A program made the translations under genes and the position numbers. The notes beneath the pieces are model-generated. The model did not search any database. It had not been told where the DNA came from and saw nothing but the letters and a program-made list of their open reading frames with translations. This document shows, in pieces, positions 1 to 48,417 of a stretch of DNA of 48,417 nucleotides; positions within the stretch are counted from its first letter, which is position 1, and each line of letters opens with the position of its first letter. This DNA comes from Octopus sinensis (lineage: Eukaryota): positions 1 to 48,417 of the forward strand of contig NW_021834464.1 in NCBI RefSeq assembly GCF_006345805.1, written 5' to 3'.

Positions 1-181
1 ATATGTATATGTATATACATATATGCATATAAATACATATACACATGCAGATTCTGCTCACGCACAGATACATACATACACACAATCTCACACACCCATA
101 TACACAAACACACATTCATAAATATATAACGACCGTCCGTAAATTATTGGTGGTATAGAGTGAGAGAGACAGAGGAAGAGG

Positions 182-215
<34 letters not shown>

Positions 216-430
216 GAAAGAAAGAAGGTAAGACAGAAAGCAACGAAGAAAGAAGGAAAGAAATCAAGAAAGGAAGGCAGGAAGGAAGAGACAGATGAAT
301 GTAGAGGCACTGAAGTATTAGGTTGTATGTATCTGTATGTTTTTGTGCGACTGTCAAAATACAGGAAGGAAATTCTTTGAATATCGTAACCGTGGGACGA
401 TGGATAATTCATAACATCCAGGATTATCTT

Positions 431-893
431 TTTCTTCTTCTTCTTCTTCTTCTTCTTCTTCTTCTTCTTCTTCTTCTTCTTCTTCTTCTTCTCTTCTTCT
501 TCTTCTTTTCTTCTTCTTCTTTTTCTTCTTCTTTTCTTCTTCTCTTCTTCTTCTTCTTCTTTGCTTCATCATCATCATCATCCTCATCTTCAACATCATC
601 ATCATAATCATCATCATCATCATCATCATCATTATCATCTTCTTCATCTTCATCATCATCATCATTATCCTCTTCTTCTTCATCATCATCATCCTCATCT
701 TCAACATCATCATCATCATCATCATCATCATCATTATCATCTTCTTCATCTTCATCATCATCATTATTATCCTCTTCTTCTTCATCATCATCCTCATCAT
801 CATCATCATCATCCTCATCATCTTCATCATCAACTTCTTCTTCAGCATCATCATCATCTTCTTCCTCATCTTCTTCATCATCATCACCATCAT
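431..893. repeat. Compound (CTT)n then (CAT)n trinucleotide microsatellite
   Basis: Directly visible; explains the poly-L/M/H ORFs. Confidence 0.95.
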
Positions 894-1518
894 TTTCTCC
901 TTCTTATCCCCTCCTCCACTTCCTACTTCCTCCGCCCATCCACTTCCTTCTTCCTCTTTAAAATAAAATATCTCCCCATCTATTTGTTACTTTTTCACTA
1001 GATCTCCATAGCCATTCATCCTAATATGACGACATATTATACACACAATGACCATAAGGCTTGTTATCCCCGCCCCCTCATAATTCATCTGATAAAGTTC
1101 CCCTCTATTCGTCATGGAATATCCTTTCGGATCGATGTCACAATGCCCTGATTCATGTCCTCAACAAAACTGGTTTAAGTCTTTAGTGAGGGGGAAATAA
1201 TAGCCAAGGCCCTTTACGGGATTTCTTAGACAGCAAAACTTGTGGAAAGATAATTAAAATGACTGCCAAATATATCCATATATATGTATGTACATAACTG
1301 TATATGTATCTATGTATTTTATGAGTGCGTGAACATGGATATATGTGTGTATGTATGTATGTGCGTGTGTGAGTGTGCGTGTGTGTGTGTGTGTGTGTGT
1401 GTTCATATATGCTTTCTTCTTTTCAGTTGTTATTGCTGTGCTTTTGTATTACCCCATAGCCCACGCTCGGTTACGGAAAATCTTGTGTACGAATGACAGT
1501 GTGCATATATACACACAG

Positions 1519-1551
<33 letters not shown>

Positions 1552-1618
1552 TACACATATATATATATATATATATACATAAATGTTTATATATAATATA
1601 TATGTATGTATGTATATA

Positions 1619-1667
<49 letters not shown>

Positions 1668-2199
1668 ATATATGTGTGTGTGTATGCATATATGTAGGTA
1701 TGTATGTATGAATGTATGTATGTATGTATGTATGTGTGTGTGTGTGTACGTGTGTATATGTACGATTTGCTAGTTTCAGTGTTTAGACAGTGGCCATGCA
1801 GGAGCACTGCCTTGAAGAAATTTAATCGAACGTAGGCTGATTTCTTTTCTGCAGATTTATTTTTTTACGAAGATATGACTTCAAAATAATTATCCAGCAG
1901 GGTATCTGGTGCTGATGATCGCTAGGGAGCTTGAAATATATTCATTGGTTCATAACAAGCGACGTCAGATGAATTTGGTTTTATCAGCTGTTCCTTAAAG
2001 CAGCAATTTCCTCTACAGTTAACCACAGTGAGAATGTATAAAAATACAAGCTAATTGCCAACGCACATATTTGTACATACCTTCAAGCTATGTGGTTTCT
2101 AGTTTAATTCCTATGTGCAGTACTTTGAGCGATTCATTTTGTGTGTGCGTGTGTAGTTTATGTGTGTGTGAGTGTGTGCGAGAGCGCATGGCCAAGTGG

Positions 2200-3575
2200 C
2201 TGGGCGTGTTGTAGTGACGATCATGATATTTACTGCTCGCAGTAAAAACGCCACTGCGAACTTCTTAAATGACCCTGAAGCACATGGATCGAAAATATCG
2301 ATCGGCCGGCCCAACGAAAATTTCACCAGTGCTGAGTAGAAGGATTCGGAGGGAAGACAGAAAGGACACTGTTCGACCATCAAACGCAAGTAAGGCAGTT
2401 ACGAACAGGGAATGCAGCTCAAGTATGATAAGACATTTCAGAGAGAGAGAGAGAGAGAGAGGCTTAAAAAATTTTAAGAGACAGCGTCTTCTTTCGCGCC
2501 ACAAAAATTCTCGTTTAGAATTTGCTCAGAATCACCAGAATTGGGGCGTTTTCAGCTGGAAGAAAATTTTATTACATGACGGGAAGAAATTCAACCTTGA
2601 TGGTCCTGATGGTTTCCAACAATATTAGCACGAAAAAGATATTCCGCTGGAAACTTTTCCAACGAGGTACAGTGGTGGAGGCTCTGTCATGATGTGGAAT
2701 GCTTTCTTGTACAGAGAAAATATAGATGGAGTGTCAAACAGTAGATGGTTATATTGGCATTTTGGAATAGGCATCGCACTTGACTGAAGGTCCTCGTTTG
2801 TCTGGAGAAGACTGAATTTATCAACAGGACAATGCTACAATCCATAATGCTTGTAGTCGAGATTATTTCTTCAGAACTAATACCGTAAATCTTTTGAATC
2901 ATCCTCCATGCTCTCCTAACATAAACCCCATGGAGAATTTTTGGGGGTTGATGGAAAGAGACGTTTACAAATATGGAACACAATTTGAGACTGTGGATGC
3001 TCTGCGACATCATTCGCTAAATTCTAGACAACCTCCTACAAACGCTGGCACGCCGGGCGAAGTGATTCGCGGTATTTCGCCCGTCGCTACGTTTTGAGTT
3101 CAAATTCCGCCGAGGTCCACTTTGCGTTTCATCCTTTCGGGGTCGATAAATTAAGTACCAGTTACGCACTGGGTTCGATGTAATCGACTTAATCCGTTTG
3201 TCTGTCCTTGTTTGTCCCCTCTGTGTTTAGCTCTTTGTGGGCAATAAAGGAACATATATTGAGTGTGCCACAACGAAGTTTTGAAGTTAATTGCAGGAAT
3301 GGTGGAGCTACTAAATATCAAGATATTTTGTTTATTATTCATTCGTTGCTTTTGTTTGTTATTTGTTGTGGTCTTAAACTTTTGACCAGGCAAACTATTG
3401 CTGGCTTTCATACAATGCATATTATATGTATTAAATGTGAAATATTTCTTTACTTTCTCGCATATCTTTTTCTATTTGCCAACAATGAATCTATAATGAA
3501 AAATAGCCGAATGTGTCGCTCTCCAAGGAATTCATTCCGGCAGCTTTTTCACTGGTCATAAGGTTTCTCTATCAG
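2200..3575 (+). mobile_element. Degenerate Tc3-like (Tc1/mariner DD34E) transposon, interrupted by a SINE at ~3040-3253
   Basis: Translated fragments WKKILLHDGKKFNLDGPDGFQQY, SGGGSVMMW, QQDNATIH and HPPCSPNINPMENFWG match Tc3-type transposase motifs. The C-terminus (SVPQRSFEV..RNGGATKY) resumes after the SINE. Stops and frameshifts present; ends uncertain. Confidence 0.85.
3040..3253 (+). mobile_element. tRNA-derived SINE family A, 5'-truncated
   Basis: B-box gagttcaaattcc and core tttcatcctttcggggtcgataaattaagtacc; near-identical to 28269-28500 and 33307-33540. Confidence 0.9.
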
Positions 3576-3631
3576 TGTGTGTGTGTGTATATATAATGTA
3601 TGTTTTTGCGTGTATAAATATACATATACAT

Positions 3632-3674
<43 letters not shown>

Positions 3675-3678
3675 TAAG

Positions 3679-3995
3679 ACTCCGCCGGTTACGACGACGA
3701 GGGTCCCAGCTGATACGATCAACGGACAGCTTGCTCGTGAAATTAACGTGTAAATGGCTGAGCATTCCACAGACACGTGTACTCTTAACGTAGTTCTCGG
3801 GGATAATCAGCGTGACACAGAGAGTGACAAGGCTGACCCTTTGAAATACAAGTACAACTCATTTTTGCCAGCTGAGTGGACTGGAGCAACGTGAAATAAA
3901 GTGTCTTGCTCAAGGACACAACGCGTCGCCGGGAATCGAACTCACAACCTTACGATCATGAGCCGAATGCCCTAACCACTAAGCACGCGCCCTCA
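3679..3995 (-). mobile_element. tRNA-derived SINE, head D (CORE-like gtgtccttgagcaagacac) + tail 1
   Basis: Minus strand shows an A-box-like gcttagtggtt and B-box gagttcgattccc; 3' ~170 nt shared with 6232-6601 and 26008-26388. Confidence 0.88.
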
Positions 3996-4006
3996 CATAT
4001 ATATAT

Positions 4007-4064
<58 letters not shown>

Positions 4065-4078
4065 ACCTGTCTCCTTAC

Positions 4079-4115
<37 letters not shown>

Positions 4116-4176
4116 ATATAAATATATATACGTATGTATGGGTATGTATGTGTTTATGTGGTGTATAAATAGATAG

Positions 4177-4241
<65 letters not shown>

Positions 4242-4435
4242 CAGGTAGTCGGTGATAGATTCATACATAAATAAATATACACAAACATATATATATATAT
4301 GTATTTATGTATGTATATGTAGGCATGTATGTATGTATATATGAATGTATATACACATACAACAGTATGCATGTAATTATATGCATGTGCTTGTATTTAC
4401 ACGTGATATTATATAATATATTATATTTAGACACC

Positions 4436-4493
<58 letters not shown>

Positions 4494-5060
4494 ATATACA
4501 GCAGAAAGCGGACAACCTCATCAAAGAAGCTAATAAGAAGTCAAATAAGCTTGGCTCTACATGTCAGGAGTATTGACTGAATGAAAACCCCAAAGACTCT
4601 CGTCCAATGTTTACAAACTCTATGCATTATATAGCACTACCGAAATATTTGCGCAAACGTATTGTGCATGGAGATATACATACACACGTATAAATAAATG
4701 CAAAAATACCTACATACATATAGATGTGTGTGTGTGTGTGTGTGTGTTTGTGTGTGTATTCGCATATACATATATACGTATATGTATATATTTATATATA
4801 TAGAGATCGATAGAGAGATACGTATGCATACGTATTAATATCATTACGTATATACATGTATATATATGTATATATATATGCATATATATATACATATATA
4901 CATATATACATACATATATACGTATATACATATAATGTATGTGTGTATGTGTGTATGTATATTCACATAAGAATGTTTAAGATGTAACGGCGTGTAAATA
5001 AAAGTATGTAGATATGTGTGTATATAAATGTGTATACATATGTACATATATATATATACA

Positions 5061-5101
<41 letters not shown>

Positions 5102-6134
5102 GTATATAAGTACATTTTCTTGATATTTCTTTTCCAGATGCGTCATTATGCATTCATATACACGTACATATGTATGTATACATGTATATATATAAATATA
5201 TACATAAATGTGTGTATATCTATATATATACATACACACATATATACATATATATCATATACAAATATATATCTGAATATCTTCACATACATATCTTTAT
5301 AAATCCATATATATATACACACACAAACACATATATATGTATTTATGTATGTATGTATGTATGTATGTATATATGTATGTATGTATGTATGTATATGTAG
5401 GCATGTATGTATATATATAAACATATATAAACATACATTAATATTTATATATATATATATACACGCATACTCGCATACTCGCATATATGTATGTATGTAT
5501 TTATTTATGTATATATAGACATGCATTAAAACTAAATGCATCTTTCACATTGCACATATGCTTCCAAACTGACTTAATTGATATACAGACACGCTACTTC
5601 GGTTACATTTCACGTCACCTTTCTAACTCCCCACCCGACCACCACAACCACCACCACCACCAACCAAACACCGCCGCCATCGTTCCTTCTTCCCGTTCAT
5701 TCTTTCTTCTTGTTTTTCCATAATTCTTTCTTACCTCTTTGTACCCTCAATAGAATGATAAATCCCGATGCCTTATGCAAAAAAATCTGATTATGCAAAC
5801 CTGTCAATCATTATCTTCTGTGTAAATAGTCTTAAACCAATAGAAATATATACTTGAGTCTGTTTGCAAACATTATTATGAGACTTTCACGCTGTTTCAG
5901 CCAGCGTGCTTGTTTTTCCTTGTTCGCTCTTGCTTTTTATCTTTATCTTTAGGTGGTGAGTTAGTTGGTATTCGCTGTAGAAATTTAGTATTTTATCCTT
6001 CAAAGGTGTCACCCGAGCCAACAAGAGAGCCTATGCGTTGGCTACACCGAGCAGCTACAATATAAATATCAGCCATTTTGTTTGCTTGCCTTCGCTCTTT
6101 GTTTTGTTTTTTTTTGCTTTTATGTTAGTGGGGT

Positions 6135-6662
6135 TACTCATGGTCGTGTGGTTGAGAAGCGCGCATACCGGTTATGTGGTCTTTGGGTTCAATCCCATTG
6201 CATAGCACCCTGAGCTTGTTTTCTACTATAGTGGCATTCTGTCGGTTGCGACGACGAGGGTCCCAGTTGATCCGATCAACGGAACATCCTGCTCGTGAAA
6301 TTAACGTGCAAGTGGCTGAGCACGCCACAGACACGTGTACCTTTAACGTAGCTCCCGTGGGGAGATGCAGCATGACACAGAGTGTGACGAGGATGGCCTC
6401 TTTGAAATACAGGTACAACAGAAACAAGAAGAAAATGTGAAAGAAAGCTGTGGTGAAAGAGTACAGCAGAGTTCGCCACCACTCCCTGCCGGAGCCTCGT
6501 GGAACTTTAGGTGTTTTCGCTCAATAAACACTCACGACGCTCGGTCTGGGAATCGAAACCACGAGTCCGCTGCTCTAACCACTGGGCCATTGCGCATCCA
6601 CTTTCTACTGTAGTTCTAGTTTGACCAATATCTTGTGAGTGAATTCGGTACATAGAAACTGT
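6135..6662 (+). mobile_element. Old SINE family B head split by a younger SINE insertion
   Basis: 6135-6231 and 6602-6662 are collinear with family B (cf. 13678-13822). Confidence 0.75.
6232..6601 (-). mobile_element. tRNA-derived SINE, head C + tail 1, with 12-bp TSD
   Basis: Reverse complement of 26008-26388; flanks tttctactatag (6220-6231) and tttctactgtag (6602-6613). Confidence 0.9.
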
Positions 6663-7320
6663 GTTTAATTCTGTCGAACATATATATTGCAATGACCTGT
6701 AGTAGTTACAGTATATACAAAGTTAGCATTTGAAGTGCGATGGGGCACTTATGTATTGAGGGTACTGCTCTATTCCCTCTCCTATCAGACAGTGAAGAAG
6801 TTCTAAAGGCGTATAGATCCCTCCGAATGCGATACCAGACCTGTCGTATTTACCCAGTAATGTAGGTAACAAAACTGCTATATAACAGCAAAAACTCTGG
6901 CTTAGGATTTGCCACTCTGGGCCAGATGTTTCTATCATTCTCAATACTCGTTCTTAGTGCCCCACTTGTTTTCTCTCTTGCTTCTTTGGTGGTTTCTGGC
7001 AATGTTCAGCAACATTCTTTGTTCTATCTTTTGCATCGCAGTCATGTCTGTGTTTCCAAGAAATTTACTTAGTAATCACTACGTAGTTATTTGAAGTGTC
7101 TTGCATCGTCTGAAAGTATCTTCTACTATAGGTATAAATGGATCCACGGCTTGGGCAGATGTAAAGTGTGCAAGATCCCTTCTGTTAGCTTGTGCTTGTT
7201 TTAGCTACATTGTAAGCAGTCGCCTGAGCAAAGGCAGTGTGAACCTCGGTTTAGTGAATAAACAAAATCTCAAACCCTGAATATTATGTTCTACATTACT
7301 GAAAAGTTAAGGACAATTTC

Positions 7321-7362
<42 letters not shown>

Positions 7363-7363
<1 letters not shown>

Positions 7364-7630
7364 CACCTTGATCACCTTGACCGACCAGTTCGTCGGGCTT
7401 CCATTTGACACCACTGGTCACAGCACGCTGTCCACTCCTCTCTGGTTCGCGCCTTCCTCATCCACGTGGTCCAATCACCCTCCTGAAATCGTAACTCAAC
7501 CGTCGTGGAGGCCTTCCGAGTGGTCGGTTCCGCAAGCGCGGGTACGACTCGACGACTGCGCGGGTCCACCGATTATCCGTGAGCCGGGCGACGTGTCCAG
7601 CCCATCTAAACTTGCTACGTGTACCTTCTA
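7363..7630 (-). mobile_element. 5'-truncated RTE-clade LINE 3' end
   Basis: Minus translation SKFRWAGHVARLTDNRWTRAVVESYPRLRNRPLGRPPRR is the RTE C-terminal signature; tail (tcaaggtga)2; (TA)n on both flanks. Confidence 0.85.
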
Positions 7631-7647
7631 CGATATATATATATATG

Positions 7648-8130
7648 TAGTGGATAGAATGGAAAAAGTTCAGATCAGGTAGACTACGATTAACACATAC
7701 ATATACGGGTTTAGTTAAGATGAACTAAAGATTATCCAAACTGAAATGTATACTGATATATTAGAGATATAAAAATATCTATAATATTAAAATATAGATG
7801 GACATATAGGTATATAGATATATAAACATACTAATAATAGAAAATAGATGAAAATAACAGTGGAATATTGATAAAAAAAAACGTTCAGAAAAATTTAGAA
7901 TATGGTATAGTAAAAGGCATTAAAAAGTGTTTTGGGTTACATGTTAGAAGAAACTGAGTGTTCCGACGACCGTTTCTGGGGTTCATTCGTCCGAATTACA
8001 GATGAACCTTAAGATTCATTCCCAGAGAATGCTCCCTTTATCAGGGAAAAAAAGAAAAATAGGGCATGTATGTATATGTATGTGTTAATTATTGTCTGCC
8101 TGATTTGAAATTTTTCCATTCTATCCACTA
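7648..8130 (-). mobile_element. Non-coding element with 37-bp inverted ends and an internal degenerate hammerhead (PLE-terminal-repeat-like)
   Basis: 7648-7684 and 8094-8130 are inverted (34/37); HHR-like motif at 7961-8048. Confidence 0.65.
7961..8048 (-). ncRNA. Degenerate type I hammerhead ribozyme with branched stem II
   Basis: Minus strand: uucc CUGAUAA aggg ... cccca GAAA cgguc GUC ggaa. Stem I uucc/ggaa; G8>A breaks the C3-G8 pair. Confidence 0.6.
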
Positions 8131-8216
8131 TTCCACTATACATATCTAACGCCTGAACTTCGACTTGAGCACTTCTAGGCTATTTATGTATTTCGTAGGC
8201 AAATTATATATATATG

Positions 8217-8248
<32 letters not shown>

Positions 8249-8984
8249 ATATTAGATTAGCTGTACTAATCCGTTGGCAAGAGGTAATACCAACTAGCAC
8301 GTAAGTAACTAAGAAGGTGAGTCCGTTCTGTTATAAATAATTTTATCAGTTTTCCTATTTGAGGATAAAAGTATGTCGTCGTGAATTCTTCTTTCTTATT
8401 TCCTTTGCTAATCTTGGAGGGTTGCTTGAGGTCCTGAAAATTAATCTTCTTCTGAGCAGAAGTAATCCGATGTAAATTGCTCGTTTCTACCAACTGACCG
8501 CCTCTTAAGTAATTGTGCAGAGTCCGTTTTGTCACAAACATTTTCCGATGTCAGGACAATCAATATCTCGGGATCCCTTTTCCCTTATTTGCTCCGTTGG
8601 TGTAGGAGCCCTGCAAGAATTCAGACTTTACCATTCATTCTTTAATTAAACCAGATAAACATTTGGCTCAACAAACAAACCAAAGTAATTGATAATTGTT
8701 GACTGGACTTACACTTTGTTGACATAAAATTATCAACCATTCACCATTGTGTTTTGATTAGGCTAGCTTTTTCTGTGTTGATTTTTGCTGTTTCGACTCC
8801 TTTCGCCCATGACCGAACACTTCAAATGCATTATCGCCTGCCCATACACTGGTGATAACGATCACGATATTAACGACTCCCTTTTATATTGTGACGTTAT
8901 TTCAGGTAGTTTAGATCGCCATTTCTAATAAACCAAGCAAACGGATCCGACTTTCTGATTTGGTCGAGTATTCTAGAATATTGT

Positions 8985-9216
8985 CTTTTAACTTTTACAT
9001 GTTTCAGTCATTGAACTGCAGCTGTCCTTGAGTAAAGCCTTAAAAGATTTAGTCGGACCAGTTTCTTTTACCGAATTTCTGAGTCATAGTGACGTAAACA
9101 AAACAACACCGGTCGCGAATCGGTCGGTGGTGGAGATAAGCAGGCATATACACACACACATATGTGTGTGTGCGTGTGCGTGTGTGGTGAGTATAAACAG
9201 GCATACACACGCACAT

Positions 9217-9253
<37 letters not shown>

Positions 9254-9452
9254 GGGGTCTGTATGTGTGTATTGATATGTATGTATATAAACAAAGAAAT
9301 TTCACAGTCTTTTCCTCTCAGATTCTCTATCAAGACATGGCTTGGCCCGGGGCTCCACTAGAAGGCACTTGTCCAAGATGCCACGCATTGGGACCGAACC
9401 CGAATCTATGTGATCACAAAGAGAGCTTTTCAATATACAGTCCTGCCTGCAT
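8985..9452 (-). mobile_element. SINE family B, diverged, with internal (CA)/(TG) microsatellite
   Basis: Both halves align to 26720-27139. Confidence 0.75.
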
Positions 9453-9944
9453 CTAATTATCTCATGTTACTTCTTTAAATAAACATAATTTTATAAATTT
9501 CTCTCAGTCGATTTGATACTTTTTCCTTGCTACATATGTTTCACCTAAGGGAGTACAGTGTTATTATACGTTAGCACAGTTGCTGTAAAACCATGCAAAC
9601 ATTGTACCTTCGGGAATAACTGAAAATATTTCAGACAACAGCCATGTTGCTCTTGCGATGTTTTAGGTGTGGCGTGCTCTGTATTGTAAGATGTAAAGTT
9701 TTTGTAGGTCGAGTTTCTATCAAACTGTTCTTTCTGAAAAACCATTTCATTTAAGAAAGAGCAGTTGAATGCTAAAGCTTGTTAGTTATCGCTTCCCTTC
9801 GTCTATATACGGTGACTGAATAAATAACGGGAAGGCCACTCTTTGAATGCGTTTCGTCTTGCTTTAAGTTTACTTGTTTTAAGTGTTAGCCTGGCGGTAA
9901 ACAAGAAAAACAACATTAACAACAGCAACAACAACTATATGTAC

Positions 9945-10200
9945 TATCTTTCATCTTCAATTTCAACCACTAGACTGCGACCATGCTGGAGTACCACCTT
10001 CAGGAGATTTTAGCCGAACTAATTGTAATCAGTAATTTTAGTCGAATGAATCGATTGCAGTACATTTTTTTAATTATATATAAACCTTGTACTTATTCTA
10101 TCGGTGTCTTTTGCCGAACTGCTATACAACGGAGACGTAGACAAACTAAGAGCGGTTGCCAAATGGTGGTGGGAGACAAACACCGATACAAAGACACGCT
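9945..10200 (-). mobile_element. SINE family B 3' half
   Basis: gactgcgaccatgctggagtaccacc...cttttgccgaac...gacaaacac. Confidence 0.75.
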
Positions 10201-10265
10201 CATATATATGTGCGTGTGTGTATGTGTGTGTGTGTGTGTGGTGTGTGTGTGTGTATGCATGCATG

Positions 10266-10299
<34 letters not shown>

Positions 10300-10775
10300 T
10301 GTATATACACGCAGAAAATTAAGGATAAAACCACTTTAATGATTTTATCAAGTGGCCAGTATTTAATAAAACCATACAGGTAACAATTTATCCTAATATA
10401 TAATTATATAATGTAATCATATTAAAGGGTGCGGATAAAGCCCACCGTCACGCTAGAAACAGATGCCAAATGGCTCTAAAAACTACATCTGCACTATGAA
10501 TAAATGAATGAGCTCTTTTCAATGGTTAATTGTAGATCGATTTCTGGCTAAGGATTGCAAAACGACATAAATCCGCAACACCATATACATACGTTTACAT
10601 GTATACACTAGTTGAATCTAATTCTTTCATCTCAACCACGTGTTTACGCAGCCGAAAACACGCCAACATTGTTTTTCAAGCGATGGTGCTGGGGGGGGGA
10701 ACAAACACAGACTCACACACACAAACTCACACACACACACACACACATATACATACATATATATATGTGTATGTA

Positions 10776-10808
<33 letters not shown>

Positions 10809-11269
10809 ATACATGAGTTTATACATACATTCATAAATATATATATGTATATACGCTTATAAAATATATATATTATATATTGCATGTACACAGACACGTG
10901 CTCCTGGGCGCACACTCACACACACATATACAGACACACATTCATAAAGATCGAATGAGTATAAGCAATTAAAAAAAAGAACTGAAAAAAATACTATGCA
11001 TTTCAAGCGAACAACAACTAAAATAGTTAACAGAAACCAAATTTCTTCTAATGAACCTCCATATAAATTCTCCACAGATCTTCAGCGTTGTATCTTTATA
11101 ACTAAATATAAGCAGCGACACAGACAAATTATAAATATCATTGAGACACACTTTCCTACAGTGTGACGAACGAAGTGTTAATTGTGCCTCTCCTTGGAGT
11201 ATATTCTTAATGCAAATATTTTACGTTCGCATAAGATACAAATTGTATTTATGTATATGCATGCGTGTA

Positions 11270-12501
11270 TTATGTCAAGTATGAAATTTGTAGCAAGGTG
11301 TATGGTAAACTTTGACAGCTGCTCATTTTGCGCCATTATTATATTTTGACAATCTTTATATTTTTGTTAGAAAGCTAGCACATATTTTTCTCTATTCTAA
11401 CTGATATTGCGCTTTATAAAGTATTGCTGTTTTTGTTTAGAAATGGATAAGTCGGAAATTCGTACAGTTTTGAAACATGAGTTCTTTCTTGGAAATACTG
11501 CATCACGGACATCTCGGAATGTTAATGAGGTATTTCAGTTTAATGTTATTACACACCAGACAGTGTCAAATTGGTTTGCAAAATCTTGTTCTGGTACCTT
11601 TGACCTCACAAATGAGCTACGCGGTCGACCAGAAATAAAGGTGGATAATGACGAACTGAAAGCCAGCGTCGAATCAGATCCATCTCAAAGTTCCCGTGAA
11701 TTATCGTTGACTCACCTAGTTCAAATCGGTAAAGTGAAAAATTTGGATAAGTGGGTTCCACATGAACTCAATGAAAATCAGAAACAGCAATGTTTGGAAG
11801 CCTACATTATGCTACTTTCTCGTCACAAAAGTGAATCATTTTTTAATCGAATTGCAACATATGATAAGAAATGGATCCAATACAACAACTGTAAACGTTC
11901 AGCACAATGGTTGGACAGAAATGAGCCACCAAAGCACAATCGAAAAAGCAAAATTCATTAAAAAAACTGATGATGTGTTTGGTGGTCTGTCGCAGGTGTG
12001 ATCCATTATGATTTCATTAAACCTGGCTCATCAATCACGACCGAAGTATACTGCAACCAACTGGACCAAATGATGCAGAAACTTACAAAATAACAGCCTA
12101 GATTAGTCAACAGATCCACTCGTATTTTATTGCAAGACAACGCCAGACAAGACATCGGAAAAATGACATTGGCGAAACTACAGGAGTCAGAGTTGGAAGT
12201 TCTCCATCATTCACCATACTCACCTGGTCTTGCCCCCCACTGACTACCACTTCTTCCAGAATTTAGATAAGTTTTTGGTAGGAAAAAAAATTCCGACGAT
12301 GCTTTAAAACAGGCCTTCCAAGATTTTATTGACTCAAGATTTCCAAACTTTTACAGTTCTGGGCTGGACAAGCTACTGCTGAAGTAGCAAAAGTGTATTG
12401 ACAATATGGATGCATACATTGATGAATAAAACTATACCTTGTATTTATAAAACATTGGCAAACTTTTTTCTTTTCTACAAATTTCATACTTGACAACTTA
12501 A
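11270..12501 (+). mobile_element. Near-complete mariner (DD34D) transposon with TIRs and TA flanks; transposase pseudogene ~11443-12429
   Basis: TIRs tgtcaagtatgaaatttgtag / ctacaaatttcatacttgaca. Motifs WVPHEL, TYDKKW, LLQDNAR, PYSPGLAP and DYHFF. Internal stops and a short deletion. Confidence 0.95.
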
Positions 12502-12833
12502 TATATACATACATATATAAATATATATTAGTAATGATGAAAAATTCGCTAAAACTTTGTAATGGAGTATCCTGTATGCTGAAAATCTATATGGTGGTAT
12601 CTTCCGAGGAGAGCGGTTTATTTCAAATTGATGTAATGTTTGCATTAGTCGATTAAACGGAGCCACTTGAAACGGCCGTAATGCACTGATACCTGGACAT
12701 CCTTGTTAGTTGCTTGCTTTTTAGTCACCTTATTTCAAGCTGTGCAGATAATACCGGACTGACTTGGTGCCTCAACTTAAGTACCTAATTCAACTGAATT
12801 TTAATTATTTCTGTATATATATATATATAATAT

Positions 12834-12877
<44 letters not shown>

Positions 12878-12959
12878 ATATATATTATTTCCACTTCCAC
12901 CATGACATATCTTTATTATAGTCACACTGCTTTCTGCGCACGCATGCTTATAGTTGGTA

Positions 12960-13310
12960 CTGTTGTGGTCAAATGATCGAAGTTTGACCCTGATCGAACT
13001 ATTTTTCTTTCTGGCTTTACAGTGGTAAGCATGGCCGCTCCGATGTGCGCCAAAGTATATATATTTTTTCCATACAGTCCCACAAAACAATGTCTGACCG
13101 ATTGTGTTTTAACTAAGTAGGTATTTTAATTTCTAGTTCCATCAAAATTATTTTGGTCCATCTGTCCCAAAATAGTCAGCTTCGTCAGTTGATGTTTTCT
13201 TTTTTGTTATCCTATTCCAGTCTGTTCTGGCCACTGCGCCATGCCTCGTTGGATGAGAATATCTTAAAGACATTATCTCCGGCAATAAACATGTCTAAGC
13301 ACCTATCTTG
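12960..13310 (-). mobile_element. Degenerate RLE-type (R4/NeSL-like) non-LTR retrotransposon fragment
   Basis: Minus translation fragments MSLRYSHPTRHGAVA (RH motif) and LKHNRSDIVLWD (PD motif of the restriction-like endonuclease). Confidence 0.6.
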
Positions 13311-13677
13311 AGAAATAAGGATTCTCGAAACCAGAGAGGAGAAGGCTAATTAGATGACAGATTTGAGCAATCAACGGGGTTACAAAATATTTGTAAAATT
13401 TTCCAGAAGTTTAGTATTTAGGTATATATGCAAATGTCTAGACATGCAATTATATGCATGAGAATACATGCATAAAACAAAACATAGAAGTCTGCACATG
13501 CACCAACACCAAATACTGCACATATATAGACAAGCATGCACAAATACCCTGTTGATGTTGTTGAAATTCCATTGAAGGAACATTGGATCTAAGTTAGAAA
13601 CCAGCTCTTTCTCTATTGACAAGAAATCTTGACATAAAACTGAACAATGACATACGTACATACTTACATACATACAT

Positions 13678-13821
13678 AGGCACAGGAGTGGCTTACCAAC
13701 TACATGGTTCAGGGTTCAGTCCCACTGCGTGGCACCTTGGGCATGTGTCTTCTACTATAGCCTCGGGCCGAACAAAATTTTGTGAGTGGATTTGGTAGAC
13801 TGAAACTGAAAGGAGCGCTTC

Positions 13822-13864
<43 letters not shown>

Positions 13865-13967
13865 TGTGTGTGTGTTGTGTGTGGTGTGTGTGTGTGTGCA
13901 TGTGTGTGTTAGTGTATCTCTGTTTGTCCACCCACCATCACTTGACAACCGATACTAGTGTGTTTAC
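13678..13967 (+). mobile_element. SINE family B, 3'-truncated, internal (TA)n(TG)n
   Basis: tRNA-like head gggttcagtccc; matches the reverse complement of 26720-27139. Confidence 0.85.
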
Positions 13968-14945
13968 GAAAACAATTATTCGAAAAACATTTATTCAAAA
14001 TATACATAATTTTATTATTTTTGTTTAAATAAAATTGTAAAAAGTTTAGAATAATTAACATTTCGTATAAATTACATTTCGAACAATTTTCCATTCGAAT
14101 AATTATTTCCGAACAATATTCACATAATCCTATCCATCATCTGTTCCGGAAATCGAAACCGCAAGCTTCATCTCATCAATTCAAAACTGAAACCACCAAG
14201 CCACGTGCCACTACAATACATACAATGCAAACCATATATTTATGTGTTTGTATGTATATATGTATGCTTATGCGCACGCGCGCGAGTGTGTTTGTTTGGG
14301 TATGTGTGTGTCTGTGTGTGTGTGTGTGTGACGATTAGCTCCATAACTAAAGGCATTCATGTTAGATACCACATAAAATGGCGGAATATGGGTTTCTTAC
14401 GGCTCTCAATTATATGAAATTGATGTGTGTATGTGTATTTGAGTGTGTGTCTTTGCATAATAAGTTAGTGTACACTAGTGTAAATATACGGTAACTGAAT
14501 ACGTTGTGTTTTCAATAGTTACTTATAAAGGCGTGTTTATAATTCTTCAGGGTTTGTGCTGTGTTTGCTTAATTTTTGGCTACTGCCCGCAGTAATTTCT
14601 AATTTACAACTGATTAAACAAAAACAGGGATACTAAATATAGAGACACGTACCAACATGGCGGAACTGATTGTGCAGATGACTAGATAGGCGAGGAGATG
14701 GATAATGAGATTAGGGGTTAGATAAAGAGATAATTAAAAGGAAGGCAGAAAATGCTTTGTATATGTGTATGGGTTTCTATATGTATATAAGTATATATGG
14801 TTTTGTATATTTGTACGGTTCTAAGGGAATAAAAATATATATGTATATCTATATTTAAGTGTGCGTTTCTCTCTTTCCTCTTTCTCTCTTGATATACATA
14901 TATATATATATATATCTATATATATATATTATATATATATATATG

Positions 14946-15020
<75 letters not shown>

Positions 15021-15068
15021 GGATGGACATATATATATATATATTATATATATATACACACACATACA

Positions 15069-15118
<50 letters not shown>

Positions 15119-15130
15119 TATATGTGTATA

Positions 15131-15170
<40 letters not shown>

Positions 15171-15906
15171 GTGTGTGTGTGTGTGTGTATGTATATATAT
15201 ATATATACATATATAGTGAGTGAGTTTCATAGAATGAAATATGGACTTTTCTTATGTTTTAAGTATATGTGCATACGTGTAGTGTGTGTATGTAAGCTTC
15301 TTCGTGTGTGTGTGTGTGTGAATGTCTGGGTGATTGTCTGTGTAAGTCTTTTGTATAAGTATAATAGGGAGAGAGAGAGAGAGCAGATATATACGTATGT
15401 ATATATTGAGAGAATGGGAGGGATACAGAGAGAGAAAGAGAGAGAGAGAGAGACAGTGAGACAGAAACAGACAGAGCGATAGACAGGTACATGGAAAGAT
15501 ATATATATATATACATATACATACATACATATATATATATCAACACACACCTACATATATACAGACTGTTGTTGTGTTGTAGAAGCGATGACTATTCACC
15601 TGTGTTTTGCCGATTGGGTTTCATCTTACAATCTATCTCTTCCAATAATATTTACTATAAACACAAGTCAAAATCATTATTTCAACATATCTGTCTCATT
15701 GTTGGCTATGTTTATAAACATTGGCTCTTGCACAATTTTCTACGTGTTTTTGTTTACACAGCACACGCAAGCCTCTCTTCGTATACATACGCGTACAAAC
15801 GCTCGCTGATACGAATACAGTATATTTGAGAAATTGTGTGTGCCAGTATCTTTGTGACTGTGTGTATACGTGTACAAACACACGTGGTGTGCTTTTGTGT
15901 GTGTGT

Positions 15907-15944
<38 letters not shown>

Positions 15945-16139
15945 TGTGTATTTGGAAACATACTTTATCTTTTATACTTGTTTCAGTCATGCTGGGACAC
16001 TGGCTTCAAGAATTTCAGTCGAACGAATCGACACAGTGTATGCAACCATACATATACAAACATAAGTGCATATATACATACATAAATACACATACACACA
16101 CACATACACGTATATACATATGTATGTATACTGTGTATG

Positions 16140-16190
<51 letters not shown>

Positions 16191-16220
16191 ATATATATAT
16201 TATATATATATATATATATA

Positions 16221-16333
16221 TCACGTGATCATGTGACCGACCAGACCATCAGATGTTGCAACACATCGCTGGTCACAATGCGTTCGCATTGTTTAGCCTT
16301 CAAATTACGCCACCCCGCCGGCTAAGCGAGCAG

Positions 16334-16337
<4 letters not shown>
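16221..16337 (-). mobile_element. Short RTE-related 3'-end element embedded in (TA)n
   Basis: Minus 3' end tgtgaccagcgatgtg...ctggtcggtcacatgatcacgtga resembles the RTE end at 7363-7425. Confidence 0.6.
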
Positions 16338-16424
<87 letters not shown>

Positions 16425-16789
16425 CATACACAGTATACATATATACGTTCATTTGTGTTTGTGTCTGTGTATATATATGTGTGTGTGCGTGTGTGCGTGT
16501 GTGTATAATGCCATATTCAGTGAACACGTATAAACATACACATATTTAATCCTCTTCAGATATTCCAAAGATTCCATCTCTTCCTAGCATGTGTATTCTG
16601 ATGTCATGTCTACCCCCAGCGTCCTGGCACTGTTAAATTTCGAACTCACAATTCCACGTCGGCTAGAGAGCTGTAATAATTGCAATAACTTTTGCTTGAT
16701 ATTCTCTTGCGGCCCGTTTTGCTGTCCTCACTTTTTAATGTATTTTTCGTCTGCCACATTTTCCTTTGTTATTTCTCTTAACGTTGCTC

Positions 16790-18500
16790 TTATTTGTGAT
16801 ATGAAGACTTAAAATGGCCGCCTTTACTGAACATGGAACCTTTGAGATTCTCTAAATTTTATTAAAAATGTATTTGTGAGAATTAGTTTGAGTTAACTAT
16901 CGAGTGTATATGACGTTGCCTTATATGCTACAAATAAGAGCCATGTCATTTTTAATGACTCTCTACATGTTTTAATGGGCTCTCACATAAAACAATGCCT
17001 TTAGCAAATTGACGGAAATGTCATGAAAGGAATTTTGTCCTATATCAGATTGATGTGGGTTTCAAGAAGAAGGACAAGAATACTTACATCGGTGATAAAT
17101 CACAAAATGTAACTAGATTACGATAATGGAATAACACCAAGCCAATATTCAATAGAGAACTGTTTAGAAAATGGAGTAAAGATTGTTTGCCAACATAACA
17201 TGGCAGTCCTGGTTTAAGTCGAATGTTGCTGTAATTTAGCCCCCCTGAGACATCGTCTCCAGCTGGCTATACGACAAGATCCGTGTCCTTATATTTTCGA
17301 AAATATAAGGATACAGATCGTGTTCGAAAATATATGGACACAGATCGTGTATAGCCAGCTGGAGACGATGTCTCCTGGGGCTAAATTACAGCAACATTCG
17401 TCATGTTACGTTGGCAAACAATCTTTACTACAAAGTACTGTTGCTGAATATCTCTCGTTGTGAGATTTAAAAATAGGAATTTTATAATTCTTAGAAAATA
17501 TTGGTGATAGAAATTGATCCAAATCCATACAGTTTTCGAATTCTATCTGTCAGTAGCCAATGCCATACTCGCCCAAGGCCCTGTAATTTGGAAGGACACA
17601 TAACTATATTAAAGTATTGGTGACAATTTAATCTTGCACGCAAGAAAAACCGTTGCATTAAAACATAGACACTGCTTCTGGGAAAAACACGAACAAATGA
17701 CTTGCTGGAACAATCGGTTGTTTTCAATGAAGCAAAGATCCGTTATTTAGTTTAATTATACTTCATAAAATTGATCGACAATTCTAACCGTTAAAATGGC
17801 TTTTATAGAGATGACTGTATAGCTATTTGCACAATATGCAGATACAGCATTAATAGAAGGCCATGCATAACAAGCCCTTTTAAATGCCTGGGACTTACTG
17901 CTGACATAACGACCAGTAATGCCTGAACTTTAGCTTAGATCTCATTACGTGAGACTTCAAACAATATGGAAAACAAATCAATGGACGTTCACGTGGACTA
18001 AAACTACAATTACCTTTTCATTATGTATGAATCTTATTATTAATATTGGTGGAAAGAACCTCTTGTGTCATCGGACCAAGATTTTTGGATATCACTGGAA
18101 ACTGCTGTAAAAAATAAATTGAAGAATAAGACTGTGGATAAAAAAAAAGGAAAAATTAACCAGAAACGCTCAGAAACCCAAATGAATTAAAAGAGAAAAG
18201 TAGGAAGATAACGAAGTTTGGTGCCACCTACAAAAAACCTTCAATATGAGTGAAATACCATGTAATCAAAAACTATGTAATACTGAACTGGATACATTTC
18301 CCCACAGGACACAAATATACCAAACTAAGCTGTAAATATTAAAAGTTAGAAAGAGTTACATAGTTAACACGGCAAATATCATCCCAGACCACCTATTAGA
18401 CACTCGAAACAATTTGATAAAGGTAAGAAACAGGACATCTGCCGTGTGATCATGTATCCGAATAAATTTATCAAATTACACAATAAGGACGATAAATATA
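16790..18500 (+). mobile_element. Heavily decayed Penelope-like element (RT region), interrupted at 17175-17430
   Basis: Collinear frame fragments GDKSQNV, EFYLSVA, ILHARKTV, EAKIRYLV*LY and GFYRDDCIAI (17798-17827) resemble PLE RT motifs; boundaries uncertain. Confidence 0.55.
17175..17430. mobile_element. Palindromic (fold-back) MITE-like element
   Basis: Ends agtaaagattgtttgccaac / gttggcaaacaatctttact; arms complementary up to the centre ccttatattttcgaaaatataagg; 27-bp internal tandem duplication. Confidence 0.85.
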
Positions 18501-18806
18501 AGTGTTGAAAACCAAAATTTAACTCTTATTCGGCTCTCATTTCTAGCAATTCTAGGTACTATTTTGCACCCTCGTATATTAGGTGTTACTTTGCATCCTC
18601 GTTTATTAACTTTATCTTTTGGGGTTTAATTGCTAGAGACACCTGTTTTATAATGTATTTAATATATCTTAATATTTTAATTTATTATCATAATATTTTA
18701 TTATTCGTTACTATGCAATTTAACCGTTTTGAACACACCAGCCATCAGGGATCCTCTGAGAACTGTCCTATAAGGCAGTGCCATGAAACTCCGAGTAACA
18801 AAATGT

Positions 18807-19087
18807 TCCTTCTCGAGCCATGCCTGGCTCATAAGGGCCGGTTTCCCGGTTTCCTTGGCATATAGGTTCCCCACCTGGACGGGACGCCGGTCCGATGCAG
18901 GAAGAAAGAGTGAGAGAAAGTTGTGGCGAAAGAGTCAGCAGAAGTTCGCCATTACCTTCTGTCGGAGCCGCGTGGAGCTTAGGTGTTTCGCTCATAAACA
19001 CACACACATCGCCCGGTCTGAGATTCGAACCCACGATCCCTCGACCGCAAGTTCACTTCTCTAACCACTAGGCCATGTGCCCCCACT
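18807..19087 (-). mobile_element. tRNA-derived SINE, head C-type + tail 2, 13-bp TSD
   Basis: TSD agtaacaaaatgt at 18794-18806 and 19088-19100; A/B boxes on the minus strand. Confidence 0.9.
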
Positions 19088-19124
19088 AGTAACAAAATGT
19101 GGTAACTTGGAAATATAAACAGGC

Positions 19125-19155
<31 letters not shown>

Positions 19156-19230
19156 TGTATGTATGTATGTATGTACATAGCTACCTACCTACCTACCCAG
19201 CTTCTTCGTGTGTGTGTGTGTGTGTGTGTG

Positions 19231-19693
19231 ATCATCCAAGTTTACTTGGTGAGGAGGGTGTTTATTGGACACACTGCGGAATGAAAAACAAAACCTGTCA
19301 AAGGGCGGAGGAACTCTTGAGAGTCAACGGCCATCCAATAAATGTCTTTAGGCTATATAATGCGCGGGGACATAGAAATAATCGGACTGAATATCCGCGC
19401 GGTTAAACCATTGGGAGTGAAGGACTCCCAGCCTTTGTTAGGGAATTCTTCTAGGAGAAGGTAGCTCTGGTAACTGGGATAACTCCGACATAAAACCTGC
19501 GGCTCAGTGGTTACCGATGATGTTGACTTGTTCTTCTTTTCGGATTATGGCTGCTGTTGCTTAGTGAGTGGGATTGACTCAGTGCACAGCCTTTCCTCAC
19601 TTAAAAAAAATCTTCTTGCACAGGAATTGCACAATAATGACATTGGTTAAGCTTCCTGCAATGGCCATACTCGATAACGGGAGTGCAGCCACC

Positions 19694-19695
<2 letters not shown>
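19231..19695 (+). mobile_element. Probable non-autonomous RTE derivative
   Basis: The last ~46 nt match the 3' end of the RTE fragment at 31761-31807; no ORF and no tRNA head seen. Confidence 0.65.
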
Positions 19696-19726
<31 letters not shown>

Positions 19727-20229
19727 TCTTCTATTTTTAAATCATTATAAATATTTCACTGAGGAAAGAACCTGTTTCCAACAAAGATACCAGTTTCCAT
19801 TTTTGGGATGTATTTAACACAGACAAATTCAGATTTGGAACTCGGGAAAAGTCTTGCATATTTTTACTATTCCACTCACAGATTGCACTTGTAATGCACG
19901 AATTAACTGGTCGGTATCTCTTCCTGAAAATCCCATGTATGTATGTATGTATGTATGTATGTATGTATGTATGTATGTGTGTGTATGTATGTATGTATGT
20001 ATGTATGTATGTATGTATGTATGTATTTATGAATGTAGTTGTTTCTGCAGGAATTTTTTGGTTCTACACCGCTAAACCTACAACAGAAAACAAGCAAATA
20101 AATGAAAACAATGTTGATTCTGTGCCTTCTTGGCTGTGTAGTAATGTCTAGTTGTCAATGTTTACTTTGTCTCGTTGGCTTTCGTATTTCAACGCAGGTA
20201 GCGGGAGGAGAGAATAGGAGGAGTGATGC

Positions 20230-20808
20230 GGTATAATAACAACGATGATGATGATGATGATAACAAAAATAATAATAATAATGAAAATATTAATTAAAAT
20301 ATAATGTTAATATTAATGAGAATAATAACGATAGAAATAATAAGTATAAACAGCAACAAGAACAACAACAATAATAACAATAACAACAACAACAACAATA
20401 ATAATAATGATAATAATAATAATAATATTAATAATAGTATTAATAATAATAATAATAATAATGATAATAAAAATAATAAAATAATAATAGTATTAATTAT
20501 AATAATATAATAATAATGATAATGATAATAATATAATATTATATAGTATTAATAATAATAATAATAATAATATAATGATAATGATATAATAATAATATTA
20601 ATATAGTATTAATTAATAATAATATGATAATAATAATGATAATAATATAATAATAATAATAATAATATAATAAAATGATGATAATAATAATAATGATAAT
20701 ATAGTAATAATAGTATAGTAATAATAATAATAATAATAAAATGATAATAATAATAATAATAATATAATAATAATAATAATAATGATAATAATAATGATAA
20801 TAATAATG

Positions 20809-20851
<43 letters not shown>

Positions 20852-20852
20852 T
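20230..20852. repeat. Long imperfect (TAA)n microsatellite
   Basis: Directly visible. Confidence 0.95.
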
Positions 20853-21186
20853 TAAGAGGAAGAAGAAAATTTCATAAAAATACTTCAATATACAGTTTGT
20901 TTTTGCATGCGTGCGCGTGTGCGTTAGCGTAAATGTGTGTGTGTGTGTGTGTATGTGTGTGTGCGTGTGTGTGTTTTAGTTTGTTTTCATTTCGCTCTAT
21001 CATTCACAAGGTTCATTCACACATGTCACGCTCTACGCTAACGCCCTCTACTTCGCTTCTGCTGATCATCCATCTCTTGTTACGCTTCCTCTCCTTCTCC
21101 CCCTAACGTTTTCCTCTCGTCTTTCTCCTCCTTGAGTTTTTTCTTTTCTCATCATTTTTTCTCTCCTCCATTCATCTCCCACCCTT

Positions 21187-21245
<59 letters not shown>

Positions 21246-21486
21246 TATATATGTATATATATCCACAATCTATCTGCTGGTGTGTCTATTAATCTAATTA
21301 TCTGTCTTTCTATCTGTCTGTCTGTCTATCAATCAATCGGTTTATACATTACTATCTATCTATTTATCTACATCTCTCTCTCTCTCTCCCTATATATATA
21401 TACATATATATATTATATGACCGCGTGTGTATCGTTGGCGATTTTTTTCCTCCGTCTTTCCTTCCTTGGACATTTCTTTTTCCTGT

Positions 21487-21521
21487 GTTTCTGACGAAGA
21501 GCTGCGCTCGAAACGTTAAAT
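21487..21521 (+). ncRNA. Minimal type I hammerhead ribozyme (PLE type) within a ~205-bp element (21418-21625) flanked by (TA)n
   Basis: guuu CUGACGA a gagc ugc gcuc GAAA c GUU aaau; palindromic ACGU stem III. Confidence 0.8.
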
Positions 21522-21641
21522 CCTTCTTCTTTCTTTCCTTTCATGAGCATCCAATAATACTATACTTGTTCCACGTCTTCGCGTTGTTGCGTTTTCTCTT
21601 TGTGTTTTCATGTTTGGATTAACTTTATATGTATATATATA

Positions 21642-21701
<60 letters not shown>

Positions 21702-21719
21702 TGAGTAGTTGAATGAATT

Positions 21720-21798
21720 CTGATGAGAAGGCGGCATAATGCACCCCTTATTCCTTCGAAATTAGGAATATGCAGCCTTCGAAACATATGTCGAGAAT
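21720..21798 (+). ncRNA. Type I hammerhead ribozyme with extended stem II within a ~140-bp element (21700-21842)
   Basis: CUGAUGA gaaggcggca ... ugcagccuuc GAAA cauau GUC. Stem II 9/10 bp; palindromic ACAUAUGU stem III; stem I weak. Confidence 0.75.
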
Positions 21799-22129
21799 AA
21801 AGGAATTTTGTTAATTCGTCGTTCAACTCCATTCTTTCATTTATATATATATATATATATATATACACATACATACATACATATATATACACCCAATCAT
21901 ACCTCGTCCTACATCGATAATTGTTTCAGGAGGACATGACTTAAATCGAAATAATCATTATATTTAAGTATATGCATATGATAATTGAAACCTAGGTGGT
22001 TGCAATAATGAAGCCTAGGTTGTTTTTATGCTATCCTACAACTTCGGTTAATTATTAGGCAAGCCTCGGCTGCTTTTATACTAGAAAGAAATAATTTCAA
22101 ATACTGTACTGTTACCTACCTGATGGCTG

Positions 22130-23870
22130 ACGTCGGTGTTACTCGTTGAGGCTGGTGTAAGAGGAGGAGGAGATTACACCCTAGATATCGATGGTTGGAT
22201 TTCGTCAGCTGACCCCTGTCATGATTGTCATGATAGTGTAGATCATTGTGCGAACTTCTCTAAAGTTCCTTCAATTGTATTTTCTTTCTTCTCTTCAAGG
22301 ATTATGTACTAAGGTGCAATAGTATGTTGACAACTCCCTAATATTTTTTAAAAACTTAGTGAATTGGGATCCATTTCCTTAAATAAAGCAAGATATTTAC
22401 CTAATTGAGAAAAAGCCCCTTGCATTTTCTCCAATGTAAAACAACGACGCTCGGGATCAAGTTTTTTTTCTTCCTTTTTCTGTTGTTTATGAAGTCCCAT
22501 TAACTTTTAGTTTGTCAGTGCCTGTTTATCTTTCTCAAATAATTCATTAGAATCCTTTTCTTCCAACTCCATTTCCAGTTCATTTTTCAGCTGCACCAAC
22601 GTCTTCTTCACTTCAACATTGTCAAAGCCCTTAAAGTCATTGACAAATTGTGGGCACAGCTTCTTACTCACCATTCATAGCCGTGCTCTTCATCTAATTC
22701 TTCGCAGCTGTTATGTTCTCTATGGCTTTGTAGATGCCGTAATTAAAAGTCACCGACTGTGATGATTCTATCGATGTCAGTTGCAGATATTATATGTACG
22801 CTTCATATAATAGTGCTTAAAGATGACAATTATCCCCTGCTCCATTGGTTGCCGCAGCGAGGTAGTGTTTAGAGGGAGAAAGATACCGGTAACGTTGGGA
22901 TAGAAATCTCCGAAGTTTTTCAGGTGACCAGGAGCATTATCTAAGACAAGCAGAATTTTAAACGAATCCCTTTAGCCTTACAGTACTTTTCTGCTTCAAG
23001 AACGAAACGATCGAAAAACCATTCTTCAAAAATAATGAGTGTCCCAAGCTTTTGAAATGGCCATCAATATTACAGGAAGATATGCCTTGGGTATGTTCTT
23101 AAGAACTCGGGAGTTTCAGCGCATGATACACAAGCAGCGGTTTTAGTTTGCAATCGCCTACGCAATTACCATTCAACATTAAGGTCAGATGTTCTTTCGA
23201 TGCTTTGTAGCCAGGAATTCTTCTCCCTTCCTTGGATATGAAAGAACGATCTGGTAATTTCTTCCAGTAGATAACGGACTCATCAGCATTGAATATCTGT
23301 TCGGGTAGAAAGCCATTATCTTCACTAATCTTCGCTAATGTAGCAGGAAATTCCGCTGCAGCAACATCGTCAGTTGATAAAATATCACTTTGTTTTCTTG
23401 AGAGAGGGAGAGAAAATTCTGCCTCTGCTTAAACCTCATAGAAAACCACCCCTGACTAGCCTTAAATTCTCTTCTGGATATTTGTTTTTCAAATCTCTTT
23501 CGAATATTTCTTTTTCAAATCTTCAAACAAAGACAATGCTTTCTCCCGACTACATTTTGCTTGCTGACGATTCTGCCTTTCAGTCCAAAGGGCAACAAGC
23601 CGCTTCATATCTTCGTAGATTCGTCCACTTTTCTTGTTGATGATGGAGTATTTCATCCCAGGAGCATCATTTGTCACATGTGCCATAATACTATAATCCT
23701 ACCTCTATCGTCCACAATCGTTGATATAGTCGTATGGCTCATCCCAAACGATCGTGCAATGGCTACAATCTTTTCACCCTGTTCATATCGTTTTATCATA
23801 TCTACTTTATCCTCCAACAATATGGATTCACGCTTACCACTTTTACGAAGGTTCTTCTTCGCAGCCATGA
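22130..23870 (-). mobile_element. Degenerate Tigger/pogo (TIGD1/CENP-B-like) transposase
   Basis: HTH KRESILLEDKVDMIKRYEQGEKIVAIARSFGMSHTTISTI, plus EQIFNADES, ILLVLDNAPGH and FLPLNTTSLRQPMEQG; many disruptions. Confidence 0.9.
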
Positions 23871-25142
23871 AGCTAAAATGTAAATGACATCCCTGTCGGT
23901 GTGAAAACATGTGAAAAGCTCGTGGCTGGAACACGAATGCCACCGCTATGAAAACATCTGAACTAGATAACTTGTTCTGATTTGTATTCCTATAACCTGT
24001 TAAGTTTTAATGTCTTTGTTTTTAAATGAATTTTAATTCTTTATGATGTATTATGTATTTTAAAAGTAATTTTAATATGCCATAGAGATTATATGTTTCT
24101 ATTGTATTTGTATTTATCTCCCGAGACGAATATGACGCCAAATATTGCCAAACTTACGACGCCAAACATTGACACTTGATACTAACACACGGATGTAGTG
24201 GGGAACCTAAAAAGTCTCTAAGACCAGTCAACCTCTACCAATCAAATCTTATTTGAAACATATACTAATTTGAACCATGAATTCTCTATAAAAATAGAGC
24301 AAGCTTCAAACACTAGTCAGAAGCAAGACAGCTGCGACATAAGCCACGTCTTTCTATTTGAACTTTTTGAAAATCAGTGTAACTAAGAAACCGGTTAGAG
24401 CTTTAAATATATTAATGATAATAGAAAATATTTTAACTATTCTCAGTGCATTTTCAAATTTTATTTTCCCTAAAATTCTACCCGTGTGGAATTAAATAAC
24501 GTTGTGTTATGTATGTGTGCGTATACATGCCTAAATACATACCTGGATACATGCATACATACATGCGTATATGCATGCATGCATACATACATACATGCAT
24601 ACATACACACATACATACATGGGAATGCGAGCGTACATGCATGTGTATGCAAATATAGAGACGAATGCATAGTATCTATAAAAACAATGGAAACAGAAAT
24701 ATATAGAAACTATGTTGCACACACATATATAAAAGACACATCACATACACACACAGTCACATATATTCATACTACTTATACACTCACACATACCTGCACA
24801 CTTCTCTCAACGTAACACATTTAGTAATCTATTGTCGTCTGCTTCTGGGTTCCGGCTCTATGTATCTGTGCGTGCTGTTTTATGCATGTGTGTGCATTTC
24901 TCACATTGGTTTTGTCTACGTACGAGTTTGTGGGTGTAGATTTGAGGCCAGTGTCTCGAATATCATCAACACAGGGATATGTTAGGAATAGAAGATAAAT
25001 GAAAAATTAAACGAATGCAAATGAATGAATAGAATTTTTGTTTATTTTATTATTATTATTATTGTTTATTTTATTATTATTATTTTTGTTTGTGCTTCAG
25101 AGATTGAGGGAAAGATTGATACAAATGAACAAGAGAAAAGGA

Positions 25143-25241
25143 TGATAGATAGATAGATTGATTGATTGATTGATAAGATTAATAGATATTCAGACAGATA
25201 GATAGATAGATTGATTGATAGATAGATAAATAGATAGATAA

Positions 25242-25295
<54 letters not shown>

Positions 25296-25397
25296 TGATA
25301 GACGGACGCATAGATAGATAGATTGATAGATAGATAAATAGATAGACAGATAGATTGACAGATTCATAATTAGATTAATAGACAGACAGACAGTTAG

Positions 25398-25493
<96 letters not shown>

Positions 25494-25502
25494 TGATTGA
25501 TT

Positions 25503-25538
<36 letters not shown>

Positions 25539-25555
25539 TATATATAGATAGATAG

Positions 25556-25587
<32 letters not shown>

Positions 25588-25588
25588 G

Positions 25589-25654
<66 letters not shown>

Positions 25655-25682
25655 ATAGATAGATTGATAAATAGATAGATAA
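25143..25682. repeat. (GATA)n tetranucleotide array
   Basis: Directly visible. Confidence 0.95.
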
Positions 25683-25743
25683 CAGTGAAAGAAAGACTGA
25701 AAGACACGTTTAGATACATAAATGTAGAGACAGAACTCTATAG

Positions 25744-25785
<42 letters not shown>

Positions 25786-25800
25786 GTGTGTGTGTGTGTG

Positions 25801-25842
<42 letters not shown>

Positions 25843-25971
25843 GAGAGACATAGAGAAACACAGAAATAGACAGAAAGACAGATACACATCAAGTAAGAGA
25901 AGGAAGTAAAGAGAGAAATACAAATAATAACTATGATTACGCTGAAGGGTATGTTATTAGTTTGTATATGA

Positions 25972-26007
<36 letters not shown>

Positions 26008-26010
<3 letters not shown>

Positions 26011-26388
26011 GGCCCAATGGCCCAGTGATTAGGGTAGCGGACTCGCGGCCGTAGGATCGCGGTTTCGATTCCCAGACCGGACGTTCTGAGTGTTTATTGA
26101 GCGAAAAAACCTAAAGCTCCACGATACTCCAGCAGAAGGTGGTGGCGAACCCTGCTTTACTCTTTCACCACAACTTTCTCTAACTCTTTCTTCCTGTTTC
26201 TGTTGTACTGGTATTTCAAAGGGACAGCCTTCTCACATTCTGTGTCATGCTGAATCTCCCCGAAAACTACGTTAAGGTGACACATGTGTGTGGAGTGCTC
26301 AACAACTTGCACGTTAATTTCACGAGCTGGCTGTTCCGTTGATCGGATCAACTGGAACCCTTGTCGTCGTAAGAGACGGAGAGCCACA
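26008..26388 (+). mobile_element. tRNA-derived SINE, head C + tail 1
   Basis: A box tggcccagtga, B box ggtttcgattccc; homologous to 6232-6601. Confidence 0.9.
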
Positions 26389-26404
26389 ATATATACATAT
26401 ATAC

Positions 26405-26451
<47 letters not shown>

Positions 26452-26719
26452 AGTGTCCGAGTGTGCCTGTGTGTGTACGCGCGTGTGTATACATGTTTGT
26501 GCTTGTATGTGTGGGTGCATTTACTGGTGTATAACTGTCTTTATAGCCGTCTGTATTACGTCTATCCATGGCGTCTTTCTCTATATATCCTTGGTTATTT
26601 TCTTTATATCTACATAATTTTCCCTACCATATTTTTTAATGTCTCATAACTATTACCAAATAGCTTCTATATATACATCTATGTATGTGTATACGTATAT
26701 ATATATATATATGCATATA

Positions 26720-27139
26720 CTCTTTCTCTTTCTCTTTTACTTGATTCAGTCATTTGACTGCGGCCATGCTGGAGCACCGCCTTTAGTCGAGCAAATCGAC
26801 CCCAGGACTCATTCGTTGTAAACCTAGTACTTATTCGACCGGTCTCTTTGCCGAACCAACCGCTATGTTACAGGGAGGTAAACACACCAGCATCTGTTGT
26901 CAAGCGATGTTGGGGGTGGTGGACAAACACAGACACACAAACACACACATATATATATATACATATACATATATACGACAGGCTTCTTTAAGTTTCCGTC
27001 TACCAAATCCACTCACAAGGCTTTGGTCGGCACGAGGCTATAGTAGAAGACACTTGTCCAAAGTGCCACGGACTGGGATTGAACCCAGAACCATGTGGTT
27101 GGTAAGCAAGCTACTTACCACACAGCCACTCCTGCACCT
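26720..27139 (-). mobile_element. Full-length SINE family B with internal microsatellite and CR1-like tail
   Basis: tRNA-like head at the right end; multiple copies in the window. Confidence 0.9.
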
Positions 27140-27284
27140 ATATATATTTATATGTGTGTGTGACGCAAATGTTGTTATACAAGAATGGTTAACAAAAAAA
27201 ACTGTATTCATGCGTGTGTATGAGTGCGTGTATGTGACTTGATGTTATATATTTGAAAGTGTTGTTATTGCTGTTGTTGCTACT

Positions 27285-27405
27285 CTAGTAGTAGTAGTAG
27301 TAGTAGTGTAGTAGTAGTAGTAGTAGCAACAGTAGTAGTAGTAGCAGCAGTAGTAGTAGTAGTAGTAGCAACAGCAGCAGTAGTAGTAGTAGCAACAGCA
27401 GCAGC

Positions 27406-27446
<41 letters not shown>

Positions 27447-27476
27447 CAGCAGTAGTTGTTGTTGTTGTTGTTGTTC
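27285..27476. repeat. (TAG)n/(CAG)n/(TTG)n microsatellite
   Basis: Directly visible. Confidence 0.95.
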
Positions 27477-28268
27477 CAACACGTGTTTTGGTGTCTGCTA
27501 AACTGACCATTAAATGCGATTGTTTATCTAAGCTGTCAATCACAAAGTAAGCCAGTTCGAAGATACCAAAATATTTAACACCAAACAATTTTCCTAATGT
27601 TGTTTTTTTTCTTTCCACGGCAGCCATTTTTTTCTGTTTTCTGTTTTTTTGTTTTACCAAATACAAGAAGGCAACAAAAAAAAAACAACTTAAAATGTAT
27701 AAATACAAAATGCTCAAAAAATATAACAGGCTGAAGAACAGAAAGGAAAAAAAAAATAGCATGAAAAAAGAGAAAAAATATCAAAACACAAGATAAGACG
27801 GGAGCAAAAAACAAAAAAGGGCAAAAAATGATATCGAGAAAATCCAGCTAAGTCTCCTCTCACATTACAAAATTAGTTTATTTGTGGATTACTTGCAACG
27901 GAATCTTACTTGAGATTGACACCTGCTGTGCTGGAAGGATCTGGAAAAACTTTCACAGTAACAGAAACACGTACACCCGCACATACACTCGCAAGTCAAC
28001 ACACAAACATGTGTCTGTAATGTGAGTGTGTATGCGAGCGTGTGTGTGCCGGTAGTGGACTGGTGGGGGCCTATGGAGAGAGAAAGAAAGAAAGACAGAA
28101 AGGAAGAAAGAAAGGAAGACTGTGAGAGAAAGAGAGAGAGATGAACGAGGGCATTATGTAAATAAGTTATCTTGCAGACATAATGAAAATATTGTTCTCG
28201 TCAAATGCATTTTAGCAAAGATCTCGGTAGAGTTGAAATGGTTCAGTGGTTAGGGCTATGGTATAACA

Positions 28269-28500
28269 GGCGGCGAGCTGGCAGAAACGTTAGCACGCCG
28301 GTCGAAATGCGTAGCCGTATTTCGTCTGCCGCTACGTTCTCAGTTCAAATTCCGCCGAGGTCCACTTTGCCTTTCATCCATTCGGGGTCGATAAATTAAG
28401 TACCAGTTACCCACTGGGGTCGATGTAATCGACTTAATCCGCTTGCCTGTCCTTGTTTGTCCCCTCTGTGTTTAGCCCCTTGTGGGTAGTAAAGAAATAG
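28269..28500 (+). mobile_element. Full-length SINE family A with TSD ggtataaca
   Basis: TSD at 28260-28268 and 28500-28508; A/B boxes. Confidence 0.92.
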
Positions 28501-28789
28501 GTATAACAGAATGTAATATTTAAACAAAGATAATCAAATAAAAACATGAACATTCATATAAATACATACATATATATACACATACACACACATAGACATA
28601 TATATGTGTGTGTTTGTATGTGTGTGCGTATGTATATAGCATTGTTTTTTTTTGTCTTATGATATGAATGAACATGGAGCACATGTAACATGTAATACTA
28701 GTTTCAAATTTTGGCACAAGACCAGTACTTTGGGGGTGGGAGGGGATAAACTGGGTGCATTGACCACTGCTCAATTAAAAAAAAAAACA

Positions 28790-28988
28790 ACCTTCTCGTG
28801 TCATACCGACTCATAACGGCCAGTTTTCCGCTTCCATGGTTGTCCGTTGCAAGATTAACTCCTTCTTGCCAGCAGGGTGGAAATGAAATGCTTTGCTCAA
28901 AAACACAACGCGTCACCCGGCCCAGGAATCGAAACCACCATCTTACGATCATGAATCCAAAACCCTAACCACTAAGCCATGCCCCTCC
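28790..28988 (-). mobile_element. SINE head D + tail 2, internally deleted
   Basis: Head matches 3895-3995; tail matches 18807-18860. Confidence 0.75.
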
Positions 28989-29145
28989 AGCCGGTGCTAA
29001 ATTGTTACTTATTTTATCCTTTCGGGTTCATTCAATTAAGAACCAGCCAACCTTGGCAGAATTTGCTCTCAGAGTGTAAAAAGAAACGAAATGCCGCTAT
29101 GTATTTTGCCTGGCGTGCTAACATTTCTGATGGCTCAAAGAATTA

Positions 29146-29396
29146 TTGGGTTGGTGTATAATTATTGCGGCTTCTATTCAACACAATTAATTCACCAAAA
29201 ACAATAACAATATTTAACAAAAACATTTTTAAATGACGGTCTGATTGTCTGTAAAGTAAATAGGGAGCAGTAATTGAAGTAGATGTTGAATATGCTCCGA
29301 AATAATCATTTAAATATATTTTTGTTACATGCTGTTACTGTTTTTGTTGAATAAAATTTGTTGAAGAAAAGCCGCAATAATTATGCACCAAACCAA
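29146..29396. mobile_element. Mariner-type MITE with long TIRs and TA TSD
   Basis: ttgggttggtgtataattattgcggctt / aagccgcaataattatgcaccaaaccaa. Confidence 0.9.
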
Positions 29397-29764
29397 TATA
29401 TATTATATATTCAAAATTATTATGATCTGAAGCATGTATTGATGAATAGATCGTAAAGGCGGAATAAATGTGATGCCGTTTTTCGGACTACTATACGTAG
29501 CAACTGTATGACATCCGGATGCAAATTCGTGTTTCTTGGAGTGATGTTACTGAGACAGTAGGTGTGAAACTCTCACAAATGGAAACGCATAGCAAAAGAT
29601 TCCTGAATGTGGGGTAATACAAAGAAATAAAAAAAATAATAAAACAACGGTAGCCTTGGCAACTTAAACGGTAGCAATATTTCCAGTGTGAATAACAACC
29701 ACAGCAACAATAACAACAAGAACAACTACAGCAGTAACAACAACAACTACAGCAGCAGCAACAG

Positions 29765-30135
29765 TGGAGGCGCAATGACCCGATAGTTAGGGCAGCGGAT
29801 TCGCGGTCGGAGGATCACGGTTTCGATTCCCAGACAGGGCGTTGTGTGTGTTTATTGAGCTAAAACACCTAAAGCTCCACGATGATCCGGCAGGGGTTGG
29901 TGGCGACCTTTGTTATACTCTTTCACCCCAACTTTCTCTCACTCTTTCTTCCTGTTTCTTGTCCCCCGACTTCCTACGCAACCGCTGAGCCTGGATGCGC
30001 ATTCATCCATCCGTTGATGCTCTCGGTGTCGGGGGTTGACCTGCTTTCTCTTCTGCGGGTCTTACGAATAGCAAAGGACCACGTTTCGGACTTCTTCCAT
30101 CTTGCGAGCTCTGGGTCGAAGACCGTTCGCTCAAC
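29765..30135 (+). mobile_element. SINE head C + tail 3, in (CAA/CAG)n
   Basis: First ~195 nt match 26008-26200, followed by an unrelated tail. Confidence 0.85.
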
Positions 30136-30428
30136 AGCAACAGCAATAGCAACAGCAGCAACAACAATAACAACGACAGCAGTGCCTTCGCAGCGACGGC
30201 TACAAAGTACAAAGAGTTATATGAGAAGGATACACTGCAGAAGGATGTATGTTTGGCCCAAGCACCCAAACAGATCAGGCTGGATACAGAGAGGGTTGAC
30301 AATGATATCCCCCGCCCCTCCCCCGCCACAGAAGGGCAGCAAGGTCTTCAGGCACCACCGTATACTACGACGTTTGTTATATGTCTATGTAAATAATGTG
30401 ATCGACGATATAAAGAAACGATTTATAC

Positions 30429-30462
<34 letters not shown>

Positions 30463-30471
30463 TTAGTTATT

Positions 30472-30626
30472 TGAAAGCAGCCATGCTGGACCACCACCTT
30501 TGATCGAACAAATCGACCCCAGAACTTATTATATCGGTCTCTTTTGCCGAACCGCTAATTACGGGGACGTAAACACACCAGCAGCGGACAGACACATACA
30601 CATAAATTACATACATACATACAAAC

Positions 30627-30706
<80 letters not shown>

Positions 30707-30868
30707 ACGGGCTTCTTTCAGTTTCCGACTACCGAATCTACTCACAAAGCTTTGGTCGGTGCAAGGCTATAGTAGAAGACACTTACCCAAGATGTCACGC
30801 AGTGGGACTGAACCTGGAACCATATGGTTGAGAAACAAGCTTCTTACCACACAGCCACTCCTGCGCCT
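30472..30868 (-). mobile_element. SINE family B with expanded internal (TA)n
   Basis: Aligns to 26720-27139. Confidence 0.9.
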
Positions 30869-30913
30869 ATATGTGTGTGTGAGTATGTACATACATGCAC
30901 ACACACACACACT

Positions 30914-30944
<31 letters not shown>

Positions 30945-31748
30945 GCATGTATGTATTATGTATATATATATATATGAAATTGCATGTGTGTGTATAGATA
31001 TATACATGTATTTGTATATGTATATATATGCTTACATAAACATATAAATATACATATATATATATGTGTGGTGTGTGTGTGTGTGTGCGTGTGTGTGTGT
31101 GTATTTGTGTGTGCGTGTGTGTGTGTGTGTTTGAGCTTACGCGTTCGTGATTGCATGCTATGATAAATAGCTACTCCGAAGACAAACTACTTGTGTTTCT
31201 AATATTCACATCACCAAAACAACTAACGAAATATCTTCATCGAGCAACTAAGAAAATGTTTAAACAGAGAATGGTTGCAAAGTCCAATAGAGATTAACAG
31301 CAGAAAATTAAGTAAAGAAAGGAAAATAATGGCGATTTTGTTACGGTATCTTTACCGCTAAAAAAATACATTACAATAGCAGCTTTAACACCATAAGTGA
31401 CATTAAAAACTAATCTAAAATAAACTTGCAAAACTGTGTATTGTTGTAATAATAGAAATACGTATCTCGTAAATGTAATGAAAACAGGTTTTCAATGTAA
31501 AGCATCTTAGTGAAGATTTCGATAAACATGAAGCGAAGTCATTATTAGAGTAATCATTTATAGTAGTTTCTAGCATCCATGGCTATGTGGTAAGGACGCT
31601 AGCTTCCAAATGACCTGAGCTGGCGTTCAAACCCATCGCAAGGCATCTTCAACAAGTGCCTTTTCTCTATGATTTTAGGGTGAATGAATTTGGTGGACAG
31701 AAAAGGTGTGTAATTCAGTTGTACATACGTACAAACATACATACATAT

Positions 31749-32075
31749 ATTATTATTATTATGGCTGCCCCCTCGTTATCGAGTATGGCCATTGCACGAA
31801 GCTTAACTGTTACTGGTGCTGTGATCGAATGTGACTTTTTAGCCCAGCTAAAGATCTACAATGTCTTGTACAGAATTGGCAACTAATACCTTTACCGGTA
31901 ATAGCCGGCTGTAGTTGTAACTGGGCTTCATGTACCTTTGCATGTCGTTTAAGTCCTCCTGCTGAATTACACTCTCTTCCACATGCCCGACAGATATGAC
32001 TAGTATGGTGTGTTACACCACGACCAGTGGCCAGGTTGTCACTCATCTGTCTCGCTTTATGACTACGAAGATGAC
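31749..32075 (-). mobile_element. RTE-clade LINE 3' end encoding two C2H2-like fingers, (TAA)n tail
   Basis: CRACGRECNSAGGLKRHAKVH and CQFCTRHCRSLAGLKSHIRSQH lie immediately before a short 3' UTR and repeat tail. Confidence 0.7.
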
Positions 32076-32161
32076 TCTTGAGTCATACATACATACATTC
32101 ATACATGCATACATACATACATACATACATTCATACATGCATACATACATACATACATACA

Positions 32162-32194
<33 letters not shown>

Positions 32195-32264
32195 GTCGTG
32201 CGTGTGCGTGTATGTGTGTATGTGTTTGTAAAGATATATAAATGTATGTGTGTCTACATGTATG

Positions 32265-33100
32265 TACGGCAGGCCAAAATTCATGCGGCGTTAAATTCAA
32301 TACGCTTCCGGAATTATCAGACAAGTTTCAATATTCCTAAAACTGAATAAAATAAAATAATAATAATGTATACACAGGTACTTGTACACGATAAACCGGA
32401 ACCTCCACTACGAACATTTCAGAGTGTTTGGGTGTCAATCTGAGAACAGTGCAATCTGAGATCGCGTACCGAGAGTGATAAACATCAAACATCCAGTCAA
32501 CATCATGGTGTTTGGAGTGAGCATTAGTGATGGTGCCGCTATGCCTCGATTCATCTTCACACACGGCCTCAGACTCAACACGGTGGCCTACTTCAAGTGC
32601 TTGGAGTTGGTTGTGCTGCCCTGGGTTAAAAGGGTGGCTGCAGGAAGACCTATGCCTGGCAACAGGACTCTATATCTTGCCATACAAGCATGAGAACCCA
32701 GTCATGGCTGCCGGACAATTTCTGCGGCCACATCACCCCTAACATCTAGCCACCTAACTCCCCAGACTGCAGACCACTTGATTATTATGCGAGGGGCGGA
32801 TTTGAACGCGAGACCAATAAAGCTCCTTGTAACACTAAAGATGAACTGAAGGCAAGGATTATGGCAGCATTCACCAACTTCAACGAGGAGACTGTCCAGA
32901 AGAATTGCAGGAGATTCTTAAATGTCTGGATTACTTGGTTGAAGCCAATGGCGATTTTATTGAATAAATTTACTCTTTAATATTTCAAGATATTTTTATG
33001 TAATTTTGGTAAATATAAGTAAATATGTCTCTTAAAATAAGATGCCAGTGTTATTTTCATTTTTGATTAATTTAACGGACAGTTTATTCACTTCATCCAG
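32265..33100 (+). mobile_element. Internally deleted maT (DD37D) transposon
   Basis: KHPVNIMVFG, then WQQDS..37 aa..PLDYY (spacing counted), ending VEANGDFIE*. The N-terminal HTH remnant is joined directly to the catalytic region. Confidence 0.85.
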
Positions 33101-33133
<33 letters not shown>

Positions 33134-33306
33134 GTGCGTGTGTGTGTATGTGTGAACGTGTGTGCAGGCGTGCGTGTGTGTGTGAGTATGAATGTATGAA
33201 TATATTTCTACACGTATACGCAAACACTCTCACACATACATGCACGTATGCATGTATATATATATGTGTGTGTGTGTAAAAGGAAGTGTAAAAAAAAAAA
33301 CGAAAT

Positions 33307-33540
33307 GCCGGCGAGCTGGCAGAAACGTTAGCACGCCGGGCGAAATGCGTAGCCGTATTTCGTCTGCCGTTACGTTCTGAGTTCAAATTCCGCCGAGGTC
33401 GACTTTGCCTTCCATCCTTTCGGGGTCGATAAATTAAGTACCAATTACGCACTGGTGTCGATGTAATCGATATAATCCCTTTGTCTGTCCTTGTTTGTTC
33501 CCTCTATGTTTAGCGCCTTGTGGGCAATAAAGAAATAGGT
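33307..33540 (+). mobile_element. Full-length SINE family A
   Basis: Near-identical to 28269-28500. Confidence 0.92.
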
Positions 33541-33591
33541 AAATATATTTGTATGTATGTATATGCATATATTTGTGTGTGCATTCGTGTA

Positions 33592-33628
<37 letters not shown>

Positions 33629-33739
33629 ATTCACCTATTATCTTTCCTACATTTAATATATGAAACACTGTAAGAAATCAATGATATATCAATGTGATAT
33701 ATCAAGGCGATAAGCTATGGATTATCCCAACGATTATGG

Positions 33740-33805
<66 letters not shown>

Positions 33806-33956
33806 CATCTTCTAAGTTCGAATCTAGCTCGCGGCTCATGTTACATTCCATCCTTCCAGCATCGATAAAAATAATTAATCGTCAAGCTCAGAGATCGATA
33901 TAACTGACTGTACTCACCACAGAAAATTCACATACACAGACAACAAGCTATATACA

Positions 33957-34034
<78 letters not shown>

Positions 34035-34724
34035 ATTATCTCGTACTTGTGTTAGCAATCGTTTATATATTTCATCTTCACCAAGAGGCTAATAATATCT
34101 AATTAATATTCAACCAGCTGCAATTCTCTCATCCTAATTCAAAGAACTACATTTTTCCGACTGTTTTTCTCCCCGCCAGTGGCTTAACAGCAGCGAATAC
34201 AAAACAACATAACGACATGATTTCGATCGAGGCTCACAGATTATCCCGTAGAGAGAAGGGTTTATTTGGTTGTTATGTGATAACAATAACCATTATGTAG
34301 CTAACGGATGGGAAGAAGTTTTGATGTTGTTATCATTGTTGCTGTTGTTGTGGTTGATATTGTTGTTGTTGTTGTTGTTGTCTTAATTCTTTTTGTCCTA
34401 TTCTATGACAATTGTATGTTGTTTTTGTTTTTTTTATTCTTGTTTTCTTTTATTTCTTCCTCACATACCGATATAATTATATTAATTAGTAAAATAGACG
34501 AAACTAAATATGTGTGTGAGCACGTTCAATTTATTCATCGGTGTGTGTGTCTGTGTATGTGTGTATGTGTGTGTATGTGTGTGTGTGAAGAACTGTATAC
34601 AAGGTTGTGTAGTTAGTTTAATGGTCCATGATATCGTGGGAACATATCTATTTGTATGTGTGTACATAGCTATAGAAACACCTTCGTGAGTTTATCCTAC
34701 ATACATTGTATATACGTAGATATA

Positions 34725-34767
<43 letters not shown>

Positions 34768-35222
34768 CATACATACATATACGTATAGGTATAAATAAAT
34801 ACCTACGCATGTGTGTGTATCTGTATGTATAAGTATGTACGTCATAATGATGCCTAAGGTAACTTGATCCTCATAATAAGCCTGGCTTTACTCTCACACC
34901 ATCAGTCACACCATCAGTAAATACTTGGTTGGAATTCTTTGTCTACAATAATAACCTCTTTCTGGCAATCATGTATATAGATATGTATATATATATATAT
35001 ATACGTATATATACATATATATATGTACATATACTCACACACACATAAGTATGTATGTGCGTGTCCGCGCGTGTGTGGAAAGTGAGATTCGGATAAAAAA
35101 AAACATGTACGATGTTGTGCAAAGCTCGTCCAAAGTTATTGGCTTGCTGAGGTCATCATGTAGTTGGAATGCTTTTCCTACTTAATATACTTCGCGAATT
35201 CAATAGCAATCTATAGAATTTA

Positions 35223-35557
35223 CATAAATAGAGAAATGAATGAAAACAGAATTAATGGAAATTTTCATTTAAAAGCACTACAGTCGTTTTCGACATATTC
35301 TTACACCTTTAGAATATAGGTGAGATGTGCAACAAAGGCAATCATGATCTTATATCCAAGGTGTGGAACTCCTACGATTCATATTAGTTAAACCATCATC
35401 TGAGGAGGCATATTCGACTCGACACCTTTGATGTAAGATAATGATTGTACAAAATTTCACCTGTGTACTATAGGTGTAAGAATGCGTCAAAACAATTTTA
35501 GCGAGTTTAAATATATTATCGTTAATTCCATTTTCATTCATTTGTCTATTTATATGT
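35223..35557 (+). mobile_element. Imperfect fold-back element containing a degenerate long-stem-II hammerhead
   Basis: Arms ~35223-35367 and ~35419-35557; CTGAGGA at 35400 in the spacer; stem II ggcatattc/gaatgcgtc. Confidence 0.65.
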
Positions 35558-35658
35558 ATGTATATGCGTATATACCTATATATATATCTGTATGCATTTC
35601 TATCAAGCTACCCATCTATCTATCTATCTATCTATTTATCTACCTATCTATCTATATA

Positions 35659-36790
35659 CAGGCGTTGTACAAAATAATGAAAACACCTAGCATCATAGCT
35701 TCAAAAGCTTGTTTATTTTTATGTTTTCTTTATTTATTATTAGTGTTGCTTAATATGTTTTGCTAAAATTGCTGTTTCTTTTCAGATATCATCAGATAAA
35801 GGTAATTAAAATTTCATTAAAATTACAGGTCTATCGGACTTTCAAAGATATCAAATTGTTGGTGTTCGTATGGCAGGCGTTAACATAATGAAAACCACCG
35901 AATTGCTTGGTATATCAAGAAGTACTGTCTCGAAAGTAATAACAGCCTTTGAGAAACAAAACTCCAGAAGAAGACCAAAACTTTCAGATAGAAACCGTCT
36001 GACTCTTACGCGAATTGTTAGAAAGGATCACAAAACTACAGCTCCCGAAATTACTGCAGAGCTTAATAACCACCTCGAAAACCCAGTTTCCACAAAAAAC
36101 TGTTTGCTGAGAGTTGCACAAAACCGGAAATTACGGCAGGGCTGCTATCAGAAAACCACTACTTTCAAAAACAAACGTTGCAAAGCAATTAGTGTTGAGT
36201 AAAAACCTACAGAATTGGTCCCAAGTGCTGTGGAAGTATGTTATTTTCTCGGACGAGTCATCCTTTACCTTATTTCCGAACACCGGCTGAATAGATGTGT
36301 GGAGACATCCAAAAGAAGCATTTGACCCAGACTGCTTTCTTCCAACTGTTAAACATGGAGGAGGAACTGTGTTGATCTTCGATGTTATATCTTGGAATTG
36401 CGTCGGCCTAATGGTTTCGCTTCATGGCAGAATTAATAGTCAAGACTATTTAAGCATTTTATCTGAACAAATTCATCATATGGTTGCGGAACTGTTTCCA
36501 AAGGAAACCGCAATCTTTCAGGATGATAATGCACCAATTCACACAGATAAAATTGTTATTGAATGACATGAGGAACATTCTAGTGAACGTGAACATCTTA
36601 TCTGGCTACCACAGTCCACAGATCACAATATTATTGAACATTTATGGTGCATTTTAGAAAAACAAGTAAGGAGTCGATATCCTCCACCATCATCACTACA
36701 AGACTGTTTTAACTGAGGAATGGGAAAAAATTACTTTGGAAACAATTCAAACTTTGTACATACTTCGTAGAATTCAAGCAAAGATTGCAA
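35659..36790 (+). mobile_element. Degenerate Tc1 (DD34E) transposon, right end missing
   Basis: Starts TA-cagg; motifs LSDFQRYQIVG, FSDESSF, TVKHGGG, FQDDNAPIH, WLPQSTDHNIIEHLW. Confidence 0.92.
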
Positions 36791-36869
36791 TACTTATTTA
36801 TTTTTTAAAGCCTGGTACTAACTATCGTATTTTGTGAAATATAACGCGTCTTGAATGGCACAACAAAGC

Positions 36870-37500
36870 AGTCTAACAAATATTTCGGAATATAAAAATT
36901 CCTTCTTCAGATATTGCTAAGAATTGATCGAGTCACTGCTATAATTTTTTTTTTTTCAACGGTTCCTAAAATATTCTTTTCGGAAGCGTCTCTGCAGTGG
37001 TCTCATGAATCTCCTTCCGGAATTCCTCATGAGAAGTGCGTGAGGGCGGCCATGTCTCGTGCACGTGTTTGCTGGCATATCTGCAGCGCTGTTTCTTTGT
37101 TATGTATCATACGTGCAATTAAAAAAAAATTATGATACATGAGCATGTTACCAGAAACGAACTTACACGCATCCGGATGTAGCTAAATAATATATTGATT
37201 GCTAATTTCCAGCCTGTTGTTAATTTGGGGCCTTAGTCTGTCTGTGAGGATAGCTTCCTTAATTCTTAGATTTCCTAATTTTTTGTCATTGACCTCAACT
37301 GTTATGCATTTGTCGGTGTTCCGGCATCGGTCCAGATGTTTTCTGAAGGAGGAGGTACGCATGTTGACCTGTTCTTTCATACGAATGTGTAATGGTCTTG
37401 CTGTGCTACCCACATAGAACTTGTTGCATTTGTTACGTTGTATTCTATACACAACATTCACTCGTTGCCATAAATCTGTGTGACGGATGGGGCAGTTAGC
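36870..37500 (-). mobile_element. Penelope-like element 3' fragment: GIY-YIG endonuclease (37183-37461) and downstream terminal region
   Basis: NVVYRIQ..KCNKFYVGSTARPLHIRMKE...LRIKEAIL...PQIN; HHR-like remnant at 36870-36920. Confidence 0.85.
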
Positions 37501-37544
37501 TACTGTACATTGATTGCTGTCCCTTGCTCGTTTCTTTGATGGGT

Positions 37545-37741
37545 ATATCTTTTTTTTTTTGCCGAACCGCTAATTTATGTGGACATAAACAAGCCAACAC
37601 CGGCTGTCAAGCGGGGGGAGAGACAAACACAGATACAAAGACGCCCATGGATAATTATATATTCAACGAGCGTCTTTCAGTCTCCGACTACCAAATTCGC
37701 TCAGAATGATATGATCGACCCGAGGCAATTATAGAAAGGAC
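37545..37741 (-). mobile_element. Diverged SINE family B, truncated at the retrozyme-like unit
   Basis: tttgccgaaccgctaa...tctttcagtctccgactaccaaattc. Confidence 0.7.
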
Positions 37742-38127
37742 TCGAGCGGTTACTGTTTACATCTCGTTCAGAGATTTATTATGCTTTTCGAAATCAGTGA
37801 CAGTAGTTACTGGGAAAAACATTAAATAGATATTTGCAAACAGGTCTCTCTTCGTCGAAAACCGGTGATTACCGTACGTTGACAAGAGGCAAATACCTCG
37901 AAACTGCAGTCCGTGCGTATCACTTAGGTTTACGAGAGTGGGATGACCTCTCTTTGCAAATATCATAAGGACACAGAAAGTGTGCCTAAAGCCAGCTGGA
38001 GACGATGATCTCCTGGGGCTAAAAGCTACAGTAACACCCACCCTTAGTGGTTAACCATATTGAGATGGCTAGTATACTTTACGTTGTCGAGCGGTTACTG
38101 TTTACATCTCGTTCAGAGACTTATTAT
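37742..38127 (+). mobile_element. Retrozyme-like unit: 345-nt monomer plus 41-nt terminal redundancy
   Basis: Direct repeats 37742-37782 and 38087-38127 (1 mismatch); central hammerhead; no coding capacity. Confidence 0.75.
37873..37917 (+). ncRNA. Type I hammerhead ribozyme, U3-A8 core variant
   Basis: cguacg UUGACAA gagg caaaua ccuc GAAA cugca GUC cgugcg; all three stems pair; predicted cleavage after 37911. Confidence 0.85.
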
Positions 38128-38142
38128 TGCTTATATATATAG

Positions 38143-38195
<53 letters not shown>

Positions 38196-38296
38196 ATATA
38201 TATATATATATAATATATAAATATAATATATATATTTACACATGCACACGCGTGCACACGTACAGACACATACGCACACAAAAATACACACATATA

Positions 38297-40627
38297 TGAA
38301 ATTCCACCAGCCGAAAGCTAATCCTAGTGACCTTCCGCCAGCCCACCCATTTGACAACATGGATCTCCATAATGCCAACTGGATGCAATCAGGAACGAGC
38401 TATCACATGTTGACTGGTCCTTTACACATACACACACATCTCCACCAACCATAAAACATCTTGGCAGATCTTTGTAGACACCGTCACAGACATATGTGCA
38501 AAACACTCCCCACCAAGACCTGTGAACAAAAAGTGCAGAATCCCCCAAAACAGAAAATCCTTATCAGAAAAATAAAAAGAACAAACAAAAAAATTAACAA
38601 CTAAAGTACTGCCAACAGCAACACACACATTCGACGGCTATCGCACTGCTTGAATCTCTAAAAATATAACCTCCAACAATGCATGAAGACCCTCATCAAT
38701 AACCAAAGATCAGCTGAGGAGAAGTGGGCCATTGAAAAAATCAAACTCACCCCAAAGTGTTCTTTTCATTTGCGAGGAAACGCAGGGTCACTGTCTCCAC
38801 TGTAGGCCCTCTAATTGACGAAACTGGCACTCTCCAAGATAATGCCAAATCCATGGCCGAGATACTGCAGATACAATACTGCTCTGTTTTCAGCCATCCT
38901 GATATGGCCGATCTGGGCTGTATCAGTGATGTCAACCCCCAACACACTATATCGGACATAACGTTTAGTGCCCCTGATGTCTTAGCGGCGATAAACGAAA
39001 TAAAACACAATTCAGCAGTAGGCCCCGATAGGTTCCCTGCTTGTGTCCTGAAGGTGTGTCGACACCAACTTGCATCTCCCCTTGCTATCTGTGGAGAAAC
39101 TCACTGGATGCTGGCTATATTCCAAAAAACCTTCTGTCCCAGTCTGTTGTCCCAGTTTTCAAAAAGGGAAACAAGTCCCTTGCAGTGAATTACCGTCCGA
39201 TCTCACTCACCTCTCATATCATCAAGGTATTTGAGAGGGTGGTGAGATCTCGAATAACCCAATTTCTGGAAAGCAACAGACGGCTGATCTCCAACCACAT
39301 GGTTCCGTAATGGAAGGGACTGCCTGACGCAGCTCCTGCATCACTTTGAGGACATTTTGAGAGCTTTGGGAGAGGGCTCCAACACCGATGTCATCTACCT
39401 TGATTTCAGTAAGGCCTTCGACAGGGTCGATCACAAGATCCTATTGAAAAACTATCCAACATTGGTGTCTCTGGAAAGTTACTGAAATGGATCAAGTGTT
39501 TCCTGACAGACAGATCTCAACATGTTGTAGTTGAAGGGGTAAAATCAAGCCCAGCCAAAGTCAGTAGTGGCGTTCCGCAAAGCACTGTGCTGGGCCCACT
39601 CTTTCATCATTTACATTAATGATATTAATGACATCATCAAGCACAGCAACATAAAAATCTTTGCAGATGACTCCAAGCTACAGAAGGTCATAAATGAGGC
39701 GAGTGACCGGACATGCCTTCAGTCAGATCTACTGGCTGTTATCCAATGGGCAGAAAAAAACATATGCTGCTGAACGAGGATAAATTTGAGCTAATCCACT
39801 TTGGAAAAGAGGATGCCCTGAACTCCCATACTCCCTTCCTTCAGGTGAAACTCTCGCGGCGTCCAACAACATCAGAGACTTGGGAGTAATTGTGGACAAC
39901 AACATAAGCTGGGCCACTCATATAAACACCAAAGTTGACATGGCCCGCAGAATGTGTTCCTGGATTCTCAGAACTTTCCAGTCGAGAGATATCCACACCA
40001 TTATCCTTCTCTTCTCCACTTTTGCCCGACCCCACCTTGAATACTGTTGTCCACTGTGGTCTCCCCACACAATACAAGGTATCATAAAAGTTGAAGCACC
40101 TCAAAGGGCAATCACAAAAAAGATAGATGGCATGACAGGCCTCGACTATTGGGGTTGACTAGAAAAGCTAAAACTCTATTCTCTCCAACGTCATCGTGAG
40201 CGCTACATCATCTGCATGATGTGGAAAATATTTCATCAGCATTGCCCAAGTGTACATCCAAGGTACATCCAAGGCTTGGGCCCCGTGCCATCCGCCCAAA
40301 ACAAAAATCGCACTCTCATCTCATAACAACAATACGGCACAATTATTTCACCTCAATTGGCCCCGCTCTCTTTAACATTACACCAAAACACATTAAAACA
40401 GAAACTGACCCTGTAGGGTTCAAGAAGTCTTTGGACAGATTCCTTCAAGAAATCCCGGATAAACCCCCTACACCCGGATATGTCTCTGTAAACAATAACT
40501 CTCTACTTGAGTGGGCCATAGTGCCCAAATTCTGACTTGAAAGACTTCACCAGGTGGTGCTATTAAGTTAGACATGGCCTGGGCCAATAATGGCCGAAAC
40601 CTATCAAAGTATCAAAGTATCAAAGTA
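38297..40627 (+). mobile_element. 5'-truncated CR1-group LINE (ORF2 RT pseudogene), tail (atcaaagt)3
   Basis: NYRPISLTS, DVIYLDFSKAFDRVDH, SGVPQ, FADDSKL, RPHLEYCCPLWSP; several frameshifts. Confidence 0.95.
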
Positions 40628-40660
40628 TATATATATATATGTCTATAGATACATACATAC

Positions 40661-40698
<38 letters not shown>

Positions 40699-40761
40699 TG
40701 TATATATGCATATATACATATATATACATATATATATACATGTATGTATGTATGTATATAC

Positions 40762-40910
40762 ACGACGAGCTTCTTTCAGTTTCTATTTACCAAATTCACT
40801 CACAAGGCTTTGGTCAGCCCGAGGTTGCGTAAGTTGCCACGATGTGGGACTGAAACCCGAACCGTATGGCTGGAAAGCAAACTTCTTACAACCTCGCCAT
40901 GTCTCCACCT
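40762..40910 (-). mobile_element. SINE family B head
   Basis: Aligns to 26975-27139. Confidence 0.8.
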
Positions 40911-41735
40911 CTGCGCGCACGCGTGCGCTCGTGACTGTGTGTTGTAGAATGTGATGAAACTGTCATTATTGCCTGTATGATTCGATCGTAGTTCCTCCTG
41001 TAAACCTCATAGATGTACTACCGCCACTACCACCACCCCCAGAGACAGTCCTTTAAAATCGCTCCCTTATCCTTTTCGATATTATCATCGGTAATGTGTT
41101 CATTTCCCCCTTTGTATAGATGCGTGGTTGGATAAATAAATGGTTGGGGCTTTCAGTTTTTCAATGACGAGGAATTAGGATAAAAGGGGGTTAGGATGGA
41201 GGGATGGAATCATTTTGTTTGCCTAAAATTTGGCTTTTCTAGCTGCAGCAGCAATGATGTATAGACCTATGATACAAATAAAAGCTTTAACCGCTTCATT
41301 TGTATCGGAAACTATCCCCCGAGGAAACTAACTACTGTGAATACTAATGTGCTCAAAAGAGTTTCTTTAAGTCCCCAGGGAAGAACTAACATTTCTCTTT
41401 GACAATTAGCAACATGGAAATGCTAAATGGGAAATTTCAGCCGTATCGTCTCTATTCATTAGAATTATCAATGGAATTCCTTGTCTGGAATAAATATAAT
41501 ATATTTACAAAATAATTCTGTTTAGGAGCGTTTTGCGATATGTAAAGGAAAACCTGGCCTGCGTGTGCAAGTATTAAACAAAGTATATGCAGGAGTATGT
41601 AGATGTGTATGTGTACGTGTGAATCTATAATTCTATGCATGAGTGTGTTTGAACAGAGTATAAGTGGGAAAATGTGTTTGCGCATATACACATTTCAATA
41701 TATATATATATATATGTAGTTATATATTATATATA

Positions 41736-41775
<40 letters not shown>

Positions 41776-42166
41776 TATATATATTATATATATATATATA
41801 TGTATATATATAATATGTATATGTATATATATATATGCAATATATATTATATATATATATATATATTATATATATATATATATATACATATTATATAAAC
41901 ACACGCGCACGCACACCACACACATATATATAACATATATCATACATATATGTATATATATATATATATACATACATATATATATGTTTGTGTGTATGTG
42001 TGCGTTTGTGACAGAGAGAGAGAAAGAGAGAGAGAGAGGGGCGGGGAAGAGTGAAAAACTACGTTATATGCATTTTTCTGTGTGTGTGTATCTGTGTGTG
42101 TACATGTATATATATATATACATATATATCTATATATATATACATATATATATATATAATATATAT

Positions 42167-42222
<56 letters not shown>

Positions 42223-42263
42223 CATAAAACATATCTAAATACAGGCATATGCATAATATAAAT

Positions 42264-42301
<38 letters not shown>

Positions 42302-42304
42302 GTA

Positions 42305-42485
42305 TTCTTTTATTCTTTTATTCTTTTATTTGTTTCAGTCACTTGACTGCGGCTATACTGGAGCACCACCTTTAGTCGAACAAACCGAAACCAGAACTCA
42401 TTTTTGTAAGCCTAGTACTTATTCTATCATCCACTTTTGGTGAACCGCTAAGTTACGGAGGCGTAAAAACACCAACATACACACA

Positions 42486-42542
<57 letters not shown>

Positions 42543-42695
42543 GTGTGTGTGTATATATATATACGACAGTCTTCTTTCAGTTTCCGTCTACCAAATCCAC
42601 TCTCAAGGCTTTGGTCGGCCACTGGGTATAGTAGAAGACACTTGCTCAAGGGGCTATGCAGTGGGATTGAACCTGGAACCATGTGGTTGGTAAGC
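42305..42695 (-). mobile_element. SINE family B, slightly 5'-truncated
   Basis: Aligns to 26720-27108. Confidence 0.88.
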
Positions 42696-43168
42696 ATACA
42701 TAATATAAGCATGAATATGTATATATGATGTATATATAAATATACGCAAACATACAACACACACACACGCATACATGCACGTACACGCACATATGTGTAT
42801 GTAGGTACGCATGTATGTATGTATGTATGTATGTATGTATGTATAATGGCAGTAAGAGAAAGAGAGAATGCAGTGAATACACGTATGTACATAGTTGGGT
42901 CCAGTCCTGTATGTGAGTATACGCACGATTGGTTCCATGATATTGCCTTCAGCTACGATTCTGCTTGTCTTCACCCTTAACCATTTTCTTTGTGTGTGGG
43001 GCATTAAAATATAACATTCATGTGTGTCTGGGTATATAATTGTTCTTGTGTATATGTCTGTATGTGTCTATAAATGTATGTATTAATATTTATAGAGAGA
43101 ACAAATAATTTTTAAAATTCACAGATAAATAGGCAGATAGACAGAGACAAATCGATAGATAGATAGAG

Positions 43169-43224
<56 letters not shown>

Positions 43225-43396
43225 TTTGAAATAAAACAGAATAAAATGCGTTTAATTCTTTCTGTTAAAATTGAAATCATGAGAAAATGTCAGTGCAAAT
43301 TTTAGGCACGTGCCATTAAATAATACTGATGGTTTCGAATGTTGGTGCATTATTATTATTATTATTATTATTGTTATTATTATTATTATTATTATT

Positions 43397-43444
<48 letters not shown>

Positions 43445-43909
43445 GTCATCCTCATCATCATCATCCTCATCATTAGCGAGAGAAGCTGTATTGCCTCCAA
43501 AAGATAATTCTTATATCCATCTTAGCATGGATATCTTATTAGAACACAAAATTTGGCCTTACTAGTTACTTTTTAATAAGCCTGCTGGCCATTTGTGAAG
43601 TTAGTTTCTGTGAATATGCTAATATTCATATATCGTATCAACGAGATTTGAATGGCATGCGGTGACTGGATGTCTCCCACTGATGATTTCCAGTAAAATG
43701 AAATCACGGGATATGAGAATTCTTGTACACAGGACAGATAAATCTCGTCTGCTGCAATGTATGCGAGCTTTTATGTATCAAGTGAGAAGATCTTTGAAGG
43801 CTAATAACTTAGAACTCGGTGTTCTAACAACGCATCCATTTTAGTTGGATATAAAGATTAGCATTTGATGATGAGTAATGAATTATGATGAGGATGGTGA
43901 TGGTGATGG

Positions 43910-43966
<57 letters not shown>

Positions 43967-43984
43967 CAATAACAATAATAATAT

Positions 43985-44650
43985 AGGAATGAGCAAGTGT
44001 CTCTGCTGTGTCGCATCTGCAATAGAGTGAATGAAACCATTGCCCATAACAAGAAAGTAAGCCCTACATTTGCCCCAAGTAACTACAAGTTGTGGTCAAA
44101 CGCCCAGGTAGCAAAGATGCGCCACTGGAATCTGTGAGAAAAGTGGGGACTAGAGCGAGTGCGAAGACGTGGTATGAGCACAAACCTCAGGGAGTGGTGG
44201 AGTCGGAGACTAACAAAATCCTCTGGGATTTCCTAGTTCAAACAGCTCAGGTACTAGAGCATAACAGACCGGATCTAGTGGTCGTCGACAAGGTGTAGTT
44301 GATTTTCAAGCACATTTGACCCACGAACAGTCAGAAAGGAAGGCAAAGGGATAGCTAGATGCAACCCGCGTAAGTACGAAAATGAAGAAGGTGAAGATAT
44401 TGTCAATTATTGTTGAGTCCTTGGGAACATATCAGAAGGCATCGAGGGGAACATAAAGGAAATTGGAATGGAGTGCCCAGTAGAACCGTCACAAGAGGCT
44501 TGCCTCCTTCGCAAGAATAATCAGGAAAGTAATAGATAGCTGAAAAGAGCGAATAGCATGGCACCGTAGGTTGCAGGTAGTAAGCCCGCTACGCATGAAG
44601 GACTCCAGGAAACACAACACAATCTGTGATAAAGAGAACATAATAATAAT
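43985..44650 (+). mobile_element. R4/Dong-like RLE non-LTR retrotransposon 3' fragment
   Basis: CRICNRVNETIAH zinc-knuckle start; WYEHKP..KILWDF..EHNRPDLVVVDK; ends in (TAA)n. Confidence 0.85.
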
Positions 44651-44690
44651 AATACTTATTATTATTATATTATTATTATTATTATTATTA

Positions 44691-44780
<90 letters not shown>

Positions 44781-44789
44781 TTGTTGTTG

Positions 44790-44844
<55 letters not shown>

Positions 44845-44948
44845 CATTATTATTATCATTATTGCATATGATTTAGGCACAGGCCAACGATCTGAGAGGA
44901 GGAGTTAATCGAAAACATTGATCTAAGTACTTCTTTATCACTTTATTA

Positions 44949-45088
44949 TTAGGTTGTCCCAAAAGTTCGTAAACACTTGCGAAAATTGAATTTTTACTCG
45001 CCAAGTACTAACAAAAACAACAAAAATTATTCCTCAAAATAAAGACCATTATTTTCCAAGACTTTCTACGAACTTTTGGGACAACCTT
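44949..45088. mobile_element. Small mariner-type MITE
   Basis: TIRs aggttgtcccaaaagttcgta / tacgaacttttgggacaacct with TA flanks. Confidence 0.9.
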
Positions 45089-45910
45089 ATATTTTATCCC
45101 CGAAAGGAAGAAAAAGAATCTGGCTTCGGAGAGATTCGAAACCAAAGCGGAAACCGCCGGAACATATTCCGCATGCATTTATTCCACGCTATTTATCCTA
45201 ACAAATTATGCCAGTTACGTATTTAGGCTCAAAACCAGCAATGTTGACGATAGGCGGGCTATTCAATTACACTGTCCTAGTACTTGACCGCTTCTGTATT
45301 TCATCGAAAGATGACCTTGACAGATGTGAATCCAGACCGTAAAGAACTGTAACAGATGCCGCAAATCAATCTCTGCAACACACTGACGTTTCGGCCAACA
45401 AACAGCTTTTAATTATTTCTAAAAAGAGCAGAAAAAGTTTGGGATGTAGGGTTTAGTCACTTACAGCAACACATGTATTGTGTTGATTTTAGTGAGTGAC
45501 TAAATGTAAATTTGGCAGTTTGCTTTTACTGACAGTGTAGGGCAAAATGCAAATTTGGCCTTGGTGTGATTTGAACTCGGAACTTAAATTGATGTAACTC
45601 AATATGTCTTAAATACGCCAGAGCTCTTCTTTCCTCTTAATAACCGTAATAATTTGAAAGAGTATTTCCTTAACAGCCAGCAACGCCCTCTCTTCAACAG
45701 CTGTCTTCTCAAAAACGGACGATAAAATCTTTTGTCCTTGCCAATATTGGTCATACAACTTAAGACTCCACCCTACTAAAAGTCGACAGAAATAATGCAG
45801 GACCTACATACACGCATACATTCATATAGACACGCGTATACATACAGACACACACATACACACACAGACGCATGCGAGAGCCTTTACATGTGTGTCTGTC
45901 TGTATATATG

Positions 45911-45997
<87 letters not shown>

Positions 45998-46359
45998 TAT
46001 ACATATATATATATATATATGTACGCGTTGTTGGATATTGTTATATTGTGTGTGTGTGATTTTTCAAATAAAATTAGTGTACATTTATGCACAAAAGAAA
46101 TTGCTCTTAAACGTGGTTTATATATAATATATATATATATATATATGTGTGGTGTGTGTGTTGTGTGTGTGTGTGTGGGTATGTATATTTGTATACATAC
46201 TATACATATATACATATACACATATACAGGTATATATACGTATATATACATATATATATATATAATTTCACAATTGAGGGCAAATTAATTAATTATTTAA
46301 TCAATTTCACCAAGTGTTCAGTATGCAAAGGGACCATTCAGGCGAATTCAAATTATTAC

Positions 46360-46655
46360 ATTATATAAAAGGGCTTAGTAAAATAAAATTACTTTGCCGC
46401 ATACTGAACTCATTAGGAAATAGCAGCTAAAAAACTTTTTTAAGGCTATTTCTAATACTTAAAGAAAATCTCTCTCATATATAGTGTTTGAAATTTAACT
46501 CACAAAATTTTGTGAGTTAAATTATGCAAACAATATATGAGAGAGATTTTCTTTAAGTATTAGAAATAGCCTTAAAAAAGTTTTTAGCTGCTATTTCTAA
46601 TGAGTTCAGTATGCGGCAAAGTAGTAATTTATTTACTAAAGCCCTTTTATATAAT
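46360..46655. repeat. Spacerless ~148+148-bp palindrome within a (TA)n-flanked element (46263-46655)
   Basis: Centre cacaaaa|ttttgtg at 46507/46508; arms differ by small indels. Confidence 0.9.
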
Positions 46656-46658
46656 ATA

Positions 46659-46690
<32 letters not shown>

Positions 46691-47070
46691 GCATATATAC
46701 ATTTATATATATATACATACATATATACAACATATACATATATATACATATATATACAGTCATCTATATATATTATATATATATATATATACATACATAC
46801 ATACATACATACATACATACATACATACATGTGTACGTAGAGTTCAGGCGTTGTCCGAGACATGATTGCAAAAATAGAAACGGCTATGTACACTGTGTGT
46901 AATCAGTATAATGTTACACCAGCAGTCAACAAGTTTACTGTGGAGTGAGGTCGGGGGTGGAGGGTATAATTGGTGCTTCTTGAAGTAAGCAATCTTGTTG
47001 AAAAATGAAGAACTCACGATCTGAAGACATGAAACGTAGCTTTATGGCAATTCACATATCGTAACACAGA

Positions 47071-47237
47071 CGCAGGCGTGGCTATGTGGTTAAGACTTTT
47101 CGGTGCATAAGCGCGTGTTATTGGTTTCAGTCCCGCTGTGCGGCATCTTGGACAAGTGTTTTCTGTTATATCTCTGAGCTGACCAATGACTTTTGAGTGA
47201 ATTTCTTCGATGCAAAACGGTAAAAGAAAAACGTCGT
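47071..47237 (+). mobile_element. Diverged SINE family B head
   Basis: gcaggcgtggctatgtggtt...ggtttcagtccc...ttggacaagtgttttct. Confidence 0.7.
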
Positions 47238-47349
47238 ACACACACATACGCACCCTCTCTCTCTATCTAACCACACACACACATACACAGACACACACAC
47301 ACACAATATATATATGTGTGTGTGTGTATTATGTGTATTTATATAAGTA

Positions 47350-47404
<55 letters not shown>

Positions 47405-47463
47405 ATAAATATATATATAATATTAAGGAGAATAGTGGATTTTCTCTAATTTATATATATATA

Positions 47464-48332
47464 TAAATCCTTAAATCCTTTAAAATGTTTTAGCCCGAAG
47501 GCCGCGGCCATGCTGGGCACCACCGCTGAATGAGCTACACTAATTGTGAGTCCACCTCTGATACGTGGCACTTGATCAACAAGGGAGTTCGATGCTGCTG
47601 CTCGCATCCGCGTCTCCTGTCGTGAGGTAGGTTCATCCGGGACTCCCAACAAGAAGAGAATCAGTTTAGTTTTAAAGAAACCCACATCTACACCATGTAA
47701 GTCTCTCAGGCATTTAGGGAGGATATTAATGAGCTGTGGTCCTCTGAAACCCAAGCTGTTGCAGTATCTGGACCTGTATTTTGATGCTGATGTTGGAATC
47801 CTTGGCACCATGCATTGGCGCCCCGTTCTGCGGTTGGAGTAACTTTGAATGCCAAAGTTGTTTGGACAAGACCCTCCAGGATTTTCCAGGTGTATATTAC
47901 CGCATATCTCCCCGCCTCCGCTCCAGGGGAGAGGGGTTTAATACCTTCAGTCTTTCCCAGTAGCTGATATTTTTTGCATTGAGACGATTTTCTTTGCGTA
48001 GCTAGCTTCTCTGAATTGCTTCGAGTTCTGCTGTTAGTTTTATATTGTGTGGTGACCAAAGTTGGGAGCAGTAGTCAAGCGGCTGAGGGCGAATGTTTCC
48101 ATAGGACCATCAGTGTCTCCTTCTCTCTTGTTCTGAAAGTTCGGAGAATCCCCAGCTAGCCGTCTGCAATTTTATCACCAGATTGAGCAATATGCACTTG
48201 GAAAGATGCATCATTGCTCATGTCAATGCCCAGGTCACGCACTGATTTTGACTCAGGATTGCAATTCTTCCTGGCCAGTGTATCCAGTCTTCACGCTCGT
48301 TTACCTTTGTGTGCCAGTAGCGCCAGGGCCTG
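47464..48332 (-). mobile_element. CR1-group LINE 3' fragment (second family), tail (aggattta)2
   Basis: DYCSQLWSP-type motif; RYAVIYTWKILEGLV; RGPQLINILPKCLRDL; FLLGVPDEP. Confidence 0.88.
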
Positions 48333-48417
48333 TATATATATATGTTATATATATATACATATCTATATATATATCATATATATATATGGATATATATATA
48401 TATATATGTATGTATGT

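What the first reader, a model, noticed from the sequence alone, without database searches (positions are those of the whole stretch)
37742..38127. Retrozyme-like 345-nt circular-RNA footprint with an intact variant hammerhead
Seen: a non-coding unit whose first 41 nt recur exactly 345 nt later, with a complete type I HHR at 37873-37917. Stem I extends into a long imperfect rod (gugau/aucac, aaacc/gguuu, cucuc/gagag, gauauuugcaaa/uuugcaaauauc). Known: metazoan non-LTR retrozymes are monomers of a few hundred nt with type I HHRs that yield small circular RNAs. Inference: monomer-plus-overlap is what reverse transcription around a circle (or of a multimer) leaves behind, so this may be an undescribed cephalopod retrozyme family mobilised by PLE enzymes. 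A PLE GIY-YIG fragment lies about 280 bp away.
Basis: partly seen in the sequence, partly recalled or inferred. Interest (0 to 1): 0.85.

Follow-up and report, generated by a model that had tools for sequence, protein, structure and literature searches.

The report
Hammerhead retrozyme with Penelope insertion footprints
This is one copy of a non-coding repeat family of about 357 bases, present at over a thousand places in the genome, that carries a predicted self-cutting hammerhead ribozyme, and its copies have the two fixed ends and inverted arms typical of Penelope-like retrotransposons, so it likely spreads as a small circular RNA copied by a Penelope enzyme.

Summary
Confirmed, with corrections. 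The 41-nt repeat and the type I hammerhead (U3-A8 core, palindromic stem III) are real. The family unit is 356-357 nt; 345 reflects a 12-nt deletion private to this copy, and the element ends at 38132. The family has 1,296 hammerhead-half matches and at least three lineages, with compensatory changes in the ribozyme. Of 260 arms, 214 end at one of two fixed sites about 46 nt apart. 5' ends vary, arms reach 3.1 units, and 47 of 48 inverted pairs use one site at each end. Targets are AT-rich, often with 10-14-nt duplications. This is the Penelope-like (PLE) 'tail' signature, so PLE mobilisation is well supported. A circular template is likely but not shown: reverse transcription runs through the cleavage site without scars, yet a one-lap stop test was negative. 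The neighbouring PLE fragment shares no DNA with the element; the partner enzyme is unidentified. This copy has one ribozyme and is a dead-end footprint. It is a new member of the non-LTR retrozyme class; I found no such insertion anatomy in the two main papers on the class. The scan noted hammerhead/PLE units before in other genomes, but not this family.

The parts
37742..38132 (+). Whole insertion, 391 nt: about 1.1 laps of the 357-nt unit, 5'-truncated, ending at family end site B; GC 0.42, non-coding
37742..37782 (+). 5' copy of the overlap (unit positions 1-41); it stops at a 12-nt deletion private to this copy
37829..37964 (+). Imperfect rod extending hammerhead stem I
   Evidence: z -7.16; upper part kept across 22 aligned copies
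37873..37917 (+). Type I hammerhead: 6-bp stem I, U3-A8 core, 4-bp stem II, 2-bp stem III; predicted cleavage after C37911
37903..37910 (+). 8-nt palindrome (stem III plus loop), predicted to pair between two ribozymes in a dimer
   Evidence: cofold; other palindromes at this place in sister lineages
38082..38086 (+). End site A of the family (unit positions about 353-357), passed through in this copy
38087..38132 (+). PLE-type 'tail' of about 46 nt between end sites A and B, with a conserved small hairpin; site B at 38132
38133..38230 (+). (TA)n microsatellite target at the 3' end
   Evidence: family tendency

Best explanation
This is a 5'-truncated, 1.1-unit copy of a dispersed non-coding hammerhead element (a non-LTR retrozyme) whose insertions carry the Penelope-like signature, and it was likely made by a borrowed Penelope-like reverse transcriptase/endonuclease copying a circular RNA of about 357 nt. 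Shown: the family, the conserved ribozyme fold, two fixed 3' ends about 46 nt apart, variable 5' ends, arms longer than one unit, inverted pairs with site A at one end and site B at the other, AT-rich targets and target duplications. Inferred cycle: rare genomic copies with two ribozymes are transcribed and cut, probably as a dimer through the stem III palindrome; a host ligase closes the monomer; a PLE enzyme nicks AT-rich DNA and starts internally at A or B; it runs round the circle for a variable distance; when both target strands are primed, one at A and one at B, the two cDNAs join head to head. Insertions longer than about 1.7 units become new source copies. The window copy has one ribozyme and cannot yield a circle itself. 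PLE mobilisation about 0.9; circular rather than linear multimer template about 0.65.
For: Copy number: 82 exact 33-nt hammerhead matches (control 0); 1,296 matches to the 3' half at up to 2 mismatches (control 0); 397 with the C3-G8 core (control 0); 375 with the other stem III palindrome (control 4). Ribozyme: 93.7% of cells paired, position 3-8 is U-A in 14 and C-G in 8 of 22 rows, 5 of 13 pairs change on both sides, slid controls pair 13-51%. Ends: 214 of 260 arms end at A (117) or B (97), windows covering about 6% of the unit; 47 of 48 inverted pairs with both ends at A or B are mixed. PLE literature: two internal start sites define a 30-40-bp tail, AT-rich nicks, both strands extended, predicted protein dimer (PMC11167929, main text read); inverted 5'-truncated copy with the tail usually on one end only (10.1101/2021.04.23.441226, passages). 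A young autonomous PLE in this genome has the same two-ended pattern (13 A and 7 B of 20 ends; 4 A/B and 1 B/B inverted pairs among 30 loci). Targets: (TA)4 after 39 of 115 ends against 3.6% background; duplications of 7 nt or more in 34 of 83 loci, mostly 10-14 nt. For a circle: 98 of 140 arms span the cleavage site, with no indel at unit positions 175-183 in 106-108 arms per position; only 3 of 208 5' ends lie near it; successive laps show no recurrent differences beyond CpG level (at most 4 of 50 arms); the longest arm is 3.1 units; subfamilies form a ladder, which needs a way to regenerate multimers.
Against: No cleavage, ligation or circular RNA was shown. The circle-specific test failed: arms do not stop preferentially one lap from their own start (Fisher p = 1.0). 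No partner PLE shares DNA with the unit in about 74 PLE loci. The tail resemblance to the young PLE did not beat shuffles for this lineage (p 0.26-0.28). That PLE inserted at AT repeats in nearly all of 20 ends seen, this subfamily in 44 of 136. Some insertions are chimeric between subfamilies (L043: 9 of 27 diagnostic sites differ between laps; L026: 10 of 26 between arms), so template switching occurs and could also make more-than-unit copies. For the anole PLE, uncleaved RNA was the main template in vitro (PMC11167929). In Xenopus only 1 of 9 retrozyme dimers cleaved in vitro (10.64898/2026.07.22.740005). 35 of 83 inverted pairs have at least one end away from A or B. The duplication count has no chance control.
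Confidence: 0.65

Rival explanations
1. PLE-mobilised non-autonomous element copied from linear RNA: uncleaved read-through transcripts of dimers or trimers, or cleaved monomers joined by template jumps. The hammerhead trims transcripts and no circle is needed.
For: The anole PLE uses unprocessed RNA, and hammerhead mutants did not change insertion in vitro (PMC11167929). Chimeric insertions show template switching. No one-lap pile-up. Four of 140 arms hold two full ribozymes and could supply linear multimers.
Against: If recognition needs sequence downstream of the start site, as in the anole PLE (inferred for this element), each linear generation loses a unit, yet successive subfamilies all include more-than-unit copies. 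No scars at the cleavage site. No long arrays among listed hits (lists partial). Other metazoan retrozymes accumulate as circles (PMC7229834).
Confidence: 0.27
2. The units are only truncated 3' pseudo-LTR ends of an autonomous PLE that I did not find.
For: PLEs are mostly 5'-truncated and carry hammerheads in pseudo-LTRs (PMC4209133). Xenopus retrozymes are homologous to PLE pseudo-LTRs (10.64898/2026.07.22.740005).
Against: Arms that run past one unit continue into the same unit, not into PLE coding sequence. No shared flank beyond common SINE-like pieces among 51 loci. No PLE ORF was recognisable among the long ORFs printed for family loci (output cut, and 64). The ribozyme has canonical 6-bp and 4-bp stems, unlike the minimal ones of the PLEs here.
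Confidence: 0.05
3. A SINE-like element moved by a LINE, or a local duplication or large target-site duplication around an unrelated insert.
For: The window is full of LINE and SINE fragments; the 5' end abuts a SINE-like fragment.
Against: No tRNA gene, no poly(A) end, circular permutation of the unit, and inverted arms whose outer ends are both 3' ends. The 41-nt repeat is family sequence present at 432 exact places.
Confidence: 0.03

Closest known systems
Metazoan non-LTR retrozymes (coral, mussel Mytilus galloprovincialis 350-390 bp, axolotl 330/350 bp; PMC7229834)
   Same: Non-coding unit of a few hundred nt, GC under 50%, canonical type I hammerhead with short palindromic stem III, structured monomer, target duplications longer than 4 bp, co-existence with PLEs.
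   Different: Mostly dispersed single insertions of 0.1-3 units rather than arrays. Two fixed 3' ends and A/B inverted pairs; the words 'tail', 'inverted' and 'truncat' do not occur in that paper's main text. U3-A8 core. Circles and cleavage are not shown here.
Vertebrate non-LTR retrozymes proposed as non-autonomous PLE derivatives (bioRxiv 10.64898/2026.07.22.740005)
   Same: Same conclusion about the mobilising enzyme; dispersed monomers alongside dimers.
   Different: That work rests on co-occurrence and pseudo-LTR homology, has no mollusc mention in its main text, does not analyse insertion ends, and suggests local tandem amplification. Here there is no pseudo-LTR homology but there are trans-mobilisation footprints.
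EN+ Penelope-like elements, e.g. anole Poseidon PAc (PMC11167929) and Neptune/Naiad types (10.1101/2021.04.23.441226)
   Same: Two internal start sites giving a tail, 5' truncation, partial tandems, inverted arm with the tail at one end, AT-rich or (TA)n targets, hammerhead; U3-A8 is known from schistosome PLE ribozymes (PMC4209133).
   Different: No ORF; the whole element is the 357-nt unit; the tail is about 46 nt rather than 30-40; the cleavage site is about 170-220 nt upstream of the end sites.

Membership tests
non-LTR retrozyme | Canonical type I hammerhead (helix I 6 bp, helix II 4 bp, short helix III) | tested here: met
   U3-A8 variant; not detected by Rfam
non-LTR retrozyme | Non-coding unit of 150-450 bp, GC under 50% | tested here: met
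   356-357 nt; GC 0.42; no sense-strand ATG ORF of 30 aa or more
non-LTR retrozyme | Head-to-tail copies with two or more ribozymes | tested here: met
   Met by the family (4 of 140 arms; up to 3.1 units), not by the window copy, which has one ribozyme
non-LTR retrozyme | Target duplications longer than 4 bp when present | tested here: met
   34 of 83 loci, mostly 10-14 nt (no chance control); none evident for the window copy
non-LTR retrozyme | No LTR, primer-binding site or polypurine tract | tested here: inconclusive
   No LTR architecture in any locus; PBS and PPT were not searched
non-LTR retrozyme | Self-cleavage of the RNA | not testable with these tools
   Only fold and covariation evidence
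non-LTR retrozyme | Accumulation as circular RNA | not testable with these tools
   Only assembled contigs were available
autonomous Penelope-like element | ORF with RT and GIY-YIG domains | tested here: not met
   No ORF in the unit and none recognised beside it
PLE-mobilised element (works like) | Two fixed 3' ends (tail), variable 5' truncation, inverted arm with tail at one end, AT-rich targets | tested here: met
PLE pseudo-LTR derivative | Sequence homology to the pseudo-LTR of a resident PLE | tested here: inconclusive
   None in about 74 loci of several PLE families; other PLE families were not sampled

The most novel reading that the evidence does not exclude
These insertions record one PLE enzyme dimer priming both strands of a DNA target on a single 357-nt ribozyme circle, one subunit always at site A and the other always at site B, then running round the circle. 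The family would be a minimal protein-free substrate that defines PLE recognition, explains the one-sided tail and tests whether PLE templates are circles.
Probability: 0.45. Interest if true: 0.78.

Novelty: new member of a known kind. Interest (0 to 1): 0.58.

Why it matters
Which enzyme moves animal retrozymes, and whether PLE templates are circular, are open questions; the papers read argue from co-occurrence and homology. This family gives direct genomic footprints of PLE trans-mobilisation and a near-absolute rule (47 of 48) that the two ends of an inverted insertion use different start sites. The sister lineage has copies 98-100% identical to each other, alongside a PLE with intact ORFs at 97-99% identity, so an in vitro test pair may exist in one genome. 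The class itself is known, which caps the score.

Tried and rejected
Four runs from four studies, under three organism labels, were laid on one natural unit. They cover all 30 bins and show head-to-tail joints and loose ends at site B, but genomic copies give the same, so I draw nothing on transcription or circularity. Rfam: no hammerhead match in the region or in four family loci; the whole-window scan listed mostly microsatellite-driven miRNA matches among the 150 of 273 shown. One-lap stop test: negative. 5' ends at the cleavage site: not enriched. Neighbouring PLE as partner: rejected; no DNA similarity, about 75% protein identity between its copies, different ends. Young PLE as partner: motif resemblance in the tail by eye, but 12 shuffle tests gave at best p 0.04-0.05 (lineage 2) and 0.26-0.28 for this lineage; left open. 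A loose U3-A8 pattern was mostly background (4,242 against 2,808); of 20 regions fetched from its hits, 10 matched the family and 10 did not. The homologue search with the young PLE ORF did not name the host. Literature: searches for retrozyme+hammerhead, octopus+hammerhead ribozyme, Penelope/tail terms, octopus+Penelope-like, retrozyme/cephalopod terms and hammerhead+Octopus bimaculoides showed no description of this family. An Octopus vulgaris repeat paper has no hammerhead, ribozyme or retrozyme mention in its main text. The giant squid genome paper counts 235 hammerhead loci without describing them. The supplement of PMC7229834 and of the bioRxiv preprints could not be read and may list this family; PMC5785218 is not held; Repbase and Dfam could not be searched.

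Full report
Observation. The repeat is real: 37742-37782 recurs at 38087-38127 with 40 of 41 matches, 345 bases on. The hammerhead lies at 37873-37917 with a U3-A8 core, 6-bp stem I, 4-bp stem II and a 2-bp stem III within an 8-nt palindrome; cleavage is predicted after C37911. The rod around it folds far better than shuffles (z -7.16; whole unit z -4.74). Rfam misses the ribozyme. The unit is 42% GC, with no tRNA gene and no sense ATG ORF of 30 aa or more.

It is a family. A genome search gave 95 matches from 40 scored of 4,040 candidates. Patterns gave 82 exact hammerheads, 432 exact tail 26-mers (the tail occurs once per lap, so this is not a copy count) and 1,296 matches to the ribozyme's 3' half at up to 2 mismatches, all with control 0. 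The family unit is 356-357 nt. The window copy lacks 12 nt after 37782, has 10 substitutions and ends at 38132. Subfamilies 78-92% identical have the canonical C3-G8 core (397 matches) and form a ladder in a tree of 55 units (8 of 52 inner branches strongly supported). A second lineage is about 67% identical and a third matches at about 70% over partial alignments.

The ribozyme is kept by selection. In 22 aligned units chosen for diversity from the 55, 93.7% of cells pair; the 3-8 pair is U-A in 14 and C-G in 8; stems I and II change on both sides; slid controls pair 13-51%. The rows are related, so the shuffle control is not a probability. The base of stem II is a mismatch in 11 of 22 rows. 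The stem III palindrome changes sequence between lineages but stays self-complementary, with wobble pairs in some copies. Two copies cofold at -47.1 kcal/mol against -18.7 for one. This fits the dimer mode described for short palindromic helix III, and U3-A8 is reported from schistosome PLE ribozymes (PMC4209133, results and discussion read). Activity is untested.

Insertion anatomy. The main analysis used 260 unique arms from loci picked by ribozyme or tail patterns; 19 of the 30 loci picked by the full-length query were left out because they are biased to long arms. 117 arms end at site A (unit positions about 353-357), 97 at site B (about 45-47) and 46 elsewhere. 5' ends are spread round the unit, and lengths fall off smoothly up to 1,112 nt. 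There are 83 head-to-head inverted pairs. In 48 both outer ends are at A or B, and 47 of these have one of each; in the other 35 at least one end is elsewhere. In the sets picked by ribozyme alone the counts are 17 of 17, 9 of 9 and 11 of 12. Targets are AT-rich (85% against 64%), (TA)4 follows 39 of 115 ends against 3.6% background, and 34 of 83 loci show duplications of 7 nt or more, also around inverted pairs (no chance control). The two arms usually carry the same subfamily variants (30 of 317 diagnostic sites differ, against 39% for random pairs), as do successive laps (14 of 168); a few insertions are chimeric.

What made them. These are PLE marks. For anole PAc, reverse transcription starts at two internal sites that bound the 30-40-bp tail, nicks fall in AT-rich DNA, both strands are extended and the protein is predicted to be a dimer (PMC11167929, main text and part of methods read). 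PLE insertions are 5'-truncated partial tandems, often with an inverted copy and a tail on one end only (10.1101/2021.04.23.441226, passages). A young PLE in this genome, with a 781-codon open frame, a linker zinc finger of Neptune/Nematis type and copies 97-99% identical, shows the same two ends and mostly mixed inverted pairs.

Partner. The neighbouring fragment at 37186-37539 belongs to an older family with its own minimal hammerhead and no DNA similarity to the unit. The young PLE has a U3-A8 minimal hammerhead and a tail with a similar small hairpin and end motif, but the resemblance does not beat shuffles for this lineage. Lineage 2 matches that PLE better in age and (TA)n preference (29 of 34 ends, against 44 of 136 here). 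The partner is unresolved.

Circle or multimer. 98 of 140 arms cross the cleavage site and none has an indel at unit positions 175-183; 3 of 208 5' ends lie near it. A single cleaved linear monomer is therefore not the template. Laps show no recurrent differences beyond CpG level. No arrays longer than about three units appeared in the loci and hit lists seen, and only 4 of 140 arms hold two ribozymes. If the enzyme needs sequence downstream of its start site, as PAc does, linear templates would shorten each generation, whereas a circle regenerates multimers; this step is inference. Against it: no one-lap stop (p = 1.0), template switching does occur, PAc prefers unprocessed RNA in vitro, and assemblies may collapse arrays. 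I put the circle at about 0.65. Other metazoan retrozymes do accumulate as circles closed by RtcB in vitro (PMC7229834, results and discussion read).

Comparison and novelty. It meets the testable features of non-LTR retrozymes and is not an autonomous PLE. A 2026 preprint already argues that animal retrozymes are non-autonomous PLE derivatives, from co-occurrence and pseudo-LTR homology in vertebrates (10.64898/2026.07.22.740005, abstract to discussion read). Neither it nor the 2020 paper treats tails or inverted ends in the main text. Searches found no description of this family; unread supplements, Dfam and Repbase could hold it. No call names the host; a 2.7-Gb genome with about 30 chromosome-scale contigs fits an octopus by my recall only. 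Verdict: a real, new retrozyme family whose insertion ends give clear evidence for PLE mobilisation; circles, cleavage and the partner enzyme remain to be shown.

Noticed in passing
window 36850-37560 (minus strand); L092-L110: Remnant of an older EN+ PLE family (2,059 candidates): GIY-YIG end at 37186-37539 and a pseudo-LTR with a minimal hammerhead, degenerate in the window at about 36876-36915. Unrelated in sequence to the retrozyme.
   Followed up: yes
L216-L220, L226, L230, L235-L264: Young PLE with an intact 781-codon RT-EN frame and an upstream ORF starting about 26 nt after its tail, copies 97-99% identical, U3-A8 minimal hammerhead with a palindromic stem III, strong (TA)n targeting; 217 exact tail matches.
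   Followed up: partly
L131-L135, L181-L185, L323-L342: Second retrozyme lineage (355-362-nt units, about 67% identical) with some copies 98-100% identical to each other, frequent dimers, one 3.1-unit arm (L331) and 29 of 34 ends in (TA)n; the best material for bench tests.
   Followed up: partly
L166-L180; L212:43-418: Third, older lineage with a C3-G8 core, and a further variant with another stem III palindrome. L171 has three ribozymes 87 nt apart (local triplication).
   Followed up: partly
L043, L026, L083: Chimeric insertions whose laps or arms come from different subfamilies, pointing to template switching.
   Followed up: partly
L008:863-926; L086:922-984: A fragment of about 62 nt (unit positions 292-353) sits in the same flanking sequence at two loci and in run contigs, so it was carried into another repeat that then spread.
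   Followed up: no
L054/L055: A one-unit insertion duplicated together with its flank as a 680-nt tandem.
   Followed up: no
window 46431-46584: Near-perfect 154-nt inverted repeat, MITE-like or an inverted retroelement end.
   Followed up: no
window 38300-40160, 11401-11961, 35810-36202: Broken LINE (CR1-like, label from recall) immediately downstream, and Tc1/mariner-like transposase fragments elsewhere (labels from recall).
   Followed up: no
L148-L150: AT-rich short elements with inverted arms ending in (TA)n that matched the loose hammerhead pattern but not this family; possibly ends of other PLEs.
   Followed up: no

Follow-up and report, generated by a model that had tools for sequence, protein, structure and literature searches.

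A U3-A8 hammerhead fixed in one subfamily of a retrozyme-like repeat of Octopus sinensis, and two U3·G8 subfamilies that probably followed it

The window, a stretch of 48,417 nucleotides of the Octopus sinensis genome, carries at 37873-37917 of the forward strand a small type I hammerhead motif in which the consensus C3-G8 pair is replaced by U3-A8 and which, judging from its sequence, its predicted folds and the family alignment, is likely self-cutting. Our comparison of genomic copies indicates that U3-A8 is the fixed state of one subfamily of a dispersed repeat and not the outcome of decay. We assign a probability of about 0.7 to the overall reading, in which this subfamily-wide core likely takes part in double-hammerhead cutting of tandem transcripts, the unit RNA being circularised and recopied by Penelope-like enzymes. 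The literature already describes retrozymes as well as hammerheads with U3-A8 or a palindromic stem III; what is new is a series of subfamilies ending twice in U3·G8, for which we found no published report.

The two strands of stem I (5' CGTACG, 37873-37878; 3' CGTGCG, 37912-37917) enclose the motif. Core positions 3-9 read UUGACAA (DNA TTGACAA, 37879-37885; fixed in subfamily A, to which the window copy belongs), with U3 at 37879 and A8 at 37884, and are followed by stem II (GAGG/CCTC, 37886-37889/37896-37899), which includes the pair G10.1-C11.1, by GAAA (37900-37903) and by the palindrome ACTGCAGT (37903-37910). Cleavage is predicted 3' of C17, at 37911. U4, G5, A6, A9, G12, A13, A14, A15.1-U16.1 and H17 are all present, and the 3-8 pair is a Watson-Crick variant of the consensus C3-G8 with a natural precedent (PMC3088659). 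There are three helices, with the ends in stem I. In fold predictions the monomer forms stems I and II (pair probabilities 0.94 and 0.99), and stem III arises only between two hammerheads, where the self-complementary ACUGCAGU would give 8 bp. None of 200 shuffles folded as well as 37855-37935 (z -2.8). The folds also extend stem I, with internal loops, over 37860-37931, the distal part pairing approximately 37860-37870 with 37919-37931; this predicted extension was absent from the earlier note on this DNA, as was the repeat that encloses the motif. The core and the palindrome themselves are as that note had read them, and its remark that standard searches overlook the motif is true both of the CUGANGA pattern and of Rfam, which gave no hammerhead match for the window motif at the gathering score nor at E up to 10. 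The window's core context was matched 190 times in the genome and 0 times in a reversed control, so it is not due to chance.

To define the core states, we sampled subfamilies with genome patterns in which positions 3 and 8 were left open and counted by eye the first 100 rows listed; being pattern-picked, the samples are not proportional to true subfamily sizes. On the window's stem II background (190 matches), the first 100 listed comprised 69 U3-A8, 29 U3·G8, one C3·A8, one A3·G8 and no C3-G8. Random decay from a C3-G8 consensus, which the earlier note had named as the finding that would overturn its reading, is ruled out by this absence of C3-G8 among the first 100 listed. Aligning family copies, as it had suggested, gave U3-A8 as the consensus, in 58 of the 59 sampled copies of subfamily A (G10.1-C11.1 in 56 of 59). 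With C at 10.1 (396 matches), the first 100 listed held 87 C3-G8, 8 U3·G8, 4 C3·A8 and 1 U3-A8, and an older set of 1250 matches yielded sampled copies with C3-G8 and few exceptions. The sister lineage (265 matches) has U3 throughout, with G8 in 77 and A8 in 23 of the first 100 listed. As U3·G8 thus accounts for 29/100 of the first matches listed in the window's lineage and 77/100 in the sister lineage, a Watson-Crick 3-8 pair appears dispensable for spread.

The subfamilies differ at several core positions. F and D combine a canonical core with a C10.1·A11.1 mismatch, which is found across B-F, and subfamily C and part of B carry U4C. Subfamily E has U3·G8 in 31 of 32 copies and a TATA loop III in 30 of 32. 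G has U3-A8 and a short loop; H combines U3·G8 and GUU with a mismatch in stem I and a shortened palindrome (duplex -4.8 vs -11.1 kcal/mol). Conservation reaches 139-140 of 141 copies at G12-A14, U16.1 and C17, the GAAA part being partly fixed by the search patterns. An apparently near-perfect 3-8 covariation (57 U3-A8 and 76 C3-G8 vs 8 mismatched, n=141) was rejected, and its Fisher value discarded, because the patterns used for sampling left out the U3·G8 subfamilies and the copies are not independent. At two loci, L130 and L009, a subfamily's hammerhead is combined with the body of a different subfamily, which suggests template switching or conversion.

The hammerhead is part of an insertion of about 1.1 units with a single hammerhead (37742-38132, + strand), followed by an (AT)n tract. 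Its last 45 nt (38088-38132, +) repeat 37742-37786 as a Penelope-type end extension, and 11 nt are missing near 37784. The non-coding unit is about 355 nt long (353-358 nt in tandem copies), with a GC content of 44.5%, and is predicted to be highly paired when folded as a circle (z -8.4; 0 of 100 shuffles as low). A search of the species' own genome (2.7 Gb, microsatellite-rich) gave 4052 candidates, of which 40 were scored; relatives number well over a thousand, and pattern matches against control were 563 vs 18, 1250 vs 0 and 265 vs 0. All 29 other best loci fetched match the unit only, as partial head-to-tail tandems and inverted pieces. Among 190 copy ends, 92 fall at the tail, 57 just before it and 41 elsewhere, and copies on both strands occur at 30 of 151 loci. 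Tails, partial tandems and both orientations are insertion marks described for Penelope-like elements (10.1101/2021.04.23.441226). Two recognisable cores on the same strand, 353-358 nt apart, were seen in 10 of the 12 pairs listed, at 8 loci.

These features fit a non-LTR retrozyme family (PMC7229834; 10.64898/2026.07.22.740005): the unit is non-coding, falls within 150-450 bp, has a type I hammerhead and a GC content under 50%, and is predicted to form a highly self-paired circle; tandem units with two or more hammerheads exist in the family. The window copy, with its single hammerhead, would not be scored as active under 10.64898/2026.07.22.740005. It is probably a dead-end insertion, given this single hammerhead, the 11-nt deletion and a changed putative +1. 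The octopus family resembles animal non-LTR retrozymes (Mytilus, 350-390 nt; axolotl, 330/350 nt; PMC7229834; 10.64898/2026.07.22.740005) in its short non-coding unit with a type I hammerhead, its GC content below 50%, its mix of tandem and solo copies, its predicted circle with extensive pairing and its weak stem III, rescued by dimers; like subfamilies B-F here, the axolotl HHR_Amex2 is mismatched at the base of its stem II. It differs from them in the non-canonical 3-8 pair of four subfamilies and in its mostly dispersed copies of 1-2 units. In the literature searched we found no description of this retrozyme family, of amplified U3·G8 hammerheads or of a cephalopod non-LTR retrozyme. The sequencing runs listed included none recorded as RNA; contigs from four runs guessed to be RNA cover the unit, with the same depth profile in three large, probably DNA, runs; a step in contig depth near the predicted cleavage site likewise appears in the large, probably DNA, runs.

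Close to the insertion, on the minus strand, lies a segment (37183-37569) that we take, from its motifs, to be a fragment of a GIY-YIG endonuclease; Pfam gave no match. It is very improbable that this fragment belongs to an autonomous Penelope-like element of which our repeat is the pLTR. The repeat does have Penelope-type ends, with partial tandems, inverted 5'-truncated copies and an end tail, and an origin from pLTRs has been reported for animal retrozymes (10.64898/2026.07.22.740005). However, the repeat is present at 0 of 19 other loci of the adjacent GIY-YIG family, which rules out the fragment as its partner, and in tandems the end of each unit runs straight into the start of the next. 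GIY-like sequence was found by tblastn at only two other loci of the retrozyme family. In Pfam, none of the 94 ORFs in the flanks of 159 loci matched GIY-YIG, although the window's own fragment was likewise missed; the matches there were to pieces of LINE, transposase, helicase and PHD. Neither an autonomous partner among the flanking ORFs of family loci nor an RT plus GIY-YIG frame flanked by the repeat within flanks of 1.5-2 kb was found. The fragment's own family is a separate, decayed Penelope-like family (2012 candidates), two loci of which (L078 and L079) have a C3-G8 hammerhead of minimal type. The neighbourhood also includes a broken Tc1/mariner-type transposase (35810-36700, +; weak HTH and Tc3 matches), immediately before the retrozyme, a copy of an abundant, unrelated SINE-like repeat (37555-37736, +; ~70% identity at several loci) and a broken LINE-like coding remnant with RT-like frames (38600-40540, +; two pieces without a Pfam match). 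Lünse et al. reportedly described small variant hammerheads of Penelope-like elements.

An ATCAGT motif 61 nt before the putative start (37793-37798, +) is likely an snRNA-type promoter element. It stands at -56 to -62 in 33/42 A, 22/25 B, 8/8 C, 14/16 D, 12/14 E, 12/19 G and 11/13 H copies, in only 2/11 extra F copies, many of which are truncated, and with the same spacing before 18/20 U2 loci, the background being 0.3%. The U2 genes (L265-L284) have at least three types of upstream sequence, which share only ATCAGT at about -59. The putative +1 at 37854 is A in the family and G in the window copy, and is contained in a site (37852-37863, +) that is duplicated upon LINE insertion in other copies. 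The LINE, about 5.5 kb with two ORFs (zinc knuckle; endonuclease, RT, zf-RVT), uses one fixed site in the retrozyme family, corresponding to window 37852-37863, as seen at loci L181-L210 and L263/L264 (G000:C6:92139500-92157600). Its 3' ends run into the retrozyme repeat in 21 of 30 cases, the query's own locus counted, with duplications of 12-16 bp; one H copy contains a three-LINE array, and one LINE copy adjoins the first base of a U2 gene. In E copies at L142, L151 and L162, this site is adjoined by another element, which has a zinc-knuckle ORF and the same letters at its 3' end. Target-specific LINEs of the Tx1 clade insert in a comparable way (Tx1 in Tx1D, Keno in U2, Tx1-Mar in Mariner-N4; PMC4494074). 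The octopus LINE is like them in being a two-ORF APE-RT LINE with a fixed site in another repeat and, once, at U2; it is unlike them in that its target is the putative start site of a retrozyme.

Loop III occurs in five forms among the subfamilies (TGCA, TATA, TCGA, CCGG or a shortened TA), the palindrome of G/H being ACUAGU. A monomeric hammerhead has no need of a palindrome. By eye, the first 100 listed of the 1250 older-type matches include 66 perfect palindromes (TCGA 33, CCGG 23, TGCA 10), 21 that self-pair with G·U and 13 others, the pattern having barred A at the two middle positions. The tandem copy L014 is predicted to fold as a double hammerhead through its paired palindromes: these pair at 0.81-1.0 and both hammerheads form, as against 0.0 for stem III of the monomer. 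The palindromic stem III proposed in the earlier note is thus backed by covariation of stems and palindrome across subfamilies and by the dimer predicted for a real tandem; stems of this kind and dimeric cleavage are reviewed in PMC6765202. Covariation over the whole unit is mixed, with 21 subfamily states that keep a pair and 26 that break one.

We propose the following route for this dispersed family of head-to-tail and inverted partial copies, which bear the 45-nt tail and have no coding frame. Transcription would be driven by the internal snRNA-type promoter, with its first nucleotide some 19 nt ahead of stem I. Two successive hammerheads are predicted to pair via their palindromes and to cleave after GUC; a single copy such as that of the window is predicted to form no stable stem III. 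By analogy with published retrozymes, the RNA would then be ligated into a circle and reverse-transcribed in trans to more than unit length.

The order of the core changes was approached with trees built without the hammerhead (63, 89 and 92 rows), two recombinants and copies with much missing sequence being omitted. The root was placed at the midpoint or on F, as backed by the diversity gradient, there being no true outgroup. F, D, C/B and A form successive rungs of a ladder in these trees, E lying within A; G+H (100/100) emerge from the A/B cluster, with H inside G. Within-group distances are 0.174 in F, 0.060 in A, 0.051 in G and 0.034 in H, and median end branches are 0.020 in A, 0.017 in G and 0.007 in H, H being the youngest subfamily on a tree rooted without an outgroup. 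A root on G, which would reverse the order, is less likely, divergence being lowest in G/H and highest in F. The core history that we consider likely starts with C3-G8 and C10.1·A11.1, gives U3-A8 with G10.1-C11.1 once, and then U3·G8 twice; on these trees the double change from C10.1·A11.1 to G-C accompanied U3-A8, and the older subfamilies have C3-G8. The tree test rejects a single origin for the U3·G8 subfamilies (p-AU 8e-6), which points to their having arisen separately and amplified on two bodies. A single origin of U3 is not the best tree, yet the test does not reject it (p-AU 0.069). Bootstrap prefers E nested in A and H nested in G, and A is a clade in no bootstrap tree; E or H could be retained intermediates, since monophyly of A alone (p-AU 0.059) and of G alone (p-AU 0.20) is not rejected. 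Subfamily E as a U3·G8 intermediate between C3-G8 and U3-A8 is not favoured, as E nests inside A, but the test falls short of rejecting it (p-AU 0.059). A p-AU of 0.0002 from one tree test was set aside, being confounded by the interleaving of B with A.

Between late B, the nearest C3-G8 group, and early A there are 8 majority differences in 307 columns, and 6 of them fall in the 21 nt of core and stem II (hypergeometric 1e-6, for a region chosen post hoc and changes that are perhaps not independent). Such clustered changes could be one event, the U3-A8/G10.1-C11.1 core having come to A by a single template switch or conversion, for instance from G. U3, U4, C7, A8, G10.1 and C11.1 are common to G and A, hammerheads on foreign bodies exist, and L119 is the sole copy found with U3-A8 plus the old C·A pair. 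We nevertheless consider a transfer quite unlikely. Subfamily A retains the inner stem II, loop II and loop III of B, so that a transfer would have to involve two separate patches; the G branch arises within the A/B cluster, its end branches being shorter; and possible intermediates occur on the B body, with U3·G8 in 8 of the first 100 listed.

Another explanation is that cleavage is largely dispensable, the fold being kept for recognition by the copying enzyme or for transcription, and that the core changes, U3-A8 included, hitchhike on masters. Core variants have indeed all been amplified, namely U4C (B, C), C10.1·A11.1 (B-F) and U3·G8 (E, H). Changes at positions 4 and 8 can be CpG-type transitions, C3·A8 appears in 4 of the first 100 listed with C at 10.1, and Naiad elements spread without hammerheads (10.1101/2021.04.23.441226). 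We regard this explanation as improbable: every subfamily has G5, A6, A9, G12-A14 and U16.1 in the majority of its copies despite 20-30% body divergence, allowing for the bias of patterns that fix some positions; the palindrome, of use only to a double hammerhead, has been rebuilt in five forms; and a purine-purine or C·A mismatch at 3-8 occurs in none of the amplified subfamilies, again with the bias of the search patterns. Selection is more likely to keep the fold and enough slow cleavage than the fastest core. The selection for activity put forward in the earlier note stands in part: U3-A8 appears to have come down from a master copy that amplified and whose fold is maintained, yet spread does not depend on Watson-Crick pairing at 3-8. 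The U3-A8 and U3·G8 cores may both be slow, since a deep mutational scan of a type III hammerhead found only the G3-C8 swap active in the 3-8 region (PMC9901934), a result that makes tolerance dependent on context.

The novelty that the earlier note implied for U3-A8 does not hold, as natural U3/A8 covariants were reported before (PMC3088659) and the min-HHRs of Cercyon Penelope-like elements in Schistosoma mansoni have U3-A8, with about 1,300 hits (PMC4209133). The octopus family is like the latter in its U3-A8 covariation, its Penelope-related repeats and its palindromic, dimer-type stem III. The min-HHR traits of a long stem II, an extra base between 9 and 10.1 and no loop III (PMC4209133) are not those of the window motif, which has a canonical 6-bp stem I, a 4-bp stem II, no extra base after A9 and a 6-nt stem III insert; the element here is also non-coding, with C3-G8 relatives and U3·G8 derivatives in the same family. 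A saltern hammerhead variant has U3 and G8 plus a 2-nt insertion (PMC7151607, quoting PMC3088659). It shares natural U3·G8 and the letters UUGACGA with E and H, but is a single motif of prokaryote/phage type with insertions and not, as here, an amplified animal repeat.

More tentatively, and with rather more doubt than confidence, the family may record a dated natural walk from C3-G8 to U3-A8 and on, twice in parallel, to U3·G8, in which the youngest, expanding subfamily has the weakest-looking ribozyme, attenuated, dimer-gated cleavage is selected, and U3·G8 is viable and omitted by all descriptor searches. Hammerhead censuses that demand C3-G8 or U3-A8 overlook hundreds of motifs in this genome. 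The family offers a ready-made set of natural alleles, each amplified, which differ at positions 3, 4, 8, 10.1/11.1 and 17 and in the palindrome on near-identical bodies. This set bears on how much cleavage a retrozyme needs, and on whether G·U is a step in, or the end point of, compensation in a catalytic pair.
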